Shown here piece by piece: positions 1 through 64,000 of a stretch of DNA of 64,000 bases; position 1 is the stretch's first letter, and each line of letters starts with the position of its first letter. The position numbers were made by a program, and so were the translations under genes. This DNA comes from Chiloscyllium plagiosum (Eukaryota), in the NCBI RefSeq assembly GCF_004010195.1, contig NC_057760.1, positions 3,559,440 through 3,623,439 on the forward strand. Direction: 5' to 3'. The notes under the pieces were generated by a model, which was not told where the DNA came from, did no database searches, and was given only the letters and a program-made list of their open reading frames with translations.

Positions 1-530
1 TGGGTGGGATACTCTGAGGGCCAGTGTGGACTTGTTGCGCCAATTGGTCCGTTTCCACACTATAGGGATTCTATGAAAAGTTGAATTGCGACAGCTTTTC
101 CGAATTCAGATCCAGCTTGACTTCAATCCAATCTGAAGATCTTCCTATCTTGGTGATTTTCTTTATTGACAAGTAACCCGACGGATGTGAGGATTAATCA
201 AATTCTATCCTCTGACTAAAAGAGCTGCTTTTCCCTGTGTTTTTGTTTTATTTTGGCCTGATCTTTGCTGAGACTGTGGTCTTCCAGGTTGTGCAAGTGT
301 ATTGGTGTTAGAGATTACAGGGAACATTTCTAATTTCAATTACAGTTTAGATATTAGCTAACATTTAAGTTGTCTTAAGAAAAAGGTTTGTGTTATAACA
401 AACAGATTGAAGAAGCCTGATGAGTGTTTTTTGGCCATTTTGATGATTGAATCAAGTTATACTATTGGCACGATTTATGGAGTTGTGGGCTCGATTTCCA
501 GAATATTCCTCTTCTCAAAAATAAACAAAC

Positions 531-673
531 CTGAATTTCTTCTTTCAGAAGATAGGACAGTCCAACCTCCCCTGGTGGTTCACCATCCTCTTCCTCCTCT
601 TCTTCCTCATCATCAAGCTCTTCATCATAATATTCTTCAGCAGCACCAGCTTCGTCATCATCATCCTCACCCT
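531..673 (-). CDS. ANP32E: ANP32E coding exon 5, acidic tail and start of the H2A.Z-interacting domain (EGEDDDDEAGAAEEYYDEELDDEEEEEEDGEPPGEVGLSYLLKEEIQ)
   Basis: 143 nt completing the phase-1 codon of exon 4; acceptor TGTAG, donor GTTTGT. EVGLSYL(L/M)KEEIQ is diagnostic of ANP32E versus ANP32A/B. Remaining exons lie left of the window. Confidence 0.93.
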
Positions 674-734
674 CTACACAAGAAACATTGAGAAGTTTGT
701 ATATAAAGATACCATCCTGCGTTACTGAAGCACT

Positions 735-1835
735 AAAAAGTGCTTGATAAGGTTCCCCACAGTAGGCAATTGCAGAAAATTTGGAGGTATGGGATTGAAG
801 CTGATTTAGTGATTTGGATCAGAAATTGGCTAGCTGAAAGAAGACAGGGTGGTGGTCGATGGGAAATGTTCATGATGGAGTTCAGTCACTAGTGGTGTAC
901 CGCAAGGATCTGTTTTGGGGCCACTGCGGTTTGTCATTTTTATAAATGACCTGGATGAGGGCATAGAACATGGATTAGTAAATTTGCGGATGACACTAAA
1001 GTCAGTGGAGTTGGGGATAGTGACGAAGGATGTTGCAGATTAACAGGGACATAGATCAACTGCAGAGCTGGGCAGAAAGGTGGCAAATGGAGTTTAATGA
1101 GGCGATTCACTTTGGAAGGAGTAACAGGAATGCAGAGGACTGGGCCAATGGTACGATTGTTGGTTGTGTGGATGAGCAGAGAGATCTTGGTGTTCATGTG
1201 CACAGATCCCTGAAAGTTACTATCCAGGTTGATGGGTTGTAAAGGCGGCATATGGTTTGTTTGCTTTTATTAGATGGATTGAGTTTCAGAGCCATACGGT
1301 CATGTTGCAGCTGTACCAAAAACTCTGATGCATTGGAGTATTGTGTACAGTTCTGGTCACCACATTATAGGAAGGATGTGGAAGCTTTGGAAAGGGTGCA
1401 GAGGAGACTTACTAGGATGTAATTTGGTATGGAGGGAAGGTCTTGTAAGGAAAGACTGAGGGGATTTGAGAGTGTTTTCATTAGAGAGAAGAAGGTTCAG
1501 AGGTGAGTTAGAGACATACAAGATGATCAGAGGATTAGATCGGGTGGACAGTGAGAGCCTTTTTCTTTGGATGGTGATGGCGAGCACCAGGGGACATAGC
1601 TTTAAATTGAGGGGTGACATAGGACAGATGTTAGGGGTAGGTTCTTTACTCAGTGAGTAGTAAGGGCTTGGAAAGGCCTGACTGCAACAGTAGTACACTT
1701 GCCAACTTTAAGGGGCATTTAAATGGTCATTGGATAAATAGAAGGACGATAATGGAATAGTGTAGGTTAGATGGGCTTCAGATTGGTGCAACATAGAGGT
1801 CCGAAGGGCCTGTACTGTGCTGTTATGTTCTATGG
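735..1835 (+). mobile_element. CR1-clade LINE 3' fragment in ANP32E intron 4
   Basis: [15 protein letters not shown]-coding sequence, decayed; 3' end GAAGGGCCTGTACTGTGCTG..TGTTCTATG, same family as 22966-25334. Confidence 0.9.
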
Positions 1836-1874
1836 AATCTGCTAGTCCATCTCCTCGAGATTCTTCCCTACTCA

Positions 1875-2123
<249 letters not shown>

Positions 2124-2823
2124 TCACACAAAAACACCCTGTTACTGAACCCACCTAAAATGTCATTTAAAGTAGTAACTGTCAAAACAGGCAATTTGGA
2201 GTAGTTTAGAAACTAACACAGGAAGCTTTAAAATAATTAATAAATTAGGTTGGGGTTTGTCATTTAGTCAAATGTAGGATATCACAGAGTGTGAGGGGAA
2301 AACAAAGAATTCCATTTGCGAAGAGGAGTTAAAACTGATCTATTATTTCAACTCTGTGCACATGGGGTCAAGACACACGTAGGATGGTTTACATGAAAGA
2401 GGGACTAATGAGACACAAATGTGCAGCTTGGAAGGGGCATTCAGAAGTCCACTGATCATATTAATGAGATACACTAAGCTACACTGGGAAAAGTAATAAT
2501 GGGTTAACAGTAACACTGTTGCTACAGTGCATCTCCACCCTTAGTGGGTACACTTTTACATAGCCAAGCCTCCCTGCCACAAACAGAAAAATAACCCAAA
2601 TGCCTTCAAAGGGTTTGGTGTTTAACAGCAGTTCGAGAATCACTGGCTGCAACGTGAAGAGCCTCAAGGATACAATAAAAAAGGGACAAAATTTCTACAG
2701 AGCCTGCTAGAAAAAGAGAAGCAACAGACACTCTATAATTGACCTTCACTGAGAGGTTCCAGAAAGTCTATTCATGGATCAGCAAGTTACCTGAGTCAGT
2801 TGTTATTTCGACTGAATCATATA

Positions 2824-3650
2824 GGATGGGCCAATGGGCTGAGAAGTGGCAGATGGAGTTTAATTCAGATAAATGAGAGGTGCTACATTTTGGGAAAGCA
2901 AATCTTAGCAGGACTTATACACTTAATGGTAAGGTCCTAGGGAGTGTTGCTGAACAAAGAGACCTTGGAGTGCAGGTTCATAGCTCCTTGAATGTGGAGT
3001 CGCAGGAAGATAGGATAGTGAAGGTGGTGTTTGGTATGCTTTCTGTTATTGGTCAGAGTATTGAGTACAGGAGTTGGGAGGTCATGTTGCAGCTGTACAG
3101 GACATTGGTTAGGCCACTATTGGAATATTGCGTGCAATTCTGGTCTCCTTCCTATCGGAAAGATGTTGTGAAACTTGAAAGGGTTCAGAAAAGATTTAAG
3201 GATGTTGCCTGGGTTGGAACATTTGAGCTATAGGGAGAGGCTGAACAGGCTGGGGCTGTTTTCCCTGGATGATTGGAGGCTGAGGGGTGACCTTATAGAG
3301 GTTTACAAAATTATGAGGGGCATGGATAGGGTAAATAGGCAAAGTCTTTTCCCTGGGGTCGGGGAGTCCAGAACTAGAGGGCATTGGTTTAGGGTGAGAG
3401 GGGAAAGATATAGGAGAGACTTTTTCCACACAGAGGGTGGTATGGGAATGGAATGAGCTGCCAGAGGAAATGGGGGCTGGTACAATTGCAATATTTAAGA
3501 GGCACTTAGATGGGTATATGAATAGGAAGGGTTTGGAGGGATATGGGTTGGGTGCTGGCAGGCGGGACTAGATTAGGTTGGGATATCTGGTCGGCATGGA
3601 CGGGTTGGACCAAAGGGTCTATTTCCATGCTGTCCATCTCTATGACTCTA
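2824..3650 (+). mobile_element. HER1-like CR1 LINE 3' fragment in ANP32E intron 3
   Basis: Near-identical to 28358-29197; ends CTCTATGACTCTA. Confidence 0.92.
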
Positions 3651-3939
3651 TATAGGGGAAAACATTGTATATTTCAAAGATGCTGCAATAACAGATCCAA
3701 CAATGGCAAGGGATAAAGTCAGAATAAGCTGCCCAGTCCCTCTCCAGAAGGAAGTGGATCCTAACCTACAGTTCCCATCCCTGAGAATATCAGAGTTCCT
3801 GATAGAGACAAACAATATTCCTGATATTTTCAGACATCCTGAACTCGGGAGGTCAGACTGATTCATCTACAGTGAATCCTATAAAAATGCCTGGGAAAGC
3901 TCAAGCTGTAGTTGTGAGCGAGAGCAGTATTTCCACTCA

Positions 3940-4170
<231 letters not shown>

Positions 4171-4309
4171 CTACAGAATAAGATAGAGCCAGACAGATGT
4201 CTGTAAAGTCCATTCTCAACATATTCAGGAATCAGAATACAAACTAAGCAAAAGATCAGAGCATGAATGGTCCCTCATTTAAAAAAAAATGAAGACAGGT
4301 TTGCCGGGT

Positions 4310-4827
4310 CATAGAATCCCTACAGTGTGGAGGCAGGCCATTTGGCCCATTGAGCTCACACTGACCTACCCCCATCCTATCCCTTTAATCCTGTATTTCC
4401 ATGAGGAGAAAGTAAGGTCTGCAGATGCTGGAGATCAGAGCTGAAAATGTGTTGCTGGAAGAGCACAGCAGGTCAGGCAGCATCCAAGGAGCAGGAGAAT
4501 CGACGTTTCGGGCATGAGCCCTTCTTCAGGAATGAGGGAAGCCCTTCATTCCTGAAGAAGGGCTTATGCCCGAAACGTCAATTCTCCTGTTCCCTGGATG
4601 CTGCCTGACCTGCTGCGCTTTTCCAGCAACACATTTTCAGCTCCTGTATTTCCATGGCTAATCCACCTAACTTGCACATCTTTGGACTGTGGGAAGAAAC
4701 CGGAGTACCTGGAGGAAACCAGTGCTGACGTGGAGAGAATGTGCAAACTTCACGGAGACAGTGACCAGAGGGTGGAATCGAACTGGTGCTGTGAGGCAGC
4801 AGTGCTAAGTAGGCTACTGTGCTGCCC
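4310..4827 (-). mobile_element. HE1-like tRNA-derived V-SINE, interrupted by a PLE repeat
   Basis: Minus-strand head GGGCAGCACAGTAGC..., B-box GTTCGATTCC, V-domain GTTTGCACATTCTCTCC...CCGGTTTCTTCCCACAGTCCAAAGATGTGCA, and a LINE-like tail. Confidence 0.85.
4404..4641. mobile_element. Short palindromic PLE terminal-repeat insertion inside an HE1 SINE (ANP32E intron 2)
   Basis: Inverted arms of about 100 bp centred near 4540; TSD TCCTGTATTTCCATG at 4389-4403 and 4642-4656. Confidence 0.85.
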
Positions 4828-6010
4828 ACTATTTATACAGTAGCTCTCAAACAACAGGCTATAATGTATTTCATACAAATGTTCCAAAGTGCAAAGGTAA
4901 CTACAATTCAAAATAATGCATGAAACAGCAGTCAATACTCGAGATAAACAATGTTTTTTTGTAAAAGCAGTGTTGAATGAGGGTTAATTGTTGGCCAAGG
5001 TATCAGAGAGAATTCCCCTGCTTTTTTTTCCACAATGGGTTTCTGGGATCGTTTCAGCCATCTGAGCCCCTGAATGCTCTGTCAGTTTATCTTCTTACCT
5101 GCAAAAATGGCACTTCCAGCAGAGTAGTGCTCCCTCAATACAGCACTGCAGCATCAGCTTGGGCTTTTATCCTCAAGGGTCTTGAACCACAACTTCGTGA
5201 ATCAACAGACGAGTACTACCAAATACATATCACAGCTACCTGATTTAGGAGCAGCACTCCAAAAGCTAGTGCTCCAAATAAACCTGTAAGGCTGGAACCT
5301 GGTGTTGTGTGATTTTTAAAAACTTTGTCCATCCCAGTCCAATACCAGCACCTCCATATCATTGCTACCAAATATACAAATACTGCAAGGTGGTGTGACT
5401 TAGAGTAGCAGCTAAAGTCAGTAACTTACAAACAAATTCACCTGTGGCATGCCAGCTGCAGGATGCATCATCAGTAAGGTGCACTGCAGAAATTCACTAA
5501 GGCTCCTTAGACCCCATCCAACTTCCATACACTACCATCGGGGAGGAAGAGGAAAGCAGCGGACATATGCTAACACCACCATCTGCAAGCTACTATTTAA
5601 AACACTGACCATCTTGACTTGGAAATATATCACTCTTCCTTCAGTGTTACTGGTTCAAAATCTTGGAACCTTATAACAAAAGAACTGCAGTGGCTCAACA
5701 AAAGACACCTCACTACCATCTTCTCCAAGACATCTAAGCAAAGGTAACAAATGCTGGCCCAGTCATAGCCACAAGTGCTTTTTTTTAAAAAAAACAAAAT
5801 GTTATCAGCAGCTACCTAGGCCATGCACATCAGCTTCTTCGATAATGTGGATCTGTACCAACAGATCCTTTATACCTTCAGCTCTTAAAGTGAAAAAAAT
5901 CAGGTTTATGTTATAGGAAATATAAAAAAGTGACTTCATCCTTAGCTAGCAGTGTAAACAGTAGTTTTAAAAGAGTAAGTCATTTCTGTGATTTGATCCC
6001 ATTTATCTGG

Positions 6011-6207
6011 AAATGTGTTGCTGGAACAGCGCAGCAGGTCAGGCAGCATCCAAGGAGCAGGAGAATCGACATTTCGGGCATGAGCCCTTCTTTAGGCTCA
6101 TGCCCGAAACATCGATTCTCTTGCTCTTTGGATGCTGCCTGACCTGCTGCGCTTTTCCAGCAACACATTTTCAGCTCTGATCTCCAGCATCTGCAGTCCT
6201 CACTTTC
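6011..6207. mobile_element. Short palindromic PLE terminal-repeat insertion (ANP32E intron 2)
   Basis: Inverted arms centred near 6090; TSD TCCCATTTATCTGG at 5997-6010 and 6208-6221. Confidence 0.85.
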
Positions 6208-7156
6208 TCCCATTTATCTGGGGCAATTAAGTCACACTCTCATGAAGTGCCTTTCCCCACACTTATGATGTTGTCACTACACAGGAGTGTAGGGATATCA
6301 GCATACAGACACTTGCTGTACACAAATGGGGCCATTGTGGCTCTTGGGATAATCACTGTTAGAAAAAATGAGAGGTGATCTTACAAAAGCAACACAAGAT
6401 CTTGAGGGGATTTGATATTCTGGAGACTAAGGAACATACATTAAGAATAAACTAAGCTTGTTTAAAGAGTAAGAGGTCTCCCTTTTATGATGGAGGAGAT
6501 CTTTTTCCTCAGAATCCAGAGGCTTCCCCCCACAAAAAAAAGGGTTCTAGAGATGGGGTTTACAAGTTTATTCAAAAGGCAGAGTTAGACTTTTCATCGA
6601 CATGGAAGTTGAGGATTGTGAGATACATACAGGAAAGGGCAGTTGAGACCATACTAGGCAACTAAGATCTTATCAAATTGTGAAGGAGGGCCTGAATGGT
6701 CTCTGGACGTTCCTATGACCTAAACAGATCTCACAGTCTGGGAGCCAAGTGTCTTAGTGAGTACAAAGCTTAAAAATGTGTTGCTGGAAAAGCACAGCAG
6801 GTCAGACAGCATCCAAGGAGAAGGAGAGTCGACGTTTCAGGCATATGCCCTTCTTCGTGAGTACAGCCAGAGTTCTATAGTGTCAGCATCATTGTAGCGC
6901 GGAAATAGACTCTTCAGTCCAACCCATCCAAGCTGACCAAGTTTCCTAAACTTGCCAATGTTTGGAAATCTGCTGGAAATTCCACATTCAGGGACAGGGT
7001 GAGGTTCAGCTGCAATACTCTCCACTCCCACTAACTGACGAAGGAAAATCAGGGATGTCAAAATATTTAACAAGCTCTGCAGCAAGCCCTGTTCCCCTGA
7101 CCTTAGAAACAAATCCATTAATACAATTTTTACCTTCACCCCGTCCAAACAAACTA

Positions 7157-7363
<207 letters not shown>

Positions 7364-10300
7364 CTACTCATTGTCATTTGCATAATGAAACACTTCCCTG
7401 GTCCCACTAACTCAGCAAAAGCCCCAAGATGTTCACAAACACTCCTGATTGCAGCCACTATATAGCAGGGATAGCAGTGTAATGGCTGTTAGCCAGAGGA
7501 TGTGATGGTACATACACAGGATAACTTGTATATCTAGTGCTAACAGGTACCCTGAGCTTTTACAAACACAGAGCATGACAGTAAATTGGAAATACAATCT
7601 CCCTGAACTGGAAGATTGCATTCCTATGTTGCCTATATCATCTAGGCTGGTGGATCAATTGGACACAGTAAATGCAAGTGAATCACATAGACCTGCAAGG
7701 GACCTCCTACATGTCCAGAGTAGGATGTTCAAAATGTTCAGGACCTGCAAACCTAGGGAATCAGTCATTGAGGCCAGAGAATTTTTGGAGACCACCACAA
7801 GTCATGTGGAGAGCTTTAACTAAATACCTAGCCACAGATTAGCACAGTCAGGGACAGGAGAAGCTTCCAAATCCCGGTGTTGCAACCTTTGTTTCATCCT
7901 TCTCTCATTTCTCCAGTTGCCTTGTCTATTATCAAAATCAGCCACCAATACATTTTAGAACTTTCCTTCCCCAGACTTCACATCTGGTGAAACTTTTAGA
8001 CTAACCTCACTGTCCTCTTCCAGTCAGAGGGTCTTAAAACCCAACTTGGTACTGTATAATACAATTATTGTGTGGTTTTAATCTTAGCTATGTCTACAAT
8101 TCCTAACCATGGCAGTAACGCACTTTTGGATTTTTCAACGAAAAGTAATCCACAAGTAGAAAAAAGGTCCAAATGGGAAAAAAGGGGTGAAATTGAGGGG
8201 TTTGGTTTGCTATTATGCACAACTATTGATTTGGATCAATATCCGCCAATAAACCAACTGGATAAGGCCCAATATCCTTAATAACAAATGATTTGGAGGA
8301 GCCGGTGTTGGACTGGGGTGTACAAAGTTTAAAAAAAAAATCACAACACCAGGCTATAGTCCTGTTGAACTATAACTTGGTGTTGAGAGATTTTTAACTT
8401 AACAACAGAGATAGAAACAGACTCCTGCCTTTAGGGACTGATGGGCACCACTGGGACAGGGGTGCATAAATACCCTGAAAAATACTATTTTGACACTGTT
8501 GAATGCTTGATTTTATCTGATTAGAATGTTTAAAGTATCAGAAACTGGCTCCTTCGAAGTTAAACTAAACAAACATACTAACATATATTCAACATTTGTC
8601 ATTTCGTGGGTGTCCTTACAATTAGAACACAAGTTCAAGTTCTTCTATCATCCCTGAAGTCCCCATTCCATACTAAAAAATTATTTTGAAATCATTCAAT
8701 AAATCCATTACTTTGGTGACCCAGTTTAAGAAAAAAGGTTTACCATCTGTCAGTGAAAGGAAAATTGATTATAACTTAAAGTCTTATGAATACAGTGGGC
8801 AGAAAACAGGCCTCAGGACACAACATGTTAGAAGTAGTGAATGAAGCAAGTTCTAACCACAACCAGACTACTGTGCTTTGCTGAACTTATGAAATGCTTC
8901 CAAGCATTGTGGAACAAAAGTGACTTGACATTGATATAGCCACATCACCTCAAATCTCAGTACCCAGGTACTTACCTCCACAGACCAGGTCCAAGGACTA
9001 GTTAACATATGCATTCACAATTGAATATTTCCCACTGATGAGCAGGAACCAGAAAACAGCGATGCATGAACTCTCCCAGTACACTGGCCTTTCACACACT
9101 GATGTTTAACATTTTTTACAATGATTTTAGTAAAAGAGACACAGTCAGGATAACAGAAGAACACCAGGAAATTAAACAGGGTGTCCTCCTCTCAAAGTAT
9201 GGCAGGTAGGACTAGATTGGGTTGGGATATCTGGTCGGCATGGACAGGTTGGACCGAAGGGTGTTTTCATGCTGTACATCTCTATGACTATGTGTAGGTT
9301 GGGTGGATTGACCATGCTAAATTGCCCCAGTGTATAGGGGCATGTAGGGTAGGCAGTCTACCCATGGTAACAGCAGGGTTAAGGGATTGGTTGGGACGCT
9401 GTTCAGAGAGTCAGTGCAGACTTGATGGGCTAACAGCCACTTTCTGCACTGGAGGGATTCTCTGATTCTATGAGATGGCAAAAGGCATTCATAAATCACA
9501 TTCTGGATGTTTTTCATATGTGAAAGCTTTAAGTCCACATATCAATACATCAGCCCAATATTAAGCCACTACCAAACCACTTAAGAGCATTTGCCCACTT
9601 AAAAAGGAGGCTTAGTGCTGTGTCCAATTGCTACATATGGCGCCTGTCCCTGGTACTGCGCACTGCTGACCATTCTTCCTCAGCAGGGCTGGGCAGCAAG
9701 TGTCACTAAACTGTTCCATTACAGACGTCATCATAGCTCACAGCCCAAAACTCAGTTCAGTAAAATCAGCAGCAGTATCCTAATTAACTGTTTCCCTTAT
9801 ACGTGGGCCAACCTCAGCTGGGACAGTTTCAGCATTAGCTATCACCAGACCAGGGTTGAGCTCATTTCCAATCCATCTGGCTCACTGCCAAACCAGTTGA
9901 AGCATCAGTGGCATCCTCAGACTACCTACAGAATCTAGGTGACACTGCACACCAGTGAGCAGGAGAAACTCAGGCCAGAAAAGCCTTTGCCTCACAGTCA
10001 ACCAGTGACAACACCACAGCATGTTGCATTTGTACCCGAGTAGCCCATTTCCTCTCCGGTTAAAAGGGATTGACAAGTTTTTATCTCTATTATTTTGTGG
10101 GATGGGGTTACTGCTGGAAAGGTCAGCATTTGTGCAAATCCCTTATTACCTTTAACTTAATGGTAATTTCAGAGGGCAGTTAAAAGTCAACCAGAATCAG
10201 ATTTACAGCACAGAAAAAAAAACCTTTTGGCCCATCATGTCTGTACCAATCAATCAAAAATAACCACCTAACTATTCTAATCCCCTTTTCCAGCACTTAG

Positions 10301-10444
10301 TTCACAGCCTCATATGCCTTGGCATTGCAAGTACATAACAAAATACAGTTCAAATGTTTTTTAAAATTGTTATTGTTTCTGACTATTACCCTTACAAGTA
10401 GTGAGTTCCCAATTCTCAATACTCACTGGGTGATCGCAAAATGT

Positions 10445-10547
10445 AATTGCTGATGAAGGGCTTATGCCTGAAACGTCTATTCTCCTGCTCCTCGGATGCT
10501 ACCTGACCTACTGTGCTTTTCCAGCATTTGCAGTTCTCACTTTCTCC
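10445..10547 (+). mobile_element. Short PLE terminal-repeat insertion
   Basis: CTGATGAAGGGCTTATGCCTGAAACGTC...CACTTTCTCC; TSD TGAT(C/A)GCAAAATGT at 10431-10444 and 10548-10561. Confidence 0.8.
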
Positions 10548-10664
10548 TGATAGCAAAATGTTACTCACATTCCCTCTAAACCTCCTGCTCCAGAGACTAT
10601 GAATCTAGAGTTACATGTACACCAGACCAGGTAACAATGACAGATTACCTTTCCTAAAAGGGAC

Positions 10665-11193
10665 ATGCAGTTCTGGTCTCCTTCTTATTGAAAGGATGTT
10701 GTGAAACTTGAAAGGGTTCTGAAAAGATTTACTAGGATATGGCCAGGTTTGGAGGATTTGAGCTGTAGGGCGAGGCTGAATAGGCTAGGGCTGTTTTCCC
10801 TGGAATGTCAAAGGCTGAGGGGTGACCTTATAGAGGCTTATAAAATCATGAAGAGCGTGGATAGGGTAAATAGACAAGGTTTTTTCCTGGGATTAGGGGA
10901 GGCAAAGAGTCCATTACTAGAGGGCATAGGTTTAGGGTGAAAGGGGATAGATATAAAAGAGACCTATGGGGCAACTTTTTTCATGCAGAGAATGGTGTGT
11001 GTCTGGAATGAGCTGCCAGAGGAAGTGGTGGAGGGTAGTACAATTGCAACATTTAAAAGGCATCTGGATGGGTATATGAATCGGAAAGGTTGGGAGGTAT
11101 ATGAACTGGGTGCTGGCAGGTGGGATTAGATTGGGTTGGGATATCTGATCGGCATGGATGAGGGTCTGTTTCCGTGCTATACGTCTCTATGAC
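10665..11193 (+). mobile_element. HER1-like CR1 LINE 3' fragment
   Basis: KLERV.KRFTR..PGLE.LS...RLNRLGLFSLE..RLRGDLIE (ORF 10701..10940); tail TCTCTATGAC. Confidence 0.9.
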
Positions 11194-12907
11194 GTTAGTG
11201 AACCAGATGGGTTTTTGAATCACAATCTATGATACTGTTGCGGTCATGGTCACCATGACTGAGTCTAGCTTTTATTTCAGATTAATGGAGCAATTCAGAT
11301 CCAAGAAACAGGCAGAATGTTATAGCAACATGATTACACACTATTATGGAAATTACCCAGTGACAACTCACCAAGGATTTATACACTATGTGGTGCACCA
11401 TTAAACCAGAAAGACTGACAAGGCAATTTTTAAACTCACTCCAGGGTTTAGAAACTCATGGATCTAAAACAACTGCCCACGACAGATGGGAACAAGGTGC
11501 AATGGTTCTCGCTCAATACTAATGTCTTGTAAACTAATGCAAATACAAGGATAAGATGAAGTGCTGTTGTAACAGTCCCCAAAATCCAGAAGATTTATCA
11601 CCCATTATAGGTTTTACTTGTATAAAAAGGAAGACAAAAGCAAGATTAAAAGATCAAAGAGCAGCAGAGTGAGGAAAAAATAAGAGAACAGACAACAAGC
11701 AATTCAGTAAGTTTGTGATCTCTCATTTGTTGCACAGCTAAGTTTGCTTGCTATCAGATGCCTCTGATTCTGTGCCTTGTGTTGCAGAAAGCCATGATCA
11801 ACGTAGAGCATAATACTTTACAGGCCTCAACACACTGCCAAAAGTCACTTGAATCATTCACAGAGTGACCAGGGATATTATGGAATAGATAAGGAGCTAG
11901 TGCCAAATTACAGTTATGTTCTTATATGTAACATACAGGAATCAAAAGTTACATTCACCAAATAGGTGAACACTTACTGATTCATCACCCAGTTGCTTTG
12001 GGACCCCACTTTAATCCTCAGTTGCAAGAAAATACAACCATCATTAGGCTTGAACTCAGGTTTCTACCAGGTCTGCTGAGTTGCATCAGCAGTTTCCTTT
12101 TTTTTTGCAACCATCAAACTGATTCCTTTCTCTGCCCCTCCACCTGACTATTGCTCAACTCCAGTTCCACAGGAATAGTCACCAGGTCCCTACTCATCGG
12201 AGTCAATAAGCCATTCTACCAGGAAAGGTGTCACAGTCAAAATCAATCCCCTTTTCACCCAACAACAAAAAAAACACACACACACACACCAGATAGGAGT
12301 TCAAAAGTAAGAACTTTGACCATTTACTAAACAAACAAAACTCCCAAAAATACTGCGGATGCTGGAAATCAGAAACACACAAATTGCTGGAAAATAAACT
12401 CAGCAGTTCTGGCAGCATCTGTGGAGAGAAAGCAGAGTCAAAGTTACAGGTCCAGTGAGTCTGCTTCAGAACTTCTGAAATTACTGCAAAATGATGTGGT
12501 AGGAGGAATAAAATGGGGAGGGGGGGGGGGGGGGGGGTTGGAAGTCCACCCCAACACACACACACACACAGAGTTTTGTGGGTTTTTTTAAAACAAAAGT
12601 CTAAAGCATGACCACACGACAAAATAAAATAAAATGCAAACCCTCCCCCAACCCCAAAAGTGCAGGAAAAAGATAGAATTTCAGATCAAAATACGACACT
12701 GCAAAAAGTAAGAACTGGACAAATATAAATCTATTTTGAGGAAAGATTCAGTTGAGTTTTAAGGGAAATGACTGCAGCCCTGAAGGAAACCCAAGTGAGC
12801 AACCTGGACTTTTTCTTCTGCAAGGGTAAAAAAGAAGAGATCACAAACACAAGTGACATGTGCTGTTAAAACTCCCTCACTCCATTAATGTGCAATAAAC
12901 CCTTTAC

Positions 12908-12961
12908 CTCGCCTGGGCTCCTGTTCCTCAGCTCCAGTTTGATCCTTTTCTTCATCTCCAT
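12908..12961 (-). CDS. ANP32E: ANP32E coding exon 1 (MEMKKRIKLELRNRSPGE)
   Basis: ATG at 12961-12959, 54 nt, followed by donor GTAAAG. Peptide matches the ANP32 N-terminus (human ANP32E MEMKKKINLELRNRSPEE). Lies next to a CpG island. Confidence 0.95.
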
Positions 12962-13129
12962 TTTTCCCAGCCTTTTTTTTTTAAAAAAAAAAATTTGAAC
13001 AAGACGAAAATCTTCCCAAAGAAAGACAAATAAATAAGCAGCTTTTTTTTCCCCACTCACTCACACATATACACACAGACAGTCAAGAGACAGGGCTCAA
13101 GCCAAGGACAAACGGCCTTTATCTCCCCC

Positions 13130-14060
13130 ACGGTTACTCAGCCTCCATTACACACAACCCACACAGCTCCAGCTCCCGCCCCCCGTGCCCCCTCTCCCAT
13201 TGGTCCCGCCGCTCACTCCAGTCCGCTCATTGGTTGCGATTCAAATCCCGCCCTCCTCTCCCCCCCTCCCCGCGCGTCCCCCTCCACGTCCCCGGTGCTC
13301 ACTGGTCGCGGCGCCGCGTCGATCATCCTCATGGCGGGATGTGATTGGATCCGGTGGGCGGGGTTTCCCCAGCACCTGCCCCCCCCCCTCCGTCGATCAA
13401 GATCCAAGGGGGACGAAGGGGTTGGCCGCGCGCTGGGGACGCGTAGGGGGGGGGTTGGCGGCACGCTATTGGCTAGCTCTGCTGTCACTCTGTCGCCGGG
13501 CGGGTCGTCGTGGCCGTTGATTCCCAATGCGATTGGTCCAAATAGGAAGGGACTGGTCACGCTCCGAGGTCTGATTGGTAAAGGCGGGTGTCAATAAAAA
13601 TTGAATTCTCCGTCCCTCCCTCAACGCTCGAGGTTGTGAAAGCGCCAAAAGCTGGGTCGGAAGGGGGTCGGTGTATTGGTGAATAGTGTAGACCCCTCCC
13701 TGTCGACGAACAACAACAACAACAACAATGGCGGACGTCGATTAATGTCCTTCTTATAGACTGAGTGAGGCAAAGTCCTTCTGTTTTTTTTCCACATTCA
13801 GACTTTACTAAATAACCTGCTTTGTGCCCGTGGTAGCCATATCTCACAAGTTCTTATTTATTTCCCCTCACCCCGCCATTCCCTTCGGTCTGTTTGTTAT
13901 TTACGTGTGTCGGGGAGCGATTTTTTCCCCCCCTCCGAAATGATCCAGAATTAATCGTATAATCGCAAATCTAAAACCAGATCATGTATTTTATGTGTTG
14001 TACACGGATCGCGCTAAATTCTGGGGGGGGTGGAGGTTTCCCGCGGAGGCAGGCGCTGTG
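13130..14060 (-). promoter_or_regulatory. CpG-island promoter of ANP32E
   Basis: Only strongly CpG-rich stretch in the window. Eight CCAAT/ATTGG pentamers (13199, 13229, 13344, 13468, 13524, 13532, 13574, 13675), GC boxes, TTTGAA (minus, 13240-13245), E2F-type TTTGGCGC (minus, 13642-13649) and TTTCCCGC (14037-14044). Confidence 0.85.
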
Positions 14061-14689
14061 TCAGGTGGAATATCGAGGAAAGGAAAACCAGATCCAAACG
14101 TGAAAAACCTCTTCAGGAAAGGAGTAGGTTTGGTGTTTCATAAATGTTCTCACCCCACCTTCCCAAAACAAAGACGGGAGGACAACTTGTTACGAGGTTC
14201 ATTCGTGGATGCTGAAGAAAATGCTTGCAAAAGGTATTGATTTTTATGTAAAGTTTTTTGTTTATTTATATGTACGTATGAAATATATTGTTTTATGTTT
14301 GAAAGGTAGAGGATGTGGTGAAGCTTCATGAAACTCCTAGGTTTGGCCTCCTAGGTTCCACAACTTGTTTTTTTTTCCCAGGAAGGATTCAGAAAAGATT
14401 CATGAGAATGGTTCCTGGAATGGGGGACTTCAGTCCCCATGGGTAGATTGATGCATCTCCTCCTCAAAAGGGGAGAGCAAGAGCTTGAGAGGAGATTCGA
14501 TGGGAAATGTGACCAGAACTGTTAGGCTGGATACAGGAGGAAAAAACGTCCCTCCCATTTGTCGGATGAGACCCAAATGACACTGATTGATGGCAAAAGG
14601 AGCAAAGATGACATGAGACCAAGCCTTTTTCTCAAGACTCGATATCAAGTTTAACAATTATAGAGCATGAACGCTTGCTTCCATGTCTA

Positions 14690-15235
14690 TTTCCCATCAC
14701 CACACCCAGGTCCTGTCATGACATGAATTGCTTTCAATCTATTTTCAACAACTCATAGCTCCCATTAACACCTATCTAGTTTCTCCTCTAGCTTAAATCT
14801 CCACGCTTCAGGCTCTCTGCCTTTATTCCTGATAAAGGGCTTTTGCCCGAAACGTCGATTTCGAAGCTCCTGGGATGCTGCCTGAATTGCTGTGCTCTTC
14901 CAGCACCACTGATCCAGAATCTGGTTTCCAGCATCTGCAGTCATTGTTTTTACCTAGTTTCTCCTTTACCCTAGTTTACTATCAAAATAATCCCTTTGTC
15001 AACCTACCTTTTTTCTCTGACTCTTTCTGGGCTCTCTCCATGTATTTGCGCATGCCCCTCCATCAAGCTATACCACCTTTTCCCAGCTATGGGCAGTTCT
15101 GAAGGAGGGTTACTGGACTTGAAATGTTAACTGTTTTTCTCTCTCCACAGATGCTGCAAGACCTGCTGAGTTTCTCAAACAATTTCGATGCTTTATTTTT
15201 CAGATTTCCTGCATCTGCAGTTCTTTAGTTTATTT
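14690..15235 (+). mobile_element. Older PLE-like terminal repeat with a younger PLE repeat nested at 14788-14953
   Basis: Inner copy flanked by CTAGTTTCTCCT (14776-14787, 14954-14965). The outer family is also seen inverted at about 12345-12480. Confidence 0.7.
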
Positions 15236-15389
15236 TCCATTTTTTTAAAAAATGGTTTTAATCATAGGAGTTATTATATGCTGTCTGGCAATGTGATGGA
15301 GATGGATCCAGTCCTCGCTTTCGAAAGGGAATTGGATGAATCTCTGAAGAGAGAAAATGTGCAGAGCTACGAGGAATGTATTACATTCA

Positions 15390-16370
15390 TTTTTGGTCCC
15401 CTTACTTGAGGGATGTAATTGCAACGGAGGCAGTTCAAAGGATGTTCACTGGATCGATTCCAGAGATGAAGGAGCTGTCTCATAAAAAGAACCTGAAAGG
15501 GTTCAGAAAAGACTTATAAGAATGTTGCCAGAGTTGAATGTTTGATATATACAAAAAGGCTGAATAGGCTAGGGCTAATTTCCCTGGAACATCGGAGGCT
15601 GAGGGGTGACCTTACAGAGGTTTATAAAATCATGAAGGGCATGGATAATGTGAATAGCCCTGGTCTTTTTCGCAGGGTAGGTAAGTCAAAAATTAGAGGG
15701 CATAGGTTTAAGGTAAGAGGGGCAAGATTTAAAAGACATCTAAGGGACAACTTGTTCACGCAGAAGGTGGTGCGTGTACTAAATGAGCTACCAGAGGAAG
15801 TACAGGGGGTGAGTACAATGGATATGTGAATAGGGAAGGATTAGAAGGCTGAGGCAAATGTAGGCAAACAGCACTAGATAATTCAAGATTAACATAGATG
15901 AGTTGGATCGAAGGGTCTATTTCCGTGCTGTACACCTCTATGACTCTAAAAAAGATTGAACAGTTTAGGCCTATACTTCCTAGAGTTTAGAAGAATAAGA
16001 GGACATCTAGTTGAGATATATAAAATTCTAAAGGGGATTGATAAAGTATGCAAAGAGGGGATGTTTCTAGAAACTGGGACAATCTAGAACAAGAGGTCAT
16101 AGCTTTAGGATGAGGAGCGTCAGATTTAAAACTGTGATTAAGGGTCTCAAAGGATCATGAATCTGTGGAATTTACTAACCCAGAGAGCATGGATGCCAGG
16201 GCTCAGAGTAAATTTAAAAGGAGATTAGTTTTTAGTTAGTAATGGGTTGAAGGGTTATGGTAGGTGGGCAGGGAAATGGAATCGAGGCCGATATGAGATC
16301 AGCTGTGATAGTATTGAATGGCAGAGTAGGCTCAAGGAGCTGAATTGCCTACTCCTGCTCCTTATGAAAT
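15390..16370 (+). mobile_element. Two nested CR1 LINE 3' fragments
   Basis: ORF 15542..15829 is the RT C-terminus, with a tail at about 15945. An older CR1 family flanks it on both sides. Confidence 0.8.
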
Positions 16371-19169
16371 GTGGGTGTAGAGGGGCTCTGGCTGAGTTGC
16401 TGTCTTGGAGTGAATTGATCCAAACATGACAGGCTCCATGAGCATCCATCTCTACTGTAACCTTTATGATTTCATAGCAGTCAAATAGTGAAGATACTGC
16501 TAAATGGCTCAGACTACAGTTTAGAGTCCAGTGCAATGAGGCATATCTCATAGTACCTGTTTTAAACGGTTTCCGGTATTCTGTGTTGTATCTTCACAGC
16601 TGAGTTTTGTTTTATTTGTCTGAGTTAACTGAGTGAAAAACCAAATCAATAAAACTACTTCAATGCTCTTGGGTAAATACATAACTTCCTAATGCTGCAA
16701 ATGTTCTCGTGCTCAGTATTTGAATGATCCCATGTTCTTCTGAATTCAAGCCCTCCTCTTTTTGTATTGTTCTGTTGTAAAGAGAGATCTGTGTACCTCT
16801 GTACTATCCACGATCAGCCTCCTGAAAATGATTACCTTGATGACTGTCCCTGGTTAAAATGATTAGGAAATAAAGGAAGTCTTTTTCTCACCCCTTCAAG
16901 CTTGTTCCACCATTTGTTGTTTTCAATTTCAGCTACACCTTCTTACATTATACAATCCCTTGATTCCCTTTTAGTCTCTTCAATCTACAATAGTTGAACT
17001 GCAGTGGTTCAAGAAGGCAGCTCACCAACATTGTCTCAAGGACACGTAGGAACAGGTAATAAATGCTAGCTAGCCAGTGACCTCTTTATTCCACAAAAAT
17101 GAATATACAAAGAAATTCCCTCAGTATCCACTTGATGACTGACTGATCTCTTTGGGTTAGACATTTCAAAGAATCACAACCCTGAATGAAGATAATTCTC
17201 ATCTCAGCTCTAAATGGTGACACCTTATCCTGAGACTGTGTTGCTGGGTTCTAGACTATCCAGGGTGAACAAGGCTGTTGTAGTGTTCACCTTGTCAAGT
17301 ACTGTCAGAAGGATTTGATGGTTTCAGTGAAATCATTCAGCGCTCCCCTATCTGGTGTCCTGCATGTCTAGCTTCAGGTTAGGGGAATAGGATGATTGTG
17401 TTCCTCTAGTTATAAACTAAGTCTTTGAACATTCAATGTCAAGGTTCAAACACATGGGTAAGGCAATCGAGGTGCTTGGTGTTTGTGGAAGTAGCATCAT
17501 CAAGATCCAATAGTTCCTGGAGGGGAGGATCAATAAAGGAAAAATAACTAATAAGTTTAAAGTTAAATATATTTGCATTCACAACACCTCAAAATTATCA
17601 ATTTATGTAATTTCAGGAATAAAACTTGCAATTTGTACATCACCTTTCATAACCTTAGGATGTTCCAAAGCAATGTACAGTCAATGAGTTGTTTAAGTAT
17701 TTTCACTGTGGTAAAGCATACAAACATAACACTAAATCAATCAATCAATCAATTTGTCCATAGCAAAGTTCATGACCAGAAATAAGCTAATTGATCAGAT
17801 TATATATTCACATTGGTTAAAGGATCAATATTAGGAAAATCTTATCTTCAAATAGTACTTTTAATCTTTCAAGTTGAGTTGAAAAGGCTTGTAAAGATTT
17901 TAATTCAGAGTCTCATCCAAACAACAGCTACTTCCCCTTGTTAGCCTGAACTGCAGTCTCTGAACTCTCTCACTGAACACTCTTATGAAGAGAGCATTGC
18001 CATTGAGCCAAACTGACACAAGGCAAGATTAATTTTCCATAAATATTCTGTGTCAAATGTTGTATCTTCCTGTAGGGATAAGATCTTGTATTTTAGGTGC
18101 CAAGTCTGAACCCTGAATCGATCCCTAGTTCCCTTCCTGTATTGTATGTAATTTGGTCAAAATAGTGACTAACAAAACATTAAGTAAGATCCATTAAAAT
18201 ATTATTCAGTGTTTTTTCTGCCTTGTAATCATTTTGGGAAAGGTAACTACTGTTTTCAGCCATTTTGAATACAATAGTTGATGGAACCTCCTTTGGGATT
18301 GTAGCAATTATTAAAATTTACTCATTTTGGAAACCTGCCAAACTGGAAAGTTCTCAGAGTCCATAAAAAAAGAGCTTGTGTGTTGTGTTCTACTAATGGG
18401 CAAATGCAATAACATTACATGGTAATCATCTAAAAAAAAAGAATTGATTTAAAGTAGCTCCTGATGTTGATTGTTCTTGGAAAAAAAAATTCTAATTGCT
18501 GATTGTCACTTTGAGAATGAAAAAATGGACAGCGAAATAGAAATTGTGAAAATCTCAAGTAAAATCTTTTCATTAAATTCATGGCAGGATGATCAAGAGT
18601 AAGGTAATCTTTACACAGTATTTAATATAATGTAATCTAGCAGCTTAGACTATGGTTTGCTCTCCTCTTCCTCCCTGTATTTACACAAATAAATGTTGAT
18701 TCCAAATAGTACATTGTTATGATCCCAGCTGATGTTATTACCAGACAAATCAGATCCCAGAATATATTTTGTTTTTGTTTTAATTTAACAAGGTGGTCAT
18801 CCACAGAAACAGGAGTATGCAGTGCTATATATTTAACAATAAAATAAAAGTTTATTATGCTACAGAAATGAAGATAAAATATAATAAACCAAGCTATTTA
18901 AATATAACACATTTTGCAACACAATAAAAATGCAACCCCATTTAGTCCAATGCTATCATTTTATAGAATTGAAAAACTGGAGAGAATTCACTTCTATTTA
19001 CAACTTTAGGTTTGAGTTAACTGTTTCTTCCAATTCCCAATCTTGAGAGTTTGAGAGGCTTTTCTTTGATTTGCACAATTGTGGTTAGACTTTCTCAGCT
19101 TCAAATAACTCCATTAAGAGTTCTAACCAAACACTTCAGGTTTGGAGCTTTCAAGCGATCCTCTTACAC

Positions 19170-19750
19170 AGAAACATAGAAAATAGCTGCAGAAGTAGGC
19201 CATTCAGCCCTTCAGGACTGCACCACCATTCAACATGAACATGGCTCAGTATCCCATTCCCACTTTCTCTTTGTATTCCTTGATCCCTTTAGCCGCAAGG
19301 GTCATGTCCAGCTCCCTCTTGGATATATCTAATGAACTGGCCCCAAAAGCTTCCTGTGAGAGAGAATTCCACAGATTCACAACTCTGAATGAATTAAACC
19401 CTTCCTCATCTCAGTCCTAAATGGCTTACCCCTTATTCTTAGACTATGACCCCTTGTTCTGGACTTCCCCAGCATTGGAACGTTCTTTCCACATCCAGCA
19501 TGCCCAGTCCCATCAGGATTTTATATATTTCTAGGAAATTCACCCCTCATTCTTCTAAATTCCAGCAAGAACAAGCCCAGTCGATCCAGTCTTTCCTCAT
19601 GCATTAGTCCTGCCATCCTGGGATTAGTCTGGTGAACCTTTGCTGGACTCCCTCAATAGCAAGAATGTCCTTCCTCAGACTAGGAGATCAAAACTGCACA
19701 CAATAGTCAAGGTGTGGCCTCAAAAAGGTCCTGTATAGCTGCAGCAAGAC
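19170..19750 (-). mobile_element. CR1 LINE 3' fragment
   Basis: Reverse-complement tail (AGAAACATAGAAAATAG) and RT C-terminal coding remnants. Confidence 0.8.
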
Positions 19751-19751
19751 A

Positions 19752-20602
19752 AAGGTTCTGCCTGTCTGTCTGATGTAGTGTTTGTTACAGGCAGGAAACT
19801 AGCCACCAGGATATACAAACACCAACTAGCCAGCAAAAGACATGACCTACTCTAACTAGAATCCTTACATACAGATGAAGAAGGACACCACCTCGATTGG
19901 GACCACGTAGCAATCCTAGGACAGGCTATCCTATCTACCTGCAACTCTACCTTCAAGGAGCTATGAACTTGTACTCCAAGGTCTCTTTGTTCAGCAACAC
20001 TCCCTAGGACCTTACCATTAAGTGTATAAGTCCTGCTAAGATTAGGGTGAGAGGGGAAAGAAATAAAAGAGACCTAAGGGGCAACTTTTTCTTGCAGAAG
20101 GTATTACATGTATAGAATGAGCTGCCAAAGGAAGTGGTGGAGGCCAGTACAATTGCAACATTTAAAAGGCAGCTGGATGGGATTTGAATAGGAAGGTTTT
20201 GGAGGGATATGGGCCAGGTGCTGGCAGGTGGGACTAAATTGGGTTGGGATATCTGGTCGGCATGGACGAGTTGGACCAAAGGGTCTGTTTCCATGTACAT
20301 CTCTATTACTCTAAATAGAGACACGCATGGGAATTCCTAGAGGCCTGGCATTCAAACTGGAAATCCATCAATAAATACATTGATTTGAACAATATTTACT
20401 AACCTCTGCGAACAAGAACTGGAAATGATATCACCCACCTTAACAGACCAAGATACACAAATAGAGAGTAGGCCAGAACTTCACCGGAGGCTCACTGATG
20501 ATGTTACGTAGCATGGTGGTGAAACATCTGAAAACAAACCTTCCAGCTCAGCGAGCAAACTTACAACCTGAACCTGAGCTACAAATCTTCTCAGAAATCG
20601 CA
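19752..20602 (+). mobile_element. Penelope-like element 3' fragment (GIY-YIG endonuclease C-terminus plus terminal repeat), interrupted by a LINE at 19926-20313
   Basis: Translates TGRKLATRIYKHQLA..RHD...HTDEEGHHLDWDHVAILGQA|K*RHAWEFLEAWHS...SINKYID. An inverted KHYIRQTGR segment lies at 19754-19786 and a hammerhead-like core at 20495-20528. Confidence 0.8.
19926..20313 (+). mobile_element. HER1-like LINE with inverted 5' segment
   Basis: 19926-20043 is antisense to the region equivalent to 28435-28551 of the long copy; 20042-20313 is the sense 3' end with tail. Confidence 0.85.
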
Positions 20603-20724
20603 AACATCCTTTTTGTGTTTATTCTTTTCAACTTCCATTACTGGCTCTTGACTCTTATTCAGTTTTCTCAATAAAATTAATAATTGATATTGGAGTAAAA
20701 TTAATATGACCAGCAACAGGAGCA

Positions 20725-22210
20725 TGAGACTCAGCAGGAGTAGGCCATTCAGCCATAGAGTCATACAGCATGGTAACAGCCCCTTTGGTCCAATGAATCC
20801 ATGTCAAATATAATCCCAAACTAAACTAGTCCCACCTGTCTTCTCCTGGTCCACATCCCTTCAAACCTTTCCTATTCATGTATCTATCTAAATGTCTTTT
20901 AAATGTTGTAATTGTGTCCATATCCACCACTTCCTCAGGATGTTCACTCTACCCACAATCCACAACTATTTGCCTCTCATGCCTTTTTAAAATCTCTCTC
21001 CTCTCACCTTAAAAATGTGCTCCCTAGTCTTGAAATCCCCATCTTAGGAAAAAGACAACTACCATTAACTCTGCCTATACCTCACTATTTTATAAACTTT
21101 TTGGTCATCTTTCAACCTCCTACGCTAGAAAATCCCAGCCTATTCAGCTTTCCTTTATAACTCAAACCTTCCATAGCCAACAACATCCTGGTAAGTTTCT
21201 ACTGAGCCCTCTCTAGCTTGATAATATTCTTATAACTGAGTGACCAGAAGTGGGCATGGTATTCCAGAAGAGGCCTCTCCTCCATTTTGTTCTTATTACA
21301 ATCCCACATCCATCTTTCTATATTCTATAATCCTTAACTCCCTTGTCCATCAAAATCTAATTAAGTCAGCCTCAAATAAATTCAATGGGCCAGCCTCAAC
21401 TACTTTGAGGGGAAGAGAATTTATATACCTTAGAGGAAAAACATGTTTCCTCAATTCTTTTGTGAAAGGAAGACCTTTTATTTTTAAACTGCATCCTCTA
21501 CTTCTAGCCTCCCTCACAAGAGGCAATGCTTTCCTGATATCCACGTTATTTACCTCATTCTTCTAAATTCCAATAGATGAAGGACCAATTTGTTCAACCT
21601 TTCTTCATAAGATAACTTCATCATGGAAATGAGTCAAATGAACTTCTCTGAAATACTTTTAACATGATTATATTCCTTTTCAAATAAGGAGACCAGAACT
21701 GTGCATTACTTCAGATGTGGCCCTGTACAAGTTGGTGTTTGTATATCCTGGTGGCTAGTTTCCTGCCTGTAACAAACACTGCATCAGACAGACAGGCAGA
21801 ACCTTTGTCTTGCTGCAGTTATACATGACCTTGTTGAGGCCACACCTTGACTATTGTGTGCAGTTTTGATCTCCTAGTCTGAGGAAAGACATGGTACAGC
21901 TGCAGTAGAACATCCTTTTATATTTAATTCCCCTTGCAAAAAAAAAGTCCCATTTGCCTTCTTATTTCTGACTTCTGCAAACTCTGTTGTGTTAAAGTGG
22001 GCGTTTATATTTTTCCATATTGTTCTGCCCATTGTTTGCCCATTTATTTAATCTGTCAATTCCTTGACAACCTCTTACCTATGTTGGTATTGTTGGCAAA
22101 AATTAGCAACTGTACATTTGGTCCCTGTATCTGAATTACTGATCGTAAATAATTGAGGCCACCAACAGTGATTCCTGTGGCATTTGACTAGTTACAGATT
22201 GCCAACAGGA
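20725..22210 (-). mobile_element. Cluster of nested antisense CR1 LINE 3' fragments
   Basis: Reverse-complement tail CATAGAGTCATAC at about 20755; ORF 21350..21544 resembles the CR1 RT C-terminus. Confidence 0.75.
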
Positions 22211-22965
22211 AAAAAAATGGCGTTCGGAATGTGCAATATAAAATCGTGGAGACTGTGCCCCAACAAATTCTACTTTTCCTTCAGCAAATGGAGTTTTCAA
22301 GCAGACTGCTTGATGAGTGGTAGAGCAAAGTGTTCTATGCTCATGAGACAGATAGTTTACTAACCTATCCCACTCCTCAAGGACTTCTTCATTTTTAATC
22401 TATTTTGAGGCACATCAAAATCCATATCATCTGGATTTGATTCCTCACTCTGCGGGACAGTAACTAACATCTGTTTCGCTAGTTCCTTCTCTCTAGGAAA
22501 ATACAATTTCAACATGTTCACATGACATTCCCGATAGTTTTTATTTTCTATCCGGTATCGTTACTAGATAGTTCACCTGACTCAACTTTTTCTTAATTTG
22601 ATAGGGACCACTAAACCTGGCTTTGAAGGGATCTCCTATCACTGGTAACTGTACTAACACGTAATCTCCTTGGGAAAACGTCCAAGTCTCAGAGCTTTTA
22701 TCTGCCACCTGCTTCATCCTATACTGTGCCCTCTTTCAATGCTGTTTAGTTAACTCACCTATTCAATTTAGTACCCCCCTCACCTGCGATACATAACCTA
22801 AGTTGAGATCTCCGATTTTGGTCCTGTCAAATTTTCTTTTAACTAATTACAAAGGGCCTCTCACTTCATGCCCGAATATTAACTCAAAGGGGGTGAACCG
22901 AGTAGATTCATTTGGGACATCTCTAATGGCAAACAATATGAATGGGATACCTTTATCCCAATCAT

Positions 22966-25334
22966 AGAACATTACCACAGTACAGGCCTTTGGGTGCTTA
23001 ATGTTGCACCACCCTGTGAAACCGATCTGAAGCCCATCTGACCTACGCTATTCCATTCTCATCCATATGCCCATCCAATGACCATTTAAGTGCCCATAAG
23101 GTTGGTCAGTCTACAACTGTTGCAGGCAGTGCATTCCATGCCCTTACTATCTAAGTAAATAAACTACCTCTGACATCTATATCTATCACCCCTCATGCTA
23201 GCCATCACCATCCGAGGAAAGAAAGGTCTCACTGTCCACTCGATCTAACCCTCTGATTGTCTTATATGTCTCCCTTAACTCACTTCCTCAATCTCCTCTG
23301 TAATGAAAACTGCTTCAAGTCCCTCAACCTTTCCTCATAAGACCTTCCCTCCATACCAGGCAACATCCTAGTAAATCTCCTCTGAACCATTTCCAAGGCT
23401 TCCACATCCTTCCTATAATGCGGTGACCAGAACTACACGCAATACTCCAAGTGCGACCACACCAGAATTTGTACAGCTACAGCAAGACCTCACGGTTCCG
23501 AAACTCAATCCCTATAATAATAAAAGCTAGCAGACCATATGTCATCTTAACAATCCAATCAACCTGGGTGGTAACTTTAGGGATCTATGTACATGGACAT
23601 CAAGATCTCCCTGCTCATCTACACTGCCAAGAATCTTACCATTCGCCAGTAATCTGCATTCCTGTTACTCCTTGCAAAGTGAATCACCTCACATCTTTCC
23701 GCATTAAACTCCATTTGCCACCTCTCAGCCCACCTCTGTAGCTTATCTATGTCCCTCTGTAACCTGTAACATCCTTCGGCACTATCCACAACTCTACTGA
23801 CTGTAGTGTCATCCGCCGATTTACTAACCCATCCTTCTACCCCTCATCCAGGTTGTTTATAAAAATGACAAACAGCAGTGAACCCAAAACAGATCCTTGT
23901 GGTGCACCACTAGTAACTGAACTCCAGGATGAACATTTCCCATCCACCACCACCCTTTGTCTTCTTTCAGCTAGCCAATTTCTGATCCAAACAGCTAAAT
24001 CACCCTCAATCCCTTGCCTCCGTATTTTGTGCAGTAACCTGCCATGGGGAATCTTATCAAACGCCTTACTGAAATCTATATACACCACATCAACACCTTC
24101 ACTCTCATCCACTTGTTAGGTCACCTTCTCAAAGATCTTAATAAGGTTTGTGAGGCACGACCTACCCTTCACAAAACCTTATTGACTATCCCCTAATCAA
24201 CATATTCCTATCGAGATGATTATAAATCCTATCTCTTATAACCTTTTCCAACACCTTACCCACAACCGAAGTAAGGTTCACTGGTCTATAATTACCAGAG
24301 TTGTCTGTACTCCCCTTCTTGAACAAGGGAACAACATTTGCTATCCTCCAGTCTGTTGGTACTATTCCTGGAAACAGTGATGGCATAAAGATCAAAGCCA
24401 AAGGCTCTGCAATCTCCTCCCTAGCTTCCCAAAGAATCCTAGGATAAATCCAATCTGGCCAAGGGGATTTATCTATTTTCACACTTTCCAGAATTTCTAA
24501 CACCTCTCCTTGTGAACCTCAATCCCGTCTAGTCTAGTAGTTTGTATCTCAGGATTCTCCTTGACAACATTGTCTTTTTCCAGTGTGAATACTGATGAAA
24601 AATATTCATTCAGCACTTCGCCTTTCTCCTCTGACTCCATGCACAACTTCCCACTACTGTCTTTGATTGGCCCTAATCTTACTCTAGTCATTCTTTTATC
24701 CCTTATGTACCTATAGAAAGCTTTAGGGTTTTCCCTGATCCTATCTGCCAACAACTCATGTCCCCTCCTCGCTCATCTAAACTCTCTCCTTAGATCTTTC
24801 CTGGCTACCTTGTAACTCTCAATCACCCTAACTGAACCCTCACATCTCATCCTAACTTAAGACTTCTTCCTCTTGACAAGAGATTTAACTTTCTTAGTAA
24901 ACCATGGCTCCTGCGCTCAACAGCTTCCTCCCTGTTTGACAGGTACATACTTATCAAAGATACACAGGAGCTTTTCCTTGAATAAGCTCCACATTTCTAT
25001 TATGCCCATCCCGTGCAGTTTCCTTCCCCGTCCAATGCATCCTGAATCTCGTCCAATCGCATCATAATTGCCTTTCTCCCAGCTGTAGCTCTTGCCCTCC
25101 AGTGTATATCTATCCCTTTCCAACCGTAAAGTAAACATAACTGGATTGTGATCACTATCACCAAAGTGCTCACCTACCTCTAAAGCTAACACCTGGCTGG
25201 GTTCATTACCCAGTACCAAATCTAATGTGGCCTCACGCCTTGTTGGCCTGCCTACATACTGTGTCAGAAAACCCTCCTGCACTCATTGGACAAAAACTGA
25301 CCCATCTAAAGTACTTGAACTGTACTTTCCCAGT
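22966..25334 (-). mobile_element. 5'-truncated CR1-clade LINE of a second family ((TTCTATG)n-type tail), inserted in the Gypsy integrase
   Basis: ORFs 24917..25282, 24186..24503 and 23837..24112 give [22 protein letters not shown] and PQGSVLG; flanked by CAATCAT at 22959-22965 and 25335-25341. Confidence 0.93.
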
Positions 25335-26386
25335 CAATCATTCAAGTAATCCTGACAGTACGCTCTCAACATGGTCTTCAGGGTCTGATGCCACCTTTCT
25401 AAAGCTCCCTGGGGTTCAGCATGATACACACTGTATTTAAAGTGCTGTATACCTAAGCTATCCATACCCTCCTTAAACAACCGAGCAGTAAAATCTGACC
25501 CTTAGTGCGACTGAATCTCTCTGGGTAGACCATACCATGTGAAGAAAGCTACTAACTCCTCTACCACCTTTTTTGCCTTGATACTCCGTAGTGGAATTGA
25601 CTCCGGAAATCTGATAGACACATCCATTATGGTTAACAAGTACTGGTTCCCACTTTTAGTTCTCAGAAGGGGACCGACACAGTCAATTATAACCTGCTTG
25701 AAAGGTTCTCCAAATATGGGCGTTGGCTACAAAGGTGCTGGTTTTTATTACCACCTGTGGCTTACTTACCATTTGGCATGTATGACATATACAGCAAAAG
25801 GTAACCACATCCTCGTGCATTCCAGACCTTTGTACCTTAGCCTGAGTCTCTTGTACTCCTAGGTGACCTCCTATAGGTAGTTCATGTGCTACCCATAACA
25901 CTTCCTGCCTGTATACTACTGGCAACGCAATCTGGTGTACATCCGTCCATTTCTCCTCTGCACTAACCTGCCGTGGTCTCCATTTCCATCTTAGGATTCT
26001 GTCTTTCAGATAATAACCCTCATGAATATTCTCTGCCTCCTTTTCGGAGGTACGCATCCACATATATATCTTTTATTGTGTTGTCTTGCTGTTGCAAGTC
26101 CCTTAGCCTTTCAGGACTAAACACTTCTGCCTGACCCTCTGCCTGTTCAGGTTTTTCCTGCACCATTACATCAAACCGAATGTCCGCTAACTTGAATCTC
26201 AACTCCTTCATCTTTCTCTTTATTTTTCGCTTTATGCTGTGATTTATGATAGTGAGATCTTGTTACTACACAGTCTGGGAAAATACCAGGATGTTTCTGT
26301 TTTAACTCCTCAGTTTCTTGGTCTTCCTTGGGCTTCTCCACAAAGAGTGTCATTCCCACCTTGGATCCTGCCAAATCATTCCCAAG

Positions 26387-29197
26387 ACCTGTACAAGAAG
26401 AACGGATTGCACCTAAGTTGGAATGGGACTAATATACTGGCAGGGAGATTTGCTAGAGCTGCTCGGGAGGATTTATACTAGTAAAGTGGGGGTGTGGGAC
26501 CCAGGGAGATAGTGAGGAAAGGGATCAATCTGAGACTGGTACAGTTGAGAACAGAAGTGAGTCAAACAGTCAGGGCAGGCAGGGACAAGGTAGGACTAAT
26601 AAATTAGACTGCATTTATTTCAATACAAGGGGCCTAACAGGGAAGGCAGATGAACTCAGGGCATGGTTAGGAACATGGGACTGGGATATCATAGCAATTA
26701 CAGAAACATGGCTCAGGGATGGGCAGGACTGGCAGCTTAACGTTACAGGATACAAAGGGAGGATAGAAAGGGAGGCAAGAGAGGAGGGGGAGTGGTGTTT
26801 TTGATAAGGGATAGCATTGCAACTGTGCTGAGGGAGGATATTCCCAGAAATACATCCAAGAAAGTTATTTGGGTGGAACTGAGAAATAAGAAAGGGATGA
26901 TCACCTTATTGGGATTATATTATAGACCCCCTAATAGTCAGAGGGAAATTGAGAAACAAACTTGTAAGGAGATCTCAGCTATCTGTAAGAATAATAAGCT
27001 GGTTATGGTAGGGGATTTTAACTTTCCAAACATGGACTGGGACTGCCATAGTGTTAAGGGTTTAGATGGAGAGGAATTTGTTAAGTGTGTACAAGACAAT
27101 TTTCTGATTCAGTCTGTGGATGTACCTACTAGAGAAGGTGCAAAACTTGACATACTCTTGGTAAATTAGGCAGGGCAGGTGACTGAGGTGTCAGTGGGGG
27201 AGCACTTTGGGGCCAGCGACCATAATTCCATTAGATTTAAAATAGTGATGGAAAAGGATAGACCAGATCTAAAAGTTGAAGTTCTAAATTGGAGAAAGGC
27301 TAATATTAGGCAAGAACGTTCAAAAGCTGATTGGGGGCAGATGTTTGCAGGGAAAGGGACGGCTGGAAAATGAGAAGCCTTCAGGAATTAGATAACGAGA
27401 ATCCAGAGAAAGTATATTCCTGTCAGGGTGAAAGGAAAGGCTGGTAGGTGTAGGGAATGCTGGTTGACTAAAGAAATTGAGGGTTTGGTTAAGAAAAAGA
27501 AGGAAGCATATGTAAGGTATAGACAGGATAGATCAAGTTAATCTGTAGAAGAGTATAAAGGCAGTAGGAGTATATTTAAGAGGGAAATCAGGAGGGCAAA
27601 AAGGGGACATGAGATAACTTTGGCAAATAGAGTTCAGGAGAATTCAAAGGGTTTTTACAAATACATTAAGGATAAAAGGGTAACTAGGGAGAGAATAGGG
27701 CCTCTCAAAGAGCAGTAACGTGGCCTTTGTGTGGAGCCGCAGAAAATGAGGGAGATACTAAACAAGTATTTTGCATTAATATTTACTGTGGAAAAGGGCA
27801 TGAAAGATATAGAATGTAGGGAAATTGATGGTGACACCTTGCAAAAGGAGGAAGTGCTGGGTGTCTTGAAATGCATAAATGTGGATAAATCCCCAGGACC
27901 TGATCAGGTGTACCCTAGAACACTGTGGGAAGCTAGAGAAGTGATTGCTGGGCCTCTTGCTGAGATATTTGTATCATTGATAGTCACAGGTGAGGTGCCG
28001 GAAGACTGGAGGTTGGCTAACGTGGTGCCACTGTTTAAGAAGGGTGGTAAGGACAAGCCAGGGAACTATAGACCAGTGAGCCTGACCTCGGTGGTGGGCA
28101 AGTTGTTGGAGGGAATCCTGAGGTACAGAACTGGCTCAAAGGTAGAAGACAGAGGGTCATGGTGGAGGGTTGTTTTTCAGACTGGAGGCCTGTGACCAGT
28201 GTAGTGCCACAAGGATCGGTGCTGGGTCCACTACTTTTTGTCTACATAAATGATTTGGATGTGAACATAAGAGTTAGTAAGTTTGCAGATGACACCAAAA
28301 TTGGAGGTGTAGTGGACAGCGAAGAAGGTTACCTCAGATTACAACAGGACCTTGATCAGATGGGCCAATGGGCTGAGAAGTGGCAGATGGAGTTTAATTC
28401 AGATAAATGCAAGGTGCTGTGTTTTGGGAAAGCAAATCTTAGCAGGACTTATACACTTAATGGTAAGGTCCTTGGGAGTGTTGCTGAACAAAGAGACCTT
28501 GGAGTGCAGATTCATAGTTCCTTGAAAATGGAGTTGCAGGTAGATAGGATAGTGAAGATGGCGTTTGGTATGCTTTCTTTTATTGGTCAGAGTATTGAGT
28601 ACAGGAGTTGGAAGGTCATGTTGCAGCTGTACAGGGCATTGGTTAGGCCACTGTTGGAATATTGCATGCACTTTTGGTCTCCTTCCTATCGGAAAGATGT
28701 TGTGAAATTTGAAAGGGTTCAGAAAAGATTTACAAGGAAGTTGCCAGGGTTGGAACATTTGAGCTATAGGGAGAGGCTGAACAGACTGGGGCTGTTTTCC
28801 CTGGAGCATCCGAGGTTGAGGGGTGACCTTATAGAGGTTTATAAAATCATGTGGGGCATGGATAGAATAAATAGACAAGGTATGTTCCCTGGGGTGGGTG
28901 AGTCTCGAACTAGAGGGCATAGGTTTAGGGTGAGAGGGGAAAGATATAAAAGAGAACTAAGGGGCAACGTTTTCATGCAGAGGGTGGTACGTGTTTGGAA
29001 TGAGCTGCCAGAGTGGAGGCTGGTACAATTACAACACTTAAAAGGCATTTGGATGGGTATATGAATAGGAAGGGTTTACAGGGATATGGGCCGGTGCTGG
29101 CAGGTGGAACTAGATTGGGTTGGGATATCTGGTCGGCATGGGTGGGTTGGACCGAAGGGTCTGTTTCCATGTTGTACATCTCTATGACTCTATGACT
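26387..29197 (+). mobile_element. 5'-truncated CR1-clade (HER1-like) LINE: ORF1 C-terminus, APE endonuclease, RT and (CTATGACT)n tail; inserted in the Gypsy protease region
   Basis: DLYKKNGLHL..GTNILAGRF (ORF1 end); DIIAITETW, LYYRPP, MVGDFNFP, SDHN (APE); [18 protein letters not shown] (RT, ORF 28159..29064). Stops, frameshifts and an internal deletion near 28122. Confidence 0.95.
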
Positions 29198-31035
29198 AAC
29201 AAACTGAATTCCTGGAACTGACACTCTGTCAATCACACCCACTGTTACATCCCCAGTCTTGAGTTGGCACTCCAACCGGCTCTTACAAGGGGGAACACTA
29301 AATTTCTGTCCATCTATCCCACAAATTACCACACTCTCAGTTAACAGATCAGAAAGTGTGCATATTTGCTCATCCCTTGCTATCAGCAACTGGTTAGATC
29401 CTGTCTCTCTCAAAATTATAACTTATTTCCCTTCTCCCCTGTTCCTTCTGAGTAAACTTTACCCACAGAGGTGAATCCTTTGTACAGATCAGGTACTAAC
29501 TTCATACCCAGCCCCTGCCTCGGCTGTGCACTCTCCTGCAGCTCCTCAGCTCCTCTTGGGATTTCCTTTATTACCTTCACTAATGCCACTGGCTTAGCTT
29601 CTTCTACCACATCTTTTCCCAGAGTGCCTTTCTTTAACGACCAGCACTGTGATTTTATATGTCCCACTTTCTGGCAGTGAACACACCTTTTCCCAGTGCC
29701 CTTCTTATACCACCAGCACTGTGATTTTCTGTGTCCCACTCCATTACAGTGAAAAGACCTGAGGCCTTTCACCTCCCTTCCACTCTCTTGCACTTCTTTA
29801 TCCTGTGGTAAACTGTTACCAGTGTTCTCTACTCTTCGTTTCGGAGTGTAGGATCTGCCCTTCTCCCAACTTCTATCTCTCGCAGGATGAAATTCTGGCC
29901 AGAAGTTTGTCTTATGCACCAACATATATTCATCTGCTAATTCTGCTTCCCTTCTCACTTCCTGAACTTTCTGTCCCTCCACGTGAATTCTGACCATCTC
30001 TGGAAGTGAGTTTTTAAACTCGTCCAGCAGAATAATCTCTCGTGGAGCCTCCTAGGTCTTATCTACTTTGAAAGCACATACCCATCTATCAAAGTAACTA
30101 TGTTTAATTCTTTCGAACTCAACCTGACCTGACTTGGTTCCTTATTTATGTTTCTGTACCGCTGTCTATGTGCTTCTGGTACCAATTCATAAGCACTCAA
30201 AATACCCTGTTTAACCTATTCAGAATATCTTGACCCCTCATCTGACAGCAAAGCAAATACCTCACGAGCTCTGCCTACCACTTTAGTCTGAACTAGCATT
30301 ACCCATAAATCCTCGGGCCTCTCCATCTGCTTAGACAAATTTTCAAATGAAATAAAGAAAGCTTCAACATCTTTCTCATCAAAATGTGGCAGAGTTTTGA
30401 CATACTTGTATATTTTACTACTTTCTGTTTTGATCTCCATCCTGTTAACTTGACTTTGCTGACTAAGTTGCAACTTGTCAAGTTCAAATTCTCTCTCTTT
30501 TTGCTCCGCTAAGAACCTTCTCTCTCTCCTTCCTCTCTCTCTCTTTCTCTTTCCCTTTTTTCTCTCTCTCTTTACTTAGCTAAGAACCTTCTCTCTCTCT
30601 GCCCTTCCTCTCTTTCTGTCTGTATATCTTCTAACTCCATTTTCCTCAATTGTAATTTAAGCTTTTCTACCTCTACTGCACTTGTCTGTTTCTCTAACGC
30701 ACCTAAGTGTTTGAGTAACTCCCTTACAATTTCAGCTTTACTTTTGTCCTTTGTTAAACCCAACTCTAACTTAATTGCTAACTCTAAAGGTATGGCCTTT
30801 TTCATTCCTTCTAAACCTTCTTGGCAAATTTGAGAATCATCTTCAAATCCCAGAACCTCTTTAACAATTTTAACAGCCATTTCACTCACTTTTAATTTCA
30901 TAAACCACAAGTCACCGAAATTAAACAAATTGCCTCACTTGCATTTTATTTAAAGATCTAGGATGCTAACCTGCAAGTGTTTAAATCTACTGGGTTTTTT
31001 CATACCCCCAGATCTATTCAAATCTGTCTAAACTA

Positions 31036-31060
31036 GTTCAAATCCCGGACAAGCCTCCGA
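31036..31060 (-). other. Primer-binding site complementary to the tRNA-Pro 3' end
   Basis: Plus strand GTTCAAATCCCGGACAAGCCTCCGA versus tRNA-Pro 3' end GTTCAAATCCCGGACGAGCCCCCA; lies 2 nt from the LTR end. Confidence 0.85.
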
Positions 31061-31062
31061 AC

Positions 31063-31590
31063 TGTTATGACACAGGGTAAATCGCCCCTGCTAACTTAAA
31101 CCTGCAACACAAAAATGATTTAACCCATGCTGTAATCTGTTAAAATTCGAGAGGCCAAGAACGATCCCAAAAGTTGCTATTTAAAGTACAAAAAAAGTAA
31201 GAACTTTATTCTTTAAGTCTAACATAGAATATTAACTAACAACTATTTACAACTCCTTCCTCTAGCCTACCTTTTACTTACCCTTCTACAATACTGGTCC
31301 AATAAAACCCTCAATTAAAATTTACCAAAGATTCAAATTTCAAAACCAGTCAGCTGTTGAATCTTCTCTTTGTATCTTCCTCTGTCTTCTTTTCTTCTTA
31401 GAGATTTCTGTTTCCCAGGTCATTGATAGATAAAGGTACCTTTAAGAGAGCTATTCTCTGAGCAGTCTGCATATGTCGGTGGCTTGGCAGTTCTCCTCCA
31501 ACTGTTCAGTTTTGCCCAGTCTTATACCCCAAAGTATCGGATTGTTTCATTGGTTTTAATATTGTCAAAATATTAAATTCAAACTTGATT
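31063..31590 (-). repeat. 5' LTR (partial) of the Gypsy element
   Basis: Minus strand ends ...TCATAACA immediately before the PBS; AT-rich and non-coding. Distal end is cut by a LINE 3' fragment at about 31592. Confidence 0.7.
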
Positions 31591-31950
31591 GGACTGCTGA
31601 ACAACATAGTGGACCGAAGGGCCTATACTGTGCTATACAGTAAGCTCTACGTATAAGTCCAGCCCTGATTTGCCTTTCCAAAATGCAGCACCTCAGATTT
31701 ATCTAGATTAAATTCCATCTACCTCTCCTCGGCCCATTGGCCCATCTGAATAAGGTCCCATTGTACTCTGAGGTAGTCTTCTTTGCTGTCCACTAAAATA
31801 TCAGTGTAGCCACAGTTAGAAGGAATGTACGTTTAGGCATGACAGGAAGTATATGTGAAGCATAATGACCAAGTGTTGGGAAATTGGTTGTTATAAACTG
31901 GGAGACCTCATATCTGGATTATAACAGAGAGTGTTATAAGCAGATATGAT

Positions 31951-32410
31951 TTGGAGATGCCAGTATTGGACTGGGGTGTACAAAGTTAAAAATCACACAA
32001 TACCAGATTATAGTCCAACAGATTTAATTGGAAGCACTAGCTTTCAGAGCGCCGCTCCTTCATCAGGTGGTTGTGGAGTATAAGATCGTAAGGCACAGAA
32101 TTTATAGCAAAAGTTTACAGGGTGGTGTAGCTAAAATTATATTTTGAAAAAGACCAGGATTGTTTGTTAAGTCCCACATCTTTTAGAATGAACATGTTGG
32201 TTTCAGTTCTTTCATATGTAAATTGCAGAACATTTAAAAGTGACATTCTCAAGCAAACTTTAACGTTTGGTGTCATTGTCAGCCCAGATAATGCATCTAA
32301 ATAATAGGTTCACTCCACAACCACCTGATGAAGGAGCAGTGCTCCGAAAGCTAGTGTTTGCAAGTAAACCTGTTGGACTATAACCTGGTGTTGTGTGATT
32401 TTTAACTTTC
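31951..32410. mobile_element. PLE family-2 insertion with inverted terminal repeats
   Basis: 31984-32079 and 32313-32409 are inverted copies; TSD TAAGCAGATATGAT at 31937-31950 and 32411-32424. Related fragments at about 5240-5362 and 8288-8400. Confidence 0.8.
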
Positions 32411-33960
32411 TAAGCAGATATGATAGAGTGTTTTTAAATTATAGAGCATTTTATTAGCCTTGGTAAGATGTCAGTGACAGAGAGCCCTTAACTTCAAAGT
32501 GCCTCAAAAGGGATGGTTAGGAAAACAATCTTTGCAATGTCGATTCCTGGTTTTTGCCAGAGGAAGACTGCATTGCATTTTCTATGAGGACATTAGATAA
32601 ATCAGAAAGCGATGCAATGCCATGGGGAGTAAATGAAGCTGAGTAAATGGCTGCAACAAAAAAATGATATCGGTCTGATGGGTTGAATGACTCTTGTGAG
32701 TACTTTTAACATCTGCAAATCTATATTTTGTTTCAAATGTGGCAGACTCCTGGTATAGCACCATCAAGAGCCAGCCTATTCTGCACTCTTCAGCCATGGT
32801 ATCTCCATCTGTTCCACATCTGTCTAACTCTGTGCTCTGCTTCTCTCTTAATATTTAACTTTCTCTTATTCCTGTCAGCTTGGAAGTGGACTGAGTGGAA
32901 ATAGTATATGGACTTGGGGCTGGATGAGTTACAATCAGCAGCAATTAGGAGCTTGTTGGAATGAGATTCTGGCAAGGATAATTTCTGCACAGCAAGGTCT
33001 CGCAAACAACATTTGAATGATTGAGCAACTATCCTATTTTTGAGAGAGGAGTGTTGACCACTGGGAAAATAGCCTTGTTGGTGTAGTGATTTTTAACATC
33101 CACACAAAATATAAGAAGTGGCTTTGGTTTGATTCATGACGCTTTGGCAGTACAGCATTGAAGTATCACCCTCAATATATTTTCTCAATTTCTAATATGC
33201 CCCTTCAACCATAATGTTCTAAATCATAGCTGAGCCTTTTATTAACTGAGCGAAATTGACACACAGTTAGCAGGTCTCCTCTGAGGCCCAGTAGATTCAT
33301 AAGACATGGATATGTTGCCAAACCCTGATCATCCTTGAAGTGAATGATTTGCTAGGGCCATTTCAGAGGGAAATTAAGAATCAACCACTTTGCCGTGGGT
33401 CTGGAGTCACATGTAGGCCAGACCAGGTAAAGACAATAGATCTCATCCCCTAAAGGACATGAGTCCTTTACCATTACACCAGCTTTTAATTGAATTCAAA
33501 TTTCACCATCTGGCACATGAGATTCAAGCCCATATCCCCAGAACATTAGCCTGGGTCCCTGGATAACTCGTCCAGTGACATTACTGCTCTGCTATCACTT
33601 CCCTTCAGTGTCAATGATAACTGAAGCAACTACTCGAACTTGGATTTCTGAGCCCATTCACGTACAGATGTTAGCTGACTGTGCCACACAACTCCGTACT
33701 TAGTTTCTAAACAGGCTCACCACTTTTCATATCGAACAGCTTTTGCACCTGTCATTCATAAAGCTGTTAGGTCAGGAATTGCCATCTTGGCACCCTTAAC
33801 TGCTGTGTAAACAAGTGATTGTATATATGAACATTTTACAGATCAAAAATACCCCAGATTTTAAGCTCCATCTCTGCAGAATTTGTTGAGTTCAGTCAAG
33901 AATGACAATAAAGGTCCCTCCTAGTTTAAGAAGGACACATAATTGCCTTACCATGCCCTG

Positions 33961-34112
33961 GTGAAAACAAGGACTGCAGATGCTGGAAACCAGAGTCTAG
34001 ATTAGAGTGGTGTTGGAAAAGCACAGCAGGTCAGGCAGCATTCGAGGAACAGGGAAATCCTGCTCCTCGGATGCTGCCTGACCTGCTGTGCTTTTCCAGC
34101 ACCACTCTAATC
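33961..34112. mobile_element. Short palindromic PLE terminal-repeat insertion
   Basis: Inverted arms around 34050; TSD TACCATGCCCTG at 33949-33960 and 34113-34124. Confidence 0.8.
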
Positions 34113-35583
34113 TACCATGCCCTGTCTCAGTCCTATGTCCTAACTTTTCCTTTTAAACCTCTGCATCTGCCAGTTGCATTTCCTCTCTTGCATTGCTGTA
34201 CATGCACAACCTTCCACTTGTCTTAGTCTGATCCCTCTAAAAATATCTTCATCCGAATTGTTCCTGGCCTCCTTTTAAAAACCTGTTTGTTTCTGACCTC
34301 TGGAACTGCTGTTCCAGCAGCTTATATTGAGCCCTCTTGTGGCACAGTGGTAATGTCCGAGACCAGGAGGCCCAGGTTTTGTGTCCCACCTGCTCCAGAG
34401 GTGTGCAATAACATCCTTGCACAGGCTGATTAGAAAAATTGGTTTAGTTAAAAAAAGAAATTCCGGCACTTTGTCTTTCACAATTGCAGGGGTGCAAGCA
34501 AATAAATCACCACAATGGGGCACTGGAGATCCACACGAGATGCAGCTCCAAACTCTGACAGTTGATTAACTTTTTGAGAGTCTTGGTAAACTACTGGGTA
34601 ACAATTCTTTGTATTTCCAACAACTTTTTTCTATTCTTCCTTCTCCCCATTTGAGTTGGTGATTTATTTTTCCTCTTAGGGCTGGTGTGTGGTAATATAT
34701 TGTTTTTAATTTTGTGATTAGTATTTTCTATTTTAATTGTTTATGTCATGTGGGTAATATTGTGAACCGAAGTGTTATTTATACAATTATTTCCTAAATG
34801 TTTAGGAAAACTTAACTTTTTGTGATCTCAGGATATTCCAAAGTGATTTAAAGCAGTGAGGAATCTGTGGAATTTCCTGTCCAGTGAAGCAGTTGGGGCT
34901 ACCTCTTCAAATGTTTTTAAGGCAAAGATAGATTGATTTTTGACCAGTAAAGGAATTAAGGGTTATGGTGAGCAGGCAGGTAAGTGGAGCTGAGGCCATG
35001 AAAAGATCAGCCATGATCTCATTGAGTGGTGCAGCTGGCTCGAAGGGCCAAATGGCCAACTCCTGCTCCTAGTTCTAATGCTCTTATTTCTGATGTTCTT
35101 ATGTTTTGTGATATAACTGATGTGCAGTGAGTTTGCACACAACATAATCTTACAAGCAATGTGTCGTGATAACCAGATAACCTCTTTTAGTGATGTTAGT
35201 TAGGGCATAACTATGAATTGGTCCAGAACACAAACTCCTTGCTGTTCTTCAAAATAGGGGCTGTAGAATCTTTAATGTTTGCCCCAAAAAGTGGACAGCA
35301 CCTCATGTGTAGCATCTTATCCACGAGGTGACACCTCTCACAGTGTAGCACTTCCCCAGTACTGCTTTGGGCTATCAGCCTAGATTTGAAGCATGAGACT
35401 TGATTTCAAGTCGAGAATACTGCCAAATGAGACACTGCAAATAAGGAGCACCCAATAATGCCTCACAAGCAAATGGAAGGAAATGGATGTTGATCCTGGA
35501 AGGGAGAGTTTCACATAGAGATAAGCTTTGTGAAGGTTTTCCAAAGATTGAGAGAATCTTGTGTTCACTCCTTTATTTGCGAC

Positions 35584-36063
35584 ACTTCAACTCTCCCTCT
35601 CATTCTGCTGAGGACATGCAGGTCCTGGGCCTCCTCCATCACCACTCCCTCACCACCCAATGCCTGGAGGAGGAACACCTCATCTTCCACCTCGGGACCC
35701 TCCAACCCCAGGGCATCAATGTGGACTTCACCAGTTTCCCCATATCCCCTCCCCCCACCTTACCCTAGTTCCAACCTTCCAGCTCAGCACTGTCCTCATG
35801 ACCTGTCCCATCTGAATATCTTCCTTCCCACCTATCTGCTTCACCCTCCCCTCCGACCTATGACCTTCACTCCACCTCCACCCACCTATTGCACTCTCAG
35901 CTACCTTCCCCCCCCAGCCCCAACCCCCCCTCCTATTTATCTCTCCACCCCCGAGGCTCCCAGCCTCATTCCTGATGAAGGGCTTTTGCCAGAAACGTCG
36001 ATTTTACTGCTCCTCAGATGCTGCCTGACCTGCTGTGTTTTTCCAACACCACACACTTGACTC
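35584..36063 (+). mobile_element. Penelope-like element 3' fragment: GIY-YIG C-terminus plus terminal repeat with hammerhead core
   Basis: HFNSPSHSAEDMQVLGL...LEEEHLIFHLGTLQPQGINVDF (in ORF 35487..35768) followed by the same terminal repeat seen in many short copies. TSD TATTTGCGAC at 35574-35583 and 36064-36073. Confidence 0.85.
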
Positions 36064-36559
36064 TATTTGCGACCATGATCTGATCCAGGGCAGAGAAGAT
36101 CAGCCAAAAGGTTTCTTCCTACAAAGGTGCTGGGAAATGAAGCAAGCTGTCTGGTTCCAAGTCAGCTTAGGGTCAATCCTGACAGGTATAAACTGACATT
36201 CAGAAAGAACCATGGCGTGAACTGTCAGTGGTTCAGGATGAAGAATGGAGATGGGATAATGGGTAAATGTTCTGGACTATCATTCAACTAGTTTTGGGAA
36301 GCAGAATCTATTTACATGGAGTCACAGTTTGTGATTAAATAGTAAGTTTGAGCCTTTGACGGTCCACAAATTGCAAATGAGATAAATAACAGTCCACCTG
36401 GAGAATCAGGTGTTCTTGCAGTATAATCGTGGTCCTATCGTGGTCCTTCACTTAGAACAGTGAAGCATACCCGTGGCACCAAAGTGTTCCTTTTTAAGTT
36501 TATTGAAAAGATCTGGCTGTCGTGTAGTAAATAAAATTGTACTTTTTTCTTTAAAGCAT

Positions 36560-36740
36560 CCTCCACAAGGAACAATAGAGTCTGTAGCTCCAAGGCAATC
36601 AGTCAGATGATCTCACAGCAACAGTTTAGGAGTAGAAAAAGACAGAGAGGGTGACTGGATGAAGTGTAACTTTGCCCTGCCTGTGGGCGGGGCTGTGTTT
36701 AAGCACCAGGACCACAGGCTGTATATAAAGTGAGTAACGT
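36560..36740 (+). promoter_or_regulatory. Candidate proximal promoter of the integrin gene
   Basis: GC box GGGCGGGGC 36685-36693, RUNX-type ACCACA 36711-36716, TATATAAA 36722-36729 and SOX-type AACAAT 36571-36576, in repeat-free sequence about 630 nt upstream of the ATG. Motif-level evidence only. Confidence 0.45.
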
Positions 36741-37359
36741 AAAACAGTCTGGCACATATCTCAAAACTCTCCTGCATTTAGTAAGGGAATAGGGAATATG
36801 ACAGGGACTGAGAGAAGGGAGCAGTAAAGACAACTCTATTTTGAGAGAAACAGGGAAAGTACCTGGTATATTTGGAAAGCGTGTACGTGAAAAGAAGAAA
36901 GTAAATTTGCAGCAAATGCAAAGAGAAAAATATTTAAGCAAACTATGGAGTGAATTAGAGCCACAGTGATATATTTGTATAGGGTGCAAGACGAAGACAG
37001 TGGAGATTACAGAGAAGAAAAGCCAGAAGGAAAGCTCATATAGATCTGCCAAGAATAGATGTAGAAGCCAGATATATAGGAATCTTTATAAGCAGCAGAA
37101 ATAAAATTTTAAAAATCAGGTGGAGTGAGAAAACAAGGCAGTGGAGCAAGGAACTTCAATAATAAGAGAAGGAAATATTTAGCACAATCGTGCTACTGTT
37201 CCAGTGTGAACATCAAGCTCTCTGGCTCCAGCATACTCTGCACCCTTCGAGTCAGGGGCATAAACATTGGAGGCAGGTCAGCGCTGGATGGAGTGAAAGA
37301 TTTGGGAATGTGAGGACCTTGATTGCCAGACGCTGCTGATCTAACATTTGTTTGTACCC

Positions 37360-37411
37360 ATGGCGTTAAACAGATTCTCCTTTGTGCTCTACCTATTCAT
37401 TTTGTGGAAAG
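37360..37411 (+). CDS. ITGA10: Integrin alpha (probably alpha-10) coding exon 1, signal peptide MALNRFSFVLYLFILWK-G
   Basis: ATG in cccATGG context, 52 nt hydrophobic peptide ending in phase 1 at a strong donor AG|GTAAGG. Joins in frame to the exon at 51398; 17 aa + split Gly matches the ITGA10/ITGA11 leader layout. Confidence 0.78.
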
Positions 37412-39227
37412 GTAAGGAATATGTTTTTTCTTTCCTTTTCCCTTCTCTCTCTCCCATCCTCCTTATGTGTCCTTATGTCACTTTGCTTTTCTCCCCTTTC
37501 ACATTTTTTACTGCTCCATTTCTGTCATTCATATTTTTCCCTCAAATATTTTATTCTCAGGATCAGAAAAGAAAGGGAATGAGAAAGAGTGATATGAGAG
37601 TGGTGCGGCTGCTACAGGTAGCTCACACAGCAAAGGAACAGTGTGACCCTCGTGATATGTAGTGGAATTTCTTTGGTTTGATGAGAGTTCTTTCACTTTA
37701 CAGCTTCGTTCTGTGGTGCTTTTCCTGTATCAGTTCAATAGGCTAAAGGTACTTTTGTTTCAAATAGTGGTTGACCCTCAACAAAGAGAGTGTGTGCCAG
37801 TTGTGGGGAGTAACTGAGCTGTAGTGTAGAAAGATCCAGTTTGATTTGAGTAGAGGTTCCAGGAACAGGGTTTGGCTGAGGGAAGTCATTGAGGTTCAGA
37901 TGAATGAACGGAAAGAGGTATGTTCTCAGGTTATGTACAACATCAGCAACTTGTACTCATGTAGTTGCTTTAATGTTATAACGCTCCACAAGATCATTAT
38001 AAAGCAATATTTTGACACTTATCTATTTAAGGAGGTATTAAGGTAGATAGGAACAATTATTCTGATACCAAGCCATTTAAAGAGACATTAGTGTAGATAG
38101 AAACATAGGAACAGAAGGGGGCCATTCAGCCCATTGAGCCTTCTCCGCCATTTAGAGTCATAGAGTCATACAATATGGAAACAGGCTGTTTGGTCCAACT
38201 CGTCTATGCTGACCAAATTTCCCAAACTAAACTATTCTTACTTGCCTGCATTTGGCCCATATCCCTTTCCGGTTCATGTACCCGTCCAAATGGCTTTTAA
38301 ATGTTGTAACTATAGCTACATTTACCATTTCCTCATATGAACTACCCTGCATGTGAAAACGTTGCCCCGCAGGTCCCTTTTAAATCTTTCTCCTCTCACC
38401 TTTAAATTATGCCTCATAGTTTTGAACTCCCTCACCCTGGGGAAAAGACCTTTGCTATTCCTCATGTCTATGTCCCTCGTGATTTGATAAACCATGGCTG
38501 ATGGAAGGCCTCAGTGTCTTTTACTCTTCCATCCCCATAATCCTGTAACACCTCCCCTCACTACAGTTTGCCATGGTCTGTACCAACTTTTCCCATGCAA
38601 CGTTCTGCTGTCCATCTCATTCATTTTGCAATTGGCCTTTTTAGTGCAAGTCTCTTGGAATATGCAGCAGGAGAGGTGGAAGTGATCCCTGTTCCTGGGA
38701 CTTTGTGATGTCCATGCCACTAATCACGAGCAGTGCACCATTTAAGACACTACAAGTCAGGAACAGTTCCTCACAAGGTGATAGTCCACTGTTATTGCCA
38801 AGACCATAGCCCAGGAAGGGAAGCTGGCACCTCATTTCACCAGCAGGAAATGACTTGGTGATGGTAAGAGGGTCAGTGCTCTTTCCTGCTGACCAGCAGA
38901 GGAGGCCAACTCACTAGATTCAGCCAGCCTGGAGTGAGATAGCAACTGGGGTCACTACAGTGTGTGGGGTGAATCACAGTCCTCAACAGAACAAGGTGAA
39001 GGTGAGTGATCTCTGCTGTCGATACAGTTAAATACCACTTCTGTCTGTGGCCACTCACTCAAACTCTGCAACAGCGTACTCATCTCGCTAACCCTTCTAC
39101 ACCCTGAACCACCCTACCCTACCCCACCCTACCCCAGACAGAAATCCTCACAACATAACATGATTAACATAACTGTAATCCTCTGACTAGTTGTACCTCC
39201 CAGCAGGACTGACCATGGCCAAATTCT

Positions 39228-39450
39228 TCGAGGAGAAAGTGAGGTCTGCAGATGCTGGAGATCAAAGTTGAAACTTTATTGCTGGAACAGCACAGCAGGT
39301 CAGGCAGCATCCAGGGAACAGGAGATTCGACGTTTCGGGCACAGGCCCTTCTTCAGGAGGGCCTGAAGAAGGGCCTGTGCCCGAAACGTCGAATCTCCTG
39401 TTCCCTGGATGCTGCCTGACCTGCTGTGCTGTTCCAGCAATAAAGTTTCA
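39228..39450. mobile_element. Short palindromic PLE terminal-repeat insertion (ITGA10 intron 1)
   Basis: 90-bp inverted arms 39268-39357 and 39362-39451; TSD ACCATGGCCAAATTCT at 39212-39227 and 39451-39466. Confidence 0.9.
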
Positions 39451-40795
39451 ACCATGGCCAAATTCTGGACTGTAGCTGGACGAGTCAGTACTACCTGACT
39501 GACCACGGTCCACTTCGATTCTACTAGGGACTGGTCCCCTTTGATGTTCAGACCTGGTCATTTTGTTGAAACACATGCTATGGTCTTAAGCTGTGGCTGT
39601 GACATTGATCCCACATGGTGCTGTACAGGAACATGTTCACCCCCTTGACTGTTCAGTACTCCACTGCTTTTCCCAATGTGTTAAAAGGAACCGCACACCT
39701 TGGAGGCTGGCAGGTTCCAAATAGGTGTACAATGAGTGAGCATTAAGAAATGAAGCTGAGAGCCATAAGGTGCATTCTGTGTGAGCATATATGATGTCCC
39801 TGAACACAAAGCAACCCAGGAGGAAGCATGCAGGTCACAAGACCCCTGGAGCTCCAGGCTGAAGTCCTGAAGGTCTGAGAGTTGGACCAAGTGGGACAAT
39901 GTGGTCAGGCTGGTGGTTTGTTGATGCCAACTTGCATGGACAAAGGGTTGAGAAGGAAGGTGTCCTTGGAACCTGCAGGTGCTTGGTTGTGCAGACAGAC
40001 TTGGATGAAGACCCAGGGAAGAAGGGGAGAGCTGCTGCAATATAACTACCCTCACTGTTGTCTTGAAGATGGAGAGGAGAATTAGGAACACCCCATGGAA
40101 ATAAGGATATTTGTAACTAATAATGAGATTCAAATATGTGGCAATAAGGTAGTCACTGCTGATTAGCAAGATTCTGAACTTACTGTTTAAACTTTAAGGA
40201 GAAAATCAGATAGCTTTTTCTCGATGTCAAGAATCTGAATTTTTCACTTTTGCTTTATTTTCCCAAATTTCCCACTGCCCATGCCACAAAAGAGAATAGG
40301 AAATCCTGCCCATTGAGGATTAGAGAGATGATGTTAAACCAGAAAGAGTGCAGAAAAGATTTACAAGGATGTTACCAGGGTTAGAGGGTTTGAGCTATCG
40401 GTAGAGGCTGAACAGATTGGGGCTGTTTTCCCTGGAGCGTGGGAGGATGAGGGTGACCTTATAAAGGTTTATAAAATCATGAGGGGCATGGATAGGGTAA
40501 ATAGTTAAGGTCTTTTCCCTGGGATGGGGAAGTTCAAAACTAGAGGGCATTGGTTTAAGGTGAGAGGGGAAAGATTTAAAAGTGACCTAAGGGCCAATGT
40601 TTTCACACAGAAGGTGGAGTGTGTATGGAATTAGCTGCCAGAAGTGGTGGAGGCTGGTACAATTACAACATTTAGAAGGCATCTGGATGAGTATATGAAT
40701 AGGTAGGGTTTAGAGGGAAATGGGGGAAACGCTGCCAAATGTGACCAGCTTAATGTAAGATATGTGATCATCATGGATGAGCTGGACGGTGCTCT

Positions 40796-41151
40796 TAGAA
40801 TCATAGAATCCTTACAGTGTGGAACCTGGTCATTTGGCCCAACAGGTCTATACCTACCCTCCAAAGAGGATCCCACCCAAACCCGTTCCCCTACCCTATT
40901 ACTCTACATATCCCCTGACTAATGCACCTAACCTACACATTCCTGAATACTATGGGCAATTTAGCAAGGCCAATCCACCTGATCTGCGCATCTTTGGACT
41001 GTTGGAGGAAACCCGAGCACCAGGAGGAAACCCACGCAGACACAGGGAGAATGTGCAAACTCCACACAGTCAGTCGCCCGAGGGTGGAATCGAATCCTGG
41101 CTCTGGTCCTGGCCCTGTGAGGCAGCAGTGCTAACCACTGAGCCACCGTGT
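40796..41151 (-). mobile_element. HE1-like V-SINE inserted in the 3' end of a CR1 LINE (40325-41175, + strand)
   Basis: Head, V-domain and (ATTCTATG)-type tail; TGCTCT duplicated at 40790-40795 and 41152-41157. Confidence 0.88.
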
Positions 41152-42699
41152 TGCTCTGTACATCTCTATGACTCAATGTCCTCATTGATACCATTCCTAT
41201 TACTCACTCAGCATCCGTATTCTCGCTGACCTACATTAGATCCCAATAGCTCTCAGAAGGTAAGCAGCTGCAGATTGTGATGAGGTTAATACATTTTGTG
41301 TTTTCACCAAACCCTACAATTTTGGTCATTTTGCCAGTACCAGCAGTCTGGTAGTATTTGTGATTGGGTGGAGTACATAGGAGGGAATTGCAGAATTTGG
41401 GGCTTTGGCAGCTGAAGGTGCAGCACTAGAAGTGAAGCAATTAAAGCCGGGGCTGTTCAAGAGTTCAAGAAGAATTCAAGGAACACCGATTATTTTAGAG
41501 CTGGAGGAGATTTCAGAGTTATCAAAGGTCTCTGAAGGCTTTGTGAGAATAAGAGATACGGAACTGTGAGCCAGTGTAAGTCAGTGTGCACACGGATGAT
41601 GGGGGAACTGGATTTGTTGTGAGTAAGGACATGGGCACCAGGGCTTTGGATGACCTCAAGTTGATGACAGAGTAAGAAATGGATGACTGGCTAGCAGAAT
41701 GCTGGAATATGGTCTAGAAGTAGTGAAGACGTGGGTGATAATTCCAGTGCAGTAGAGCTGAGGGAGGGTCCTAGACTTCACTGATGTCATAGAGGTGATC
41801 TTACAGCTAGACCAAGCATGTGACTGGAAGCTCATCTCTGGGTTAAAAGTCACAGCAAGGTTATGAGCTAAACTTGGTTCAGTCTTCCTTGATAATACTA
41901 AGTTATTGCCTATCATTAAAGTTAATGTCAGGTGTGAGTGGGATACCTGAAATTGTTGCTGTGATTGGTGTCCGTGCTCTCAGGTCAAGAATTTTAAGTT
42001 GTGATCAAGTAGTGATGATGATGTCTATCCAAACCTGGACAGTTTGTGGCTTTCTCAAAGATCATTTCTCTTGCTTGTTCTATTGGCAGAGATCATTGTA
42101 CTTGGAACTAATGGTGGAATCTTATAGGTAGCTTAGAGAGGTCGAGAGTTGAGCCTGTTGCTGTGAAATATTCATTTGTGCTCTGCTGTTGAAGCTGTGT
42201 TAATATGATCTAAATAAACTTTTGCTTTTCACTGACATACAAGATAGTGGGAGGCTTATCAATGGTGATGCATTGGAAGGCCTGAGGCAAACAAATGTAA
42301 TATTTCTTCCACATGTTTTGTAGATGAAAGAACCTGTTCAAAATACTTCCTCCATCAGCCATGAAAATAAATAGCTGCAGCTTGCTTGTTAGGAGGTGAA
42401 TGCATTTTGTGGTTTCATGTAAACCTGCAATTTTGGATCTTTTTCCCTCAAAAACCACACTGGTAGCATGTGTGACTGGGAGGGGTTACCAGTGTGATGC
42501 AATGACTATTCATATCATTGGCGCACAATGTCCAGATCATGCTGTCTGTGTGCTAAGTCATAGCAACACGGGGTCCAATTAACTCTTGAACACTAACGAG
42601 ACAGTGTAGGTGCTGGATATTTAGAATTAACATGGAAGATGTTGGTTATACTCGGCTGTTTAGCCATGGAGAGAGAATAAGGGCTAAAGTTGAGTGAGT

Positions 42700-43790
42700 T
42701 GAGTCACAATATCATACAACACGGAAACAGACCCTTCTGTTCAACCAGTCCATATCAACCATAATCCCAAAGTTTACCAGTCCCATCTGCCTGCTCCTGG
42801 CCCATAGCCCTCCAAACCTTTCCAATTCATGGACTTATTCAAGTGTCTTTTAAATGTTGTAACTGTACCTGCATCCACCAGTTACTCTGGAAGTTCATTC
42901 CACACGCTAACCGCCCGTGGTGTGAAAAGATTGCCCCTCATGCCTTTTTAAAATTTTTCTCCCCTTGCTTTAAAAATATGACCCTTGGTCTTGAAATCCC
43001 CAACCCTAGGGAAAGGACACCTGCCATTCACCTTCCCTATACCCCGCCTGTTTTTATAAACATCTATAAGGTCACCTGTCAACCTCCTACACTATAGGGA
43101 AAAAAGTCCCAGCCTACCCAGCCTTATAACTGAAACCCTCCATTTCCGGCAAAATCCTGGTAAACCTGTTCTAAACCCACTCCGGTTTAACAGGCACAAC
43201 CAGAACTGCACACAGTGCTCCAGAAGAGGCCTCACCAACTTCTGAGAGAACCTCAGCATAACATCCCAACTCTTATACTCAAAAGATCTGAGCAATGAAG
43301 GCCGAATGCCTTCTTAACCACTGGAGCCTTGAAACTCACTTCCTGAAAAGATGGCGGAATGAATATCTTTGAATATATTTCAGGCAAAACTGGCTAGATT
43401 CTTGTTAAGTACAAGGGGGCATAACTACAAATTGAGGAGTGATAGATTTAAGACAGATATCAGAGGCAGGTTCTTTACACAGAGAGTGGTAAGGGCGTGG
43501 AATGCACTACCTGCTAATGTAGTCAACTCAGCCATATTAGGGAGATTTAAACAATCCTTAGATAAGCACATGGATGATGTGTGGATAGTGAAGGGGGACA
43601 AGCTGAGAATAGTTCACAGGTCGGCGCAACATTGAGGGCCAAAGGGCCTGTTCTGCGCTGTATTGTTCTGTGTTCTATGTTAAAGGTTCTCGGGGTAGGC
43701 CCAATTGCGAATTTGAGATGACAATTAGATCAGCCATGATCTTATTAAATGACGGCTCAGGCTGAAGGGGTTGAACGGCCTACTCCTCTT
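42700..43790. mobile_element. Cluster of CR1 LINE 3' fragments (42700-43320 minus; 43320-43790 plus, with a nested copy at about 43408-43680)
   Basis: ORFs 43092..43295 and 43369..43635 encode CR1 RT C-terminal motifs; recognisable tails. Confidence 0.8.
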
Positions 43791-45234
43791 TCACCTGTTC
43801 ATAATTTAAGGGAATATTCAATATGAAAGCTGATTGTGTTTCTCCTGTCAAGTGGGCTCACACATGCACGGGAATGTATTCTGGAACTGAATGTTTGACC
43901 AGCTTATTTCATTCCCTTACATTGCCCGTGAAGATGGTGAGACATATGAAGCACGTTTACAGCTGTTTGAAAATACAAACTCAAAGCTGCCAGTGGTGTT
44001 CAGACACAAATATCTAAGATAGTGGCAAGACTTAGGAGTTGGACACTGCAGCATCCCCTGTCCAGAACTCACAACTCGCTTGTGATAGGCAACAGATGTT
44101 TTATTGGAGTTGTTTATATCGGCTGTTTCAATGTTAAATGTTGATATTAAAGTGTGACAACAAAAATTTGAATAGGAAGTGTTTGCAGATTCTGAAAAAT
44201 GCATAAGAAAGTGCATACAAATAACTCCACACTTTAATACTGTGCTAATCTCAGAAATCTTTGCAATTGCATAGAACTCACATTCGCCACCTTCCCTGAC
44301 CCCCCCCACACCCATTGAAGCATGTACCAAACAACATGTACCTTTATAGATAATGTCTTATTCTGGAACAAGATTAGTAACTCTTTCCATCACTGCCTTA
44401 TTTGTAAGAATAAATTACCGTTTTAAACCACTGCACATGTTTCACCAAAATAAATACACACATGCAACAGCTGTGAGTTTTTTTTCTTGTAAATTCATAT
44501 TAAATGTATACTCAGGTAGCTAAGTAAAACAGGATACTGCAGTTTGGATTACTCCTTGAGAGGAATCAAAGTAATCAGTGAGAGGAGGTGAAAAAGCAAT
44601 TGCTGGTGTTTCTGGTGACGCAGCTAAATCGGAGTAGGGATATGAGTCTGGATGGAGAAATCAAAAAGAAGCTTGTTCTCTCCCAACAGTAGAGGCTCTG
44701 TCCCACCCTCCCCTCTCCACACAGGAAGAATCTTTCCCACCCACACTAAAAACATCAATATGTCAGAGGAATGCAGGAGCTGAGAGCTTTGAGAGACCTG
44801 GTTATATTCCTAATACACTACCTTGAATCTCCACTCAACCGTCTGCTGTGTTGTCTTCCAACACACTCTATTCTCATTCAACTTTAGTTCCACTGGAGTC
44901 ACCTCACTGTTGGTAAGAACTGCACCTGCCTTGCTACATTGGGTCTGAGCTGAAATCAGCCCCATTCACCCCTCTGGTATGTCAGAGGTTCAGTGACAGT
45001 CACACTACACAGAGAGGGCAGTAGCATTGTGGGCGGTGAGGTTCGACTTACATTGTATTGCTGCTGCACACTCAAACACAAGGAACCCACTTGGAGGTGA
45101 CATTCGGATAAGGTAAATTAATCACTAGCAACAATTATTCAGGACTCTCCATCTTGGAATGCAGCATCTGAATTTGTGTGTGCTGGAGTTGGTGAAACAG
45201 CTATTATGCCTTTGTTCTTGTCTGTCTACCTTTA

Positions 45235-45761
45235 AGATTAGATTCCCCTACAGTGTGGAAACAGGCCCTTCGGTCCAACCAGTCCACACCGACCCTCCAA
45301 AGAGTAACCCACCCAGACCCATTTCCCTCTGACTAATGGGCCTAACACTACGGGCAATTTAGCATAGCCAATTCAGCTGACCTGCACATTTTGGGCTGTG
45401 GGAGGAAACCGAAGTACCTGGAGAAACCCACGCAGACACGGGGAGAACGTGCAAACTCCACACAGTCAGTTGCCCGAGGCTGGAATCGAACTTGGGTCCC
45501 TGGTGCTGTGAGGCAGCAGTGTTAATCACTGAGCCACTATGCCACCCTGAGAATGTACAAACTCCCCATAAACAGTTGCCCGAGGCTGGAATCGAACCTA
45601 GGTTCCTGGCACTGTGAGGCAGCAGTGCTAATCACTGAGCCATTATGCCACCCTGAGAATGTGCAAACTCCCCATAGACAGTTGCCCAAGGCTGGAATCG
45701 AACCCAGGTTCCTGGCACTGTGAGGCAGCAGTGCTAACTGTGTGATGATGCTGTCACCCCT
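45235..45761 (-). mobile_element. HE1-like V-SINE with triplicated 5' head
   Basis: Full body 45235-45549 plus two extra head units of about 105 bp (45550-45654, 45655-45761). Confidence 0.88.
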
Positions 45762-45772
45762 CATTGGGATAA

Positions 45773-46643
45773 TGTGCTAGAAATCAAACCCTGCTATTCT
45801 CAGAGTTATTACTTTGAAAAGTATGAAGAACTCACTAATTCCTCTGTCTTTTAAACCCAGGTTAACAGAAAGCATAGACCAGGTTTCTGTACTTAACAAT
45901 GACTGCTTATTATAAATAAATAGATTCTAATTATAGGTAAACAATTCTAAACCATTGACATATAACTGTACTTGTTAAACTCTAAAGCTTCCCCTCTATA
46001 CACATATACAGACAGACACAGAAACAATGGGGTGTTCTGGGCAGTTGGAAAGACTGGGAAGGCAGTTCAGTGGGTCCTGTCCACTGGGTTTGCTGAGATA
46101 ATCCCCTTGATCAGAATGCTGCTTCTCAGTCTCCCTTCTCCAGAGATGTTCACTTATTTGCAGGAGGCACAGGGTGACTGGTTCGCACCTGTAAAGGTCT
46201 CTGCCTTATTAAACATCACGCTGCAACAGGGGAAATAAACTGGTCAACTTCAGGCTGGAGAAACTTTATAGTGCAGAGATAAAACAGCTCTTTCCCTTCC
46301 AGAAATCCAGTAGTTTCTGTCCTGAATATTCACACCCCCAAGCTGTTCCGCTGCCTGAGAGCCAATCACATCATAGTTATCAGGCAAAAGCTTTTGCCTT
46401 TGATAATTGGCCACTGTTTCACAACCAATCAGATACATGCTGTTGGCCTATCTCTCCCTAGTTCCAGCTAGTCTCTAACTAGACTTCCACATTGCTTGAA
46501 CCAACAGCTGTGTAAGCAGCACTTACAATGAGCATCAGCTAACCTGCCTTTTTTTAAAAATGCAGCAGTCATTGGTTTTCAAACCAGTTCTTTTTCCCAT
46601 TTTAGTCGACAATCAAAAACCAGAAAATATAATGGTCCTTACA
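45773..46643. repeat. Possible solo LTR
   Basis: Starts TGTG and ends CCTTACA; about 870 bp with an internal CCAAT/AATAAA-type layout like the LTR at 31063. No clean TSD seen. Confidence 0.3.
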
Positions 46644-46849
46644 ATGTAGGCAGCTGGAAAGCTGTGCTATAATAATGCTAGATGTGACTAATATGGTCTG
46701 TTTCTCATAATGCAATGTCCTTGTCTTTTCTGCTTTGTTCTTCCTCAAGGCATGAAAGTAGATAGCTGGCAGAGAGTTTGTGAAACATAACTGAAAATCA
46801 TTTGCTTTGCTTCAGTGGGTTCACTGGGTTCTGCAGGTTTTTCTGATTT

Positions 46850-47040
46850 TAAACATTGCTCCTGAGTATATAATCCAGTCCCACCCTTCAGTGCAGTACT
46901 TAGGGGATGCTGTCCTGTTTTTGGAAGGGCCGTTAAATTGAGGCACTATCTCTTACAGGTGGATATGAAAGACTCAATGGCATAATTTGAAACACACCAG
47001 TTATTCTAGCCAATATTTATTCTTGAAACAACACTATTCA
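46850..47040 (+). mobile_element. Ancient Deu-domain-type SINE fragment (SacSINE1-like)
   Basis: CAGTGCAGTACTTAGGGGATGCTG...CGTTAAATTGAGGC...CAGGTGGATATGAAAGAC recurs, diverged, on the minus strand at about 4960-5215, 17600-18020, 32990-33260, 35100-35430 and 50855-51090. Family assignment is from recall of the consensus. Confidence 0.5.
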
Positions 47041-47869
47041 AATACTTCATGTGCACTGACATCCCATTTTGAGGGCCCATTTCCTACACTTTTCAAGGCC
47101 TCAGCCTCCTTTGTGCCCAGCTGCACAAAAGCCTGGAGCAGCTTCCAGTAGCTCATTCATCGCAGTGAATGTTGGCAGGGCTGCTTGAAGTTACGATGCC
47201 TTCTTAGAACTAATCTAATTCTCACTGACACCTACATGGATATTTTCCAGGAGACACTAGTTGAGTTTTCCATCCTTCAGAATAGACGTAGACAGGGCCC
47301 CAGTGCTACTGCAGGTGTCTAATTTTTCACATTTAAGTTGCTACCATTGTTTCTCTTAGACAGGATTATTGATTACAAATAGCCACATTCTGGATTGTCT
47401 GTAGTAGAAAATTCAGATCAGGCTCCAGGATTGTCTGGCACTCAGCCTTGAATTTAACTGGTGAAAGAAGATGAACTTACATCCTAAAAGCACTGACAAA
47501 GTCCTGCCAAACTCCTGTGGGAACAGGCTGTGGTGTGGAATTTATGAGATGACTAAAATTAGTGAATTTTTCTTTGTTTTGTTGGAAAAGGAAGAAAATT
47601 TAGAAATATGTAATTTGAACGAGGTATTGAGTAAGGTTCAGAGAGGTTCAGTCTCTGGCATGTGAGAAGCAGCAGTGAGGTAGTCCCACTAGTAAAGATG
47701 AGATCACTGTTTAATACTGGGACTATTGGCTCCTAACATATAGCATTAATCCTCACTCTTATTTTTATTTTACGTTGGTAGAATGGTAGAAAACCTGGGC
47801 AGAAAAATGTAACAGTTTTTTAGACATTGTTCCGTTTCTCCTACAGTACTGACTTTTACTGGGGACTGT

Positions 47870-48410
47870 TCCATGTGCACGTGGGGCTTTTTGGTCCCCT
47901 GATCTAAGAAAGGATAAACTGGCATTGTAGGCAGTGCAGAGAAAGTTCACTGGCCTGATGCTGGATTTGGAGAACAGATTGAGTAGGGTGCACCTGTATC
48001 CATTGGAATTTCAATGAATGGGAGGTGACCTAATTGAAACCTACAAGACACTTAGGGGGCTTTACAGGGTGGATGTGGGGTGGTTGTTTCCCCTTGTAGG
48101 AAAGTCTAAGATTAGAGGGCATAATCTCAGAGTAAGGAGTCACCAATTGAAGGCAGAGATGAGGAGGAATTTCTTCGCTCATGGGATAGTGAATCTGTGG
48201 AATTCTTTACTACAGAACATTGTTGAGGCTGGGCCATTAAGTTTATATAAGGCTGAGATAAACAAATGCTTAATCTGCAAGGGAATACGGGGTTATGGGA
48301 AGTGGCAAGACAGTGGAATAGAAGATTATCATCTCAGCCATGATCCTATTGCATGATGGAGCATACTCAATGGGCTGCATGACCTCCTTCAACTCCCACA
48401 TCTCATGGTC
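47870..48410 (+). mobile_element. CR1 LINE 3' fragment
   Basis: ORF 48018..48356 GDLIETYK...RGHNLRV...RRNFF...VNLWNSL. Further CR1 fragments at 6360-6720, 34855-35100, 38095-38495, 49030-49450, 51965-52490, 60940-61225 and 63885-64000. Confidence 0.85.
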
Positions 48411-48694
48411 AGGTCCTAGTGACTTAACATTCCCCTGAGCTTACATGTGTGTTGTTGCGTTATCAACTGTATAAAATATCACAGCTTAATTCTGTTCTCA
48501 TCTGGCATCCAGAAGCACATCCCAACACCGCTTGCATGATAAACATCAAGGATATCTCTGGATGATATTTTATTAATTTACATTGTCTTTCAACACTACA
48601 AAAGAAAAACCAAGTATGGCAATTTAAACTTGACCTGACTGCTAATACCTAATTTAGCAAGATTACAAGCAAAGCCCTAAGAAAGGATTTTTTT

Positions 48695-49017
48695 TTAGAT
48701 TTTTTTAGATTAGATTACATTACAATGTGGAAACAGGCCCTTCGGCCCAACATGTCCACACCGACCCGCCGAAGCGCAATCCCACCCATACCCCTACATT
48801 TACCCCTTACCTAACACTACGGCAATTTAGCATGGCCAATTCACCTGACCTGCACATCTTTGGACTGTGGGAGGAAACCGGAGCACCCGGAGGAAACCCA
48901 CGCAGACACGGGGAGAACGTGCAAACTCCACACAGACAGTCGCCTGAGGCGGGAATTGAACCCGGGTCTCTGGCGCTGTGAGGCAGCAGTGCTAGCCACT
49001 GTGCCACCGTGCCGCCC
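48695..49017 (-). mobile_element. Young full-length HE1-like V-SINE
   Basis: GGGCGGCACGGTGGCACAGTGG (A box), GGTTCAATTCC (B box), V-domain and (TCTAA)n tail; retains many CpGs. Confidence 0.92.
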
Positions 49018-49930
49018 ATCATTTATCATAATGATTCCAGGGATGAGGAAAGATAAATTGGATGAGCTAAGCTGTTGCTGCTGAAAAGAGAGAAGATAGC
49101 AATGTTTAAATCATGAGGGGCCAAGAGAAAGTTGATGGGGAGGAATGGTTCTGTTTGGCTGGAAAGCCGAGAACCAGAGCAGTGATACAAGGTGATTGGC
49201 AGAAGACCCTGAAGCAATATGTATATGAACTTTGGTATGGAGTGAGTGGTTAGGATCTGGAATGCACTGCCAGAGATTGTGGGAGAAGCAAGGATTGTGG
49301 TTTGGAAAAGGAAATTGGATAAACACCTGGACAGACAACTTTTGCAGGGCTGTGGGTAAAAGGCAAGGGTGTGGAACTAGATAAATGACTCTTGATGAGA
49401 GCTAGGAGGGACTTGGCTGGCCAAATGGCCACCTCCTGCCACGGTTTCATATCCTTCAAGGAAAGTGTCGTATAACTCATCACTGAATTCCCTCTGCTCC
49501 TTCCCCAATCTGCATCATTTCATTCCAAGTCTTTGTTTGCTTGAAATCACATGAGGATTTAGTTTCCCAGCCTTAGTACTTACACAGGCACTTCATTTTG
49601 CAATACATCTACTTCACTGGTTTTGTTATTAGACCGCCTGAGTCAAGGAGCTTCGATACATTGAGCTAAGTATTTGTCTCTTGTTGAGAACATTGGTTCT
49701 AACGTTGTTCCTCAAACCTCTAATAGCTGGTGCACTTCTTAGTAGCTGACTTACTGAGCTCTCTGCTGCTTCTGGGATTGACCCTGAGAGAGCAGGAAGG
49801 ACCCATATTTGAACCTTTCTCGATGTAGAATTTGCTGCCTTTACCAGTTCCAGGTGGATATTAGATGGGAATGAGGATAGGATTGACCCTCTGCCTGATG
49901 TTTGCATTGAGGAACTGGAGGGTGGATTGA

Positions 49931-50070
49931 ATTGAATTGAATTTATTGTCACGTGTACCAAAACACAGTGAAAAGCATTGTCTTGCAAACAATACAGGCA
50001 GATCACATAGTTAAGTAGCAATAAGTAAATAATAGGTAAATAGCGGCAAAAACAAAAACACAGGTACACA
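49931..50070 (-). mobile_element. Short 3'-end fragment of a LINE with (TTCAA)n tail
   Basis: Minus-strand ...ACAATAAATTCAATTCAATTCAAT tail; GGATTGA duplicated at 49924-49930 and 50071-50077. Confidence 0.6.
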
Positions 50071-51397
50071 GGATTGAGTCCTTCACAATGCTCAGCATTA
50101 GTTAAAGGAGCCCGGCTGCTCCCAATAGCCCCTGGTAAGAAGTGAGAGGAAGTCTGTGCAGAGGCTACAATTGGAAAGACATTTGTAGAAATCAAGCACC
50201 ACTGTAATCTAAACATTTGTAGAAATCAGGTTGAGCTACAGTTCTCTCCTGGCCAGAGACTGGCTGCTGTCCCAAACATTACACTGCATGTGTCTTGAGA
50301 GAAGATAACCGGGAGGGAGGAATGGATGTGGAAGCAGGAACAAGTTCCTTTAAGAAATGTTCCCTGTAGTCAAAGATGCTTCCACCTTACATTAGGAGCT
50401 TTGTATCTTCATCGTGCTTGAAGGCGGTTTATTCATCCCTAAGGAGACCTGCTACAGTAACGGACAACTCTTTCAAGAGAAACTTCCTGTAACTTAGCAA
50501 ACCCCCTTTAACTTGCCAAGTTAATTGCTAACAATAAATTTCCTTTGACAAACAACAACTTCTGTTTAAAACATTCCCATTGCTGGAAGTTAAATGAGGG
50601 AAAGGGTAACTGAGCGCTCCCTATAGACATTTCTTCAGAGAGAGATGAGAACCGGTTCTGAACCATGCACTGGTTACATTTGGAAGTAATGGATGTTTCA
50701 TACTTTCTGACGTTCTGCAAATCCAGTCCATTCCTGACATTGTGTCTGTGAGAATTTGCGGAAGGTGTAAGGCACTCAGTTGGATTCCAGATGGTTACTT
50801 GATGGCTCTAAATCCATAGCTGCCTCTTGCTATGTGGAGAAAAAAGGTGAAATTTTATTTATTCACATTCTGTCACATCTCAGCATGTCCCATCATGCTT
50901 TAAGGCCTCATAGGTACTTTTGAAATATATTCAGTTGTAATGTAGACAATGTGACAGAGAAATATGGTACAGCAATGGTCCCACAAACCACAGTATGCTA
51001 AAGGATCAGCACGGTTCATTTTGTAATCCCGTTTGAAGGGGAGCAGATTTCACCAGGGCACCTAGAAGAACTGACCTGTAATATTTAGATGTGTGGGAGG
51101 AAGTATAATTTGACTAATTTTTTTATTGCTTTTTATTATGGTCTTCTTTCATTTTTATTGGAATATTCGGTTGAGTCCAAAATAAATTTCTGATCTCTTC
51201 TGTATATAACCCTGTGGTGTACTTCTCCAGGAATGTTGATGGGGACTAACTGGCGAGAGCTTTGCTTTCAGTTTAAAAGAGTAAAGCGAGCTTTAATCTC
51301 TATGTAACCCTACGCTGTACCTGATCTAGAAGTCATTGCTGGGCAGTCCACAGGAATTTTTATTTTGTATCTAATCATCCATTATTTGTTCTACTAG

Positions 51398-51509
51398 GCC
51401 TTAGTGACTCATTCAACATTAATGTGAAGCAAGCCAGGATCTTCAAAGGACCAAAGAAGAGTCAGTTTGGGTATAAAGTTTTACAACATGAAGCAGAGGG
51501 TCAGAAATG
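51398..51509 (+). CDS. ITGA10: Integrin alpha (probably alpha-10) coding exon 2, first FG-GAP repeat (GLSDSFNINVKQARIFKGPKKSQFGYKVLQHEAEGQKW)
   Basis: 112 nt, acceptor TTCTACTAG, donor TG|GTAAGT. FN.....RIF.GP...FGY.VLQH..GQ.W is closer to ITGA10 (GPPEAEFGYSVLQHVGGGQRW) than to ITGA11, ITGA1 or ITGA2, which have VQQ. Confidence 0.85.
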
Positions 51510-53636
51510 GTAAGTTTGATGATCTGTTGGTTTTAAACCAATCTTTCAAACTATCTTTGAATTCTTTAGATACAAAATCATTTTTATTTTTATCAAAGCT
51601 TCTTGCTCATACACTTAAAAATCTTACAAATGGGAACAAAACATGTGCTGCCCCGACCAGTTTTCTATATTGCAAATTTGGGAAGACAAACTGAATCAGT
51701 GTTTGACTATTCACTCAAACTGCTGACTACAAGTGGGTTCAATACTGGCCAAGGGCAAGATGACACTCTCTGTGGTCAGCATAGTGAGCTGACACTTGAT
51801 ACATGAAGACTCACAATTTGGGAAAAGTACAAGGAAGTGTTCACGAAGGAGCAGTAAACCGGGAAAGGAGAAAGAATCTCTCTTTGTGAAACCAGCAGCT
51901 CAGGTGAGAAGATAAATCTGCATATGTCACCTGACTGTCAGGTGCATACTCAAGATATTTAGTCATAGTCAGAGTTATAGAATCATACAGCACGGAAACA
52001 GACCCTACAGTTCAACAGTTTGTGCCGACCATCATCCCACACTAAACTAGTCCCACCCTGCCTGCTCCTGGCCCATATCCCTCCAAACCGTTCCAGTTCA
52101 TGTACTTATCCAAGTGTCTTTTAAATGTTGTAACTACCCATGTCCTCCTACTTCCTCAGGAAGTTCATTCCACATACAAACCATCCTCTGTAAAAACTTT
52201 ACCTTATGTCTTTTTTTAAATCTCTCTCCTCTCACCTTAAAAATATTCCCCCTAGTCTTGAAATCCCCATCCTAGGGAAAAGACAATTACCATTAACTCT
52301 AATTATACCTCTTAGAACATAGAACATAGAACATAGAAGAATACAGCGCAGTACAGGCCCTTGGGCCCTCGATGTTGCACCGATCCAAGCCCACCTAAAC
52401 TACACTAACCCACTATCCTCCATATACCTATCCAATGCCCTCTTAAATGCTCTTATTTTTTATAAACTTCTATCAGGTCACCTCTCAACCCAGCTTCCAA
52501 TTAATGAAACTCTCCCCTCAGGTATGATGCAGTAAACACTGCTGGTCAAATCATACCCGGCTTCACTTATTACTATGATTTAAGAATACCTCTGGTCATA
52601 AACCAAGGGGCCTATTTCTTCCTGCTCAATTCCTGTAATTGCCTGAAATCAGTACCTTTCCATTCCAGCTATCATCACTTGTCTGGACCTCAGTGACACC
52701 AATTCACTTAATTCACTGCTCAAAAATGATCTCTGGGTCTGGAAGTTGATCTATTACTGAGTAAGATTTCAGTAAGTGAGAAATGATGGAGGATTTAAGT
52801 CAGAGTGGCACCTGTACACTTATAAAGGTTAGAACCCCTTCAAGAAAACCATTTTCTCTGTCCCTTTCTCTTGCTGTGTGAAATGTTGATGCTTGTTCGG
52901 AGAGCAGTTACAAAGGTGCTGATTACTTTTCAACACTTCATCCAGTTACTATTCTGTTTGTGAGCACTCAGGCAGTGACTGTCAGTGAGTTACTCTGTGT
53001 TTTGGTAAGGCTGGAGTCTGGGCATCTCAATAACCTGATCCTGACCCCACCTCACATCCATACAGACAATGTTTCCAGCAGGGACTACGAGAGAAAAGAT
53101 TGGATGAAAGGAACCTTGACTCTGCACCACTGAAACTGGTGTTGCTTGAGATTAGCTAACTTGGCAAAGGTGAAGATAGAGCCTGGAGTGTACTGGTTGG
53201 TATGGCAAGAGGGCAAGATAATCACTTGGAGGGGAGACAGGCAAGTCAACCTATTAAAATTACCAGCGTTGTAGGTTGAAATGAGAAATGATTACCTGTA
53301 CACAATAGAAATTGTGTAAGTTAAGGTTATGTATGCAGGTGTTTAGTCTTAATCCTTCATGGGATGTGGGCATCGCTGGCTGGGTTAGCATTTATTATGC
53401 ATCCCTAGTTGTCCTTGAGAAGGTGATGGTGAGTTGCCTTCTTGACCTGCTATAGGTGGATTCACAATGCTGTGAGGGAGGTGTAATAACTCAGCAAATC
53501 TGACTGGAAAGGAACATGATTTATTGTTGAACACCTAAATAGAGCCACTCCTGATGGCGTACACAGAGTAGTCCCAACCTGAGACAAACAGTTCTGTAGA
53601 CCTTTGGGATGTTTTCCTAATCAACCACTCGAAGAT

Positions 53637-54890
53637 TACACACCTCTGGAACAGGTGGGACTTGGACCTGGGCCTCTTAGCTCAGAGATAGAAATGATAC
53701 CACTGCACCACAAGAAGCCCCTGGATCTGCTTTATTTGATATGTTTTGTAATCAAACTGTTACGTAGATGTTAGAGCAGGTGGGACTTCAACTCAGGTCT
53801 CCTAGCTCAGAGATAGCAGCAATACCACTGCACCAGAAGATGGGTCTGTTTTATTGTATGTTCTAAACAACCTGCTCAGTGCTGTTATTACACATCCTCT
53901 GGTATAGGTGGGACTTGAAGCCAGGCCTCCTAATTCAAAGATAGTGACACTGCCACCAAGCCTTTTATGGGTCTGTTTTATTTTTATATCTGGGAGCTTT
54001 ACCATACATAACAGAATGATTTTTCTATCACCATTACTTTTGTTTTTAACTATTACCCGTCACCAACAGCAATTGCCTGTGCAGCCAATTAGAAGTTTAC
54101 ATGATAGTCCATTATGGACAATGTGAACCATTAAAAGAAAGGGGTTATGGATAGGTCTGCTTTATTATTTTTAAAATGAATCTGTTCATGACACATAACT
54201 GGGGCTGGTGGGACTTGACCCCATGTTCCCTCGGCAAGAGGTCCCTTGGTTCCGCTTTATTTTCTAATCACTCTGTCCAGAATTGGTGCTACACATCTCT
54301 GGAGCAGGTAGGAGTATGAACTCAGACCTCCTGGTCTCAGGGCAGGGACAATATCACTGCAACACAGGAGCCTAGTCATCATTGGATCTTTTTTAATTAT
54401 TGATTCAAATTTTACCATGCAGCGCGGCGGAATTCAAACTGGGCACCCCAGAACATTAGCTCTGGATTAATAGTCTCGTGATAACTTCGCTAAACCATCA
54501 CCTTCCCATGGGTCTGCTTTATTATTCCTTTATATCCTTTTTAATATTTATTTTCTCATCAACTTGTTCAGAGATGTAATTGCACATCTCTGCAGCAGGT
54601 GGGACTTGAACCCAGGCCTCCTGGCTCAGAGGTAGTGATAGTGTGACTACACCACTAGAGCCCTGTCTTGGCCTGCTTTATAAAGGGCCCAGGTGGTGAA
54701 TTCCAGTTGGACAGGCCATTGCCTGTTACCTGAGAACTCATACTCAACAGGATGTGTTTATTTTTTAAAATTGCCTCGCTTATTTTTCTAATGAGAGATG
54801 TTATTACATCCCTCTGAAGCAGGTGGGACTTGAACCCAGGTCTCTTGTTCCAGGGGTAGGGACACCACCACTGTGCCACAAAAGCTCACA
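53637..54890 (-). repeat. Diverged tandem array of about 7 tRNA-like SINE-head units
   Basis: Repeated CTCTGGAGCAGGTGGGACTTGAACCCAGGCCTCCTGGCTCAGAGGTAG..ACCACTGCACCAC, with GGTCTGCTTTATT in the spacers. A solo + strand copy lies at about 34330-34450. Confidence 0.8.
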
Positions 54891-54977
54891 AGGAGATTAA
54901 TTAGTGCTTCCCCATGGCCCCCATTGAGGTTATCACAGGAAGGAATTCCAGCAGTTTGACCTAATGACACTGAAGGA

Positions 54978-55183
54978 GAAAGTGAGGTCTGCAGATGCTG
55001 GAGATCAGAGATGGAAATGTGTTGCTGGAAAAGCGCAGCAGGTCAGGCAGCATCTAGGGAACAGGAGAATCGACGTTTCGGGCATTAGCCCTTCCTGAAG
55101 AAGGGCTAATGCCCGAAACGTCGATTCTCCTGTTCCCTAGATGCTGCCTGACCTGCTGCGCTTTTCCAGCAACACATTTCCAT
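54978..55183. mobile_element. Short palindromic PLE terminal-repeat insertion (ITGA10 intron 2)
   Basis: 86-bp inverted arms 55009-55094 and 55100-55185; TSD CTAATGACACTGAAGGA at 54961-54977 and 55184-55200. Confidence 0.9.
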
Positions 55184-55200
55184 CTAATGACACTGAAGGA

Positions 55201-55660
55201 ATGTCAATATACTTCCAATATACTGCAGGATGGCAAGCGACTTGGAGGGGAACTTGCAGGTGATGGTGTTCCCATATATATATCTGATGCCCTTGACCTT
55301 ATAAATGGCAGTGTTTTGGGGTTTGGAAGGTGCAGTCTCAGGAGCCCTAAGTGCATTCATCCAGAAAAACGGGGAATATTCCATCACACTCCATACTCAT
55401 ACCTTGTAGATGGTGGACAGAGCCAGGGGTGAATTATTTGCTGCAGGATTCCTAACCTCTGACCTGCTTTATCAGCCACAGTATTTATATGGCGGGTGCA
55501 GTTCAGTTTCTGGTTAATGGTGTACACCAGGATGTTGATTGTGTGGGCTTCAATGATGGTGATGCCATGGAATGCCAAAGGGCAATGGTTACATTCTCTC
55601 TTGTTAGAGTTGGTTATTGCCTGGCATTTGTGTGACACAACAGTTATTTGTCACTTTTCA
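55201..55660 (-). mobile_element. Old LINE (L2/CR1-group) RT C-terminal fragment
   Basis: KLNCTRHINTVADKAGQRLGILQ and MEYSP.FWMNA motifs. The 3' end of a similar family is at about 5440-5775 (+) and 53350-53480 (-). Confidence 0.6.
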
Positions 55661-57823
55661 GTACTGAATGAGCAATTCCTTGAGTGCATATGTGCCTGAG
55701 GGTTCCTCTGTGGCTGGAGGACCCCACGGGGGTAGGACATTTGATACATTTCCCTTCCTTGATAAGTTTGCCTTTAATGTAATCATGCCCCTTGAAAGGA
55801 CTGTCACTTAGTTAATTTGTTTATTGGTTGCTGACATGGGTACAAAGAGACACTGGAGTATAGTTGGTAGTGCCATGTTTCTGAGCCAGAAGCTTTAGTT
55901 TCAACTCCCACTCCAGGACTTGTTTGCTGTGGAATGAGCGACACATTTCATGACAGAGTGAGACAGGCTGACAATCAAAACACAAAAAGGGGTGCCGACA
56001 ATACTGAGGTGGTCTGCGCAGTGTTTGTGGAGAGATGAACTGATCATGTTTCAGGCAAAAGTGAGGACTGCAGATGCTCGAGATTAGAGTCAAGATTAGA
56101 GTGGTGCTCTAAAAGCACAGCAGGTCAGCCAATGTCCAAGAAGCAGGAAAATTGATGTTTCGGGCAAAAGCAGGAATGAGGCAGGGAGCCTCCAGGGTGG
56201 AGAGATAAATGGGAGGGAACAGCTGCCCACTGCCTGGATATCCCAGAATGCACCGGCCTCCCTGTTCCAGGTGTCATGAGTAAAATGTCATTACACTCTT
56301 AGATTGTCAATCTGAAACTGCCCAGGAGATAGCAGAGTGGGTAAAACTGGGGCTTCACTTTGTGGACAAGCCGCTGAGGTTCTGATGAATGACATGGTGT
56401 GAGAGAGGGACATTATCTTCCTGCAGGACTGGCAGGGGAGGCCATGGAACCAGACCCTGCCAGTTTGCTCCGAAGCTGGCCCCTGGGGCAGTGAGGTGCC
56501 AGCCTTCTGAGTGAATGTCCAGCAGTGTAGGAAGCAGGTCAGTGACCTTCTCCACTCCACCAGGGTAAGTGCCACCATCTGCACTTTGACAGCTCACCCT
56601 CACTCTATCTCTGTTACTGCACCCACTTCCCACCAAGGCTCATATTCTCCCACTCTCACTGATTACAGGACCTTCTCTTACTCTTTCTCTAATCACTTCT
56701 CTATCCCTCTGCCCAACTCTGCCTGGTGTCTGTGCTGCCTACTCACTCACCTAGGACACCTCGCCACCTTTCCCCCAGCTGTCCCAGCACTCACAGCTGT
56801 ACCAACCTTTTCCATCTCCCTTAATACCACTTGTTAATTTTCACATTTCAGAAAGAACCATTCCACAATCGTAGAGAAATAGCCAAGAGAGGCATGGGTC
56901 TCACTAACATTCAGCTCCTCACCCCCTCACAGGGGAAGGATCCTGACCTGAACAACGATGAGAGGCTGACTGACCGTGTCCAAGCTCCCGAACTGTGATC
57001 TGAGACTCCCCCTGACTCACTGTGCTGGGCACCGTGACTGACCGTGGACAATGATATCAAGCTTCCTGGGTTTGTGTCTGTGCTAAACACCAAGACAATA
57101 CAGCAGGCGGGTGAGCCTGGTAACTCTGGCTGAGATGTAATACTGCTAAAGGCAGGGTAAGGCAAGGTAATAATTCTGACAGCATTCAAGTCAGCTCAAA
57201 GTGAGTGTGGACAGACATGGAGTGAGCAGCCCAGAGGGACAGGCCATGAGCTGGGTGTGTCCCTGAGCACAGTGCCCTTGCAGCAGCATTGCAATGAGAG
57301 TTGGCAGTGCACCCTGAGCTGCAGCGTTGAAGTACAGAAGCGTACTGTCAGTGGGTCGGAGATGAGATGGGATGGCATGGTGAGGCTGGCATGTGACAGA
57401 TGCCATCGTTGGACGGTACATGCAGCTTCTGTCAGTGCCGCGTCCACCGAGACATTGATGTCTAAGATAGAAGGCCGTAGGAGCGTGGGGCGAGATGGAG
57501 TCACCAGTTACCAGCTCGGACTTTCACGTCCAATTCTCCATATTCCCCACAGTGGGAGGGAGGATAGGAAACTGCAAGTTGTTGAGGAGAGATCCACTGA
57601 ATGTGGCTGTTGATCATCAGTAATCATTCAGTCAACATCTTGACACTCCGGCATTCAAATCTTGTTTTAAAGAGCAGTCCAACACAGGAACGGGCCCTTC
57701 ATCCCAGCAAGCTCGCACTGACACATGATGCTGTTCTAAAGTGAAAAAGAAAGTTTTTGCTCCGATATCCACTACGTCATTCAGTTCCCTACTTACTCAT
57801 ATTTGTGCCAAGATCCCTCTTAA

Positions 57824-57978
57824 NNNNNNNNNNNNNNNNNNNNNNNNNNNNNNNNNNNNNNNNNNNNNNNNNNNNNNNNNNNNNNNNNNNNNNNNNNNNN
57901 NNNNNNNNNNNNNNNNNNNNNNNNNNNNNNNNNNNNNNNNNNNNNNNNNNNNNNNNNNNNNNNNNNNNNNNNNNNNNN
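57824..57978. other. Assembly gap (155 N)
   Basis: Run of N abutting a PLE terminal repeat. Confidence 1.
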
Positions 57979-58879
57979 CCGGCTTTTGCCCGAAACGTTG
58001 ATTTTCCTGCTCCTCGGATGCTGCCTGACCTGCTGTTTCAGGTCTGACCTTCTATTTAGTAGCTCCCCTTTTTATTTGATAACGGTATGAGTAATCCTGT
58101 GACAGCGCAAGTGTAATAAATATTGAGTCAATTTCTTTCCACCAAACCACACGTCAACACAAAGGGAATTATTGAAAACATTCATACGTATTGGATTTGG
58201 TATGTCTTTTATATCTCAAATGTCTTCGTTCATGAGCTCTAACATATTTCTTTCATTAACCCACTTTGTTCGTTAATTGAAATCAGATTCCTGAACCTGA
58301 TTTCTGGCTGCAATTCCTGTCAAGGAAACTGAGGATTCCATTCAAATCCAGTAAACAGAACAGTAAAGAACTTGCAGATGATCTTTCTCTGGCCCATTAT
58401 AATTCAGTAGCAGGTCTGGCATGTGTGGCACTTACTGTAATATTGGTATTGTTGAAGTGATTCACTGCAAAGTGAGCCGTATTTCATATTCGGAATATTT
58501 CTGCTCACTTGCCTCCTGTTCCTTTTGTGAGTGACTGAGTTTTTCCAGACTCACTGGCTAGTCTTTATTTTGACAGTCAAAGGTCAGGGGCAGAGTTGGA
58601 TAGGTGGAGGGGGAGGGCTGATCCTGTGACCACTGGATGGAGATTAGAACTGGCACCCAGGAGCCCAATTGTAGAGCCCTGGTGGGAACCCTTTACTGCC
58701 CTCCTTATTGGAGAGATTGAGGACCACATGAAGGTCAAGAGAAGATGAAAGTGTAGGATTGATGAGGAATTTTAAAGGAGGTTCTGATAAACTATCTGCT
58801 CCTGATCATATCTAATGTATGACTGAGTGTGTCAGTCCACCAGATGAGGAAGGATTGGGTTTGATTCAATGACACAACA

Positions 58880-59660
58880 TGTGATGGATGACAACAAACT
58901 ATTTATATAGCACCTATAATGGAATGCAACTTCCCAAGATGCTTCACATGGATTTAGTAGCAAGGTACTAATACAGCTAATCAAAGGTTTGGGCAAAGAG
59001 GAAGGTTTTATGGAGCGTCTTAAAGGAGGACTCAGAGGCAGGGATGTTTAGGAGGGAATTCAGGAACTTGACTGCCCACAGTATTGTCATCAACAGTGAA
59101 ACAATTAAAGTCAGGCATTCTAACAAGGTCTCACACAAACAAATGCAGACATCTGAGAGGCTTATATGGCTGGAAACTATTACAGAGCCATGGAGGGGTG
59201 AGACCAAGGAAGGATTTGGCAGCAAAGATGGGAGCCCTAAACCAAAGATGCTGCATGACCGCTGGGTGAAATGAACTTGGTGCATCAGCAGATTTTCAGG
59301 TGATCCACACATTTCTGAAGGGTATAATGTGGGGGGAGGAGCTGAGGCACAGATGGAGATGGGAAGTAGATGTACAGGACCTTGGAGATGGCACTTGAAG
59401 CATCTTGGAGTCACATGTGACGCAGTGCGTGAGGAATCTGTGCTATAATTCCTGGGAGGAAACGGGAACCAGAGAATGGAGTTTGTAGCAGGGCCTGAAG
59501 ACAATGGCTTTGTTCTTACTCATACTGCTTTGGCTGACCGACCTGCTCAACCTACACTGGATGTTAGATGGGCAGCCTGCCAATTCAGAGACATGAGAGG
59601 GGTCAAGGGCATTGGTGTGAGGTAGAACCAAATGTTATTAGCAGACATTTAAGGATGAAC
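58880..59660 (-). mobile_element. Old L2-like LINE 3' fragment
   Basis: ORF 58977..59504 ends FLNSL...SSFKTLHKTFLFAQTF, resembling the L2 ORF2 C-terminus. A related fragment lies at about 41330-41930. Confidence 0.6.
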
Positions 59661-61967
59661 CTTACAGTATTTTGGCTAAGTGTCAGTTCAATCCTGTTTT
59701 GGGAAAGGGTTTTCCCTGTGTGACCTAACACGATCTATCACTGTATCTTACTGAACTCGCCTCATTAAGTACCCACCCTATCCCAAGGCGCCCCTCTTAA
59801 CCAATTCTAGCCCCTTTCTACCATTCATTACACCTAGAAAAACTAGCTATTGCTGGAGTATCCTGGAATGAACTGGCATTTCTGGGAGCAGCAGCATCTT
59901 TAAAAGGTTGTTATACACCCAGACAAGCAGGTTTATACTGGAGCAGCCATGCAATGTTCCCAATGATTGCTCTTCTTGTAGTTGAGAAGAGAAAGTTGAT
60001 GACCTACTTTGTGGGCATGGTCTTGGTGGACAGAGTGGTGCAGAAGCAGATGTCCACTATCTCCAAGACCATGCCAACCTGATCTGAGGCTGCTATAGTC
60101 TCAGCCATCAGGAGGGATGCACACCAATGGAGGAAGAAGGGTCAATGACCTCCTCCACTCCATCAGCAGTAGTGCCACCAACTTCTCTCTGATACCTCAC
60201 ACTGACTTCACCTCTGTTACTCCACCCACTCATCACCAAGCCTCATTCCCTACCTTTCTCCCTATTACCCGCTCATCTTCCCTCACTTGCTGTCCTCTCC
60301 ACCAATCCCCAACACCAATAACTCTGCCCTGTAAGCTACTTCCTCAATGGCTAACTGTGAGACCACCCCACCAACACCAAAAATAACAGCTGTGCAACCC
60401 AATTCCATTTCCCTTGGAAGCAAGTGCCCCAAATGCCTTCTTACTTACCCAGTCAACCTATCCTGACATCTTCAGAGACAAGCCCCCCCAAGATCCCTGC
60501 ATTCCTCCGAGCTTCCTAGTGACCTGCCATTCATTGAGTACTCCCTTGTCTTGTTGTTCTTCCAAAGTGCATCACTCATACATTTCAGGGTTAAAGGCCA
60601 TCTGCCACTGATCCTGACTTTGAACACTTAAGCTGACAGTGTCCAAAACCCTAGACCAGTGCTGGGGACTGCCCTTAACTTGCTGTGATCGGGCCTCCTG
60701 ACTGAAGGCCATCTCCCTTGACTGAGAACTAGTGACTATGAAGGGCTCCCCGGCTTTGTGTCTGCGCCAATTGAAAAGGCAAGGGAAAAGCAATAGGAGC
60801 TTCATATCTCTGTCTGAGGGGCAACAGTACAAAAAGAGAAGGTAGGGTAGGGATGTTGTGAACATCTGTTCAGGCTTAAAAGGACCGGCAAACAGGTTGG
60901 AGATCTAGCCCACTGCAGTCCCACAGAGTACACAGTGTTTTAAATCTTTCTCCTCTTACCTTAAAAATACGCCCCAAGGGAAAAGACTCCTGCCATTCAC
61001 CTTATCCATGCCCCTCATGATTTTATGGACTTCTATAAGGTCACCCCTCAAAATAGCCCTCGCCTCCCCCTATAACTCAAACCCTCCACTCTTGGCAATA
61101 TCCTGGTAAATCTTTCTGAACCCTGTCCAGCTTTAATAATATTCCTTCTATAACTGGGCACAGTACTCCAGAAGAGTCTTCACCAATGTTCTGTCCAATC
61201 TCAACATAATGTCCCAACTCATATACTAGTCATAGCCATGACAAACAGATGCAGTTCTCCAAAACTGGACCAAGATGGATGCTGGTGTCAACCATTTCAA
61301 AGGTGCATGCAGGGTAAGCAAGATAACAATAACTATGAAATGAGCTAATTTGGGTCAGTTATGTCTCTGGACCATTTTGAGGAGGAAAAAAGAATGGGGA
61401 AAATATTTTTAACTCCAAAAATGAGTCATTCTCAATGTCTGATTCCACAAAAAAAACAGGAAAAGTTGAATTTGATTTCCAGGTCTGAAATTTTCTTTTT
61501 GTCTCTTCAATTAGAGAATAGAGTGGCTCTCTGCTTGCTCAGTGCCAGTTTCTCATCTGTTTCTCTCATTACTTGGCTGATTTGAAACTGTTCAAAAGGA
61601 GAGAGTATTGGACAGAGTTGCTCTGACTTGGCTGAACTGTTGCAGTCTGAAAGCAGTGCTATCTGCTGATATCATTTCCTTCACTGATCAAATTCTTCTT
61701 GAACAGAGTCCCAGAATTGTTGGCTGCAGTATACCTACACTGACTCATGTCAGTCCCCATCCCATATTTCTCAGATGAAGAACTTTCACATGTGTGCCAC
61801 TGCCCTCGATTGGTTTTCTGTGACTCTCTCTCTCAACAGACCACCCCCCACCCCCCTTCAGAGGGGCTGAGACTCATTGGAATATGTTCCTCAGGTATCA
61901 GACAACAGCCCAGTATCTCACTTACATAGACATTCTTCATGCGATTGTAAGGAGGTGTGTGTGTGTG

Positions 61968-62467
61968 NNNNNNNNNNNNNNNNNNNNNNNNNNNNNNNNN
62001 NNNNNNNNNNNNNNNNNNNNNNNNNNNNNNNNNNNNNNNNNNNNNNNNNNNNNNNNNNNNNNNNNNNNNNNNNNNNNNNNNNNNNNNNNNNNNNNNNNNN
62101 NNNNNNNNNNNNNNNNNNNNNNNNNNNNNNNNNNNNNNNNNNNNNNNNNNNNNNNNNNNNNNNNNNNNNNNNNNNNNNNNNNNNNNNNNNNNNNNNNNNN
62201 NNNNNNNNNNNNNNNNNNNNNNNNNNNNNNNNNNNNNNNNNNNNNNNNNNNNNNNNNNNNNNNNNNNNNNNNNNNNNNNNNNNNNNNNNNNNNNNNNNNN
62301 NNNNNNNNNNNNNNNNNNNNNNNNNNNNNNNNNNNNNNNNNNNNNNNNNNNNNNNNNNNNNNNNNNNNNNNNNNNNNNNNNNNNNNNNNNNNNNNNNNNN
62401 NNNNNNNNNNNNNNNNNNNNNNNNNNNNNNNNNNNNNNNNNNNNNNNNNNNNNNNNNNNNNNNNNNN
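61968..62467. other. Assembly gap (500 N)
   Basis: Run of N following a (GT)n microsatellite. Confidence 1.
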
Positions 62468-62534
62468 ACATTCTCCCCATTCTCCAGGTGAAGATGTTAT
62501 TGCTGAATTCTCACTGGGTTTATTACAGATTAAC

Positions 62535-62670
62535 ATCAGGAATGACTGATGAAGGGCTTTTGCCCGAAACGTCGATTCTCCTGCTCCTTGGATGTTGCCT
62601 GACCTGCTGTGCTTTTCCAGCACCACACTCTCGACTCTGATCTCCAGCATCTGCAGTCCTCACTTTCTCC
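62535..62670 (+). mobile_element. PLE terminal repeat with intact hammerhead-like core
   Basis: CTGATGA-A-GGGC-TTTT-GCCC-GAAAC-GTC at 62546-62573, then the family 3' end CAGTCCTCACTTTCTCC. Other fragments at 6770-6856, 56055-56220 and 57980-58037. Confidence 0.8.
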
Positions 62671-63011
62671 AAGTTCTTCTGCACCTTCCCCACCTCCTCA
62701 ATGCTACCCAGCCCTCTATCTATCTTTGTATTGTCTGCAAAGGTAGCGAGAATGTTCTCAGTTCCTTCATATAGACCCCCACACACTTAGCTCTCATCTC
62801 ACACGAGACTCTATGGACTTACATTGAGGAATGAGGAATGGCCACAGGGAGAGAAAGGAAACTCTGAGAGAGGGACAGAAAGAGACAGAGACAGATAGGA
62901 GAGATAACCGTTGATCTTTTTAATTCATCTGCATCCGATCATGTGAGGCATTGAGTTCACTTCCCTTCTGTATTTGTTCAGTTGAGGTATAAATAACTGA
63001 ATATAAGGTCA

Positions 63012-63320
63012 GGGTGCCACGGTGGCTCAGTGGTTAGCACGGCTGCCTCCCAACGGGTTCAGGTTCGATTCCACCCTCAGGCGAATGTTGGTGTGGAGTT
63101 TGCACATTCTCCCCCGCATCTACATGGGTTTCCTCCCACAGTCCAAAGATGTGCAGGTTAGGGTGGATTGGCTGTGCTAAATTGCCCCATAGTGTCCAGG
63201 GATGTGCAGGATAGGTGGATTAACAATGGGAAATACAGGGATAGGGTAAGGGTGTGGGTCTGGGTGGGATGCTATTCTGAGGATTGCCATGGGCTGATTA
63301 GCCACACTGTAGGGATTCTC
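63012..63320 (+). mobile_element. HE1-like V-SINE
   Basis: GGTGGCTCAGTGG A box, GGTTCGATTCC B box, V-domain, tail CACACTGTAGGGATTC. Partial copies also at 1-75 and 9290-9472. Confidence 0.88.
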
Positions 63321-64000
63321 AGAGTCTCATCACAAAACAGAAAAGAGAGGAATTAAATTAAATTGAGACTCACCTCCCTCCGAGGCCTTGCTTGGAAATT
63401 AAATCACACCTTCTGATTACCAAGAGGTAACACAAACCACCTGTGAAAGGCCCACAGCCAAAATGAGAGGGTTGCAAAAAAATAGGCAGCAACCCTGAGT
63501 TCAAAAAGCAGTTACCAGGTCACCACCCTGCAATTTGAATTTACCACGAGAACTTGGCATCAAATCACTTTTCATAAAGTCCATTCAATTTTCAGTAATT
63601 TTTTGTTGTTTACTGGTAGTCAGCAAACATGTTGCTACCACCATTACGAGATGCCCACTTTATTCCTCCCTCATTAATAAATCTCAGGTCCCCCTCCCTC
63701 TCCTGAAGGGGCTGACTCTCTCTCACTGGGGTATGGGGTCCCCCTCCCTCTCCTGGAGGTGGTTTGAGAAACAGCGTGATGGGGAATTATGTATTTTGGA
63801 GAATTCCTCCTCGGACACCCCACACCCTGACTGTTTATGTAACAGGGACTGGTCTCGGAGATGAGCTGAAGAATTCCTTTTGGAAGTTGACTGGGTAGAT
63901 TTGGAAAGGTTATCTCCCTTCATGGGAGAGTCTAGAATCAGAGGATCTCAGAATGAAATGGTTGCACATTTAAGAGGGGTGAGGAGAAATTTCTTCTCTC

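What the first reader, a model, noticed from the sequence alone, without database searches (positions are those of the whole stretch)
35955..36010. Minimal hammerhead ribozyme core in the terminal repeat of an abundant Penelope-like family
Seen: just 3' of a GIY-YIG C-terminus is ATTC-CTGATGA-A-GGGC-TTTT-GCCA-GAAAC-GTC-GATT. Across copies the core and stem II are largely constant while the 4-nt loop varies: TTAT (4560), TCAT (minus 4510), CTGT (39370), TAAT (55103), TTTT (14837, 62554). Position 7 alternates CTGATGA/CTGAAGA, exactly the free hammerhead position. Known: PLE termini carry minimal type I hammerheads, and an extra nucleotide after A9 is tolerated in natural hammerheads. Inference: stem III is reduced to the palindrome ACGT, so cleavage after GUC should require a dimer of two tandem repeats.
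Basis: partly seen in the sequence, partly recalled or inferred. Interest (0 to 1): 0.72.

Follow-up and report, generated by a model that had tools for sequence, protein, structure and literature searches.

The report
Shark Penelope element's minimal hammerhead
This is a decayed copy of the small hammerhead-type RNA motif already known from Penelope-like jumping genes, present with an intact core about 100,000 times in this likely shark genome; its pairing is conserved across five element families, and many short copies begin at its first base, which is likely where the element's RNA starts.

Summary
Confirmed, and of a known kind. The motif (35968-36003) lies in the terminal repeat (pLTR) of a 480-bp, 5'-truncated, Neptune-type Penelope-like insertion with a 10-bp target duplication. 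A strict core pattern matches 101,249 times in the genome against 0 for the control. Five families keep 14 core positions in their majority sequences while stems I and II change in compensating pairs, and one family has U3-A8 for C3-G8 (93 of 98 listed). This is the minimal hammerhead of Cervera and de la Pena 2014, who also reported U3-A8 in flatworms.

Corrections: this copy has a broken G10.1-C11.1 pair; variation within a family is neutral decay; tandem partners are rare (one found), whereas 90 of 190 family-A copies are head-to-head inverted.

Extra: 108 of 303 copies start within 10 nt of the ribozyme's first base, 19 at the cut site. A TATA-like stretch lies about 30 nt upstream and the ORF's ATG 18 nt after the cut, so the motif likely opens the mRNA. 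No cap-derived G was seen (18 of 80, background level). Cleavage is untested. The scan reported these themes before, on this genome and on other shark genomes.

The parts
35574..35583 (.). 5' target-site duplication (10 bp)
   Evidence: identical to 36064-36073
35584..36063 (+). 5'-truncated Penelope-like (Neptune-type) insertion, 480 bp
   Evidence: bounded by the duplication; other copies up to 86-89% identical over most of its length, 13,925 first-look candidates
35586..35768 (+). C-terminal remnant of the GIY-YIG endonuclease, with its stop codon
   Evidence: full domain in L106/P0003
35934..35940 (+). TATA-like stretch (TATTTAT), -34 to -28 from the ribozyme's first base; promoter role inferred
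   Evidence: an A/T peak at the same place in families A, C, D, E
35968..35971 (+). stem I 5' strand (ATTC); 35968 is where 5' ends of short copies pile up and is the inferred transcription start
35972..35979 (+). core C3-U4-G5-A6-N7-G8-A9 plus the extra A
35980..35991 (+). stem II and loop; 35991 is A, so G10.1-C11.1 is broken in this copy
35992..35999 (+). G12-A13-A14, ACGU palindrome (minimal stem III), C17; predicted cut between 35999 and 36000
   Evidence: sequence; numbering as in PMC4209133
36000..36003 (+). stem I 3' strand (GATT)
36018..36063 (+). start of the element's ORF (ATG at 36018) up to the nearer of two preferred 3' ends
   Evidence: in tandem copy L331 this ATG opens the frame that runs into the N-terminal region; bimodal 3' ends
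36064..36073 (.). 3' target-site duplication
4448..4633 (.). head-to-head inverted pair of family-A ends, two intact cores
39280..39439 (.). head-to-head inverted pair of the young subfamily (stem I 3' strand GAAT), two intact cores
55018..55176 (.). head-to-head inverted pair, junction inside the core
6014..6167 (.). head-to-head inverted pair, junction inside the motif
62546..62638 (+). family-A end with intact core
14798..14909 (+). family-A end with G8 changed to A

Best explanation
The motif is the minimal type I hammerhead of a Neptune-type Penelope-like retroelement, sitting in the pLTR just ahead of the ORF start, and it likely self-cleaves after base 17 in the master elements' RNA while this genomic copy is a likely inert fossil. 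Shown: the element anatomy, the fold's conservation and compensating changes across five families, insertion ends with target duplications, and 5' ends piling at the first base of stem I. Inferred: transcription starts at that first base from a TATA/initiator-like promoter in the pLTR; reverse transcription begins at one of two sites about 45 and 85 nt into the ORF on mostly uncut RNA, runs through the ribozyme and often ends at the RNA's 5' end, giving 100-140-bp stubs and fold-back pairs. Inferred: cleavage needs a second hammerhead (ACGU paired with ACGU) and probably the element's protein, and would remove a roughly 32-nt capped leader; it is a regulated or minor step, not a requirement for each insertion.
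For: Descriptor 7 vs 0 in the window; 101,249 vs 0 in the genome. Majority pairs by family: 2.1-1.1 C-G (A, C) or U-A (B, D, E); 2.2-1.2 U-A (A, B, C) or C-G (D, E); 10.2-11.2 G-C (A, B, C), A-U (D), G-U (E); 10.4-11.4 C-G (A) or U-A (B-E); 3-8 C-G (A-D) or U-A (E, 27 of 30). Of 100 listed matches of 979, 93 are U3-A8, 2 are C3-G8 (family D), 5 have another base 3 with A8, none is U3-G8. N7 and loop II vary freely. RT and GIY-YIG domains in one 893-aa frame with a CxxxxCxxC linker. One pLTR-ORF-pLTR tandem with two motifs about 3.1 kb apart. 5' ends: 108 of 303 at -5..+4, 3 at -40..-21, 19 within 3 nt of the cut. Exact target duplications of 7 bp or more in 20 of 69 short copies vs mean 1.9, max 5 in 50 shuffles. 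3' ends bimodal: 135 and 148 of 294, with 3 between, the tail signature of PMC11167929.
Against: No cleavage data. The catalytic dimer is computed at -7.5 (focal), -13.1 and -15.1 kcal/mol, above the best alternative cofolds (-17.0, -18.3, -21.6). Family A, the most abundant, has a U-U mismatch in a 4-bp stem I. Only one tandem was found, and its second core is decayed; none of the 195 same-strand neighbour pairs showed a continuous unit between two motifs. No excess G before the start of short copies (18 of 80, background 0.22, p=0.48), so a cap is not shown. The TATA-like word list was written after seeing the data and is weak in family A. In the Anolis element, ribozyme mutants did not affect insertion in vitro and no RNA reads ended at the cut (PMC11167929).
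Confidence: 0.8

Rival explanations
1. The hammerhead fold is kept as a structural element (protein-binding site, promoter-proximal or translation control) and seldom or never cleaves in vivo.
For: Copies run through the cut site far more often than they stop at it. The dimer is not the favoured fold. PMC4209133 found low activity and did not exclude non-cleaving roles; PMC11167929 found cleavage dispensable for insertion in vitro.
Against: The U3-A8 double change and the invariant G5, A6, A9, G12-A14 and U16.1 across five families are what catalysis constrains. A small excess of 5' ends lies at the cut (4 of 190 exactly there in family A).
Confidence: 0.15
2. The ribozyme is real, but the pile-up of 5' ends at the stem I edge comes from a splice acceptor, template-switch microhomology or pausing at the fold, not from a transcription start.
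For: In families B-E the first two bases of stem I are AG after a pyrimidine run, and in Drosophila virilis the intron ends at the 5' end of helix I (PMC4209133). About half of the edge copies are fold-backs (57 of 108), and stem I's strands are self-complementary. No cap G.
Against: Family A has no AG at that base yet the same peak. Short non-inverted copies have target duplications that abut the edge, not a shared exon. An A/T peak sits at -30 in four families.
Confidence: 0.35
3. Chance likeness: an abundant repeat end that merely resembles a hammerhead.
For: No Rfam hammerhead hit; within family A the core is no better conserved than its flank.
Against: Compensating changes in at least four stem pairs plus the 3-8 pair between families, and the same position in the element as in published PLEs.
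Confidence: 0.02

Closest known systems
[quoted passage not shown]
   Same: Type I, extra base between 9 and 10.1, G10.1-C11.1, palindromic 15.2-16.2 with no loop 3, in pLTRs, mostly lone truncated copies, opposite-strand pairs; reported in fish Neptune elements.
   Different: No cartilaginous fish in the alignment part I read or by term search of the supplement. Stem II is 4-5 bp here vs 7-8 bp in Schistosoma. 101,249 intact cores vs about 4,000 (coelacanth) and 9,000 (Xenopus), though the descriptors differ.
U3-A8 min-HHR of Schistosoma mansoni Cercyon elements (PMC4209133)
   Same: The same double change of the 3-8 core pair, fixed in a family.
   Different: Here in a vertebrate family (E) whose sister families keep C3-G8, so likely an independent origin (inferred, no tree built).
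PAc, Poseidon element of Anolis carolinensis (Frangieh et al. 2024, PMC11167929; read parts 1-2 of 4)
   Same: Hammerhead at the pLTR/ORF junction; two RT start sites inside the ORF giving an optional 30-40-bp tail; uncut RNA as template.
   Different: PAc is Poseidon clade and its ORF starts within stem II; here the linker is Neptune-type and the ATG lies 18 nt after the cut.
Adineta vaga Penelope pLTRs (Arkhipova et al. 2013, PMC3846280; passages only)
   Same: TATA plus initiator-like motif in the pLTR, head-to-head inverted pLTRs with palindromic junctions, tail, 8-10-bp target duplications, pLTR overlapping the ORF start.
   Different: The passages seen do not place a hammerhead at the start site. 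D. virilis Penelope has a TATA-less internal promoter (PMC2377424, passages).
Animal non-LTR retrozymes (bioRxiv 10.64898/2026.07.22.740005; read part 1 of 5 and two passages)
   Same: Type I hammerheads derived from PLE pLTRs; reported in one chondrichthyan.
   Different: Retrozymes are tandem non-coding units; these are dispersed truncated ends of a coding element.

Membership tests
PLE minimal hammerhead (PMC4209133) | Core CUGANGA ... GAAA ... UH | tested here: met
PLE minimal hammerhead (PMC4209133) | One extra base between 9 and 10.1 | tested here: met
   A in the majority of all five families
PLE minimal hammerhead (PMC4209133) | G10.1-C11.1 pair | tested here: met
   Met at family level (158 of 198 in A; in B and D the CpG-decayed G-U form is commoner). 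Broken in the focal copy (A at 35991).
PLE minimal hammerhead (PMC4209133) | Palindromic 15.2-16.2, no loop 3 | tested here: met
   ACGU in the column majority of all five families, with heavy CpG decay in the copies
PLE minimal hammerhead (PMC4209133) | Helix I and II pairing with compensating changes between families | tested here: met
   family A keeps a U-U mismatch at 2.3-1.3
PLE minimal hammerhead (PMC4209133) | Located in the pLTR of a PLE | tested here: met
   for family A; families C, D, E linked by upstream protein matches in a few loci each; family B weakly
PLE minimal hammerhead (PMC4209133) | Self-cleavage (dimer or protein-assisted) | not testable with these tools
   only a fragmented poly(A) library was available as raw reads
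EN+ PLE, Neptune clade (PMC8557442, passages) | Single ORF with RT and C-terminal GIY-YIG endonuclease | tested here: met
   P0003: PF00078 E=6e-8, PF01541 E=3.5e-4 (just under its cut-off)
EN+ PLE, Neptune clade (PMC8557442, passages) | CX2-5CxxC linker between RT and EN; DKG motif | tested here: met
   both read by eye in P0003; the linker is shared with Nematis
EN+ PLE, Neptune clade (PMC8557442, passages) | Partial tandems, inverted 5'-truncated copy, optional 30-40-bp tail | tested here: met
EN+ PLE, Neptune clade (PMC8557442, passages) | Placement in an RT phylogeny with named references | not tested
   no named PLE references were among the homologues; no tree built
Non-LTR retrozyme | Tandem non-coding units, each with a hammerhead | tested here: not met
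   no such array among 195 same-strand neighbour pairs; the repeat is the end of a coding element
Rfam hammerhead families | Covariance-model match | tested here: not met
   no hammerhead among 10 matches at E<=1

The most novel reading that the evidence does not exclude
In shark Neptune elements the hammerhead is the first 36-39 bases of the capped mRNA, so cleavage works as a self-decapping switch between translating the RNA and using or destroying it; the hundreds of thousands of stubs are run-off copies of a short pLTR transcript and form a genomic record of the start site and both RT start sites, kept across five families including a U3-A8 one.
Probability: 0.4. Interest if true: 0.6.

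Novelty: new member of a known kind. Interest (0 to 1): 0.3.

Why it matters
The class is known, so the motif itself is ordinary. What these PLE hammerheads do is still open (PMC8557442, PMC11167929). This genome offers a young, 96-100% identical subfamily with an open RT-EN frame and a fully paired stem I, natural stem and core variants in five families, and a very large sample of insertion ends. That makes the start-site and cleavage questions cheap to test.

Tried and rejected
Rfam scan: no hammerhead. DNA search for family E's tail: nothing; a tail pattern found 2,366 exact copies. Search for an upstream pLTR in 30 loci of the young subfamily: shared sequence reached at most 327 nt upstream of the anchor; the one tandem came from following L026. 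Cap-derived G: not seen (also 2 of 10). Family B could not be scored for 5' ends (no long reference). 190 of 687 anchored copies were left unassigned to a family, and pair tables use only copies at the family's commonest spacing (280 copies). Sequencing runs: no RNA holder listed. Raw poly(A) single-cell reads: 2,487 laid from about 2% of X19, none from X20, both strands, no start or end pile-up; not a test of cleavage. PDB sequence search with P0003: no match. Literature: 'Penelope + shark + hammerhead ribozyme' gave 1 review with a single 'shark' (listing only); 'hammerhead + U3-A8' gave only PMC4209133; searches listed no paper on shark PLE hammerheads or on a start site at the ribozyme. 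The library lacks most subscription papers and Repbase/Dfam, figures are not held, and bioRxiv supplements (the chondrichthyan species list) could not be seen. Rejected: retrozyme, new SINE class, miRNA precursors (the hairpins are fold-back insertions).

Full report
Observation. The window holds the motif as described at 35968-36003. A descriptor for core plus stem II matches 7 times in the window and never in 100 shuffles. The focal copy has A at 11.1, which breaks G10.1-C11.1, and the 14837 copy has lost G8. Rfam finds no hammerhead, only hairpin-like miRNA matches below their gathering scores, mostly over inverted pairs.

The host element. The focal copy is a 480-bp insertion (35584-36063) between 10-bp target duplications. 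Its best relatives are 86-89% identical, so it is old. [quoted passage not shown] That linker marks the Neptune and Nematis clades (PMC8557442, passages); no tree was built. The closest named proteins are from Chiloscyllium punctatum (83%) and Rhincodon typus (70%), so the host is likely a shark. A subfamily 90-100% identical over 360 bp exists, with its best 20 copies at 96-100%. One partial tandem, L331, shows the order pLTR with motif, ORF, second pLTR with a decayed motif about 3.1 kb on. There the conserved ATG just after the predicted cut (18 nt in the focal copy) opens a frame that runs, with breaks, into the N-terminal region found upstream of RT in other copies. The motif therefore lies in the 5' leader.

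Abundance. A profile built only from the sequence 3' of the cut found 190 ends in 943 kb of 100 hand-spaced 10-kb stretches, or roughly 700,000 by extrapolation, counting both arms of inverted pairs. A strict pattern for an undecayed C3-G8 core matches 101,249 times genome-wide against 0 for the reversed control. Published counts are about 4,000 for coelacanth and 9,000 for Xenopus (PMC4209133), with a different descriptor.

Is the fold under selection? Inside family A it cannot be told: core columns (0.91-0.99 outside CpG sites) equal most columns of the ORF start behind them, and the CpG in ACGU decays like any other. Between families it can. Copies of four further families were fetched by their tails alone. 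Majorities of all five share U4, G5, A6, A9, the extra A, G10.1, G12-A14, ACGU and, apart from CpG decay in family B, C11.1. Pairs change together: 2.1-1.1, 2.2-1.2, 10.2-11.2 (G-C, G-U, A-U) and 10.4-11.4; 2.3-1.3 is G-C in B, C and E (split in D, 5 G-C of 11), U-U in most of A and U-A in 13 of 198 A copies, including the young subfamily. Family E carries U3-A8: 27 of 30 copies, and 93 of the 98 E-type matches listed of 979, with no U3-G8. Contigs from two other organism labels and reads of a third hold the E motif with no other letter at 10% or more at positions 3 or 8. In RNA reads laid on the young copy, the only sites at 10% or more inside the motif were N7, two loop II bases and 1.3. Families are few and related, so this is five comparisons, not hundreds.

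Insertion ends. 3' ends are bimodal, about 45 and 85 nt past the ATG (135 and 148 of 294 family-A copies, 3 between), the tail signature that PMC11167929 traced to two internal RT start sites. 5' ends are concentrated at the first base of stem I: 108 of 303 within -5..+4, 50 in the next 10 nt, 19 within 3 nt of the cut, 3 in -40..-21, and 52 extending over 100 nt upstream (both arms of inverted pairs counted, family B unscored). 90 of 190 family-A copies are head-to-head fold-backs, whose RNA would bury the motif in a long duplex (inference). Short non-inverted copies are true insertions: 20 of 69 have exact duplications of 7-15 bp against 1.9 by chance. Long copies of A, C, D and E show an A/T peak at about -30 in C-rich sequence, a clear TATAAATA in E and weaker words in A. 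TATA and initiator-like motifs in pLTRs are known from rotifer elements (PMC3846280, passages). A non-templated cap G, claimed in an earlier scan note, was not reproduced here: 18 of 80 against a background of 0.22.

Mechanism. Most likely the master RNA starts at stem I, is copied mostly uncut from inside the ORF, and often yields a 100-140-bp stub or fold-back. Cleavage would need a partner motif for the ACGU helix and probably the element's protein: the computed dimer is less stable than alternative cofolds, the Schistosoma motif cut only weakly as a dimer (PMC4209133), and the Anolis motif cut only with protein (PMC11167929). If the start site is right, cutting would remove a capped leader of about 32 nt. 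The element anatomy, covariation and end distributions are shown; the start site, cleavage and its role are inferred. The available raw RNA reads cover the motif on both strands without end pile-ups, but the library is fragmented and cannot test this.

Verdict. A correct catch of a published kind: a new member (shark Neptune-type) of the PLE minimal hammerheads. The U3-A8 swap is also in print for flatworms. Earlier notes of this scan, looked up after my analysis, report the same themes on this and other shark genomes; they are not independent support. The residual interest is the scale and the likely coincidence of transcription start and ribozyme edge. Interest 0.3.

Noticed in passing
window 28072-29064 (+): 330-aa frame with a reverse transcriptase hit (PF00078, E=6e-11), from another retroelement.
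   Followed up: no
window 29416-30051 (-): 211-aa frame with weak SCAN and zinc-knuckle hits, below cut-offs; possibly a gag-like remnant.
   Followed up: no
window about 15100-15181 (+) and 12396-12470 (-): Decayed ends of family B, a second hammerhead-bearing family.
   Followed up: partly
window 34007-34105: Fold-back pair whose junction lies 3' of the cut site, so it has no ribozyme core.
   Followed up: partly
L106:6000-6510 (-): The 5' end of the young copy carries four in-frame repeats of about 120 bp, likely repeated template jumps, and the copy sits in another repeat with a 12-bp duplication.
   Followed up: no
L160:4820-5420: Compact partial tandem plus inverted copy, the textbook complex PLE insertion, showing sequence beyond the tail.
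   Followed up: yes
G000 C1 and C2, list: Six family-E inverted pairs fold back at or within 3 nt of the palindromic AGCT of stem I.
   Followed up: partly
window 35972-36030, family A with T at position 7: N7=T creates an ATG inside the core that opens a short upstream frame ending just after the main ATG; N7=A subfamilies lack it.
   Followed up: no
families B-E, stem I 5' strand: The first two bases are AG after a pyrimidine run, like a splice acceptor.
   Followed up: partly
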